From Squalus acanthias (taxonomy: Eukaryota), in assembly GCA_030390025.1 (NCBI GenBank), contig JASTWF010000326.1, positions 248,001 through 312,000 on the forward strand: DNA of 64,000 nucleotides, given 5' to 3'. The stretch's first letter is position 1. Each line of letters starts with the position of its first letter. The translations under genes and the position numbers were made by a program. The notes beneath the pieces were generated by a model. That model was not told the origin of the DNA. It made no database searches and was given only the letters and a program-made list of their open reading frames with translations. Shown here in pieces: positions 1-64,000 of the stretch.

Positions 1-65
1 ATGGCGGAGTAGGCTCGAAGGGCCAAATGGCTGACTCCTGCTCCTATTTCTTATGTTCTTATGTA
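1..65 (+). mobile_element. CR1 LINE 3' tail (truncated by window edge)
   Basis: ggctcgaagggccaaatggctgactcctgctcctatttcttatgttcttatg matches the 3' UTR/tail of other CR1 copies here (e.g. 22970-23042). Confidence 0.8.
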
Positions 66-3000
66 ACTGGCATATATAATACATCAAGTTGTAAATATCA
101 TCTCTTTTTTTAAGTTTGGCTCCTAAGCCCACAGAAGTGGCATCAGCATAGATCTTTTTGTCTATTCATATCAATTTAAATCACTGTGACGAGATAGCGA
201 TTGCTTGATCTTAAGTAAGATATTATGCTCATCTTCCACTTGAAGATGCAACCTTTCATTGTTAGTGCTTCCAATGGTTCTATAACTGAAGACAAGGAGC
301 ATAAAATGGGAACAAGAAGTAACCATATCTAAACGATTGTAGACTACTTATGCATTACTTGATGTTCTGACATTGTGGATTGCATTGACTTTAAGTGAAT
401 GGGCAAAACTGTGGCAAATGAATTTCAATGTAAGCAAATGTGAGGTCATCCACTTTAGACCTAAAAAGGATAGAACAGGGTACATTCTAAATGATGAAAA
501 GCTAAAAACAGTGGAGGTCCAAAGAGACTTGGAGGTCCAAGTACATAGACCATTAAAATGTCATGAACAAAATAATCAAAAAGGCTAATGGAATGCTGGC
601 CTTTATATCTAGAGGACTAGAATACAAGGGGGTATAAGTTATGCTGCAGCTATACAAAGCTCTGGTTAGACCACACCTGGAATACTGTGAGCAGTTCTGG
701 GCACCACAGCTTAGGAAGGATATATTGGCTATGGCAGGAGTGCAGCGTAGGTTTACCAGAATTATACCTGGATTTAAGGGTTAAATTATGAGGAGAGATT
801 ACACAAACTACGGTCATATTCCCTGGAATTTCGAAGGTTAAGGGGTGATTTGATCGAAGTTTTCAAGATATTAAAGGGAACAGATAGGGTAGATAGAGAG
901 AAACTAGTTCCGCTGGTTGGGGATTCTCTGACTACGGGGCATAGTCTAAAAATTAGAGCCAGACCTTTCAGGAGTGAAATTAGGAAACACTTCTACACAC
1001 AAAGTGTGGTAGAAGTTAGGAACTCTCTTCCGCAAACAACAATTGATGTTAGATCAATTGTTAATTTTAAATCTGAAATTGATAAGTTTTTGTTAACCAA
1101 AGGTATTAAGGGATATGGGGCAAAGGCGGGTATATGGAGTTATGTTGCAGATCAGCCATGATCTCATTGAATGGCGGAACAGGCTCGAGGGGATAAATGG
1201 CCTACTGCTCCCATGTTCCTATGACCTTTTCCTTACTTTGTGAAGCCTAGACCAAAATGTTCTAGATGTCGCTTACCAAATTCACACTTCTTGTGTGCGA
1301 GTATAAGACCATTTTCTTGTAGTCTATTATCAAGGCACGTACTCTACTTGATTGGATTAATGTATCACAATAACATTACTTATGTTGGAGACTCCTGGAA
1401 TTCTTTCAATAACTTGTCAGACATTACTTTAAAATACTCCTACTGCTGAAGATATACCAAAAGTTAGCTTTTTGTATTGCTTCAGATCAACATGTGTTCC
1501 AAATATTTTAATATAGTGGCTCTTCTCATGGAGTTCTTGCTTGTGATACCAGATTTAAAGTCCAGCTTCAAGAAAACACCCGACTAGTTTTGTTCTGCAA
1601 CAATCTCATTCCCGGTGGGAAAGAGAGAAGTGTCATATTATTCACATTTACTTACTTTGTTTGTTCTAGGCATATTAACACAGTCATATTAAGATTACTG
1701 GGTATGGGGCCAATTACTAGAAGCAAGATCCAAGAGGAGGCACCACCTGCATCTTAAATTATACCACGATATTCCAACTCTTATCTTTGTCATAAGTCAT
1801 TTGCTAACTTACAATGACTGAGCAACAAAAGCTATCAATGTGCCTGCATGCTCTTCAGCTTGACTATACCATAAAATATGACTGAATACACTGCAAATAA
1901 CAACAATATTGGTACATTGATGCCACATAATGCTGAAGGTAGAATAATGAGGTAGTGGTGCTTGAGCTACACATAGGCCAAATAGAACACGTAGCTGAGG
2001 CTACTTGCTTGCTGAACTCAATGCAAGCAGTAAATTTACTAAGTACTGGAAAAGTACTACTTTGTACCAAGTGGAAATAACTGGATATGCGTGCGGTGCA
2101 GCTTCACTCAAGCATCAGAACCAGCAACAATAGTTGTTGCATTTATTGATGCTATTCTGTGGACAACTGGAATGAACAATGATTGAATCCCTTGAAAATA
2201 TACTGTTATTGTTGGCTCGTTGCTGATTGATGGTGTGCTGTTGAAATGACGCCTTCAGAGCTGCATACAGTAGGTTTCCGTGACTTGTTGCACATTGTGC
2301 TGTTTTGACTGGCTATATTTTTACAGAAACATATCTGGGCCACCGTGTTTCATCAAATGTTTTTGTAGACGTCCATGGTTGGATGACTTGACACCACCAG
2401 GAGAAGGGATTTTATTTTTTGCACGTGACATTCTTCCAGTGCGCTCCTTCTCCAGGGCTCAGTCGTGCATAATTCTGGACAGATATTGTTCCATAATTTG
2501 TATATTGATTTGCCAAACTATAAAATTATACCCACAGATTCATATTTGTGATCTGCAGCCCATCAAAATATGATTCATGCATATACTGTATTTTTCTTGG
2601 GAATGAAATCAATTTGGACTGCAACTATATTCTGAAAAATTTCTAGTATCAGACATCATGTCGAGTATTTCTTGTAAATATTCTTTGCATAATGCAAAAG
2701 CAAACCTTTCACCTAGCCTTGGCAATATCAAGTGACCACAGCATAAACATTTCACCCATTTTTCGCATCTTGAAGGGATTGAATTAGAGTTATTATGCAC
2801 GTCAAACAGGGATATATGAGGCAATCCGAAAGCCATATTACTAGAATATGGTTAGTTAGACAGATATGGATATGTGGGATATATCAAATCTATGGTTATT
2901 GACTCACTTAGCCTACAGCTAAGTGAAGGCTGCATAATATTACAGAAGTAAATCATATACCTCCTGAACTTTTCTGAAATTAATTTTCTTGAAAGCACAC
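66..3000 (-). mobile_element. Decayed Ty3/Gypsy (K02A2.6/Mag-like) gag-pol internal region, split by a CR1 at 391-1224
   Basis: Manual minus-strand translation of ~1620-1225: PTGNEIVAE..VFLKLDFKSG/YHKQELHEKSHYIKIFGTHVDLKQYKKLTFGISSAVGVF..IPGVSNISNVIVI..RLQENGLILAHKKCEFGKRHLEHFG (Gypsy RT). 390-66 gives KVNAIHNVRT..IEPLEALTMKGCIFKW..DATSVGLGAKL (connection/RNase H start). Many stops and frameshifts; the gag-side boundary is approximate. Confidence 0.75.
391..1224 (+). mobile_element. CR1 LINE, 5'-truncated (RT C-terminus + 3' UTR)
   Basis: ORF fragments LSEWAKLWQMNFNVSKCEVIHF and IEVFKILKG..FYTQSVV..; tail gttcctatg. Confidence 0.92.
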
Positions 3001-4854
3001 ACATCGCCCAATATATCATGTTTGTCTTTCTAAAAAGATTATTTATTTGCAAGAATATATCTTGATTCTTAGAGATTACCTGATGCCAGCATGGGTACTA
3101 CTCAACAAAAACAACATTTAATGGGCTCTTGCTTCATAACAAATGCACAGTAGGAAAAAATGCCTCAGTTATTCTTGCTTTTCTAAAAAAAAATCCTTGG
3201 GGTATGGGCGTCACTAGCAAGGCCAGCATTTATTCCATCCCATGCTAAACCAATGTATACCTATATAGTTATGTGACAACTGCTGAGGGTGATAGAAGCA
3301 AATCAATTTGTTATGCCATTGTACTAAATTGTGCCTTCAGCTCAATGATGTGCTAAGTAGGGTTTTTTTTTAAGAATCTATTTATGGAGCAAGGGAGATC
3401 AAAAATCAGAAAAGAAATTAAAATCCTTTCTTGTTTGACAATTTTCTGTCTGGGCAAGAACACCATTGTGTGGTCCATCTGGAAATGCTCATTAATCATA
3501 TCTGAAAATCAGTTAAGTTTCCTGCCACCTGGTGCCTTTAAATTTTATAATCTCTCTGCAGCTCAGATAACTCAGTGAAAGGTGTCTTGCTCTTTAATTA
3601 TATTGTACTTGTCGATTCAGACCTTTTATACTTTGCCACCATTCACTGAGACACCAAATTTGATTTTTCAATAAGCAAACAAAAAGTAATATGGCTGCTT
3701 TAATCTCTGAACTACATGTACCTGAAGCTCAGCATTACTTCTGGGTTTTACTGGATAGAAGCAGAAGGTAGGAGGGATGGGAAAAAAAGGACCTTCTTGT
3801 TGTAACATAACAGCATGGAGGTAAATTATTATTTTTTAAATGATGAAATCTATCCAAAAAATAAAACCGATAAGATCAGTTAATACAATACTAGAGGTTT
3901 AAAAGACAAACTTAAGCCCAAATTAAAGGATATTTCTCATTTTATGAAATATATTTGATGTAGTGACAAGTGTTGATAATGCTGAACTTATATTTGTAAT
4001 TACAAACATCCAAAGTCAATGTGTGTCATGACTAGGTTGCTAAATTAGCCATTTAAATATTATAAATCGTACAACTTTTAGTTGCTACCCACTGTATTCA
4101 ACAATTGCAAAAAAAGGATTTGGGCTGACAAGACATCTAACTGATGTTGGTGCAATGTTTTTCAATGAGTAATGTCATGGGCAATGAAATGATAAAACAT
4201 CTTTTCACAATAGATTGTTTCAAGTCTAAATCCAGCTCAAGAGTATGGAAAAACAATTACTGAGGGAACTCTGAACTAGGCAGCAGTTTGTTAAAGCAAA
4301 CCTCAAGTCAACGAGGTTCAATCATTCAAAAGGACAATTCAGCTTTCCTTTGCAAATAACACAATTGAAAGAACCAACTTGAATCCCACCCTTTGAACAA
4401 ATTCTTGGGTGCACAAGTAATACGAACTTGCCCGCCACTATAAAGTGACAGTGGTGGAGCCTTTCGCTGCCAAAAACACATGGCCACCAGCTGCCTGCTT
4501 GCTGCACGCCCATTCTCACAGCTATCTTTGGGACACTTCCCCTGCACTTCAGTTCTGCTACACAACACTACAAAAATGACCACATAAAAATGTTCATTGC
4601 AAATCACCTTTTTTTCTTTTGATTATCATAACCATGGTTTCATTTCTCCAGTTTGTAAAATTGCCTGTAGTATCAATGGAATGGTTTGATCAGTGATGGT
4701 CAGGGCAGGGGGTAGATAGAGAACTATAAATAAGGACAAAAGACACTTTAGCAGCCCTGCACTAGAAGATACATTTTGTGAAATTCTACCAGGGTGCAGA
4801 GACTCAATGATGTCAGGTGTGTAAAATTAGGCATGTGATTCCCTGGGCAATCAA

Positions 4855-5120
4855 AGAACTTGCATTTATATAATACATTTTGCATCCTGAAGATGTACCA
4901 ATGCCAATTAATTACTTCTGAAGTGCAAAAAATGGATCAGCAAAAGTATGCACAGCAAGGTTCACAAAAATCACAAGATAAATAAATAGTTAATCCAATT
5001 TGATGGAGTTGGTGGAGCTGTAAATGTTGACTCGGAAACCAGGAGATTTCCTCTGCCTTTCTTCAAACTGTACCATGGAATCCTTTCAGTAAACCTGAAC
5101 AGGCAGGCAGGACCTCAATG
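4855..5120 (-). mobile_element. Decayed Deu-domain SINE (SacSINE1-like) fragment
   Basis: aacttgcatttatataatacattttg..tcctgaagatgt..gcacagcaaggttcacaaa aligns by eye with the 26505-26935 copy. Confidence 0.55.
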
Positions 5121-6159
5121 GCTGTTTCCCCCAAGGCCTACCGCAACTATCCACATGGCAGTCCTATGAAGCAATGCTAAGTGGGTGAAGGAAATTATCG
5201 CTACTTGCATGCAGCACGTGGTGAAGGAGTGGCCAGCAAAAGACCTGGCATGGCCAAGCGAAGAAAATTAGTCAGGGCAGTAGGCCTCACTGTCCATATT
5301 TTCCACCATTCTCTGCCATGATTTTGCCCAACTTTGCCAATGTGCACAAAATGGCAATGGTTATGTACAGAGCTTCAGAAAAATACCTCCCAGAGAGTGC
5401 AGGAGTTCCCAACTTGGGTTTGTGCTATGCTTGAGGAGTCACAAGAATTGTGCGCAAAAATGAGCAGCACGCCTATCTTCACCTTCCTCCGAATATTAGC
5501 AAACTTTCTCATTTGCAGCCAGAAATAAGGAATGAGTGACTAAAGTGACTTGATCAGTGAGCTCACGCCATGCAGCTTGCACATGTGGTTTCATTAGAGG
5601 ATGGCCTTCAGCTCAAATAAGCCTGCAATGACAGGTTTCTTCAGGCATGTCCAGGTAACAGATGCTGGCCCTGTCTGCACATGCATCAACATGAATGTCC
5701 AAATAATGATGTATCCGAAGAGAGTATGCAAGGTGCAATCTCACCTGTCTGGCATGCCAGTGATCATCATCTGCCTCCTCCATTGTCTGAAAATACATAG
5801 GTACGCCCAAAGGAATACTCACATCTGAAAGATAATGAGCTCCCTAACAACTACAGCTGTAAAGTGACAAAAATGCATTATAGCTGTAATTAGCTATTAG
5901 AAGGCTCCAACAAATTTCAATAACTTTTTGTGTAATAAGACCAAAACAAAATTATTTGCTAAGGGATTCAGAAATGCTCGGTGAAAAAATGAATTATTTT
6001 GTCTGTGATACATTATGGTACTTTTTTTTTAAAACATGGTACTGATGGGAATAAAAACCAAGTTCACTCACAGGAAATGGCCCAACTTGTTTTGATTCAC
6101 AAAGTCTCAGAATATAGGCATTACAGCATTGACTTTCCCATAGATATTTCAAGTATTTG

Positions 6160-6452
6160 CAGCACAGAAACTGGTCATTCAGTCCAACAGGTCTTTGCCG
6201 GTGTTTATGCTCTACACGAGTCTCCTCCCACCCTTCTTCAAAGAACCCCGTCAACATATCCTTCTATTCCTTTCTCCCTCGTGCTTATCTAGCTTCCCCT
6301 TAAATGTATCTATGCTAGTCGCCAGAACGACTCCTTGTGGCAGCAAGTTCCACATTCGAACCACTCTCTTGGTAACGAAGTTCCTTTTGAATTCCCGAGT
6401 GGATTTATTCATGACTACCTTATATTTATGGCCCCTAGTTCTGGTGTCTCCG
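6160..6452 (-). mobile_element. CR1 LINE 3' fragment
   Basis: ORF 6251-6472: TRTRGHKYK..RNFVTKRVVRMWNLLP..FKGKLDK. Confidence 0.85.
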
Positions 6453-6574
6453 CCTGACACCCCATTTAACACAACTGGATTGCTGATGTTAAAATAATGC
6501 CCATCAGAAAATCTGAGCTAATACCCACACTATGCAGGTCAGAAGACAAACCATTAAATTAAAATACAAGCATC

Positions 6575-7003
6575 TTTGACTCCGTTGGTAGCACTCTCAC
6601 CTCTGAGTCAGGTCATGAGTTCAAGCCCCAATCCAGGACTTCAGCACATCATTTTGGATGACATGCCTGTGCAGTACTGAGCGAGTGTTGTATTGTTGGA
6701 GGTGCTGTCTTTCACTCGAGAGGTTAAACAGAAGCCACATCTGCCTGATAAGGTGGACATGAAATATTTCATGGCACTACTCGAAGAGCAGCGAGTTTGC
6801 CGGCAAACATTCCTCAGACTCAACCACCACCACCAAAAACAGCTTAACCTAATAATTTAGCCCATCTGCACTTTGTGGGGCTCTATTGTACCCAAATTGT
6901 ATGCTGTGTTTGCTTATGTAACAACAATAACGCCGAACTTCCTTTGGTATGAAGGCTTTGAGATATCCTGAGGATGTGATAAGGCATTAAATAAATGTTC
7001 TTT
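6575..7003 (+). mobile_element. tRNA-derived Deu-domain SINE (SacSINE1/AmnSINE1-related)
   Basis: Head ttggtagcactctcacctctgagtca..gttcaagccc (A/B-box-like), central gtgcagtactgag..ggaggtgctgtcttt, L2-like tail gctttgagatatcctgagg..ataaatg. Confidence 0.75.
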
Positions 7004-8439
7004 TGTAATTATGACTATTGATACTTTGCAGCTCTTTGAGTTTGAGAGATGCACATTTAAATTGTGTGTGTCTTGGTCAAATTTTGAAGTATTCCAAGCT
7101 TGTCTTGTTCAAATGGCTAATCTTTCTGATAAATAGGAGAAAGGGACATTCAGTGAATAAATCAGCAAAAAACCAAGGTTAATATTTAGGCATTTTGTAT
7201 CTAATCCAGTTTACACTGCAGTTTAGCACCGCAGATGCAACTGTTATTTTTCTATCTGCCAAGGATGGTTAGTTAAGCCTGCAATAACTGCAGCTCTACA
7301 GTGTGGCATTGTTATTGTTCACTTATCCATTTGCTGTTTAATAAATCTGTTAGGCAGTTTGTAGTCTACGTCAAAGCCCTAGTGAAGTGTTTATCCTACC
7401 ACCATCTGAAATCAAGGAAGAAGGTCACTTGAAGGCATGCAACATAACCAGTGAACTTAAATAGAAGGGCTTTCTGTTTGATCCCTGGGCATGCTTCTCT
7501 CTCTATATACACACAAAATATCCACACACAAAATATATATCTGTATCACTTCGTACTGTATGTTATCAAATTTGCACACCAAGCCTCAAAGTTTCTTCAT
7601 TAAGCTGAAGGCAAAAGTCCAGGTGGCTAGTGGAAGGATCTACACCGGAAAGTGCCAGCCTCCTTGATATTTTATAGTGCTGCATAACAGGCTTACTGAT
7701 TTGCCAACTGCTTAATCCAGGGCATTGGGGTCCTTTTAACTTTTGGTGATGTAAAATAGACGATATTGGATTGACTTAAATGGAAAGGAAAATTGGGGAG
7801 GAATGTATATTAGGTAGTTGATCCGATATCGCCAAACGTTAAAAATTACCCCATTGTGTGAGCAACTTTGGCACAGAAAATGGCCACTGCAAGGCTGAGT
7901 GTGTGTCCAGGCTACTGTGTGACATGCCAGTGTAAATGGAAGCACCCCGCTCCCTGCAACCATTTCCCCCTCCCCCACCCCCTTGTCATAAACCGTAATC
8001 ATGTCATACAAAAGGCAGCAACTGATCTAGTTATATATAATGTTGGATTATACATTCGATAGGCATTCTCAGAGGCAACTGTTCACCCATGCAACATTCA
8101 TAGCTGAGATAGAAGCAATGCTGATTTCTCAATATTGGAGGAAATTGCAAAGTGCTACTTTTAAAGCATTACACTTCTCATGTTGACCAGATGCATGCAC
8201 AGTGCAATATATAATTCACATTGACCATATACAGACCTGAGATTTATCCAAAAAAACTAATAGCATGAAAGAGATGGAGAAATCTGTAAATGGCGTGCAA
8301 ATTACTACAAACTTTAATGTCAATCCAAAGCAGTCTGAGAAAATTGCCATACTGAGCTTTCTGATAATAGTCTGTCACAGTCGACATTCATATTTTTTAT
8401 TTCTTTCTAGAGATTGTTCATAACAGTCACTTCTATTGT

Positions 8440-8910
8440 GGACACTCCTGGTAGTGATGGGGTCAACCATTTTATAGTCAAAAGACTCATGCAGCCAGGA
8501 TAAAGGGTAAAGACAAGCCAGCAGACTAATTCTCTCTTCCACATCTCTTTATAATGGCTCACCTCAGCAATTGCATACAAGGGCCACCGAGAAGCAGAAT
8601 TACCTGACTATTTGACCAGCATTTTCTGGAAAGCCACCTCCTGAATACTGCTATTCTGAACCAAACTTGGGCAGATTGTGGGGTTTTAATAAAAGATTCA
8701 TGAAAATAAGGAAGGTGATTGTCCCACTTGGTGATTTACTCCCTCGAAAAACAAGGTGGGGCTGTCAATGCAGATTATCTTGGCTACAATTCCAGCAGGT
8801 GCAAGGTGTTCAAAGAGAACCAGCTGCAGCTTCCCTTCCCTATTTCAGAAGATCATATCTTTCTGATTCAGATAGCAGCCTAGATACACAGATGGCTCTA
8901 CAATATAATT
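8440..8910 (+). mobile_element. Possible very decayed DIRS/Ngaro-like retroelement remnant
   Basis: Frame reading ..KVFKENQLQLPFPISEDHIFLIQIAA*IHRWLYN weakly recalls the N-terminus of DIRS tyrosine recombinases; heavily mutated. Confidence 0.2.
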
Positions 8911-8949
8911 GGCAGAATCTGCTAAAAGCAAGTAAAACAAAAGCCGATA

Positions 8950-9610
8950 GGTTAGCAGCTGAACTCAGGTGGGATCCAGGGAGGATGAGGAAGGGTGGTG
9001 GGGGGAGCATGGGGAAGAAATGGATGACAATATGATAGATATGGATAGTATTAAAAAAGTAGGCTATAGATGGCAATGAAAGGGGAATGAAGGGAAACAG
9101 GTAGCATTCAAAGTGATGCAATGGAAGGGCAAAGAGGTATTTGCTGGGAGTGGCATTTTGGTGTGGATGGGAAAGAAAATGCTAACACTGAGGGGGAGTG
9201 GGATGAGAGAATACTAGCATGGTCTGGGGTTGGGGGTGGAGAAAGAGAGGGAGAGGAAGAATATTGCCAGCCAGTACAGAGGAGCAGATGAGTTGGAGCT
9301 TGACCTGCAATGGAAGGGGAGAAGAGTGCCAGGATGAATGGGGGTGGGGGGGGCAGGGGGGGAGGGGGGAAAAGAGTGCAAAGAGGATCTGGTTGAATTG
9401 TCAGAAGAGAGGAAAATACCATTAAGAACTGGGAAGGTTGGAGCAGGAATTTGCATCTTTCTGAAAGGTAAGGATTTGTATGGAGTACAGAGTCTTTAAA
9501 CTAGGACTGGACTAGTAGAGTGCCTCTGTAAACAGGATCAAGGGTGTTTTATGTGGGAGAGTGACTGCCGGGGTGATGTTTGGGGAAGTGCTGGTCTGAG
9601 TGATCTGTTG
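8950..9610 (-). mobile_element. Old L2-like LINE fragment, purine-rich on + strand
   Basis: GA-rich + strand, the reverse-complement composition of the L2 at 55850-57485; includes G-tracts at 9341-9369. Confidence 0.4.
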
Positions 9611-10767
9611 GAAATCCAAAAGTCACTTTTTTCCTTTTTAAAAAAAAAAATACAAAAAAAACGCTTGCGAAATTAAGCGCCAGTTTAAATATTGAAATTC
9701 AAAATTTCCCAGAAGCACATGTCCAAGACCCTCCCTGCAATTTTGGGTCTTCAAAATTTGTATTTCCTGCTTCAGCCTTCATGTAGTTATATGTCCTCCT
9801 CCTGCCCCCACCCCCCTTTCAATGCAAGTAAAAGATTGTTATGCATACATGTGTCTTAAATTACAAAGCCCAGTAACGACTTGATTACATGTGTCATAGG
9901 CTTGTAATTAGGGCCATTCTTGAAGCATCAGCTTTCGCAGGCTGTGTCAGCTTTTGCAAGTGTTTTAGGTTGGCATTTATGATTTTGTCAAAGGCTCTTG
10001 TAATGAACTCATCAGGTTTCAACAGTGTTGGGGCAGCACACAATGAAAGATTTTTCCAATAAAGATCCTTTGCAAACTCATCCAACTGTATTAACTGAAC
10101 ATTCCTAGAAATAGATAGCAAGGTTGTGAAGAATACAGCATGCTGGAAAAATAGATAAAATTTCACAACTACATTTTGCAGTCCCTCCACCCTAAGCATC
10201 CAAATTGCACCTGTTCTCTGCTAAATTTTGAGTAACAATGAATTTTATTGCATCTTTTCTCAGTTTCAATTTGAAGTTAAGCCAGAGTAGTGTGTGCTTC
10301 AAGTTGCTAGACAATATCCAAAAGCAAAGCTGAGACAATGAACAGATCATTTAACAACCATGCTCCTTAAATATTCTAAGCCTAGAAGAATATACTGAGG
10401 GTTAGATGAAGAGTGGGAGGAGGCCCATATGGAGCACAAACACTGACCAGTTGGGTCGAATGGCCGGTTTCTGTGCTGTAAACTCTATGTAACTATATAT
10501 TTAACTATATATTTATACCACCAAGCACCCATCCCAAAACTGCCAAGTAGTAATATCACCAAGTTTAAGTGACACTGCAAAATAAATTGTACTGAAATAT
10601 ACAGGCCAAGTGATTAGACAAGGCAGGCAGGAACAACAATGGTGATCAGACCACATCCATGTTCGTGCAATGATGGGTTGAGATAGTGGCCAATATGGTG
10701 CATGCTCTAATATTTCTGTAAAACCAGACTGCCGAATGTAATGTTGCTGACATTTTTTTTTTTAAAT

Positions 10768-11124
10768 GTGTGGACGTCGCTGGCAAGGCCGGCATTTTAG
10801 CCCATCCCTAATTACGCTCGAGAAGGTAGTGGTGAGCCACTGCAGTCCGTGTGGTGAAGTGTAGTGGTTTGGTACAACTGAGTGGCTTGCTAGGCCATTT
10901 CAAAGTCAACCACATTACGGCAGATTTCCTTCCCTAAAAAGGACAATAGTGAACCAGTTGGGTTTTTCAGACAATCTGGTAGTTTCATGGTCACCATTAC
11001 TAATAGTAGCTTTTTAATTCCAGATTTATTTAATTAACTGAATTTAAATACCCCCAGCTGCGTCTCTGGCCCAGGCCCCTGGATTACTAGCCCAGTGACA
11101 TTACCACTATGCTACCGTACCCCA
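10768..11124 (-). mobile_element. SINE-like internally deleted derivative of the 12750-13980 LINE family (tRNA-like head + LINE 3' tail)
   Basis: Reverse complement of 10768-10858 matches the LINE 3' end 13891-13980; head ggtagcatagtggtaatgtcactgggctagtaatccag. Confidence 0.75.
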
Positions 11125-11459
11125 TGGGAAAACAAGTACCCTCTCTCCAGGAAACTACAGCTGTTATCTAGATGACATACCAACTTATGAATGTTAGCAT
11201 GAATGCTGCAATTACTAACCTAATTGTTTGGATGGGCGAACGTAGTGGATACGTGTAGCATTGCAGTCACATTGATTTAGTACCTTCTACTAATGCCCTA
11301 AATCTGGCTACATTTTCTGACGCAGCTCCAAGACACACTGTTCAGACATCTGGTAACTCCTGGTCATCACTTGGATCTCATTTTAGATAAGGAAGTGATT
11401 TTGGGAGCAGAGTATCCTCTCCTAAGCAGCTCAAAAAATCTATTGGTGGGAAGGTTAAA

Positions 11460-11977
11460 GGGGCAATTTTAACCCTAACCACATGGCAAAAATCGCCCGG
11501 ATGATATGCCAGCTGAAGTACTGCACAGATCAGGTGGTCGTCAATTTTAACATTCTCTTTCGAGCAGGTGGCAAGGACACCACGAGATCCTTCTTTAAGT
11601 ATGCAGATCTGGGTCCAATGAAGTCATCAAGCCCAGACCGTAATTTTAACTGTAGCCCGAGTGAGGAAGCTGCTTTGGCTTTTCTGCCATCCGAAGGTCA
11701 TTAAAGGTCATTAAAAAAAAAACTCTTTATCTATGATTCTAGGAAGAGCAGGAGTGCTCCTTCATGCCCACAAGGAATGTTTAGGCCTCCCCTCCCCACC
11801 TCACTCCCGCCAGACCATCCCAAAACCTTCCTCGGATGCCGACCGGCAGCCTCCTGCCATCCGAAATTTAGCTCCTCCTGTGGGCCAGTTGCTGCTTCCC
11901 ACCCGTTTCAGACGGGCAGTTTGCGGCATTACCTGCCCCTCACACTGACCCAAAACCCACTCCAGGTTATCAGGGCC
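11460..11977. mobile_element. Harbinger-like non-autonomous DNA element (MITE)
   Basis: Begins ggggcaattttaaccc like other GGG..ATTTT-terminated elements here; GC-rich body; right TIR degenerate. Confidence 0.45.
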
Positions 11978-12749
11978 TAAGTGTACAGAAGAACTGCTTA
12001 ATATTAGTTCAACGTGACAATTTTTATTTTTTAAATGTCACTTTTCTAACTATCTCTCTGATCCGTTGCTGCTCTATTTCTTCCATGCCCTCATTCTTTG
12101 TCTATTTGTTTGTTTCCAATTCTTTCTTTCTCTTGTCATACATGTTTCTCATGATGGTGTCTATATTTATCTCTGATCCAGTTGCTTATTTTTTCTGCAA
12201 GTCTCTCTGCCCCTCTATCCTTCTATTGCTTGCGAGGCGGTTAAACAGTGACAGACTGCTTGGGCCGGTTTCCATGTTGTAACTTTTATGTATTTCTATT
12301 CCCTATCTCATCTGTATGTTTCCCAATCTCCCAGTTTGTCTCTCATTTGCGTTATTTCATGGCAGGATTGAGAGCCCATGGAGGGGAAAGAACACAGAGC
12401 AATTGTGAAGCAGAATAGGGAAAGCAAACGCTGAGCCAGTATTAGAAACTGAATGCTGACCATATTCAGTTGAAAGATTACTCCCATTAAGTCTGAGTAA
12501 AATTACAATTGTACAGGAGCGCAAATTAGCTTTTTTTTTGTAGTGCTATAGATTCATCAATTCTAATCAGAAAAAATCCCCCATTTTTAAACTTTTGACA
12601 TCATGAACCTTTCAGCAGTTATGTTTTCATAGCGCATTCAATTCAGAATTTGTTGGCAAGTTAGCAATTAAAGCAATCATTCTCTGTTGTCAGAAATTGG
12701 GTGAATGCATTGGAAGGCACAGACATTTTGACATTCTTGCCATTAGGTC

Positions 12750-13980
12750 CAAACATGGACAAGAGAGCTGAATTCCAGAGGTCAGGTGAGAGTGACTGCC
12801 CTCAACATCAAGGCATCAAGAAGCCCGAGTAAAACTGAAGTCAATGGGAATCGGGGGAAAACTCTCCACTGACTGGAGTGATACCTAGCACAAAGGAAGA
12901 TGGTTGTGGTTGTTGGAGGCCAATTATCTCAGCCCCAGAACATCGCTGCAGGAATTCCTCAGGGCAATGTCGCCGGCCCAACCATCTTCAGCTGCTTCAT
13001 CAATGACCTTCCCATCATTGTAAGGTCAGAAGTGGGGATGTTCGCTGATGATTGCTCAGTGTTCAGTTCCATTCGCAACTCCTCAGATAATGAAGCAGTC
13101 AGTGTTCGAATGCAGAAAGACCTGGACACCATTCAGGCTTCGGCTGATAAGTGGCAAGTAACATTCACGCCGCACAAGTGCCAGGCAACGTCCATCTCCA
13201 AGAGAGAGTCTAACCATGTCCCCTTGAAGTTCAATGGCATTACCACTGTTGAATCCCCCACCATCAACATCCTGGGGGTCATCATTGGCCAGAAACTTAA
13301 CTGGACCATCCACACAAATAGTGTGGCTACAAGAGCAGACCAGAGGCTGGGTATTCTGGAGCGAGTGACTCACCTCCGGACTCCCCAATGCCTTTCCACC
13401 ATTTACAAGGCACGAGTCAGGTGTGTGATGGAATACTCTCCATTTGCCTAGATGAGTGCAGCTCCAACAACACTCAAGAAGCTCAAAACCATCCCGGTCA
13501 AAGCAGCTCGCTTGATCGGCACCCCATCCTTCATAACCTTAAACATTCACTTCTTCCATCACCGACACAATGTGGCTGCAGTGTACCATCTACAAGATGC
13601 ACTGCAGCAACTCGCCAAGGCTAGTTCGACAGCACCAAGATGCACTGCAGCAACTCGCCAAGGCTAGTTCGACAGCACCAAGATGCACTGCAGCAACTTG
13701 CCAAGGATTCTTCTACAGCACCTCACAAACACGCGACCTCTACCATCTAGAAGGACAAGGGCAGCAGGCACTTGGGATCACCACCACCTCAAAGTCACAC
13801 ACCATCTTGACTTGGAAATATATTGTTGTTTCTTCCTCATCACTGGGTCAAAATCCTGGCACTCCCTACCTAACAGCACTGTGGGAGTACCTTCACCACA
13901 TGGACTGCAGCGGTTCAAGGCGGCGGCTCACCACCACCTTCTCGAGGGAAATTAGGGATGGGTAATAAATGCTGGCCTTG
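12750..13980 (+). mobile_element. Second CR1-group LINE family, 5'-truncated RT + 3' UTR
   Basis: ORF 12900-13451 GIPQGNVAGPTIFSCFINDL..GMFADDC..WQVTFTPHKCQ..IYKARVRCVMEYS; its 3' end differs from the main CR1 family. Confidence 0.9.
13593..13721 (+). repeat. 43-bp tandem triplication inside the LINE
   Basis: caagatgcactgcagcaactcgccaaggctagttcgacagcac twice identical, plus a diverged third copy. Confidence 0.9.
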
Positions 13981-15169
13981 TTCCTCCTCCCTGATGCTCT
14001 GTGATTCACCCATTGCAGTTCACTAAATGAACCTCTTGGAATGGATCTGTCTGTTCTGCTGCTTGCCATTGTTGGAGTGAGTGGGTGCAGGGCGCTGAGA
14101 GGTGCTGTGGACAGGATGGAACTTAGACTCTGGGATCACTGTCTCATGGATTGAAAGAACAGACTGTGGCAGGAATGCACTCCTTGAAGCAGAGCTTGAA
14201 TGAACAGATACTGAGTGTTAGGTGGTGCAGTGTGCTTGTGTGTCAGTGTATAAATGAGCTGCTTGAAAAGAATAATGGGCAATGGATGATATTAGCCCTC
14301 GTTATAGGAGTGACCTCCAGCCTCTCACTCCGACTTCCATTCCGTCCTGCCCCAATTTTGGAGGGCATTTCATCATAACTGAGTCAATGGCAGATAGTTG
14401 GAAGGTCTACTTGGTCTGCATTTGGTTCCTGCCTACAATGCACACTCTTTTTGAAACTAGTTTCAATTCTGATTATAAATTTTAGAATTCTAAATATTAA
14501 GAAACTAGAAAGCTGTTTCATCAGTGCTGACCTCCAAACTTCTGTAAATGTTTTCATTATTCCTATTTGTGAAGTACCTTGAGATGAGCTATGGTGGGCT
14601 GAATAGTTTTCCTCATCTGTATCTAATGCTGTTGACTCTGAAAGTTCTTGGGACCAGAGCAGGACGTACCCACATGTAAATTACACAAATTATTTAACAA
14701 CTGCAATGTTCTGTACATCCACATGAGAAGAATATATTTGTATATATAAGGGAGTGTAGATATACCAGTACAAAATAGAATGGAATAAAGTGGAGTTTAA
14801 AACTTTCAACATTCAAGATCGGGGTTGAAATGCTTTGTCCGCCATTGGCAAAAGGCTTTACCAGTCATTTTATGGATCAGTAAGGAATTACTGAATACAA
14901 CATTGTGCACTATAATCAGTGGAGTTGACTTACTTTTAAAAGAGTTATTATCCAAAATCGAGCAACAAGAAAAACTGCTGTTACAGCACTGAGGTTACAC
15001 TAATTAGAACAGGCTAGAGTGATCTTAAGCATCAAAGGATATCACAGAATCTGCCAATGGACTTTCTGACTGCCCAGAACATTTCACATGAGCAAAAATG
15101 TTTGACTATTATTTATGGAAATACGAGATTGGATTGAGAGCAATATTGCGGGACTTCTATGCATCAGCA

Positions 15170-16160
15170 TCCCTGGAGATCTCTTTTCCTCCACTTTGTA
15201 GAATCTTACTGTTTAATGTATATTTGCTTACACCCTTTTTGTCTACAAATCAGCCATGATCTAATTTAACAGGCTTGAGGGGCTGAATGGCCTACTCCTA
15301 TGATTTTCCCCAAAATATACAACTTCTCCATATTAAATTGAATCTGCTATCTATTTGTCATTCCGCTAACCTGCAATCTTTTGTATTCTTCCTCAATGTT
15401 TGTTTATTGATAGCAAATTAGGAAGCATGATGAACAATATCCAAAATATTTATAGAAATCGTACACAAAATAAAAAGGTCTCAACACAGATCCCTGGGTC
15501 ACATCACTACCCACATCTCAAAAAACATCCTTTTATCCCTACTCTGAGCTTTCTGGACCCTAATTATCCCTATGTTCATGTAGTTACATTCCCATTAACA
15601 CCAGGTATCTCAATCTTCATAAGTCAAGTGGTACTTCAAAGCCTTCTACAAAGCCACAATCAACATCCATTGCATTCCTTTTTTCTATCCACTTGAAATT
15701 TTTCAAATAGCTAAATTAAATTTATCAAGCAAACATGCCCTTCACAAATCCACGCTGACTGTTCCCGATTAGCCCATGCCTTTGCAAGTATTCACTAACT
15801 GAACTCTAGTAGATTACTTACAACCAATGTAAAACCAACTGGTTTATAATTTTGTGGCTCATGCTTTTCCTCTTTCTTGAATGGGGCTGCAACATTTGTA
15901 ACGCTCCAATCCTTTGGTATAATTCCGGTTTGCAAACATTTCTGGAAAGTTGTGTTATTGTCTCCCCATCTCGCTCCATCATCCTTCAGTATTCTAGCAG
16001 AGATAACATTTGGGCCTGGTATTTTTACTCATTAATTTTCTTTAAATACAAAGTCCTGCTGAAAACTTGGAGTGCCCTGTAGTGGCTATTTTATACTATC
16101 CTCGGGTACTCCTATAATGCCATTCTCATCTTCCTCTGCAAAAACTAATGCTGAATACTT
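15170..16160 (-). mobile_element. Old CR1 fragments (short + strand 3' end at 15170-15305, then decayed - strand ORF2), interrupted by Penelope
   Basis: atcagccatgatcta..gggctgaatggcctactcct tail; catgcccttcacaaatccacgctgact is the reverse complement of the CR1 QHGFxKG motif. Confidence 0.6.
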
Positions 16161-16990
16161 TCCATATTTCCATAATAGTTCCATCCCACCATCAAACTCA
16201 CCATGGACTACTCCTCAGAATCAGTTTTATTCTTGGACACACGAATCTCCATCAAAGACGAACACCTCAGCACTTCACTCTACCGCAAGCCCACGGACAA
16301 CCTCACGATGCTCCACTTCTCCAGCTTCCACCCTAACCACGTTAAAGAAGCCATCCCCTATGGACAAGCCCTGCAAATACACAGGATCTGCTCAGACGAG
16401 GAGGAACGCGATGGACACCTACGGACGCTGAAAGACGCCCTCGTAAGAACATGATATGACGCTCGACTCGTCGATCGACAGTTCCGACGGGCCACAGCGA
16501 AAAATCGCATAGACCTCCTCAGAAGGCGAACACGGGACACAACCAACAGAGTACCCTACATCGTCAAGTACTTCCCCGGAGCGGAGAAACTACGCCATGT
16601 TCTTCGCAGCCTTCGACATGTCATCGATGACGACGAACACCTCGCCAAGGCCATCCTCATGCCTCCACTACTCGCCTTCAAGCAGCCGCCTAACCTCAAA
16701 AGTACCATCGTTCGCAGCAAATTACCCAGCTGTCAGGAGAACAGCAACCACAACACCACACAACCCTGCCACGGCAACCTCTGCAAGACATGCCAGATCA
16801 TCAACACAGATACCATCATCATACGTGAGGACACTACCCACCAGGTACATGGTACATACTCATGTGACTCGGCCAACGTTGTCCACCTCATACGTTGCAG
16901 GAAAGGATGCACCGCAGCATGGTACATCGGCGAGACCATGCAGACACTGCGACAACATATGAACGGACACCACGCAACAATCGCCAGGCA

Positions 16991-17030
16991 GGATTGTTAC
17001 CTCCCAGTCGGGATTGTTACCTCCCAGTCG
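16991..17030 (+). repeat. Perfect 20-bp tandem duplication frameshifting the GIY-YIG domain
   Basis: ggattgttacctcccagtcg x2. Confidence 0.95.
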
Positions 17031-17513
17031 GGGAACACTTCAGCAGTCAAGGACATTCAGCCTCGGATCTGCGGGTAAGCGTTCTCCAAGGCAGCCTTCG
17101 AGACACACGACAACGCAAAATCATCGAGCAGAAACTGATAGCCAAGTTCCGCACCCATGAGGACAGCCTCAACCGGGATCTTGGTTTCATGTCACGCCAC
17201 ATGACGTAGAGTCATCTAGACTCGAGTCGTCGTTGGCTTGTTCACAGATGTGATTTCCAGTTTTAAAAAAAAGTAAAAAGCTTAACCATACAGACTGCAG
17301 CATTTGATACGTTGGACCCCCTGTGACCCCACCTCATTGTCTTAGCTGTATTTTGCTGTGTCTTTGATGTAATGCCTTCCTGACTGACCTGATTGTATCT
17401 CTGCCGAGGTGTGATGGAGGGCAGTCAGTAAGATTTACTGTAGTCGTCTGACATTGTACGCTACACATTGTTCTCTGTCTATATATGCTTTGCTGATTTG
17501 TATTCCTTCACTT

Positions 17514-17548
17514 TACCTGATGAAGGAGCAGCGCTCCGAAAGCTCGTG
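17514..17548 (+). ncRNA. Minimal type I hammerhead ribozyme motif
   Basis: uac CUGAUGA a GGAGC agc GCUCC GAA AGCU C gug: complete core, 5-bp stem II, palindromic AGCU in place of stem III, NUH site CUC, short stem I uac/gug. Confidence 0.8.
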
Positions 17549-20237
17549 ATTTCAAATAAAACTGTTGGACTATAACCTGGTGTTGTGCGACTTCTCATTT
17601 TTGTCCACCCCAGTCCAACACCGGCATCTCCGCATCATGAATACTTAAGCATCTACATCATTCCCTCACTCTCGACTACATAATTCTTCCTACCCCTGAT
17701 CTTTTCTCATACACTTGGCAGATGCAAAATGATTTCACTTGCTGTACAGGCAAAAATTCTTGTCTGTTCATCTATTCAGAAGTAGACACCTAACCCAACA
17801 CGACAACTCCAGAAGACTGTTTTCATCATTATTCAAGAAATGAATGGAAAGGCTAATTGACAGTATTCATGCCCGTGACCATTCCTCCAGTGTGCAACTA
17901 ATCATGAGCAAAACCTGGGGAGGATGTGCACCATGTTGATTTTAAATATTTAACACAGCAGACATGATACACACTCTACCAAAACACAAAGGAAAGAAAG
18001 CAGATTTAGTATGTATACGTAAATAGCTACAGGTGTTTATATACCACACAGGCAGCACAATCAACTGCCAAATATTTTTAATGGATGGCAATAAAAATGA
18101 AGTACACTCGATAGCCATAACATCAAGACTACGACTTGGGTTAAGAGGTACTGCAGTCTCAATAATCCGTTTTCAAAAGTCAAAATAAATATGAATAGAT
18201 ATCTAAAGCTGTTTATTGGTTATCAAAGAGCTATTGTGTTTGAGAGAACTGATTCATAGCACTACATAAAATAATGAAAATAGAGAGCTGATATAAATGA
18301 GGATGCACAATGCAGTCTTCATTTTGTCCAAGCATCCACTGAACATGAACAAGGAATGACTGACAGATGCATGGAGAGACCATATTGTTTTGTTGGACCA
18401 AAGATTAGTTTCATCAATAGAATTAGTGTCATAAAGGGAATTTGTTCCTGGAACAGCCAACTTTGCAAACCCATCACTTGCCATTTTGGGGAAGCTGTAT
18501 CTATTACAGGATATACATTTGAGAGTTATTTTATTATTGCCTTGACTGGAAACCAAGGGACTAATTTTCCTTTTCCTTAAGAGCAACTATGGTGAATCTT
18601 TCTCACATGCATCCTGCTTTGGTGAAGACCCAAGTCTCTCTCTACTAACATCGTTCCTGCACTTGGAGAATTCACTGACTGAATTATAGCTTTAAACCGG
18701 CCATTCCACACTGAGGAATTTTAATGAAAATAATTTTAAATGTATAGTCAATAATGTTAGCATCAAGTATATACCTGCATCAGAGAAAAATACATTTACA
18801 AATAGAATAAGTTGTTTTGTCAGACTTCCATGAAGGATGACACATTTTCTTGAACCCATCTGCTTTCAGAAGAAAGAAATGACAGCGAAGGCCATTTTGG
18901 TGAAATATATCTTACAATGTCATCATTTGCACTGATGAAACTCTAAAGTGAAATTTCAGAAGGGGAATTTCATTGCAACAGTTTTTTTTGAAAAATGGTT
19001 TCTTGTAATTCAAACACAGGATTAGAATGAATCCACAGGGGATAAAGTACTTTTTTTGTAATTAAAGCTCAATATAAACTTCTCAAGTGGAAAGGAGGAA
19101 TATTTGAAAGTGATTTCTAAATACAATTTCTACGTATTACTTAATGTAGAAAAATTGGTTTATTGAAATATAAATTATTGAGTACATTGACATTCAGAGT
19201 AAGGCTCTATTCTCAAAGGCTTTGCTATAAACTGATTTAGGATTGCAGATTAGCACCAAAATGGAGTCATCAAACATTTTGCAGCTCTAAGGTTCCACAA
19301 CAACATGGAAACTTGTGCAAATCTTCATTTCAATGCTGTGTACAATGTACAAGCATTTATTCATACTGGTTCATCTCTCGAGTAATCGCTCAGATAAAAT
19401 ATTAAAGAATGTAAAAATATTTAACAAATTATTTACTGTAATTTTATGTAGTTTGCTCTCAGTATCAACTTTAATGTTTTCTTGATATTTGGCTTGCAAT
19501 CCTCAGTTTGATTTTACACGTTATTTTGAGATTCTGTTTGCTTTAAAATGTTTACTTGAACAAAATTACATTTATCTTTGCATTTAACAACCTACATGTA
19601 TGTTTTCAAATTTATGTTCTTAACTGTTAATAGCATAAGTTGTAATTAAATCTCAATATATCCACTGCATTTAAAAAGAGAGAGGAAGAGAGCAAGTTGT
19701 GATGTCTGGTGCTGGAGTGGGGCTATGTTGGGGAGATAGCACCGATACACGTATAATGGGCGGCTCAAAGTTGAGGGCAGGAGAGTGGCTCGTATCAGGA
19801 GGGAGGGCACTGGGAGTAGGAATTATAAGGGGATCAAGCGCAGATCTAGGACCTGCAAATCAGGAAATATGAAGCACCCAAGCTTTGGTTGAGGCCGGGG
19901 GAGAATAAGGAAAAGTGATGGCTTTTGGGACCTGTAGTCTGCCTGCTCAATTATGTCAATCAACCTCAGAGTACAATTTCACTCTTTATGCAAGCATTAA
20001 GCTGCATCATGCTGTAACTTGTGGGAGCTGTGCTGTTGTTTGCCCGAAAGCTTCTGGCCACATTTGGGCGGGCTGGTCTGTGATGTCCTGGAGTCGGGGA
20101 TGCTCCTGAGACTTGGCAGGTGTGCGGAGTCATGTTTAGGATAGTGAGGAAAAAAATACTGAAGTAATTGGAAGGTGGGATGGATAAGTTTGCATTTTTT
20201 TTCCTGAATTGGTAAATGCGTTTGTTATAAACTATTA

Positions 20238-21042
20238 GGTGTGATCTTGCCAGCCCTGGGGAGGCGGGTCTGCCGGGAAAATGGCAGAATCTGGGGGCGG
20301 GTGCCCATCCCGCCCCCAACCCGTCTTCGTGCCATCTTGCCAGGAGGCGGGTAGCCGACCTGCGCCGGGTCCCATCTCCTTGGAGGCGGGATGGGGATGA
20401 CAGCCACTTAAATGTTAACAGGTAGTTAACAGGCAGATAAGAGGATTATCCCCATTTTACCCACACAAGTGCGGGCTTCCCGAAGGCTGCGAACCCCGCC
20501 AGGGTCACCGAGGCGAGCAGTGGGTCTGCTGGGGTCGGAGGGGTGCAAAAGTGCACTGTGGAGGTAAGTGATGGGTGCAAGTGTGGAGAGGTGAGTATGT
20601 GAGGTAAGTGGAAAGTGTTGGAAAAAGTTTAATTACCTTTGTTTCTTCCTGCAGGCTTCAATCGGTGGGTATGTGGAGAGTCTCGCATCTCCGTGGCAGA
20701 GATGACAGATGGCTGCTGCATTCTCCAATGCAACAACCATCTCATTTCTGCGAAAGAAAGAGGTTTGATGAGTCCTGAATTCAAGAACTCATCAAACTAC
20801 AGAGAATGTCAGTGTTGAGATAGCTTCACAGAGCTGTCAAAAATTGACAGCTGAAACGTCATACGCTGACGTTCTCTGTAACTGGCTTTCCCTTAATTGC
20901 CCTGCTAAGCCCACTGGGCGGGCTTAACGAGGTCAATCAAGGGAAAATAGCGTGGGTTGGCCAGAAGTTGATGGAGGTGGGACTAAAAACCGACAAGTGG
21001 GAGTCCCGCCTCCAAAAGCTCGCCATTGGCAAAATCCAGCCC
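20238..21042 (-). mobile_element. Harbinger-derived non-autonomous element, opposite orientation to the 28515/42372/53777 copies
   Basis: Ends ggtgtgatcttgcc / ggcaaaatccagccc; left flank TTA; shared motifs gttaacaggcag, ggaggcggg, gggcgggcttaac. Confidence 0.7.
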
Positions 21043-21330
21043 AAAGTCTCAAGAGAAACAGTACATGGGGAGAGGGCGGTGGTTTGGGAAACGACATGGC
21101 GGTTGTATGGTGGAAAATCTTTTGCTGGGAAAAATGAAGACCTCTAGTGCAAATTGTCTGAAGGAACTGAAGCCACTCCACACAGCCATATTTGTATATA
21201 GTATGGGTATCTCAACAGTTGAAAATCATGAGTTAGAATTTCAAAAGTTGTAACAATTATAATTATGCAATATAACTGATTTAAAATGACTGATTTCAAA
21301 GCAATAATTTTCAAATCTATTTTGCTGAGT

Positions 21331-21495
21331 AAAATAAAAACAGAAAATGCCAAAAATACATGGGTCAGTCAGCATTCTGTAAAAAGATAATGTATGTACC
21401 CTTTATCAAAGCAATGTTCAAAATGTCACAACCTGTCTTTCCTCTTTACAGAATACTGTCTGACCTATGTATTTTCTGCTTTCATTTCAGATTTA
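21331..21495. repeat. Decayed inverted pair of a short Penelope-associated repeat
   Basis: aaaacagaaaatgc..ggtcagtcagcattctgtaaa versus tttacagaatactgtctgacc..attttctgctttc; same family as 62919-63010. Confidence 0.55.
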
Positions 21496-21786
21496 GTATT
21501 TTCATTCTTTTTCCTTTTTATTTTTGTTCTGTCTAGCATATGTTTATTAACTGATCGAAAACCTTAAAAAAAATTGGTCTGCTGGTATTGCTCCAAAAAC
21601 AAATTAAATTTCATACAGAAAACATTAAAATACAACAACTAACTTCAAGGAGGATATGAAGATAAGCAAATAAAAATAAAAAAACAAAACTATGTACGGA
21701 TTTTCATTTGGTTGCGTATTATTCATAAAGACATCCCAGAATGTGTACTACATCGTCAGACTCAACTCATTTTGTTACATATACGC

Positions 21787-22503
21787 GGGTCGAGTTTCCG
21801 CTTTGGGCGCAATCAGGAAATTGCACCCAAAATGCACTGATTAGGTTACGCTTCAAGTTCCGCTAAAATCATTTGCGTAATCGCAAATGTAAAATCTTCC
21901 ATGAACCAGCATAATCGGGCAACATAATAGAACATAATCATTTCTTTTTTTCTTTCCATTAAAAAGTATCTGATGTATTTAAGAGTGGTAACTTTGTGTA
22001 GTTTTATTAATACAACTAAAATTGGGTTTATATAAAATAAGCATTTTTAGCAAGCGTATCCAGTCTTCCGCCGGTGAGTAACGCCATTTTAAAATCACTG
22101 AAAATGGCTTTAAAACTATACTGAACCATTTACTAGTTTCATTGGTGTACACTAGTCAGTTTCGTAGTAAATTAAATATTTTTTCATATGAAAAAACTTT
22201 TAAAACGTGCTTACTAGTGCCTGTGCGCCTAAGAAAATGAACACAATTTGAAGAGCCTTCCCTAACCAGCACGATTGGCGGATCTTACAATTTCGACCTG
22301 GGGCGTGAACAGTTTCGTGGGCGGGGCCTGAATTGAGCAAATTAAATCTTGAATCCGCGTAAAAGATCACGGAAAACACTGCCGCAAGTGGGTTTCGCCC
22401 TAACTCACCTACATTTTACGTTCCGTGATCTTTTGCGCTGCTTCATCCGATTACTCCCAAATTGCGCTGGATTCTGAGCACAAAACTAGCGGAAGCTATC
22501 CCC
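21787..22503. mobile_element. MITE with imperfect TIRs (Harbinger-like)
   Basis: gggtcgagtttccgct ... agcggaagctatcccc; CpG-rich subterminal regions, AT-rich centre. Confidence 0.55.
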
Positions 22504-22639
22504 ATGATCTTGTGTGACATTAGTCACTCTAAAAACGCCCACTGCTCTGATAGCTACAGTTCACCTCTTTTAGCCATGTTTGTATTTCTGGTGCAAGACA
22601 ACACCTCAAACATACAGCTCTGGTCTGGAATTCCCAAAA

Positions 22640-23042
22640 GGTATAAAATTCTGACAGTGTATAAAATTCTGACAGGTCTAGACAGACTAGATGCAGAAGG
22701 AATGTTTCCCTTGGCGGGTGAGAACAGAACTAGAGGACATAATTTAAGGATAAGGGCTAAACCATTTAGGACAGAAATGAGGGGGAATTTCTTCACTCAG
22801 AGGGTGGTGAACCTGTGGAACTCATTGCCACAGAGGGCAGTGTACGCCAGCTCATTAAATATATTTAAGAGGGAATTAGATATATTTCTACAGGCAAAAG
22901 GGGTTAAGGGTTACGGAGAGAAGGCGGGGACGGGATACTGAATTGGAGGATCAGCCATGATCTCATTAAATGGCGGAGCAGGCTCGAAGGGCCGGATGGC
23001 CTACTCCTGCTCCTATCTTCTATGTATCTATGTATCTATGTA
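22640..23042 (+). mobile_element. CR1 LINE 3' fragment
   Basis: VYKILTGLDRLDAEGMFPL..TRGHNL..FFTQRVVNLWNSLP; tail (tctatgta)n; short duplication gtataaaattctgaca at the 5' junction. Confidence 0.92.
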
Positions 23043-24644
23043 CCGGCAGTTCTGAATCTGTGCCCAATGACAACACTTTGTGAGGCTATCTTTACGCAAG
23101 CCATCGTTTTCTATTAATTAAAACTATTGAAATATTTATTACAAGAGTTTTTTTTTGGAAGATTACTGTATGAAAAAAGTCCACTCTATGCACAGTCAAC
23201 TCAATTGACACAATCAGCACGTCAATTTTATCTGAGAGCACATAACAGCCTTCCAACGATGAGAATTCCCCACAGATTGAAGTCATTACTTTGTTCCAAC
23301 GTTTGGATAAATTCATAAAACCACTCAATATATGTTGCAACAGATTATTCAATAGAATTTTGTGATACAGAGTAAAGTGAACCTTCTGTGAATCAGGTCT
23401 GTATGACTCGCTCCTTAGCTTATTTGTTAAGCACCCAATTTTATTCAGGTGATTTCTTTCCAGGCAAACCAACGAAGCTTGTGCTTCTTCCAACAAAAAA
23501 AAGGGAACATGCACAATTTTCCACAACAAAATTGCAGGAAAGATAGTTTCTGAAACAATATTTCTGAGAATATGCAGATCATTAATTCGAGAAAAACAGT
23601 CTTCAAGTTCGTTCATCAAAAAGAGGAATTTCGCCCCCAAAATGTTATTTGAGCTCAGACTGTGTTAAGCTGTGTAGACCACTGGTCTAGTAACTTTTAT
23701 TCAAGTAACTGCGTTGTCCACTTAGTCAGCTTCTAGTAAGACAAATGGAAGATCCGTCTCAGTACTTTTAGAATTATTGCAGTCTATGGATTGGACCGTG
23801 AACAAAAAAAAAAATACAATATAGACGCAAGAAAGGATTCTAATTTAGTTTACAATTTTAATGGACACCACTTTTTTCACATTGGAGTTCTTGTTGTGTT
23901 GCAGAATTTACCCCAGTAGTGGCATAAATTGACAATGAAAATTATAGCTATACAGTCATTAAACCTCAATTTCCTTCAGCAACACTACCATTACTAGAAC
24001 TCATCCAAGGTGATCATAGAAAAATATTGTGCTGGCTCTCAATGGCTGTGCTCAGAATTAATTGCATGTTATGATGTAGAGCTGCCCTATATATCTACTT
24101 ATTGGAGTCAGCCTGACACACAAGGTCAGCAGACTACATGCTGATGTGCAGATATAAATGTACACAGCCAAGTTAAACTCAGTACACAAAACATGATCCT
24201 CAGCTTTCTCTGAAAGTCTGTGCACCACTGCACAGGCACACTAGCAACACAGGCTGTCCTGCACATTCACAGTGGTGCGCTTCAGAGGAAAGTACAGTGT
24301 GCAAGTGTGTGGACCAGTACTAGCATCAAGACTGAAGCTAGTTTATTTAATGTGCATCATTTACACTGGGCCGGGCCAGTATAATGAAGGCATTAAAAGG
24401 TCAAGTTTGATTTCTGGTCAGTGTTACCCTGACTGAGATCAGCCAGTTTAACAGGACACAACTCCAATTGGTCTCATTATGCTAGGGAGGTGGAATCGGG
24501 GCGACATTACAGAACAGCATTACATTGGCTCAAGACCTAAGCAGATGACAGCAAGAGCCAATTGGTGAAATTAGTTCGAGAACATATTACAGAAATAAAA
24601 GGGCATAAATCAATCAAGGCTGATAGTCACACTCACAGAATCAT

Positions 24645-25076
24645 GCCAGTCAGGCTCCTGCTGGACTAGTCTGTGGGACAGCTCTCCCAACTTTGACACC
24701 AGTCCCCAGATGTTAGTAAGAACAACTCTGCATGGTCGACTGGGCTAGGTGTGCCTTTGTCGTGTCCTGATTTGATGCCTGGGTCTCAATTGAGTGGTCC
24801 GTCCAGATTTGTTCTTGTTTTTCTTTCTAGCAGTTTGATGCAACAAAGTGGCTTGTGAGGCCAATTCCGAGGGCTGTTAAGAGTCAGCCACGTTGGTGTG
24901 GGACTGGAGTCACATATAGGCCAGTCCTGGCAAGAACAACAGCTTTCCTTCCCGAAAGGACATTAGCGAACCAACAGCTTCATGGTACCAGCTTTTTTAA
25001 AAACTGAATTCAAACACTCAAACAATCCAGGCCTCTGGATGACGAGTCTAGCAACATAACCACTATGCTGCCGTGC
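24645..25076 (-). mobile_element. 5' end of the second LINE family: tRNA-like head, 5' UTR, start of APE endonuclease
   Basis: Head ggcagcatagtggttatg..catccagaggcctgg shared with the 11124-end head; minus strand 24720-24650 reads LTNIWGLVSKLGELSHRLVQQEPD. Confidence 0.7.
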
Positions 25077-26250
25077 ATTTATACATTCAAAGTTTTGTAA
25101 ATACGGCATTGTACATATTGCAAATATACAGAATTAGATGTTGAGATGCAAGTGCAATCTATTCTGAATAGATTTCTATTTGGTAGCCCCTCACTCCAAC
25201 ATGCTGATGTATGCTACACCAGGACTTCTTAACACAATACACAAAGTTCAATTTTCAAAGCCTTTACATTGTAAAGCTTTTTCTTAATTGAAAATGTGTT
25301 GCAAATTGTTCCCTTTGACATATGTGAGTGTGACTCATTTTTAAAAAGGCCAAATTGCATATTTTCAAGGGGCTCGTGGAATCCGACAGCCACATACAAT
25401 TTTCAGACCCGTTGCAGTCTCACAGACTGAAGAATTGCGACAAATTGGGAAGAATTCCGCTGGACCGATTCCACCCTGGTGTAAGGAACGCAGGCAGTAT
25501 TTATTCTTTCATCTGGACATCTCACTTAGTTTTGCTATCATCCTTACTTTCTGGGAGAAATGTTTTCAATCCATATCACCTGTTTATGATCTATTGACGT
25601 AGAAATCATTAAAAGTTAAGTTGCTAGCCTCATGCGTACGTTTACTTAAAATGACAGGCCTCAGTGTAGGATGAGGCATTGAATAATGGTATTCAAATGA
25701 TGTTAGTAACATAGCAGTTATTATAGTAAGAATGAGACTGTTAAATTATGCTCAAGGTTTACTTTCAATCATCTTGGATTACATTCATACATATCTGCCA
25801 TGAAAGTAAATTCCCCTTTTGAATTCTGTAATTTTTATTATGGTCATTTTCAACTTTAAAAAGATTTCAATTTCACAGAAATCTATTTACTGACAGTTCT
25901 GCTTCAAATATGAATTACAAAGTGACATGCAGAGATTCTTGTGGTGGGGGTTTGGGGGTGCGGGGAGCATTCAGCAGCTCTCAAAGGAAAGGCATTCGAT
26001 GGAATTTTTTTAATAAGCTGTTCTGTCTTTGCTCAAGTAATAGCGAGTTAAACCGAGTCGCAAAGAACATGTGTTGTCACGTATATGTATTGCCTTAATT
26101 TATGTAACAGCTAAAGAGCAGCAGATTCCTACATCGTCTGGTATTCTCCATCAGGGTGTGCCTGGGCAAACAAAGTGAGGGCCACTCAAACAGTTCATAG
26201 ACTGAAGCAGACAGAGTTGAAAAAGGGGAGGGGAGAAAATTTGAAATAAC

Positions 26251-27150
26251 TAGGGCTGTTGAGCAATTAAAAAAATTAATCACAATTAATTTCCATCAAA
26301 AATGTTAATCTCAGTTAATCTCGATTTTAATCGCATATTTAATTGATACAATTACTGCATCTATCTCATTCAAGTTTGTTTTATTGCTGATGTCCAAACT
26401 AATTCTTTGCACAAGATGAGGTTCATTGGTACTCACACTCTAAATTCAGTCAACGGTGTTGTTTTGGGGGATGGGGAGCCCAAGTTACCTAAATGCTCCT
26501 TAATAAAAAGACAGACTTGCATTTGTATAGCACCTTTCACAACCTCAGGGCGTCCCAAAGCACTTTACAGCCAATGAAGTACATTTGAAGTGTAGTCACT
26601 GTTGTAATGTAAGGAAACACGCAGCCAATTTGCTCACAGCAAGCTCCCACAAACAGCAATGTAATAATAACCAGAAATGTGTTTTAGTGATGTTGATTGA
26701 GGGATAAATATTGGCCAGGACACCGGGGATAACTCCCCTGCTCCTCTTCGAAAAAATGCCTTGTAATCTTTTACGTCCACCTAAGGGGGTAAACGGGACC
26801 TCAGTTTAACGTCTCATCCAAAAGGCAGCATCTCCGACAGTGCAGCACTCCTTCAGTACTACACTGAAGCGTCACTCTAGATTTTTGTGCTCGTGTCCCT
26901 GGAGTGGGTCTCAAACCCACGACCTTCTAACTCCGGCGAATGCGATATTCCAAGATACCCTTGTAAAGTGACTTTATTCAAACAGTTCATGGAAGACCAG
27001 ATCAATTGCTTGATCTTCAAGATGTCAAATCTCACAGATGTCACAATCTCTGTTGAAATAGGTACTCTGGGAACTTGATAATGCATTTCCATCCATAGAG
27101 CAGATCAAAAGATACTTCTGTGCATACTGAAGATTCTATCACATCAGCAA
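26251..27150 (-). mobile_element. Decayed hAT (Ac/ZBED1-like) transposon end, interrupted by a SINE
   Basis: Terminus tagggctgttgagcaattaaaaaaattaatcac..ttaatcgc is typical of fish hAT ends; minus strand has weak dimerisation-domain-like fragments (WMEMHY..PRV.., YLGIS); distal end not found. Confidence 0.45.
26505..26935 (-). mobile_element. Deu-domain SINE (SacSINE1-like), well preserved
   Basis: Reverse complement: gaaggtcgtgggtttgagacccactccag..gtgtagtactgaaggagtgctgcactgtcggag..gctttgggacgccctgaggttgtgaaaggtgctatacaaatgcaagtct. Confidence 0.85.
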
Positions 27151-28514
27151 ATAATATTTTCAAATCTTGGCACAGTGGAAAAAAATGTTATAACTGAGGA
27201 GGTTCAGATGCAAATCTTAACTTGTAATATCTTAGAAAAGGATACTAGGTTATTAGAAGATACCAAAAGCACAGCAAGAAAACCAAAGATGTGGAGGACC
27301 ATCTCAACAATACAAGATATCCCAAGCATCTTCGAAGCTCTGGCAACTCCTCCCCCTCTTAATATTCACTGATTTGGCAACTTTAGCTACACGAGAACCA
27401 GATAAATGCACAATTGAGCTATCAAGTTATTTTCATCTACAGTTTAAAAGTTCTATAAAAGAGCACGGCCAATGCAGTTATGGATCTGGAGAGGTTCAAA
27501 AGGTGACTATTAAATCTGCGGAGATTTTGCTTTAAATCCTGCCCACAAACCTTAACGAATCCCCAATGCACAGCATGTCCTCACTGTAACCAGATGGCGG
27601 TACCCATCCCATAACAATGTGGGCTGACAACACCAAGGAAAAAAGCTGAAAGTAAAAGGCAATTCAACGGAGCATGTTAAATAAAGTTGCGATGACTGGA
27701 ATGAAGCCACCCATGGCTCTGCCTCCCCTTCAGCCTGGTTCCCAATCCCATTGTAGCAGCTTCAATGTACACCAGATCTCAAACCCCGCCCCTATCGCAC
27801 TCAGTACCCAGCTCCATCAGAGCGAGTGAGGCCTCAATTACCTGGTGGCTCCTTTGTATACAAGGACTCTGGTGGCACTGACACCAGGTCCAATGGCCCC
27901 AACAATGCTGGCGATGGGGAAAACACTCAGCATGTGTGTCAGTGTGTGCATTCTCTGCTTTGAACAATGCTCGGGATACGTCAAACCCCGTGCGAGTCAC
28001 CCACACTGCATCATCGCCCCACTCCGCCTCACGCGGTACCTGCCTATCATTGACAGGCTCCTTGTGGCAACTTCCATGATTAACACATTTTAAAAAATTA
28101 ATCAGCAAAAAAGTTAACATACCAATCACAGAAGTTAGCTGCAGTTGCTTGACAGCCCAGAAAATAACCAAATCTTTTGCTACCCGCAAGAAAAATGTAG
28201 GTGTACGAGAAGAAACTGAACAAATGTGCACAGAGCGGGATTAAAACGGCGTGTACCTAAACAGAGTTTTTTATTTGGGAATTTGGAAAGAGTGGGAATT
28301 TCTGGCAAGTATTGGGTAATTAGTAGATGTAAAATTTAGTTTAACATTTTGATTTTAACCTAGAACTTTAAAAACTGTAGTTAACAGAAGCTGCCTGCCA
28401 GTGGCAGTTAACTGTCAGACAGCTGTAAGTGTTTGTCTTGAACAGGTGCTAATCACCAGGAGCAGGGGAGCCGAGTCAACACTTGTAAATTGGGTGAGGC
28501 TCCTAGGAGTATAA

Positions 28515-30063
28515 GGCCGTGATTTTCTCATCGGTGTCAGGATGGGGGCAGGTCAGCTGGTTTCCGGGTTCCAGTCCCGCCCCCTGCAGACGTGATTTTC
28601 CCTTGATTGGCTTTGTTAGGCCCGCAGGGCGGGCCTACCGGCCAATTAACAGGAAGCTGGTCTGATGATTTCATTTGATGACGCGTCATCTGCCGGTTTC
28701 TTTAAAGGGACCATGCACAATTTTATTTTGACTGTTGATTTTTCAGTGTTTGACAGCATTGAGGTGCTGAAAACACTGACAATCACTGCACAAAGGTGAA
28801 CTTTTGCATCCAGGCTGGCCAATGACTCCCTCCATATGCTTATGGAGGGAGTCACAGTACGCAGGGAGGTTCTCTTCCCTTCCCTTCCGAGGGCAGAAGA
28901 GACCTCCCCATGACACCAACTTACCTTGCACCTCCAAACAACCCTCTCTATCTACTTTATCACTTCCCCATCTCACTAGCTACCCCTCACGCTCACCCTC
29001 ATTCTACTGCAAGCATATCAACTAACAACACACAAGGGTGGGCACTTGAGAGGTTTAGCCAATGTCCATGTGAAGTTTCTGGTAATGTGTTGTCATACAG
29101 TGAAATCTCTTTTTCAAAAAGTGCCCCTTATTGGACAGATCTCAGCGCACATCGAGTTCCAGTGATTGTTCAGTCATAACTCTTAACCCACCCCTCCACC
29201 CCGCACCCCCCCCCCCCCCCCGCCCCGCTATAGTGATGTGTGTGCATGGAATGGCTTGTACATTAAAGGGATGCTTCACGGTGCTGGCGTGGGATGGTGT
29301 CAACCTGGCGCATCACGTGGCAGCCAGGGTTTACAACATCAAGTGAAGAAAGTCTGGCCATGGTGATGCCATCGCTGGCTTCCCAGCCAGCAATTTTGTC
29401 AGGGGCTGATGCCCTGTGTCCAGTGCAGCATCAGGTGATGGCGGCGAAGGTTGGTGATGTTGGGGATGATTGTGGAAGGATTCGGAGGACCAAGGTCTGA
29501 TTGTTTCATTGGCTCCGATGTTGCTGGAACAGATGGCAGCTGCAGGTGAGATGACAGAAGCGATCCGTCACTGGTGAGAGAGGTTCTCCCAATGAGGTGG
29601 CACTGGACATACAGTTGGATTTCAAAACTTGTAAGCTAAAGAAATCTGTATCTATATTAAGAATGTAGTAACCAACATTTTCTTGGCTCTGAAACTCACC
29701 ATGTGCAACATGGCATCCTTGACACCACTTCTGCAGCTGTTCTCACAAACATCAGACCAGACTCAACACGCCACACTTACCTGGCGTGTTGTCCTGACAT
29801 CGTAAAAGCCCGACCCAGAAGCTGGAAAATCGAAAAAGACCCTGAAAACTGCTCACAAGTACCTGTTAATAGGCAGTTAATTGCCTTTAATCCGTTTCCC
29901 GCCGCTAGGTGTCGGGTCCATTCGCAAATCGGGGACCCGACACTTGGGAAAGTTGTGTGGAGGCGGGATGACGGCGGGTGCGGAACCCGCCGTCAATCAA
30001 AACGACTTTCACCTCTGACCCGCCTCCAAACCCGCCCTCTGAGCGCCGGCAAAATCGCAGGCC
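28515..30063 (+). mobile_element. Harbinger/PIF non-autonomous element (1.55 kb) with Myb/SANT-like gene remnant
   Basis: TAA|ggccgtgattttc ... gcaaaatcgcaggcc|TAA; 28806-28883 reads ASRLANDSLHMLMEGVTVRREVLFPS, resembling the Harbinger Myb/SANT N-terminus. Confidence 0.85.
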
Positions 30064-30367
30064 TAAGAGTTTTAGAGTAAACAGGTCTGCAGAGCACAGA
30101 GCGGGGGGATTAAAACGGAGTGGACTTAAACAGAATGTTTTATTTGGGAATTTGGAAAGAGTGCGAATTCAGAGAAGAGGGGGAAGGTGTGAGGGGGAAG
30201 GTGTTGTTGCTTTTTGCCTACACTACTTGTAGTGCTTTTTGTTACAGGTAGATATTTAATTTCAGTACCCATAACTTAATCTAGATCAAGTAAGTAGTCA
30301 AGAAACGACACTGTAAACTAAGTTACCTAATTACAAATTGAATTAAATAACACAATGTTATAAAGGG

Positions 30368-31320
30368 ATGGCAGTGCAGGTGGTGTGCCACAACTGCAGC
30401 ATGTGGGAGTTTGTGCAGAGCATCGTGATCCTGGACGATCACGTCTGCAGTAAGTGTCTGCATCTTGAGGAACTTCAGCTCAGAGTTTTTGAGCTGGAGT
30501 CTGAGATGCAGACATTGCGGGGCATCAGGGATGGAGAGAGTTACCTGGGTACTTTGATTCAGGAGGCAGTCACTCCCCTTAGGTTAGGTAGTGGTACAGG
30601 TCTGGTTAGTGGTCAGGGACTGGAGGATGAGACTGCAACTCAGGCAGGTAAGGGGACCCCAGGTGCAGTGCTGGAGGAGCCTCAGCCTTTGCCCTTGCCC
30701 AACAGACATGAGGTTCTTGCTGCCTGTGTGGATGAGGGTAAAGCCTGCAGGATGGATGAGCAAACTGACCATGGTGCAGGAGGCCATTTAAGTGGGGGGA
30801 GTGAAAGGGAATGTAGTTGTGGTAGGGGACAGTATAGTCAGGGGGATAGATACTGTTCTCTGCAGCCACGACCAAGAGTTCCGAAGGTTGTGTTGCCTGC
30901 CCGGTGCCAGGGTTAAAGACATCTCCTCACGGCTGGAGGAGAACTTGGAGTGGGAGGAGGAGGATCCAGTTGTCGTGGTCCACGTAGGAATCAACGACAT
31001 AGGTAGAACTAGGAATGAGGTTCTGCGGACGGAGTTTGAGGAGCTAGGATCCAAATTAAAAAGCAGAACCTCAAAAGGTAATAATCTCTGGATTGTTACC
31101 TGAGCCACGCGCAAATTGGCATAGGAACAAACAGATTAGAGGTTTAAATGCGTGGCTCAAAGAGTGGTGTGGGAGGAAGGAGTTTCAGTTCATGGGGCAC
31201 TGGCACCAGTACTGGGGAAAGAGGGAGCTGTTCCGTTGGGACGGGCTCCACTTAAACTGAGCTGGGACCAGTGTCCTGGCGAACCGAATAACTAGGGCAG
31301 TAGACAGGGCTTTAAACTAA
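30368..31320 (+). pseudogene. CR1 ORF1: zinc finger/leucine zipper + SGNH esterase, frameshifted
   Basis: CHNC..CSKC followed by LEELQLRVFELESEMQTL; GDSIVRG, LPGARV, HVGINDI, then DGLHLN near 31240. Confidence 0.9.
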
Positions 31321-31499
31321 TGAAGGGGGGTGGGAGGATTCAGGAAAGAGTAAATTTAAAAGCTGCGAGAGAAATGTCAAGACTCCAGAGCAGAGTAGAG
31401 TTTTCAGTAAAAATAAGCAGAGTGGGTCAGGAAGGGACAGAGAGAGTAACAAAGGTAATAAGGCATCAGTGACTAAGGTGACATCAGGGAAAAATAGAA

Positions 31500-34237
31500 A
31501 TAAGTCAAAGTTAATGGCACTATATCTGAATGAGTGAAGCATGTGCAACAAAATAAATGAATTAATAGCGCAGATAGAAATTAATAGGTTTAATTTAATA
31601 GCCATTACGGAGACGTGGTTGCAACGTGGCCAAGATTGGAAACTAAATATTCCAGGATACTTAACTTGAAGAGATAGGCAAAATGGAAAAGGAGGAGGGG
31701 TAGCCCTGATAACAAAGGATGGGATTACGACAGTAGAGAGAAAGGATCTTCGCTCCGAAAATCAAGAAGTAGAATCAGTTTGGGGGGAGCTAAGGAACAG
31801 CAAGGGGCAGAAAACATTGGTGGGAGTTATTTATAGGCCCCCAAACAATAGTTGTAACATAAGACAGAGTATAAATCAGGAAATTAGGAGGTGCATGTAC
31901 CAAGAATAATCCAGTCATCATGGGGGCCTTCAATCTACATATAGACTGGGCCAACCAAATTTGCAGTAATAGTGTGGAGGACGAATTAATGGAATGTATG
32001 CAAGATAGTTACGAGATCAGTATGTTGAGGAACCAACTAGGGAACAGGCTATTTTAGATGTAGTATTGTGCAACGAGAAAGGGTTAATTCATAACCTTGT
32101 AGTAAAGGGGCCTTTAGGGAAGAGTGACCATAAAGTGATTTAGTTAAATCCAAAACTAGGGTCTTAAATCTATACAAAGCAAACATACCTAGGTATGAGG
32201 GGTGAGTTGGCTAACGCAGATTGGGAAACTACATTAAAAATGTATGACAGTAGACAAGCAATGGCTAGCATTTAAAGAATTAATTCATAATTTACAACAA
32301 ATATACATTCCCTTAAGGCACAACACCCCCACACGAAAAGTGGTCCAACCGTGGCTAACAAGTTAAAGATAGTATTAGATCAAATGAAGAGGCTTATAAT
32401 GTTGCCAAAAAGAGTAGTAAGCCTGAGGATTGGGAGGATTTTAGAATTCAGCAAAGGAGGACAAAGAAATTGATAAAGAAAGGGAAAATAGAATGAGAGT
32501 AAACTAGCGAGAGACATACAAACAGATTGTAAAAGCTTCTATAGGTATGTAAAAAGGAAAAGATTAGCAAAAGTAAATTTGGGTCCCTTACAGGCTGAGA
32601 CAGGAGAAACTAAACAAATACTTTTGTTCTGACTTCGCGGAAGACAACGCAAAAAACTTCCCGGAAATAGTGGAGAACCAAGGGTCTATCGAGAATGAGG
32701 AACTGAAAGAAATTAATTAGTATAAAAAAGTACTGGAGAAATTAATGGGACTGAAAGCTGATAAAGCCCCTGGAACTGATGGCCTACATCCTAGGGTTTT
32801 GAAAGAACTGGCTATAGAGATATATATGGATGCATTGGTTGTCATTTTCCAAAATTCCATAGATTCTAGAATGGTTCCCGCAGATTGGAAGGTAGCAAAT
32901 GTAACCCCACTATTTAAGAAAGGAGGGAGAGAGAAAATGGGGAACTACAGACCAGTAAGCCTGACATCAGTAATAGGGAAAATGCTAGAATCTATTATTA
33001 AGGATGTGGTAACAGGGCACTTAGAAAATAATAATACGATAAGGCAGATCCAACACGGATTTATGAAAGGGAAATTGTGTTTGACAAATCTGTTGGAGTT
33101 TTTTGAGGTGGTAACGAGTAGAATAGATAAGGGGGAAACCAGTGAATGTGGTGTATTTGGATTTTCAGAAGGCATTCGATAAGGTGCCACACAAGAGATT
33201 ATTAAACAAAATTAGGGCTCATGGGATTGGGGGTAATATACTAGCATAGATTGAGGATTGGTTAATGGACAGAAAACAGGGCAGGAATAAACGGGTCATT
33301 TTCGGGTTGGCAGGCTGTAACTAGTGGGGTACCGCAAGGATCAGTGCTTGGGCCTCAGCTATTCACAATCTAGGTCAATGATTTGGATGAGGGGACCAAA
33401 TGTAATATATCCAGGTTTGCTGATGATACAAAGCTGGGTGGGAATGCAAGTTGTGAGGAGGATGCAAGGAGGCTTCAAGGGGATATAGTCAGGCTAAGTG
33501 AGTGGGCAAGAACATGGCAAATGGAATATAACGTGGAGAAATGTGAAGTTATCCACTTTGGTTGGAAATATAGAAAAGCAGAGTATTTTTTAAATTGAGA
33601 GAGATTGGGAAATGTTGGTGTTCAGAGGGACCTGGGTGTCCTTGTACACGAATCACAAAGTTAACATGCAGGTACAGCAAGCAATTAGGAAATCAAATGG
33701 TATGTTGGCCTTTATTACAAGAGGATTTGAGTATAAGAGTAAAGACGTCTTACTGCAATTATATAGGGCCCTGGTGAGACCACATCTGGAGTATTGTGTA
33801 CAGTTTTGGTCTCCTTACCTAAGGAAACATATACTTGCCATAGAGTGAGTGCAACAAAGGTTCACCAGACTGATTCCTAGGATGAGGGTATTGTCATAGG
33901 AGGAGAGATTGAGTAGACTAGGCCTATATTCTCTAGAGGTTAGAAGAATGAGAGGTGATCTCATTGAAACATACAACATTCTTACAGGGCTCGACAGGAT
34001 AGATGCAGGGCTGTGGAGTCTAGAACCAGGGGTCACAGTCTCAGAATAAGAGGTTGACCATTTAGGACTGAGATGAGGGGAAATTTCTTCACTCAGAGGG
34101 TGGTGAATCTTTGGAATTCTCTACCCCAGAGGGCTGTGGAGGCTCAGTCATTGAGTATATTCAAGACAGAGATCAATAGATTTTTAGATATTAAGGGAAT
34201 CAAGGGATATGGGGACAGTGCAGGAAAGTGGAGTTGA
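31500..34237 (+). pseudogene. CR1 ORF2 (APE endonuclease + reverse transcriptase), disrupted
   Basis: IAITETWL, GGGVAL, YRPP, SDH; KAPGTDGLHPRVLKE, NYRPVSLTS, QHGF, FADDTKL, RPHLEYCVQFWSP. Confidence 0.92.
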
Positions 34238-34399
34238 GGTCGAAGATCAGCCATGATCTAATTTAATGGCAGAGCAGGCTTGAGGATCCAAATGGTCTAC
34301 TCCTGTTCCCATTTCTTATGTAATGTGGAACAATTGTCAGTGATAATTGTAGAAAAGGAATTGTTTTTTTATATTAAAAAAACTCAAGCTGCACAAGTC

Positions 34400-35690
34400 A
34401 CCAGGCATGCACCTCGTTGAAGGAAGTCAAGAGAAAATAGCAACGGCTCTGGCCATAATTTTTCAATCTCAAACAAATGGTGCTGGGGCTGGAGAGTAGC
34501 CAATGTAACAGTTCTCTTCAAGAAGGATAAACTGCGTAATTGCAGACCAGTTAGTCTAATGTCAGTTGTGGGCAAACTCTTGGATCCACAATATGATTTT
34601 CAGCAGGCTTTCAAAAGTATCTCAAGAAGCTTCTGATAAAACGTCATTGATATAGTGCAAGAGAAAATGTAGCAGCATAGATAGAAAGTTTATGGACAGG
34701 AAACAAGGGATTAGATTTAATATATGAGTAATGCCCAGATTGGAAGCTGTGAGGGGTCAATGCCGAGTCCACTTTTTCTCAGATAATTTGGACTTTAGTA
34801 CAGGGAGCATGATATTAAAATTTGCTGATAACACTAAGGTAGGGGATATGCCAAACAGCAAGATGGATTTAAAATTTGTTTTAAGTGGACATAGACATAG
34901 AATGGGAAGACAGGTAGCAGATGCAACTTAATGTGGAGTAGTGAAATGTAATACATTTTGAGAGGAAAAAAGAGAAATGGGAATATACCCTCAATGGAAA
35001 GATGCTGAAGGGTGTGGACGAAGAGAGACTCAGAAGTTCAAATGCATCATTTGCTGAAAATGCAAGTGCAGCTACTCAAAGTTATTAAAATGGTCAATAG
35101 TATTTTGGGTTTCATAAATAGGGCAAGAGTACAAAAAAGTCAAGATAATTTTTTACATGGCAATTGCTAGGCCACAGTTAGAGTACTCTGTGCAGTTTAG
35201 TGTGTTCCAATACTAAAAAGGATCCAAAGCTATCAAGAGAATACATCATAGATTCACCAGAATGATGCCGGGGATGGAAAATTGTAGTTAGAGAGAGAGA
35301 TTCTTTAGAATTTGGGACTACTTCCACCATGTAGAGAAGGAGGTCTAACAGTCATGTCACAATTATAAAAATGTTTATCGCGAATACGGAAATACAATTT
35401 GGGGATTCAGTGATGAGGGGTTACAGATTTAAAATTGTAACTAAAAAGGGTAAGGTGTGAGGCTGGGAGGAATTTCTACACAGAAGGCTATTGAAGCATG
35501 GAATGCTTTGTCACAAAGAAGAGTTGAAGCACCATTGAATCTTTTCAGGGAATAGTGAGGAAGATGCAGTGGTACGGGAAGTGAGCAGAGCAAGGTGTTT
35601 TATTCTGGATTGCACTAACAAAAACCTACAAAGACACAATGGGCTAAATGGCTTCCTCTGTGCTATACACATCTTTGATTCTATGATTAA
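34400..35690 (+). mobile_element. Old, heavily decayed CR1 ORF2/3' UTR
   Basis: Remnants of WRVANVT, ILKFADNTKVG, aggccacagttagagtactctgtgcag, gggctaaatggcttcctctgtg. Confidence 0.7.
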
Positions 35691-35974
35691 TACACTAAAA
35701 ACCTGCAATAAATGACTAATGTCACAGTGCTAATAGCAGTGTCACAACATTCATCACTTATGCCCCAGCCTATATTTTAACATTTTCCAATCTGTATTAT
35801 TTTAATGCTGTCAGTAATCCATTTTAAAAGGGAAAAATGTGTTATTACAGCATTAAAATGACAATTAGAAATTCTAAGCTTGTATTATATGTACTAAAAT
35901 TTGGACACTACTTTGAATGGACACTCTAACCAGCTAATCCACAGTCGTGCTTGGAGTTTCAGAAAAATCACAAA

Positions 35975-36591
35975 TAAACAACTTATATTTATACAGTGCC
36001 TTTCACGTAGTAAAACGTCCCAAGGTGCTTCAGCGGAGTATTATAAGACAAAAACTGTGACACTGAGCCACATAAAGAGAAATTAAGGCAGGTGACCAAA
36101 AGCTTGGTCAAGGAGGTAGGTTTTAAGGAGCGTCTTAAAAGGAGGAAAGAGAGGTAGCGAGGCGGAGAGGTTTAGGCAGGGAATTCCAGAGCTTAGGACC
36201 GAGGCAACAGAAGGCATGGCCACCAATGGTCGAGCGATTATAATCAAGGATTCTCAAGAGGGCAGAATTAGAAGAGTGCAGATATCTTGGGGGGGGGGGG
36301 CGGGGGGTTGTGGGACAGATATTACGGAGAGGGTTGGAGTCAGTGGCTAGGGAACGGAGTTTGTGGCAGGGACCGAAAGCAATGGCTTCGGTCTTCCCAA
36401 TATTTAATTGGAGAACATTTCTGCTCATCCAGAACTGGATGTCAAACAAGCAATCTGACAATTTAGAGACCGTGGAGGGGTCGAGAGAATAGGTAACGAG
36501 GTAGAGCATCAGCGTACATGTGGAAACTGATGCTGTGTTTTTGGATGATATAGCCAAGGGGCAACCTGTAGATGAGAAACAGGAGAGGGTC
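35975..36591 (-). mobile_element. L2 LINE 3' part (continues at 38727-38901)
   Basis: ORF 36135-36659 LSDCLFDIQFWMSRNVLQLNIGKTEAIAFG..GGHAFCCLGPKLWNSLPKPLR; L2-type tail. Confidence 0.88.
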
Positions 36592-38726
36592 TGTGAAGGA
36601 ATATAGGGGGAGAAATTCAGTATCGCCCCATTTGGGGCGCAATTATCAGCTGGGTGCAAAGATTAGCGCCTGGCGCTAATTATCACCACCGACTGCAAAC
36701 TTGACTTTTATCGCCCCTGGAAGTGATTGGAGCGCTAAATCAGGCACTTCACACCTGTCTTAAGGCACAAAGGCCGAGGAGCGAGGCACTACCTCAGAGC
36801 GCTGGCGAAGCTCATGTAATGTCAGTCAGCAATGGAACACACACACAATGGCACGGGCCAGTTCTTAAAGGGGATAGTTAATCTTGCTTTCCATCCACAT
36901 CCTGCTCATTGCAGCCTTGAATCTCGGCCTGGAGAGACCTGCACATCAAATCTGCTGGTAAGAACAATGGAGAGTACCAGGCAAAGAGCTCAGAGTGCAG
37001 CCCCCACAGTCTCTTGTAAATCGATACAAGGAATGGCAAATCAAAATGAACCTGCAAAGTGCTGCTCAGTACCCAAAACTCCTTCACACAGTGTTGAATC
37101 TCTCCAGAAGTCTCTCTCTCACTCTCTCTCTCTCTCTCTCTCTCTCTCACAGAATGCGTAGTTAAAAAATGGCACCAACAATAAAAGGCAGGAAGCGGTC
37201 ACCTTTAAATAGCGCTCCCCCTTTCCCTTCATGACTGCAGAACGCTCCCCTCAACCTGTCGTTGCTAGTGTCAGGCGGTAAGGCAGGGGGCGCCACTCAA
37301 TATCCGTTCCGGGGCGATACCGGGGCGTTGCGCACTCGACTGACGTCACGATCTGCCGGCGCAGGAGATCGTGGCGGTAGTGTTTAGCGCCGCCGCAAAA
37401 TGTCTAGTTAATTTCGCGAGCAGCGCAAACTTCGCCACGCCTGGGCACTCGATGATTTGTGCCCCATTAGCGCCCTCTTAAGGCTAACGGGAGGCGCAAC
37501 CAACTGAATTTTTCCGCCATACTATATAATCTTTTTAGAAAAATATACTATATAGCCTTTTTAGAAAAATACACTATCTTATGCAAGAATTCTGGTCTTG
37601 TTGAGATAAGACAGTGGTTGACCCCAAAGAGTACCTTATAAGGAACTCTACCTTATAAATTCTTTAAAACATGACAAATGGGTTTGGAAATTTAGAAACC
37701 TAACTATGAAATAGCTATGAAAGAATTCTGGCTATTGAAACAGGACAAGTTGTTGACCCTGAATAAATAACCTGATTGAAACAGAAGAATGGGATGGCTC
37801 TTGTGGCTGACCTTTTGGGAATAAAACAATGGTCAACCCTGGATATGTGATATAAATTAAACTTCGTAAAGATGGCACATAAGATAAGGAACATCTGCCC
37901 TCGTAAAGATGACACATAAAATAAGGGACATCTGCCTTTCACACCTTTTATATGGTGAACCCAGAACACCTGGAGATGTGGCAGATTCTGGAATATTACA
38001 AGCTGATGTGGCAGTAAAGAATTGCAGAGGTCAACAGAAAGATGAATAGTGATAATTAACTTGCATCAGCAGAAACCTTAAAGGAAATACAACTGAAAAA
38101 GTGTATAAATATTGAAGTCTCAAATGAGATAGAGTCGCTTTAATCGGGCAAAGCGATTCTCGACTGCAGAGGCGGCTCTGTGGTCTTCCACTCTTTGTAC
38201 CTCGGGGATCAAAGGTATTTTGATATTGATGGATATCCTGTTTAGAAAATTAAGAACTGTAGCGAAGTTAAGATTTAAAAGAATGATTCTCTGTTAAAAA
38301 TATCGTATTTTTTCCTCTTTTTAGAACGGTTAACGTTGTGATTGACTGATTCACCAACTGTAAATTGCATGTTGGTTCTTTTAATAAAGCTCTATATATT
38401 TTTAGAATTGTCTCACATAAGTCTTCTGTATCAATAACTCGCGAACTCAATCTCTGTACACTCTTTGGTGAAAAGTTACATTTCTGAAGGAGATCCTCGA
38501 ACCCTCAATATCCGGGATGTTACAGTCTAGCTAAACTTATTATCTGGAGTATGCTAACATTCTTGGGTTGTTCCTTTCCTTTCGGGAGAGATAGCCCGGA
38601 CCTTTAGACCCAGTTAAGCGTCTTTAGGATTGGGCTACCTCAAACTTTAGTTGAAAGTGAACATCTGAGAAATACGCCTGATCCAGGATAGCCCCAAAAG
38701 GGCTGGGACTAGTAAATAACCCTTCA
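36592..38726 (+). mobile_element. Solo LTR (TG..CA) inserted in L2 and carrying a nested MITE
   Basis: ggtc|tgtgaagg ... cccttca|ggcc (4-bp TSD, 1 mismatch); L2 resumes exactly; tataaata ~38104, aataaa ~38383; short tandem duplications at 37520-37578 and 37865-37938. Confidence 0.7.
36606..37518. mobile_element. Harbinger-like MITE nested in the LTR
   Basis: ATA|gggggagaaattcag ... ctgaatttttccgcc|ATA; CpG-rich; (CT)n at 37112-37149. Confidence 0.75.
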
Positions 38727-38901
38727 GGCCAAGGATAGATCCTTGGGGGATACCAGAGGTAACAATGCGGGAGTGGGAAGAGAAGCTGTTGCAGGTGATT
38801 CTCTGGCTACGATTAGATAGATAGAAATGAAACAAGGCGAGTGCAGTCCCACCCAGCTAGACGACGGTGGAGAGGCGTTGGAGAAGGATGGAGTGGTCAA
38901 C
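38727..38901 (-). mobile_element. L2 LINE RT fragment (continuation)
   Basis: FYLSNRSQRI..VTSGIPQGSILG. Confidence 0.85.
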
Positions 38902-39530
38902 TCAGCACATATGGCTCATTTGACCCAGGTACAAACATACTGAAAACAGTAAAGAAAAGACTGTAAATGCTGGAAATCAAAACCAGAAATTTCCAGCATT
39001 TTCTGTTTTTGTTACAAACATGCTTAAGTTAGTTACCGCTCAAGTCCAGGAGCGCAATTGAACTCATGCCTGTATCGATGCTGACCACTATTCTTATGGT
39101 ATCAATTCCAGCTGTTATCCTACAGCTGACACAGCATAAATGGACACTTAAACATGTTGTTGTACAATTCAACAGAAAGGTAACAGGATACCGATTCACA
39201 AGAGACTGTACACAAGCATTACCAGTTTTAGATTTACATTTGATACCAAAATAAATTGAATGTAGTAATTGTTCTTGCATAACGGCAATATTCACTGAAT
39301 TTTATTAAAAGAATTCAAGCCTAGACCTGATCTTTAATTCCGTGATGCCCACTTAAAGAAGTATTGCCCCAATCCTGACATCTTTTCTGGTAATAACTGA
39401 AACATATACACTGCATGTTAGTACACTGCCAACACCACATGGAATAATTACATTGGATGGTAAACATTGCTGCTACAGTATGTGACCTCAGATTACTATC
39501 AGTGCAAACCATCATGTTATTGTTCTTGAA

Positions 39531-40770
39531 TTAGAATCATAGAAAGTTACAGCACGGAAGGAGGCCATTTCAGCCCATCGTGTCCGCGCAGGCCAACAAA
39601 GAGCTATCCAGCCTAATCCCACTGCCCAGCTCTTGGTCTGTAGCCCTGCAGGTTAGAGCATCCCAGGTGCACATCCAAGTACTTTTTAAATGTGGTTAGG
39701 GTTCCTGCCTCTACCACCCTTTCAGGCAGTGAGTTCCAGACTCCCAACCACCCTCTGGGTGAAGACATTTCCCCTCAAATCCCCTCTCAACCTTCCCCCA
39801 ATTACTTTAAATCTGTGCCCCCTGGTTTTTGAGCCCTCTGCTAAAGGAAATAGGTCCTTTCTATCCACTTTATCTAGGCCCCATCTAATTTATACACCTC
39901 AATAAGGTCTCCCCTCAGCCTCCTCTGTTCCAAGGAAAACAGACCCAGCCTACCCAGTCTTTCCTCATAGCTAAGATTCTCTACTCCCGGAAACGTCCTT
40001 GTAAATCTCCTCTGTACCCTCTCTAGTGCAATCACATCTTTCCTGTAATGTGGTGACCAGAACTGCACACAGTACTCTAGCTGAGGCCTAATGAGTGTTT
40101 TATACAGTTGAAGCATAACCCCACTGCTGTTGTATTCTATGCCACGGCTAATAAAGGCAAGCATTCCGAATGCCTTCTTAACCACCTTATCTACTTGGCC
40201 TGCTACCTTCAGGGATCTGTGGACATGCACTCCAAGGTCCCTTTGTTCCTTTACACTACTCAGTGTCCTACCATTTAATATGTATTCCCTTTCCTTGTTC
40301 ACCCTCCCCAGATGCATTACCTCACACTTCTCCGGATTGAATTCCATTTGCCACTGTTCTGCCCACCTGACCAATTTATTGATATCTTCCTGCAGTCTAC
40401 AGTTTCCTTCTTCAGTATCAACCACACAGCCGATTTTAGTTTCATCTGCAAACTTCTTAATCATACCCCCTATATTCAAGTCAAGATCATTGATATATAC
40501 CACAAAAAGCAAGGGACCTAGTACTGAGCCCTGCGAAACCCCACTGGAAACAGCCTTCCAGTCACAAAAACACCCATCAACCATTACCCTCTGCTTCCTG
40601 TCTCCAAGCCAGTTTTGAATCCAACTTGACACTTTGCCCTGGATCCCATGGGCTTTTAACTTCGTGACCAGTCTGCCATGTGGAACCTTATCAAAAGCCT
40701 TGCTAAAGTCCATATACACTACATCAAATGCACTACCCTCATCTACCCTCCTTGTTACATCCTCAAAAAA
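39531..40770 (-). mobile_element. CR1 LINE, 5'-truncated, 281-aa RT ORF fragment
   Basis: YMDFSKAFDKVPH..SGVSQGSVLGPLLFVVYINDL..KFADETK..RPQLEYCVQFWSP; 3' UTR. Confidence 0.95.
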
Positions 40771-41409
40771 CTAGATATTAATCCCCTCAAAGTTCAGCAA
40801 AATAACTGAACATAAAAAATTCTTATTCATAAATTGTAAGTAAGTGAAGAAAGAATATGCAACTCTCACTGGAACCATTTAAAAAAGATCCTGCAAATGA
40901 CTCGTGTAACCATGCAACAGAAAAGGTGAAAATAGCAACCAACCACATTAGAAGCATCACTGATGCACATGCGCCAGCAAGACAACCATGCCCCTTCCCT
41001 TGACTGCCCCGATTTTAGAAAGCCTGGTTAAACTCAGAACTTCAAAATGTATTAACAAAAATATTGATACAAAAGAAGGCATGTGACACAAAATAGTGAC
41101 CCATAAGGGCTGCTTTTACAAAGGCACACACATGATCAAGAACCTTGACTGGTTGGGCCACACATTTCCAAGTGAGTAAGACTCCGTGCTCAGACCGCCA
41201 ATTCATAAAAATGGCTCTATAATACTTTCCTCATCACCATTTCAGACAAATGGCATTTTTTTTTTTAAAAGAGTAACCAAATCTTAAGATATAGAAAATA
41301 TTTTGAGAAAAAATGAATCATCCGCTCCTTCAGAACTACAGCATGAACCAGACCTGATATTTCAGCACTAAAGAAAACAAAGCAAATAAGTTGAAGAGTG
41401 ACTGAGCAA

Positions 41410-41720
41410 CGCAACTTGTTAGCTCAGTGTCCCTTTACCTCTGGGACCCAGGTTCAAATCAAGCCCAACCTAAAGGAATAAAAACCTTCTCTACCAGTTG
41501 GCTGTACAAGGTTCTAAGTTGGCAGGATTGAATTTGGTGTAATAAGTCTCAAGCTAGTTCCTAGTGGGGTTGGGACGATGGTACAAATCTGTTCCTAATT
41601 TGGAATGAGTTTGCATTAAATTGGCAATGCCACTCAAAGGCCACAGGAATGCTCTTCTGAGGGTGGGGCTAAGGCATTACTGGCAGGTGACAATGGTTGA
41701 TCCCTTCTGTAAGCTCTTGA
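41410..41720 (+). mobile_element. LF-SINE-like ancient SINE
   Basis: ccctttacctctgggacccaggttcaaatcaagccca; gtctcaagctagttcctagtgg; ttggcaatgccactcaaaggcca; ggggctaaggcattactggcagg; same order as my recollection of the LF-SINE consensus blocks. Confidence 0.6.
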
Positions 41721-42371
41721 TGCGGAGAGTGTGCGCCTAAAATGGCTAACTGTTCGGTTCTCTAGCATGAGCACCCTCACTTTGATGGAAACGACAACAT
41801 CTTTCTGTAGCTCAGAATTAAAAAAACAAACTATGCTTGGCTATCCGTTTATCAGAGTAGAGATAGAAATTACATCAGAAAATCGAAGACAGAGAGAAGG
41901 AAATAAACAAAAAGGCTGAGATTTGAATTAAAATAAAAACTTGTTCAGGATGTGGGCGACACTGGCAAAGCACATACTTATTGTCCAACCAGAGTTGGTG
42001 GTGGTACACCTTCTTAAACTGCTGCATGCCTTCTGCTGATACCACTCCTACAACGGTGTTAGGTAGGGAACTGCAGGTTTTGACCCAGCAATTATATTAG
42101 CTGCTGTAATTGGCAATAAAAGTAAATTGAAGTACTGGAATTTCTAGAGATGTACAAAGCTTGCAGTATTTCTGATTGAATGCTCATGATACACTGTATA
42201 ACTCATTTGGTTAATTGTACAGTTTTCTGAAAAATATAATAAGCTCTATCACAACATCAATCCTTACTATATAGACTCGATAGGTCTTGTGGCACGAAAG
42301 TCTTTAACGGGCTGAAAGAACTACACAAATGTAATTTCTGCTTTAGTAGAGGTGAGTGAATCAGCAACTTA

Positions 42372-43214
42372 GGGCTGAATTTTACTTACCGAGACGAGTT
42401 GGGGGCGGGACTGCTGCCTTCCAGGTTCTTGTCCCACCCCCAGCGACGTCGGACGAACAGATGCTATTTTGCCCTGATTGGCCTTGTTGAGCCCGCACTG
42501 CGGGCTTGCCGGCCAATTAAGGGAAAGCCGGTGTCAGATGACGTCAGTTGATGACGCTTCATCTGCCGGTTTTCTTAAAAGGCACATGCACCACTCTTGT
42601 TTGACAGATGAATTGTCAGTGTTTGACAGCATTGAGGTGCTGTCAAACACTGACAATCACTGTACACAGGTGAGCCCCTGCACCCATGCTCTCCAATTAC
42701 TCTCTCCTTAGGATAAAACAGATGGTAGCTGCAGCTGAGATTGCAGAAGCCATCGGTCACTTCTCCCGATGAGATGAGGCTACACGAACACTTCAAAGCT
42801 TGTTACCTGCAGAAACATCTAACCACACTAAAAATTACTTTCACAACATGTCCTTACCTCTGATACTAACCATTGTCCCATTGCATCCCTCACACCACTT
42901 CTGCAGCTGTCATCCAAACATCAACATAACAGACTCACAGCACGCCTCACTTACCCTGGCGGGGTTCTCCGACATTGGGAAGCCCGCAGCAGCAGTCAAA
43001 AAATTGGGGAAAACCTTTTAACTGCCTGTTAACAGGCAGTTATGTGGCTATAATCCTCTTCCCGCCGCTAGGAGTCGGGTCCCTGCGCAAATCAGGGACC
43101 CGGCTCCCGGGAAGATTGGTTGGAGGCGGGTTCGGGACCCGCTCCCATTCTGTTTAACTTTCCCAGCAGTCCCGCCTCCAAACCCGCCTCCTCAGGGCTG
43201 GTAAAATCCAGCCC
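42372..43214 (+). mobile_element. Harbinger non-autonomous element (843 bp)
   Basis: TTA|GGGCTGAATTTTAC ... GTAAAATCCAGCCC|TTA: 14-bp TIR with 1 mismatch and a perfect TTA TSD. Confidence 0.92.
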
Positions 43215-44004
43215 TTAATGTCTCAACTGGGTTTGAGGAGCCTCCAGATCAACTAAAATGAAGATATTAATGTGTTTTTTAAACTATGGGAATACTCTGA
43301 CATTTCACAGGCATTCACAGTATTTGAATTGGGGGAAAGTCTATTTTGTAACCAATTAGCATACATTTTAATTTGTTCTCCATTCAGCATAACAAATAGA
43401 CTATGCAGGTTGCACAGAGTTGAGTTATTGTCTATTTACTAATTAATTTAATTCACACATGCAGATTAGTCTAATTCACATACTTCAGTAATATATTCTT
43501 CCTCTTAGCATAATCAACATACCCTCCAACTTTCATACTTGCAGATTACAGTTGTATGTTTTGAATTATGGGCAAGATGAATTTTTCAACCTAATTTATG
43601 CATCTAAAAATCAGTGTAATCAGCACAGTTTATTTAATGTGAAAGATCCATTGGAATAATAAATGTATCCTCTAGAATTCATAAGTCAAGTTTTTTTTAA
43701 AGTTACTAATGAAAATGTTGCCAAGGTTGCTGTTCGTCTCTCAAGTTAGTGCTGGCACACACAAGAGCAAACACTGCAAATGTTTAAATTATTAGCATGC
43801 AGGAGATTTAACACAGCCCGACATTTAATTAGAATGGGGACGAAGGAAAAAAAACAAACTACCTTTTAACAGTACAATGTGGCAAAAATGAATTTGCTGC
43901 AGGCTTCTTTCTCACCCTCCCTCCCCAAAATTCAACACCAACTTTAGATGAAAAGTGACACGGCTTCAAGGTCTCGATTTTCTGTTGTAACCATTCTATG
44001 ATTC

Positions 44005-44245
44005 TAGCACACAGAAGTAGGCCGTTCAGCCCATCGAGCTCGAGCCGGCTCTCTACAAGAGCACTTCAGCTAGTCCCACTCCCCTGCCCTTTCTCCGTAG
44101 CCCTGCAAACTTTTTTCCTTCAGGTACTTATCCAATTCCCTTTTGAAAGCCATGATTGAGTCTGCCTCCACCATCCTTTCAGGCAGTGCATTCCAGATCC
44201 TAAACACTCGCTGTGTAAAAAAGATTTCCCTCATGTCGCCTTTGG
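44005..44245 (-). mobile_element. CR1 3' end; the other half lies at 47836-48727
   Basis: ..ctcatgtcgcctttgg joins tcttctgccaatcatcttaaatc at ~47837 to give a continuous CR1. Confidence 0.8.
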
Positions 44246-47200
44246 GAGAGTTTCAGAAACCAGCAAAGGTTGACAAAAAATTTGATAAAAAGGGAAAAAA
44301 TAGAATGAGAGAAAACTAGCAAGAAATATAAAAGCAGATTGTAAGAGTTTCTACAAGTGTGTAAAAAGGAAAAGAGTAGCAAAAGTAAACATTGGTCCCT
44401 TAGAGGCTGAGACAGGAGAAATTATTATGGGGAATAAGGAAATGGCAGAAACGTTAGACAAATATTTTGTATCTGTCTTCACTGTAGGCGGTGGTGGTTT
44501 GTGTCAGCTTTACCTCTGACTTCGGAGCGGTTCGAATTGCTCCCACTCCCTTGGTTCTTGACCTTGGACTTATTTGGGGGTTGTGATACAAAAGGTGCAG
44601 CAGACAACTGAGTTTGATGAAAGAACGTCAATCTTTATTAAAAGGTAAGAGACAAATAATAACACTCATCACTCTAAAGGTGGGGAACACTTTGGTACAA
44701 GCGAGGGAAATGACAGTAGGACAATACTTCACCCCTCCCAACCCCACTTTACTAGCTTAGTTAGGTTTTGAAGGACCAGGGATAATGCTCACCAATCCTT
44801 TGACAGTTGGGCTAAATCGCGGTTTTGGGGTTCGCTGTTTATGGCGGTTAGTGTCTGCCGTACCCCGTACGCGGTAGAGGACTTCACCTGGGTCTCTGGT
44901 CAGTCTTCGCGAGTCCGCTGATGCGGTAGGATGTCGTTTTGGATTTATCTGGTGAGTACCCAATTTCTTTAGTTTAGCAGTAGGGCTTAGAATCTTTGGG
45001 GAAAATCTTACCCAGGGGTAAGTCAGGAGTAGTTTGTAGTGTGGAAACTTTGCGATTCTTCAGGTTTTCTTCCCTGGAGTTGGTCTTTGTTGGTCGCGGT
45101 GGCCTGCGATTACCCGGTTAGTTGGGGGTAATGCGCGGTTCTTGGTTTCGTGAGGCCTTTGGTTTCCGCGATGGCTTTAGGCCTTGTTTTGTGTGTCGGT
45201 CGACCTCGTGGAGCTGTCGGTGACTTGTTGTTCCGGGTGACTGTGTTGGGAGGTTGTTGGAGGTCCGTCGAGGTGGTGTCTTCGCGAGCTGGACTCAGGT
45301 GTGTCTGAGTGGTGAGCGATGCCGACTCGCTTCCTTCTCGGGCCGCCTTCTTCTTGGTCTCTCCTCCTTCTGATGACCACTGGTTGCGACTGACTGCTCG
45401 ACCCAACGACGTTGAACTGTGGTGTTTCTCTCTCTTCTTCTCCCGTGTGCTTGGTGGGCCTTCAATTATACAGAATTGAAGTGGCCTTATCTACCCGCCA
45501 AATCTACTCGGTTCATTGTCTAGTTTTGGCGGGCTCGTAAATCGGTAACGATTTACTAGCACGTTAACTGGGTTTTAACAGGCCTTCAATCTCACCCATT
45601 GAATATGGCCTTATCTACCCGCAAATCTGCTCAGTTCATTGTCTGAATTTGGCGGGCCTGCTACCAGTAACTGCTCTGTAAGTGTCAAATGGGTTTTGGG
45701 ATGGTTTGCATCCTGTAGATCTCCTTGGCTGATTGCTGGTGATTGGTTTCATGTTTTGGGTTTCTAGGCTGATCTATAGCCTAGTCCTGGGTGCTCTGTA
45801 TTATGCATGTTTCCTGATGGGCCCTGTAATCGGTTTGATGGGACCTGTTGTTTTGGGTGGGACTGTCTTCTCCTAGGGTCTATTGTCAAAATGTTAATGC
45901 ATGCTGGGGCTTTGAGTGAGGTCATCCCGGTTCCCCAGACAATGCAATTAACTACAATACCCAAAACTGCTTTTACAGAGGTTGAACCCACCTCTTGTTC
46001 CTTTACAGGCCCAGACATAGTTTTAAAATGCCAAAACTTGGTTTTTGGTCTTACAGTCTCTTAGGTTAGGCCCAAATACAATATTATCACTCTGAGGTAG
46101 TTCCAAAGTCCTTTTTCCTTCAGTTTTGGGGATCTGTAAATTTTGGAAACATTACACACAGTAGAAGACACAAAAAGCATATCAAAAATGGTGGCGAACC
46201 AAGGGTCTAATGAGGGCGAGGAACTTAACGTAATTAATATAAGTAGAGAAAAAGTACTAGAGAAACTAATGGGACCAAAAGCCGACAAATTCCCTGGGCC
46301 CGACGGTCTACATCCTAGGGTTCTAAAAGAGGTGGCTGAAGAGATAGTGGATACATTGGTTTTGATCTTCCAAAATTCCCTAGATTCTGGAGAGGTCCCA
46401 GTGGATTGGAAGGTCGCAAATGTAACACCGCTATTCAATAAAGGAGGGAGAGAGAAAACAGGGAACTACAGGCGAGTTAGCCTGACATCAGTCATCGGGA
46501 AAATGCTGGAATCCATTCTTAAGGAAGTGGTATCAAGTCACTTAGAAAATCATAACATGATTAGGCAGAGTCAACATAGTTTTATGAAAGGGAAATCATG
46601 TTTGACAAATATATTAGAGTTTTTTTTTGAGGATGTAACTGGCAGGGTAGATAAATGGGAACCAGTGGATGTAGTATATTTGGATTTCCAAAAGGCATTC
46701 GATAAGGTGCCACATGAAAGGTTATTACACAAGATTAGGGCTCATGGGGTTGGGGGTAATATGGATAGAGGATTGGTTAACTGACAGAAAACAGACAGTA
46801 GGGATAAACAGATCTTTTTCAGGTTGGCAGGCTGTAACTAGTGGGGTGCCGCAAGGATCAGTGTTGGGGCCTCAGCTATTTACAATCTATATTAAAATGA
46901 CCTAGATGAAGGGACCGAGTTTAATGTATCCAAGTTTGCTGATGATACAAAGCTAGGTGGGTCAGTAAGCTGTGAGGAGAACACAAAGAGTCTACAAAGG
47001 GATATAGATAGCCTAAGTGAGTGGGCAGTAAGGTGGCACATGGAGTATAATGTAGGGAAATGTGAAGTTATTCACTTTAGTAGGAAGAATAGAAAAACAA
47101 TATTTTTTAAATGGTGAGAAACTTTCAAATGTTGGTGTTCAGAGAGATTTGGGTGTCCTCCTGCAAGAAACACAGAAAGCTAGCATGCAGGTACAGCAAG

Positions 47201-47835
47201 CAATAAGGAAGGCAAATGGCATGTTGGCCTTTATTGCAAGGGGGTTGGAGTATAGGAGTAAGGAAGTCTTGCTACAATTGTACACGGCCTTGGTGAGACC
47301 ACACCTGGAGTACTGCGCACAGTTCTGGTCTCCTTATATACTTGCCTTGGAGGCGGTACAACAAAGTTTCACTAGATTGATTCCTGGGATGAGAGGGCTG
47401 TCTTATGATGAGAGATTGTGTAGAATGGGCCTATAATCTCTGGAGTTTAGAAGAATGAGAGGTGATCTCATTGAAACATACAAGATTCTGAAGGGGATTG
47501 ACAGGGTAGATGCGGAGAGGTTGTTTCCCCTGGCTGGAGTGTCTAGAACTAGGGGGCATAGTCTCAGGATAAGGGGTAGGCCATTTAAGACTGAGATGAG
47601 GAGGATTTTCTTCACTCAGAGGGTTGTGAATCTTTGGAATTCTCTGCCCCAGAGGGCTGTGAATGCTGAGTCTTTGAGTATATTCAAGGCTGAGATAGAT
47701 AGATTTTTGGACTCTAGGGGAATCAAGGGATATGTAGATCGGGCGGGAAAGTGGAGTTGAGGTCGATGATCAGCCATTGTCTTATTGAATGGTGGAGCAG
47801 GCTCGCGGGGCCATATGGCCTCCTCCTGTTCTTAT
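44246..47835 (+). mobile_element. CR1 ORF2 (linker, RT, 3' UTR), split by a solo LTR at 44483-46156
   Basis: Similar to 32440-34320; ORFs at 46143-46784, 47062-47436, 47455-47760; gtcttcac / cacagtagaag rejoin across the LTR. Confidence 0.93.
44483..46156 (-). mobile_element. Solo LTR, 1.67 kb, same family as 59206-60572
   Basis: TG..CA termini (reverse complement tgtaatg...cctaca); AATAAA on - strand at ~44634; apparent cac/cac flank duplication; both ends homologous to the second copy. Confidence 0.85.
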
Positions 47836-48727
47836 ATCTTCTGCCAATCATCTTAAATCTGTGCCCTCTGGTTCTCAACCCTTCCGCCAATGAGAACACA
47901 GTTTCTTTCTATCTACTCTGTCTAGACCCATCATGTTTTTGAACACCTCTATCAGATCTCCTCTCAACCTTCTATGCTCCATGGAGAATAACCCCAGCTT
48001 CTCTAGTCTATCCACGTAACTGAAGTCTCTCATCCCTGAAACCATTCTCGTAAATCTTTTCTGCACCCTCTCCAAGGCCTTCACATCCTTCCTAAAGTGC
48101 GGTGCCCAAAATTGGACACAATACTCCAGTTGAGGCCAAACCAGTGTTTTATAAAGGTTCATCATAACGTCCTTGCTTTTGTGTCTATTTATGAAGCCCA
48201 GGATCCCGTATGCTTTTTTAACTGCTTTCTCAACCTGCCCTGCCACCTTCAATGATTTGTGCACATATACCAGGTCTCTGTTCATGCACCCCCTTTAGGA
48301 TTGCACCCTTTAATTCTTCCTGTCAAAATGTATCAGTTTGCACTTTTCTGCCTTAAATTTCATCTGCCACATGTCTGCCCATTTCACCAGCCTGCCTATG
48401 TCTTCTTGAAGTCTATCACTATCCTCCTCACTGTTCACTATACTTCCAAGTTTTGTGTCATCTGCAAACCCAAGTCCAAGTCATTAATATATATCAAGAA
48501 AAGCAGTGGTCCTAGTACCAACCCCTGAGAACACCACTGTCTGAAAAACAACCATTCACCACTACTCTGATTCATATCACTTAGCCAATTTTGTATCCAT
48601 GCTACCACTGTTCCTTTTATTCCACAGGCTTCAACTCTGTTGGCAAGCCTATTATGTGGCACTTTATCAAGCGCCTTTTGGAAGTCCAGGTACACCACAT
48701 CAACCCTCTCTGTTACCTCATCAAAAA
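47836..48727 (-). mobile_element. CR1 RT fragment
   Basis: VDVVYLDFQKALDKVPH; LYKTLVWPQLEYCVQFWAPH. Confidence 0.9.
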
Positions 48728-49399
48728 ACGGTTGTGCCATTAAATAATTTTCCTGAAAAAAACTTACTGACAGGCAAGGGCTTGCTGCTTAGTGTGATTA
48801 AATAGGGTGACTGGAAACAGCAGTAGGATTATCCACTTATACCAATTCTGATGGTGCTCGAGGGGAGTGGCGGGGGTGGAGTGGGGTAAGGAGTTAAAAA
48901 AGGCAGATAGATATAACTCTCATCACTACACCAGCAATATTTTAAAACTGTTTTTGTTAACTTGGCTGGAGTCATACCCATGAGAAGGAAAGAATTCCGT
49001 TACACACTTGCTTAAAAACAGTTTTGCTGCTTAGCCAATGTCTTATCCTCCCCTTTGCACTATGTTCATTCTTTATCCATACTGGAACATCAGGACACTA
49101 CACAAATACTTCAATGTATGCATTGAAGAACATGATATAGCTGAAGCTGCAAATCCAAACTGCTTGCATAACAATCCAGGTCCAAACACTTTGCTTAGCA
49201 AGTTGAGATCAACAAATTCACTCCTTCTACACATAACTGATGTGGTATATTTCTGATACACCAAGTTCACAGCTAAACACAAGCACACTTATTACAGTCC
49301 ACTATTTTTAGTTGGACATTAACCAGTTTAATATAATAGATTAATGCCTGCCTAAAATGCCCACCTAAAATGCCCACATTTTTCTGTGAACTTCACTGA

Positions 49400-49680
49400 A
49401 GTTGCATTTCAAAAGCACCTTTTAACAGAGGTGTAAAGTAAATATGGACATCAAGTCAAAGGAGGAAAGATTAGGAGGAATGACCAAAAGCTTCGTTAGA
49501 GGTGGGGTTTATGAAGGGTCTTAAAAGAGGAAAAGGAAGTGGAAAGTTATGAGGAGGCAATTCCAGAGCATGGGCCCGAGGCAGCTGAAGGTCTGGCTGC
49601 AATTGGTGGGGTGAAGGGCGGGTGGGGTTGCACAAGAGGCCGGAGTCAGAGGAATGGAAAGTTTTGGGGAGGGGTCAGAA
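49400..49680 (-). mobile_element. L2 3' fragment
   Basis: tgaccaaaagctt..aattccagagcatgggcccgaggcagctgaagg parallels 36090-36220. Confidence 0.7.
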
Positions 49681-50359
49681 AATATACTTCAACTATATAT
49701 GTACTGGACTCTATATGACAAAGCAAAAACTTTTTATTTTATTTTATTTTAACAGGAAAAAACTTTGCAGATAATGCAAAATACACTCCAGAAAAAACAT
49801 TTCACCAATTCACTTCTTCAATTTTAGTGTTATTTTGCAAGTCATCATGACACAAGCAAGTTTATACAATCAAAGTTATTCAGCTTTGTCTACCTTAGGC
49901 TGTCTAAGCGAGTAGCATTACAAATTGCCCAGAGATCTATCAGAAAAAAATTCCATCTCCCAAGCAACGAGGCTCAATGTGGAATGACTTGAAGCAACGC
50001 ATGTCAGAAAAGTGGAGCATCTGGCCAGATCAAGACAAGCCACTAGGGGGCAAGTCAAGGAAGACTAGAGTACAAGAAAATCAGTACCCCATGGAAATAA
50101 ATACAGCAGGAAGAGTAATTTTCCACTTGCCATCACAGAATACTTACACATTCATATTATTGAACCATTTGCCAATGAGAATTCTAATAATGTCTACTTA
50201 AACTAGGAGCAAGATGAATGCCATTTATTGGGTCCAGTGTAGTCAGAAATCCCACTATTTCTTAAGATGTACACTTGAGCTGCTGTTGCTTCTGGATTGT
50301 CAATGCCAAACATCGGAAAATCTGTTGTCTGACAACAGTGTGGTTATACATTGATCTTT

Positions 50360-50710
50360 TACTTTCCAGATTTTGGTTCAACTCCAGAGCAAAAAGTACT
50401 GGGATAGAAGTCTCTGCTGTTTTTAAGGGTACTAAATGAAATCAGCTGCAACAGTCTCAACCTAGTTTCTAGTGGACATGGCGCAACAGCACAAAACTGC
50501 ACCCAGACTGAATGGCATTACTAATTTTATACCAGGGAGGTTATGGAACAGTTGGTAAGAAAAGTAGAAGGATTCGCACTGGTACAGTACAGGATATACT
50601 TCTGATGCTTAAGTTAAGGCACATTGGTGGGGCACAGCAGAGAGACCATCTTTCTTGTGCTATATCTTATTTACGAACGCTTGATGATGGCACTGGGTTC
50701 CTAAAAAGGA
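50360..50710 (+). mobile_element. Second LF-SINE-like copy, decayed
   Basis: ggttcaactccag; gtctcaacctagtttctagtggacatgg..cacaaaactgc; gttaaggcacattggtggggca. Confidence 0.5.
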
Positions 50711-52374
50711 AACAATTATATCCTCCGATATTCATTTTTACTGAAAAGCCTGTTGACAGGCAAGCAATAAGGCAACCAATTCAATAAAATGGTCAATAAA
50801 TCCAACGTTGAACATCTCCACAACTCAACTTCACAATATTGAACCAGGGCATCAGATGAAAGATTTTACTTGTGAATAAACAATTTAAACTAAAATGGTG
50901 TTTTTCTGCTGTTAAAAAAGTAGTAATACTGATACCAAAGATACCACTAGTATTACTAATATCAAAACACTGCATGGAGGAGTGACGAGACACATAGTTG
51001 GATTGGTTATTCCCTATATAATGAGATCCTAAGTCTTACTTAGTCCGTCAAAGGATGATGCAGAGTGGAGGTGAGAAACTTCCCAAAGGTTGAGAGGGTG
51101 GGCCAATTCATAATTCTCCATGGCACTTATTACTTCGTTAAAAAGCATAATCAATTTGGAACTAAGCCAGTATCCCTACCTCTCTTAACAGAACAATGTT
51201 GCATGCTGAACCCAGGTGGATACCTAGGGATTATATTTAAATAAGTAATGTAGTACCAATTTGGTTAGAGCAACAATCACTCCATCTTTCACAGAACACA
51301 ATGTGCTGTGATTGTTCTAATTTATTTACTCTAAAAATCAAAAAAGTGGTAAGCACATATTTGGTATTTCTTAATCAACATATTGCTGAATAACTTATTA
51401 CATTATATTTACTTAGAAATTAACATTTGGAACAGTTTTATACTGGAACAAATCAGTTCAGCATCCTACCAGTCCTCTTCCATTCACCCAAAAGTCCAAA
51501 CCAGCTTTTCAGAACAGTGCCGATCGAAGCCCATATCCCTTTTCAAATGTTTCTTTCCTTCCTTCTATTGATCAACTGCTTTTGTATAAAACTAATGGCT
51601 TTCAGCTCAGACTGAAGGGCATAATTAGGTTAAAATTGATTTGCTTAGCAATCCCACAACTAAGGAAAGGTGCATAAAGTCACCAACAACCTGATCCTAT
51701 TTTGTCAGAAATATTTGTCCATTATACATACTGTCGTTCAAATGAAAAACAAAGCTTTAAACCATTATTGTTGCAGCTTTTATTCAAAAGTATGTTCCAC
51801 ATGTGAAATTTATTAACTTTATAATTACAAGCACAATTCCAACACAATGATCAATGAACAAAAGAACTTCTGACTGAGTGTCAGTCGGCTTGACATAGTT
51901 CTTAGTTAGAACATTCATTGCTTTACATTCTGAGCAGCATTTCACACAATGCTGTATAAAATGATAACTGCATGATTGCTGCATGTACTATATAGGCATT
52001 ATACAACTTGGACTAGAACATGATACAATAAAAGTATTAATATGGTGCCAAGAAATTAAGTATTAGAAACATTAAAAGTAACCAGATCAGATTTGTATAA
52101 ACAAGCTGGGCAAGTAAATTAGCAAATACAACATAAAACAAGCCTAATATCCCATTGGTTTTTGTTTTGTTTCAAATGTAACTAAATATAGAATCTGCTG
52201 AGGATTTAAAAAGATGCTTCCAAAGTTCAGAGAAACAATTACAAAAAAAATACAGCATCATAAACATTAGTAATTACTGTAGACAACCAATTTATACTAA
52301 TAAAGTACCATCAGTAGCACACATTTAGATGTTTAGATATTGGGTTTATTAAGTACAAGGTATTACAATTACAA

Positions 52375-53665
52375 GTATTTACAGCACAGAAACAGGCCAT
52401 TTGGCCCAACATGCTCCACACGAGTCTCCTCTTCATTGAACCCCATTAACATATCTTTCTGTTCCTTTCTCTCTCATGTATTTATCTAGCTTCCCCTTAA
52501 ATGCACCTATGCTATTCACCTCAACTACTGCTTGTGGTAGCGAGTTCCACCTTCTAACCACTCTCTGGGTAAAGAAGTTTCTCCTAAATTCCCTATTGAA
52601 TTTATTAGTGACTATCTTATATTTATGTCCCCCAATTCTGATTTCGCCCACAATAAAAATATTTTCTCTATGTCTTCCCTATCAAACCCGTTCATAATCT
52701 TAAAGACTTCAATCAGGTCACCCCTCACTCTTCTCTTTTCTAGAGAAAAGAGCCCCAAGCTTGTTCAATCTTTCCCGATAGGTATAACTTCCTCAGTTCT
52801 GGTATCATTCTAGTAAATCGTTTTTGCACCTTCTCCAGTGCCTCTATATCCTTTTATAATATGGAGACCAGAACGGTTCACATTAGTCCAAGTGTGGTCT
52901 AACAAAAGTTGTTAAACTTGTAAAGAACCTAACTGCTTTTCAATTCTATCCCTCTAGAAATGAACCCCAGTGCTTTGTTTGCCTTTTTAATGGCTTTATT
53001 AAATTGTGTCGCTACTTTTAGTGATTTGTGTATCTGTTGCCCCAAATCCCTATGTTTCGCTACCCCATTTAGACTCTTTTTGTCCAAGGAATGTGTGGCT
53101 TCCTTATTCTTCCTACCAAAATGTATTAGCTCGCACTTATCTAAATTGAAGTTCATTTGCCAATTACATGCCCATTCTGCAAGCTTATTAACGTCTTCCT
53201 GTATTTTGTCGCAGTCCTCCTCTGTATTAACCACATCCTCCAATTTGGTGTCATTGAAAATGTTGAAATTGTGCTTCCGATTCTAGAGTCCAAATCGGTT
53301 ATGTAAATGGTGAACAACAGTGGTCCCAGCATCGATCCTTGTGGAACACCACTTCCCACCATTTGCCAATCTGAGTAACTACCTTTAACCCCCTACTCTC
53401 TGTTTTCTATTTTGTGGCCAGCTTACTATCCATTATGCTACTTGTCCTCTGAATCCACATGATCTGACCTTAAGGGCAGTGTAGTAGACGTAATATATTT
53501 GGGTTTCCAGAAAGCCTTTGATAATGACCAACCCTTCCATCCAGACCTCTCTAAGTTTAATTAGTTTATCAATTATCTCCCCCCTTTCTATCTTAAATGT
53601 CTTCATATCCTTTTTGATCTCTTTTGCTAATGTCAGGTTCACCAGCTTACTTTCCTTGGTAAATA
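52375..53665 (-). mobile_element. CR1 LINE 3' portion
   Basis: GSGVPQGSMLGPLLFTIYI; LAEWACNWQMNFNLDKCE; FFTQRVVRRWNSLP. Confidence 0.9.
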
Positions 53666-53776
53666 CCAGGGAATTATCACAAGTTGTTAGTTGTTACACT
53701 TCAAATAATGTAAAGCGTGCACTTGAGATTTTTTTCATTTGTGCTCATAGGGTAGTATCCGGAAGACAGACATTGA

Positions 53777-54623
53777 GGCCGTGATTTTTCCGGTCGATGC
53801 AGCTTGGGGGTGGGACAGCTGCCTTCCGGGTTCCAGTCCCGCCCCCAACGACGTCCGACACAGAGACGCGATTTTGCGTCAATTGGCCATGTTAAGCCCG
53901 CCCTGCGGGCTTGCCGGCCAATGAAGAGGAAGCCAGTGTCAGATGACGTGTCATCTGCCAGTTCTCTTAAAGGGGCCACACACAATTTTTTTTGACAGCT
54001 GATTTTTGTGTTTGACAGCATTGAGGTGCTGCAAACACTGACAATCACTGTACAAAGGTGAGCCTTTGCACCCAGGCTCTCCAGTGACTCCCTCCTTAGG
54101 CTAGAACAGATGGCAGCTGCAGGTGAGGTTACAGAAGCAATGTGTCACTGGTGAGAGAGGTTCTCCCAATGAGGTGGGACTACACAAACAATTCAAAACT
54201 GGTCACCTACAGAAAAGTCTAAATACATTAAAAATGATTTTCGCAACATTTTCTTACCTCTGAAACTCACCAGTGTACCATTGGATCCTTCACACCACTT
54301 CTGCAGCTGTCATCATTACAAACATTACAGTAGACCCACAGCACACCACACTTACCTGGCATGGTGTCCAGACGTCGGGAAACCCGCAGTAGACCTATCA
54401 AAATTGCAAAAAGCCTCTTAACTGCCTGTTAACAAGCAGTTAAGTGCCTATAATCTTCTTCCCGCCACTAGGTGTCGGGTCCATGCGCAAATCGGGGACC
54501 TGACACCTGGGAAGATTATCTGGAGGCGGGTTGACAGCAGGTTTCTGACCCGCTGTCAATCTTTACGCTTTTGCCGGATGTCCCGCCTCCAAACCCACCC
54601 CGAACGCCGGCAAAATTCCCCCC
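53777..54623 (+). mobile_element. Harbinger non-autonomous element, same subfamily as 42372-43214
   Basis: ggccgtgattttt ... gcaaaattcccccc; collinear with the other copies over its length. Confidence 0.85.
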
Positions 54624-55849
54624 TTTGTTTGAGTTTCATTGGTTTATTATTACACTATTGGATCTGGCAATGCATATTTGAATATAATAAATTTTAATAA
54701 AAGTTCATATAGTTTGGAACAGTGATTTGTCATACTTAAACATACACGTGGCTCAGTAAATTTGATGTCTGTACTCCAGGGAAACTCAGTTAAGATATCA
54801 AAACATACCGTATACAGAAGGATGTTTTTTCACTTAAATTATTCCAGCTTGTTGAAGAATAGAATTCTAATGTTTTGTGGCAAAATGACCAGATAATAGC
54901 TACTTATGGAAATGAGGGGAACATCATAAGTGTGATCTAAATGTCTAGATACAATTTAATCTTCTGAAATGGACAAATCTCTGAAATTCCCCATAAACCT
55001 TATATGATCTTTGAAATTCAGTGGGAGACAAGAATCATTCTTGACAAATTGATAGACACCAAGTTATTGGCCGGAGGGGATTTAGGAAAGACTATTATGT
55101 TTATACTGAGACTTGGTACCTGAATTTACATGGGCATGTTAGTGGAACTGACCATTAATACTGGAGATCCTCAGTAGGGCTTGTATACAGCAAGCTCAAA
55201 ATTCAGCCAGGTTCTCTTTTGAATAGATAGAGGGCAAACAACCGGAGTCTCTTTTTTTAGGTAATCACTGATTTCTGCAGGCTCGAATAATTGGTGGTTT
55301 ATCTTTCAATAACGCCAATATCATTGTATATCATGTTTATACCATACATCGAATAACAGTCATTGAAGTTAAAGTAATTTGATAGATTCATTTTCTTTTT
55401 AGGCATGGCATTCTGTGAAGTAGCTTGGGTATGATGACTACATACTGGATACAATGAGATGCAATTGTTGGAAGCAGCTTGTTCTGCATAACTGTAGAAA
55501 CGCACAGCAACTGGAGAGAATGAAGACAACTGAGTAAGTAGAAAAAGATTATGGTGGACAGGGAATGAGAAGATAGTAACAGAGGAATGATAATAGATAG
55601 CAGAGTAAGGGACAGAGCCATGAGGAAAACACTGACAGAAAAGAGACAGAAGAAGTGGGGCACAAAAAGGAGGAAGACGTATGGAAGCTCAGTCTATACG
55701 TGCTGCGTGGCAAGATCTATGATCCCACTGAAGACAAAAGCCAGACTCCAACTTGAGTAAACCCACAGCTACCCTTGGTGCCTCTCTTGGCATTCTCTGA
55801 CAGACCTATTATGGTACCCATCACTGCCTCCTTAAGAATAATAACTCTT

Positions 55850-57485
55850 GACTGACTGCCTATCCCACTCTCCCACCAACCTTACTGCCCAATATACTGA
55901 TTGGGGCCAATATCACCTTCCCAATTACCTCACCCACCACTACCACCCATCCACCCCCCCCACCCCAGGTTTCTCTCTTATTTTTCCTTTAGCCGCTGCA
56001 CCAAGCAACTCATCATCCTCAGATTTCAATCTCCATCTCAGGTCACCTTGCCCTCTCCCCTTTAAATTTGCTGCTCTCCTGCCCTCTCTAAACCTTTCCT
56101 CCATAATCGCACACCTACCCACATTCACTGTTGCCCCAGTGATCTCGATCACCAACCAACCTATCTCTTTAGTCCTCATAAGCTAGACCACCCTACCCTT
56201 ATTCAACTCCACTTACTTCTGCACCTGCCCCAGAAACAAAGATCTTCCCAAATTGCTTATAAATGGCCTCGCAAATTCAACTGTCAAGCCTTCAGCCCTC
56301 CATTTGCCAGAATACCCAGCTGTTGATTTGCTCAACCATTCCCTTACTTCCACCTTCACCTCATATCTATAGTTTGTATCCATAGCAAAACCTCATCGTC
56401 ACCCATCCCCATTACTCTGCTCGCTATAACTTGCATCTTTGTGACCTCAAGTCTAAGGGGTGCAAACTTGAGTGTACTGTAGCTCACAAATAGCTTAACC
56501 ATTCATTGCTGGATCTGGCTTAACCACATCAAGCTCAATCAGGCCTTACGCTCTTCTGCGACTGTTGGCTCATTATGGAGGACAAAAATAACACCAGCCT
56601 CCTTTTCTCTACTGCTGACTGCATCCTTAAACCCCTCTCCCCTTCACCTGCAACCTCACCTCTAATAAGTGTGAGGAGCTCAAGGATTTCTTCAGCACTA
56701 AGATAGAGACCATCTATTCATCTGCCTCTGCTGCCTTTCCCTTGCTAACCAAGGCAAACTTCACTCCACCTCCCACTTTAGCACAGAATCTGACTCTCTT
56801 GTTTCTCCCACATCTGCCCACAAAAGCTCATTTGGGTTCTGAAACCTACTTCCTGGGCCCTTGACCCAATTCCCTCCAAATGCCTAACCATTCAACTTCC
56901 ATTCCTGGCCCCATGCTAGCTGATATTGTAAATCGTTCCCACTGCTCCAGCAGTGTCCCCTCCCTTTCAAAACCACCATCACCCAATTCTCAAAATCCCA
57001 CATCAACCCTTGCTAACTACCGCCCTATTTATTATCCCTCCTCAACCCCTCTTCAGCACACCATTTTCCTCCACTGTCAAACTCCATGGGATTTTCTTCG
57101 CTTGGTTCCACTGTCACCTATCATTTTGCATCCAGAGCATCTGTTCAATGGGTTCTCCTCTCATATGTTTCCTGTTACCTCTGGAGTCCTCCAAAGATCC
57201 ATCCCTGGCCCCCTTTTCTTCATGTTCAAGATGCTCCTTAGTGACATTATGGGGTCAGCTTCCACAATAATGGCAATGATACCCAATTCTACCTCTCCAC
57301 TTGTCTCTCAATCCCTCCAATGCCCAAGTGTTGTCAGTCTGCTTGTCTAATATCCTGTTCTGTCCTGGTTGAGCTTTATCTTCCTCCAACTAAACAGTGG
57401 GACAACCAAGGCCACCATCTTCACGTCTGCATAATCCTCATCACTAACTTCATTCACTCATTGGCCTGCATCTCAGGCTGAACTA
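55850..57485 (+). mobile_element. Old L2 LINE ORF2 remnant
   Basis: C-rich strand; LANYRPI, VTSGVLQRSIPGPLFF; ttcctccaactaaaca..accaaggcc. Confidence 0.7.
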
Positions 57486-59205
57486 AATGATGCTGGTTGG
57501 CTGCAGGCACAGCTTTGCAAATGCCTCCCTGCTGATCCAAAGCCTATGAAGCCCATTCAACTTTGGCATTACCATGTAGTTACAGCGAGGTCTGCCAATA
57601 TGGGTGGCAGCATAATGGCAGGTGCAAGCGGTCGAACTATTGTGCCTTATCTTTCCTGCATGCCTTTTTTTTTTCCATCTTGTATCACTTCAACCAGGAA
57701 ATATAGCAAGAATGGCGTGCAGATTCATTAGAGCAGCACCATTTTAGTATTTACGCATCAAATCAAGCACAACTATTAATCTCACTTTGACTGTCACACA
57801 ACTGTGTAGCTTACGTTTAGATGTCTTTCTCCTCCCTCAGCTCCTATAAAAAATGTTCACTGCAATAGCTCTCTTTGTACGCAGAGTACAAGTTGATTAG
57901 ACCAGCACCAATTTAACAGTTGCATGTCTTGTTGCTCTTTGAAATTTTCCAAGTTTCGCACAGATTATATATTGATTTGCTTTACTTTGTTAGTTGCCCT
58001 TATTGTACTATGGAGTATAAATCAGGATTTAATGTCATTCCAGCTGGTATTTGGAAGTTTATTTTTAAAGCAAACAAAATTTGAAATTTTCAATTGAATT
58101 GACTGCACAAATAAACAAAAGAGTCAAATACAATATATTTGCACAGTTTATGGGTAAATCAGTGAGAGAAATGCAACATCAATCAACAGATTAGAAGCAA
58201 GACAATTCAGAAACCAGACTTCACACAACAATTCACAGAGCAGGAACGTGAAGCTTTTTTGTCTTTGCTGGCTGCATAGGTGAGTAGCTTGGAGTCTCAG
58301 GGATCACCAAGTTGATCACCATACTCTCAATTTGAATATACAATTTCTCAGATACGATCAGACCTTTATGAAAGGATTTTAAATGTATCCACCAATGGGG
58401 AATAGCACTAATAACATCCCTTTTCAAACTCTTGGCCCACAAACTTCAAAGGGAATAAACCAATGATTAAGAAATACAAGCACAAATAGGACCAATTGGA
58501 GGACTGGATTGTCAGGTCTCCGTGCGCATACCTCAAGCATAGGGTGTGCAAGCAGGTCAGGAGAAAAAGCACCGCTGGAGATTTTGTTTAATTGTTAAAC
58601 CAAGATGAAGGGCCAAGACCCATAGTGCAGGGAAGCACTAAGATAATTGGTACAAGTGATGCAGTAAATCGGGAAGTAGAGATTTGCTGAAGTAATGTGG
58701 CTTAAATACGGTGAAAAGGAAGAATATGGCATCCACAATTTTGAGGACTGGGATGGAATGAATTAAAGTAGGAGACTGTAACGAGTCTTGATTTAAACAC
58801 AATGACAATGTAGGGGAGAGGAAAAGCATGCAAGACAGTGCATTTGAAGTTTAGAAGGAACAGAAGAACAAAATCAGATCAGAGGACCACTAACCTTATT
58901 ACTGTTAATAGGCGAGGAAAAGGTTAGAAAAGTTGTAGGCTACAGATGAAAGAAGAATCACCCAAATGACAATCTTTTTCTTGGATCCTTGCTTAATTCA
59001 AATTAATGTACAATTCAATTTTTTAAGCATAAAAAACAACGTTGAATCATCAGGAATAGACTGCAGTTCTGATGCCAGATTACAAATCTAAAGTGATTTA
59101 CAGCAACAGCGGAGCCAAAATTAATTACTACCTTAAACTCATTGCCATGCATGTTAGAAAATAAACCATGGGCTACATATATAAAAGTTTAAAAATATTA
59201 CTATG

Positions 59206-60572
59206 TGTAAGGTTTTCAAAATTTGCAGATCCCCAAAACCTAAGGAAAAAGGACTTTGGAACTACCTCAGAGTGATAAAAATGCATTTGGGCCTAACCTA
59301 AGAGACTGTAAGACCAAAAACCAAGTTTTGGCATTTTAAAAACATGTCTGGGCCTGTAAAAGGAGAAATGGCTGTGAAGGAAGTTGGGGTCGACCTCTGC
59401 AAAAGCAGTTTTGGGTATTGCAGTTAAATTGCATTGTCTGGGGAATCGGGATGACCTCACTCAAAGCCCCAGCATGCATTAACATTTTGATAATAGACCC
59501 TAGGAGGAGACAGTCCCACCCAAAACAACAGGTCCCATCAAACCAATTACAGAACCCATTAAAGACATGCATAAAGCAAATATTCAATCGAAGTCCTAGG
59601 CCCAGTCAAGAAACCAAAAACATGAGGACAATTCAAACTCTGATTCAACAACAGATCGACAGGATGGAGCTATCCTGAAACCACTTCACACATTTACAAA
59701 ACCAGTCAACACGCTAGTAAAGTCGTTACTGTTAACGAGGTCTTACAATGACCGGGATTTGATTTGGCTTTGATAAGGCCACTTCAATTTAGGATCATTG
59801 AAGGCCCATCAAGCAGTTCAAAAAAAAGCAGTAACAACAGTTCAAGTTCAACAGTTCAAGTTCAACAGAAGGCAGTTCTGCATTTCAATTTGAAAGCTTG
59901 TTTTTCAGCAGAAGTCAGTGCTGGAATTACAGAGTTCAGGAGAAGCAAGTTGGGCAGTTAAAGAAGACAGTTCAGTAAGAAGGAAGTTCTCCAGTAAAAC
60001 AGTTCAAGTTCAACAAGCAGGCAGAAGGCAGTTTCCACAGTTCTGCAAGAAGGCAGTTCTACAGCTCGGAAGAAGACAATTTAAACAGAGGCAGAGTTCA
60101 ACAGAAAGAAGTACAACAAAGAAGGCCAGCCGTTCAAGAGATCAGAGCGACCGCCTCAGTGACCATCGGACACCTCGCGGCAACAAGGGCCTTACAAAAC
60201 CTTTTACTCAAAAGACTCTAAACCCTAACTCTCAACTGTCAAGAACTGTCATTTGGTGAGCATTATCCCTGATCTTCTGGAATCAAACCTAGCTAGGCAG
60301 TGGGATTTGGGAGGGATAAGGGTTTTTGTATATTGTAATTCTCCTCGCCTGTACCGTGTGTTCCCCAACCTGTGTTTAAGCATTAAGTGTGTTTTAAGTT
60401 TGTTACCTTTTCTTTAATAAAAGTCAAAACTCTTTCATCAAAACCTGTTGTCTACTGCATCTTTGTTCACAACCCCCAAATAAGTCCAAGGTCTAGAACC
60501 AGGGGCGTGGGAGTGATTCGAACCACTCACTGAGTCAGAGGTGAACCTGACCCCCACACACCACCCCCTACA
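59206..60572 (+). mobile_element. Solo LTR, 1.37 kb
   Basis: tatg|TGtaagg ... cctaCA|taag (4-bp TSD, 1 mismatch); aataaa ~60416; (cagttcaa)-type repeats at 59813-60100. Confidence 0.87.
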
Positions 60573-62029
60573 TAAGCTTATGCAGCAAGCTAGGAAACCA
60601 GCATTTTAGGTACATTACCTGGATCTACTTTTTTGAAAACATTAGACTTTAAAATATGCAAACACTTGTTCTTGCTTGAGGGCTATCGTAGCCAAAGACT
60701 ATGTCTAGAACGAGAACTCTTCTGGCATTCCATATCCTTCTATTTTTTAAAAAAATTCAGAGCACTGAAGACTCTTCTCAGTCACATAGCCTTACAGAAC
60801 AAGATTCCCAAGAGACACTTGATACCATCCTGCCTTCAGCAGTGATAGTAAAATTCTAGGTTTCGCTTCAAGACCTTGGCCACAGACCAAGAATTTAGCA
60901 CTAAGTATGCCATGATCAATACTTCAGTCTCCCAAGAGGATGCATACTGGTTTTTCACAAGTTCAGCCAACTCATCATCTAATATAATTTGTGCTTACTT
61001 CTAATTTAATGTCATTAAAGGATGGAACTTGATAGATGGTACAGGTAGTCAAACATCAAGAAATATATTTACTGTTCCAAAACATACACAGAATGCCAGC
61101 AAGTCAAAGTATAACTTTCATGCAAGTTCAAACTTCACTTCAAGTCAACGTTTTGGTTACCAATAAGGGTAAATTATTAGTTGGCGCCTACAATACTATC
61201 CAGCAACACCACATCAAGGCTCACAATAAACAATGACAATTCATTTGCACCTTAGTCCCAACACATTTGTTGGAACTAAACACTGACAAAATGACCATCT
61301 GAGTACTGATCCTAAAAAAGTGTAATTAAATTGGAAGAAAATTAAAATCAAAAAAGGAACATTTTTGAAGTTTCTGAACAGATGTTACAGGATAAATACC
61401 GCAAAATGAAAAAATGCATTTATTGATATTCTGTATATAAATATTTGGACGAGCAACTCGAAGTTGAGTTTGGTGGCCACACAAGTTTACTTAAATTTCG
61501 AGCTATGTAATTTCCCAACAGCTTTTAGAAAATGTTTTGTTATATGGCAGGCTCGTGTATATTAGAGTTTTGTGACCAGTTCTAAGTGGCTTGTCTGTCA
61601 CCCAAATCTACGTGCTATGGCTTGGTTCATTTATTTTAAATATTTAATCAGTGTGCAGAGACAGACACCCCATATGTTTACACTGCAGTTCTATTAGCAA
61701 CATAGGTCATAATAAGCATCATAAAGCACACAGATGCAGTTACAATTAAATGTAGCTATAAAGCAAGCAAAACCAGAAGTTAAATCGCTGCATAATACGA
61801 AGATGTGTGTCTTGCTCAAATAAAATTTTGCACCAGTTATGTCGCGACTGAAATGGGTGCTGCTGAAATGTATGAGATTGGTTGGACTATTTCATCAAGC
61901 AGCAACAGCATAGCAATAAAAAATGCTCTAAAGTTTACATGGGAGCCCAAGGGTAGAAACCATGGCTGGCTTGCGAAAGGTTAATGGATTTGTACCAAAG
62001 TCCCTTCACCTCTATTTTAAGTGTTATTA

Positions 62030-62290
62030 ACCAGTTTTATTGTTTTGGTGGTGATGGTCGAGGAAGGAATGTTAGGCAGGATAAAGGGAAAACCTCCTGA
62101 TCTTCTTTGAATTGTGTCACGGTTTCTTTTACGTCCACCTAAACAGACAGACCGGGTCCTATCCAAAAGATGGCATCTCTGATAATGTAGCAATCCCTCA
62201 TTGTCAGCCTAGATTAATGTGTTCAAGTCCCTTAAATGAGCTTGAACCCAGAACTTCTGACCAAAAGCACAACTGCTATCACTGCCAAGC
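62030..62290 (-). mobile_element. Deu-domain SINE fragment
   Basis: tcttttacgtccacctaaacagacagac..atccaaaagatggcatctctga parallels 26767-26840. Confidence 0.65.
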
Positions 62291-62903
62291 GAACAATATC
62301 TGCACTTCAAAAGTATATATATATATTTTAAAAAGCACACCACGAACATAATGGGGAACAAACCTTCAGGTAGCACCAGCTACATAACGCACAAATGCTA
62401 CAGACAGGAGTGTATCATACATCGGCAGGAAACACAATTATACAGGATATCTTCCTATTTGATTAATAATCTGGCTTTCAAAAAGTGTTTTCAGGTGCGT
62501 CCATAGTACAAAAACTCAAAATACCTGGTTTTAGTGTTGGTGTGTGTGTGCCTGATGTTCTGAATGATGAAGTTGTACAGAAGAATCTAATACAAAATGT
62601 ACAACCTCTCTGCATGCTTTATAATTGTATCCTGAAATGATGTGCTAATCTGTAATAGCAAGTTAAGATTTTTTTCACATTTACTTTTAAATGCTAAAAC
62701 ATATACTTCAACAATTCATTTTTGATGGCCGGTATTTGAAGTAGTATTACAATGAGATAGTATTGATAATGTTACAGGCAGTTATAGGCACAGGAACAAA
62801 CTGCTCAACATCTTGACGAACAACAGCATATAACATTGGGAATAAAAAGGGCGAATGAAGTGGTTAAAAGTTAAATTAGCAGCTTAACTGACTAGCTGGC
62901 TGA

Positions 62904-63466
62904 TGTAATAAAGGAGAAATAACAACAGAAAACGCTGGAAAAACTCAGCAGGCCAGGCAGCATCCGTGGAGAGAGAAAGAGAGTTGACGTTTCAGGTCGA
63001 TGACCTTTCTAGGAGAAGTCTGGCAGAACAAAGATAGTTGCTGACAGTTGGAAAAAGCATATTACACGATGATTGGGGGAGTGAAAGGCGGCAAGGAGGC
63101 CATATATTGAACAATGGGCCGCCAATGTGATTTGCGAAGATGTGGTTAAGTGTACGAAATTGGATAAGAGCTAAAGAGTAGAACAATGGCAGATGTGGAA
63201 ACAGGGCAAATGAGATAAACAAGATGTGTTTTGTGGAGATGTGCTTAAGTGTACATGACTTGGACAATTAATTGGCCAAGTCCCGAAGATGTGAAGGAAA
63301 CAAGATGTAAGATTGTATATAAACCAACTGCTCAAATGTAAAAATTAGACTCCCGTCTCAGCTCAGACTGAGAGGGCCTCTCCCTGCACGTGCTTGAATA
63401 AAGATCGCTTGGAACCAGTACACGCTCATCTCCGTCTGCTTTGGGGCAGAGAGAAATCCCTCAACA
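62904..63466 (+). mobile_element. Short solo-LTR-like element containing a Penelope-associated insert
   Basis: tatataaa ~63316, aataaa ~63397, ends caaCA; start (tgtaata) is tentative and no TSD was found. Confidence 0.55.
62919..63010 (-). mobile_element. Short Penelope-associated repeat with partial hammerhead core
   Basis: Reverse complement gaaaggtcatcgacctgaaacgtc..ccacggatgctgcctggcctgctgagtttttccagcg; flanked by aggagaa on both sides. Confidence 0.7.
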
Positions 63467-64000
63467 GGGAAATAAAAACATGATTATTTTACACTACATG
63501 TGTACTTTGTTGATCTCACAATAAATGAGGGCCCTCTCATGGGCCCAGTTCCCACCATATCTTTCGATAATATCCTATTCGAGGGAAAGTATTGCATGTT
63601 AGTGCAAGTTTTTGCAAATTGAGGCGGCTATATATGGAACTGTCATGTGTGATGGCGAAAAGTAGTCAGAGCAGTTAATTTAATTGACTTTGTTATACGG
63701 GGGAAAAAAAACCAAATCTAGATGCAAGTAGTTGGAACCAAGGGATCGATAAAATATTTTCTATAAACCACATATTGCCTTTTATAGCAAATTACAGCAG
63801 AAAATGTTATTCTCTTCAAACTGAACAGGTAAAGGAATACATTACACTAATTAAGAGCATTTAACAAGTATGCACGATCATTTTGAATAGTCAGTTCTTA
63901 GCTAAACCATGTTCTTTTCGTGTGTGCATTCTCAAACCCTTCTAGCTTTCATTATTTTCTCCCTCAAAGCATTTTCCATCTTGATTCACTGTCAGGCATC

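Follow-up and report, generated by a model that had tools for sequence, protein, structure and literature searches.

The window, that is, the whole 64,000-nt stretch of DNA analysed here, contains two solo LTRs of a high-copy retrovirus, and both carry at their U5 end a small module of paired arms whose opposite strand looks like part of a tRNA. The features are as follows, F1 being the LTR family of the window copies and F2 to F5 its sister families.

44483..46156, minus strand (viral sense): solo LTR copy A, 1674 bp, TGTA...TACA
44483..44486, minus strand: U5 terminus (att end), TGTA, followed in full-length copies by 3-4 nt and the tRNA-Arg(UCG) primer-binding site (PBS)
44487..44494, minus strand: outer U5 stem, 3' arm in sense RNA (the acceptor-like 5' arm of the preliminary description)
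44503..44520, minus strand: hairpin H2 (previously the anticodon arm), 5-bp stem, purine-rich 7-10-nt loop, F1-specific
44525..44542, minus strand: hairpin H1 (previously the T arm/B box), 5-bp stem, 8-nt loop
44529-44535, minus strand: sense word TCGAACC of H1, complement of primer tRNA 52-58
44543..44550, minus strand: outer U5 stem, 5' arm in sense RNA
44554..44558, minus strand: junction word AGAAC, also complementary to the primer T loop but more weakly
44560..44626, minus strand: U5 strand predicted to pair, in full-length RNA, with the end of the PBS and ~50 nt following it
44634..44639, minus strand: AATAAA polyadenylation signal, in a direction that agrees with the PBS side
59206..60572, plus strand: solo LTR copy B, 1367 bp, TGTA...TACA, of a different subfamily from copy A
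~60500-60572: U5 module of copy B, reading from 60572 on the minus strand as in copy A

All the segments listed in the preliminary description were found in place (TGTA at 44483-44486, GTCAG/CTGAC at 44503-44520 and GAGCG-GTTCGAAT-TGCTC at 44525-44542), as were the outer arms of copy A (44487-44494 and 44543-44550) and the second module on the minus strand from 60572, and the feature does belong to an LTR family, as had been claimed. Copy A is inserted in a LINE, which we take to be CR1-like, and the flanking LINE halves match 32430-33104. A U3 block is duplicated at a 124-bp period in copy A (window 45455-45660) and is a single unit in copy B. A separate repeat family has several copies with internal inverted repeats in the window (28587-30037, 42362-43200, 53767-54600 and 20415-20953), including self-inverted segments at 42398-42442 and 53805-53849 in the copies at 42362-43200 and 53767-54600. 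Being solo LTRs without a PBS, copies A and B are inert for a primer role, and for the same reason the strand at 44560..44626 has no partner in the window copy.

The first 318 nt, used as a query, returned 2570 candidates in the 3.7-Gb genome. Among the best 30 copies, 25 had both ends in range, and a 4-bp target site duplication (TSD) was exact in 16 of these 25 loci and carried one mismatch in 5 more. When the loci were searched for TGG just past the LTR end, 10 of 30 turned out to have a common PBS immediately beyond U5, in a sample that includes 3 unrelated loci. Its 18 nt are perfectly complementary to the 3' terminus of the host tRNA-Arg(UCG), and full-length copies thus have the normal PBS that the preliminary description had proposed to look for. 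As 44483 is the U5 end and the PBS lies directly beyond it, the tRNA-like reading runs antisense to the RNA of the virus, the orientation already assigned to it.

Twelve PBS-bearing copies encode gag, protease, RT, two RNase H domains and integrase, with env in some, and pol carries a tether and a second RNase H (dual RNase H). With TG...CA ends and TSD, a tRNA PBS, pol and env, the element is an endogenous retrovirus and not of a new kind. Such a gene set (gag, pro, RT, tether, RNase H, IN and env) rules out a non-autonomous TRIM of the Helenus or Cassandra type, the second of which the preliminary description had named as a parallel. The element does share with the Helenus, Cassandra and Ajax TRIMs tRNA-like letters with GGTTC (box B) inside the LTR, and with animal Helenus the 4-bp TSD, but in the consulted sections of the source those TRIMs are ~1 kb long and non-coding with boxes A and B, whereas here the LTRs measure 1.4-1.7 kb, the interior is neither short nor non-coding, and no A box is conserved (PMC10886601). 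Amplified gag-env elements without pol (L068, L224, L225, L232) and gag-only elements with pol mostly deleted (L061, L071, L219, L221-L223) are non-autonomous forms that retain the U5 module.

Snakehead retrovirus (SnRV) has an Arg primer and a Gag coiled coil. Compared by eye, the RT motifs of our element are nearer to the SnRV row than to the Loki rows of a published alignment, and the Loki-typical RT words SRWPM, RCPFGY and EFNIFL are absent, also by eye, so that the RT does not look like that of a lokiretrovirus. On these motifs the retrovirus looks SnRV-like, in the manner of SnRV and the elephant-shark CmiERV lineage I as far as the consulted sections describe them (PMC4422223, PMC7947760). 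Homologues of Env occur in a skate and a sawshark, and the host is therefore probably a cartilaginous fish. The C-terminal part of Env has Atlas features at 0.93 to clusters with 21-27% PF00523 (paramyxovirus-type fusion proteins); Env gave no Pfam match and no PDB sequence match, and its single-sequence structure model (pLDDT 31.8) gave no usable fold. The Env at L085:6491-8914 (minus strand) has a signal peptide, a weak Ig-like domain and an RQRR site. In contrast to the RT, which looks SnRV-like, Env scores on the Atlas features as fusion-protein-like, a trait described for lokiretroviruses, and an env exchange is possible.

Sites with an Arg(UCG) PBS after an LTR-like ACA number 3094 in the genome; among the first 100 on the list, most belong to F3, with near-identical copies. 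In F1 and F3 the gag ATG lies inside the PBS (ATG GCG ACC) in a strong context (L061-L072, L264-L293); F2 and F4 have TTG at that PBS position and an ATG further downstream. As the gag frame opens inside the PBS in F1 and F3, the post-PBS helix strand discussed below is coding in some families. On the host side, tRNA-Arg(UCG) genes have introns and lie in 1.6-kb tandem arrays with tRNA-Ser(GCT) (L074, L078, L083; L148-L167), one copy (L073) being intronless, and tRNA-Pro genes appear intron-bearing too.

The module is not a tRNA gene, since no cloverleaf with a D arm was called; the absence of the D arm had been recognized from the start. ARAGORN found no tRNA in the window, and on 113 collected modules, a tRNA-finder check of the kind suggested by the preliminary description, it made no call at default settings or at -ps95 and 5 of 113 at -ps90. 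An Rfam search of 44400-46250 gave no tRNA match at E<=10, and isolated 73-75-nt pieces folded no better than shuffles, as RNA (z -0.31 to -1.83) or as DNA (z +0.05 to -1.14). At the family level the feature is not chance, because the exact 18-nt H1 hairpin occurs 3941 times in the genome against 0 for the control and because H1 covaries in five LTR families.

Within F1, H1 is well conserved. Its loop core is retained in 354 PBS-bearing copies, and over 15 copies chosen to span the subfamilies column identity in H1 was 0.97, compared with 0.89 in the U5 sequence upstream, 0.80 in the loop of H2 and 0.72 in the spacer that follows H2. Departures from H1 are mostly CpG-type single changes, in a sample fetched in part with patterns demanding the motif. 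The stem difference between copies A and B was considered as covariation and rejected: of 31 further copies whose linker is of the copy B type, none has the copy B state, so that it is private CpG decay, the caveat raised in the preliminary description, and the window copies give no covariation. Contigs from three organisms cover the F1 U5 and show presence only; inside H1 the only alternative letter that they list at a 20% share falls on a position at which the reference copy is itself deviant.

Two readings of the H2 loop were also tried and rejected. As a splice donor, most loops read AG/GTRA, yet copies with GGGAAAGG and AGGCGAG keep env and the acceptor, and no U5-env joint was found among the joints listed in the contigs. 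As a GNRA loop, 110 of 113 fit the pattern, but this fit is weak because 804 of the 914 loop positions are purines.

The sister families allowed us to separate what is conserved from what is particular to F1. Pol of F2 is ~81% and that of F4 ~75% identical, and gag of F3 ~40%; F2, F3 and F4 were found by RT and PBS searches in which the hairpin was not used, while F5 was found with a pattern that contains the motif. LTR ends are mostly unalignable between families, except between F1 and F5 and over short stretches, and H1 is present in all five. Across the five families, 3 of the 5 stem pairs of H1 show changes on both sides and 95% of cells are paired, against 22-48% in slid controls. In a shuffle test of H1 the covariation score was reached by 0 of 500 shuffles and the pair count by 120 of 500; as the 12 rows are hand-picked and related, the shuffle figure is not a probability. 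TCGAACC is the only 7-mer common to all six representatives, and for the four families found without the motif any shared 7-mer appeared in 0 of 1000 shuffles.

The H1 loop reads ATTCGAAC or GGTCGAAC. The GG form occurs in 10 of 27 F3 copies, namely GGTCGAAC in 9 and GGTCGAAA in one, and represents an amplified subfamily. In F2, one pair is G-U in sense in 5 of 8 copies and is a mismatch (A-C) on the other strand. The distance from the H1 loop to the LTR end is 21, 40, 45, 47 or 131-134 nt depending on the family, and H2 is replaced by another hairpin in F2 and F5 and by several in F3, whereas F4 has none. Therefore, the cloverleaf is a spacing feature of F1, and the conserved object is the H1 hairpin alone, in disagreement with the conserved tRNA fold of the preliminary description.

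H1 is absent from two more distant Arg-primed families and from one Pro-primed family, and all H1-bearing families share one primer. The junction word AGAAC is found in six of six representatives (F1-F5), TGAAC occupies a like place in two distant Arg-primed families, the Pro-primed family has no junction word, and where the PBS is Arg(CCU)-like the junction of one family reads TTGAACCC, the last two observations being post hoc. In the U5 of a distant family (L244-L249) with an Arg(CCU)-like PBS, TTCGAAC lies in a 7-bp stem with a 4-nt loop and not in the loop. Pattern scans gave 13 matches in a viral collection and 3 in a metagenome collection, all GC-rich look-alikes without the hairpin. A search of the openly accessible literature found no account of such a structure in fish endogenous retroviruses.

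We then considered on which strand the module may act. Sense leaders of F1-F4 share the same predicted plan, a long U5:post-PBS helix around the U5 arm and the PBS. Because the sequence that pairs with U5 is encoded beyond the LTR, only the 5' end of full-length RNA could adopt such a fold. For seven copies the sense leader z-scores were -6.0, -7.0, -0.6, -5.0, -3.1, -4.1 and 0.0, and the antisense ones, in the same order, -3.3, -5.0, -0.6, -2.3, -2.5, -4.9 and +0.7; five sense leaders thus range from -3.1 to -7.0, L292 and L199 are no better than shuffles, and the antisense fold is better than the sense one in L264 and level in L199. For the F1 alignment the sense fold is worth -45.8 kcal/mol and the antisense fold -41.0, and the antisense consensus no longer contains H2; changes on both sides affect 7 of 61 pairs in sense (over 15 copies) and 11 of 59 in antisense. 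Read as sense, the 39 Watson-Crick-majority pairs of the long helix depart as G-U in 35 cells and as A-C in 12 (9 and 2 pairs, respectively, for departures in at least two rows), a count made on related copies and on a helix predicted on the sense strand. H1 covariation is nearly equal on both strands (95.0% sense, 93.3% antisense). Taken together, the strand evidence leans towards a sense fold. The GU-rich U5 stretch downstream of AATAAA (window 44560-44626) is predicted to pair with post-PBS sequence only at the 5' LTR, and this pairing could mask the 5' polyadenylation site.

We propose that the U5 end beside the tRNA-Arg(UCG) PBS probably acts in the sense RNA, as part of a PBS-domain fold in which the H1 loop pairs with the T loop of the primer. 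U5 would pair with the sequence just past the PBS and close a junction holding the PBS and a U5 arm (outer stem, H1 and optional extra hairpins). The PBS would take nucleotides 59-76 of the tRNA, freeing nucleotides 49-58; UCGAACC in H1 would then pair with G52-A58, while GAAC at the junction would perhaps pair with the T loop as well. Such a pairing may position or activate the primer, as proposed for the primer activation signal (PAS) of HIV and for U5 of avian sarcoma virus, and would hold the closing G of the H1 loop fixed. Read on the opposite strand, an anti-T-loop word displayed in a hairpin would resemble a T arm and a B box. In this way the tRNA look is most likely the mirror image of a viral RNA fold and not a tRNA copy or a promoter. 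Among the options offered by the preliminary description, an involvement in priming is thus the one that is favoured, as a predicted PAS-like contact, while the Pol III promoter and a conserved tRNA fold are not supported.

The evidence for this proposal includes, besides the PBS, the sense folds and the H1 covariation given above, the match between the word and the part of the primer that is left free. In five families TCGAACC lies upstream of the PBS and complements G52-A58, the stretch of the T arm freed when the PBS binds 59-76, which makes a PAS-like contact the likeliest role, and the two variable loop letters (AT or GG) face tRNA positions 59-60, already used by the PBS. The predicted duplex of the loop with the free part of the tRNA is worth -10.6 to -12.4 kcal/mol, compared with -3.7 to -5.1 for self-pairing of the loop. 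A58 is normally methylated, which would shorten the duplex to 6 bp. As GGTTCGA is common to many tRNAs (Ser-GCT, Arg-CCT), the complementarity of H1 is not specific evidence for the Arg primer, and duplexes of the whole module with tRNA-Arg are clearly above shuffles in only 1 of 12 copies. A pairing with the anticodon arm (AGTCAGA with tRNA 27-33) was also considered and rejected, H2 being different or absent in F2-F5 and a TGTCAG subfamily existing within F1.

Contacts between U5 and the primer T arm have been described for HIV-1, HIV-2 and avian sarcoma virus, and, in the sections of the sources consulted, the PAS pairing is disputed even in HIV (PMC3185550, PMC11181671). Our element resembles HIV-1 PAS/anti-PAS, HIV-2 U5:T-stem and avian sarcoma virus U5:T-psi-C in having a short U5 word upstream of the PBS that is complementary to the primer T arm, and in its predicted structured PBS segment closed by U5 pairing past the PBS (PMC3185550, PMC11181671). 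Unlike the HIV PAS, which is 8 nt long and lies in a helix, the word here sits in an 8-nt hairpin loop and targets 52-58, a second partial word lies 20-24 nt upstream, and the contact is deduced from natural covariation only (PMC3185550, PMC11181671). The tRNA-like element and the PBS three-way junction of HIV-1 likewise present a tRNA-looking cluster of U5 hairpins just before the PBS, but the HIV element mimics an anticodon on the sense strand (PMC11181671), whereas in our case the resemblance to a tRNA is on the antisense strand and the arm that recalls an anticodon arm is not conserved.

It is unlikely that H1 instead serves to dimerise the genomic RNA through a kissing loop. Its loop has the self-complementary core UUCGAA, giving a 6-nt palindrome in an 8-nt loop on a stem that covaries in five families, and because gag starts at or just after the PBS, with the ATG inside it in F1 and F3, a dimer signal may have to sit in U5. 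On the contrary, the GG-loop subfamily of F3 (GGTCGAAC) is left with a 4-nt palindrome (-3.7 kcal/mol), a replacement palindrome is found in no family, and a dimer would have no need of the final CC of TCGAACC.

On the other strand the fixed letters of H1 read GGTTCGANNC and suit a B box and a true T-loop fold alike, so that both of these readings predict the same invariants; a stem that covaries, the lack of an A box and the bias towards G-U in sense speak against both. For the T-loop reading, the strand concerned does exist in single-stranded form during priming. We regard it as quite unlikely that the other strand of H1 is a real T-loop mimic, in minus-strand strong-stop DNA or antisense RNA, bound by RT, Gag or a host tRNA-binding factor. 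Both loop variants exactly fit G53-U54...A58-N-N-C61, with changes at 59-60 only, and the stem covaries on the antisense strand too; however, the majority pair of F2 is A-C on that strand, the G-U bias favours sense, folding of the DNA is weak, and neither a D arm nor a conserved T-loop partner is present.

That the word is a B box, which would give thousands of LTRs a Pol III promoter in antisense or a binding site for TFIIIC, is very unlikely; a promoter or insulator of this sort had been suggested in the preliminary description. The B-box-shaped word is indeed conserved, its invariant antisense letters matching the consensus with GGTTC kept and the exact hairpin present in 3941 copies, and some copies of F1 subfamily B (L040, L046, L054) have, by eye, an A-box-like 12-mer with one mismatch at tRNA-like spacing. 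That mismatch falls on the key A, though, an exact A box occurs in 0 of 6 representatives (0 mismatches in the host tRNA control), and the distance to the LTR end varies from 21 to 134 nt, one family thus leaving 21 nt of room. In addition, a double-stranded DNA site would not need the covarying stem in which the word is enclosed. Helenus, a short non-coding TRIM, keeps both box A and box B according to the sections consulted (PMC10886601).

Equally improbable is a sense hairpin that binds a protein in the PBS domain, be it Gag, RT or a factor of the host (a synthetase or helicase, for example), in the manner of the tRNA-like element or three-way junction of HIV, the T-loop match being incidental. 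A fixed loop sequence on a covarying stem would suit it, and the junction architecture recalls the PBS segment of HIV as the consulted sections present it (PMC3185550, PMC11181671); this explanation nevertheless leaves the exact anti-52-58 word and the free positions facing 59-60 unaccounted for, and the sense loop does not mimic the Arg anticodon. Finally, U5 as a captured primer tRNA or tRNA-derived SINE, its tRNA look a fossil, is extremely improbable: the module matched tRNA-Arg at p 0.002-0.048 in 12 of 12 related copies against a control set of 5 tRNA types, and copy A shares 12 nt with the anticodon arm, but with the T loop masked p is <0.05 in only 2 of 12, tRNA-Ser(GCT) scores equally well, the 12-nt match hangs on a private letter, the arm is missing in sister families, and an origin alone leaves the covariation unexplained, so that beyond the T loop the resemblance to tRNA-Arg is unconvincing.

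Returning to the contact between H1 and the primer T loop, a bolder version, which we put forward as doubtful, is that in the Arg-primed snakehead-like retroviruses of cartilaginous fish an anti-T-loop hairpin loop and a partial copy at the junction would hand over the freed T loop to switch on reverse transcription, the T-loop/B-box shape of the copied strand, present in thousands of LTRs, being perhaps offered to TFIIIC.

In conclusion, the structure is real, conserved, of a known type and well backed by natural covariation, and its variant features are the display of the word in a loop and the presence of two anti-T-loop words. If the proposed role is true, natural sequence variation in a deep retrovirus lineage would lend phylogenetic support to a primer contact over which there is still dispute for HIV, and there would be a short RNA system in which to test that contact. 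It would also be a warning that a "tRNA in an LTR" can be the mirror of an anti-tRNA signal, and that scans of LTRs for B boxes should check the strand and the PBS.
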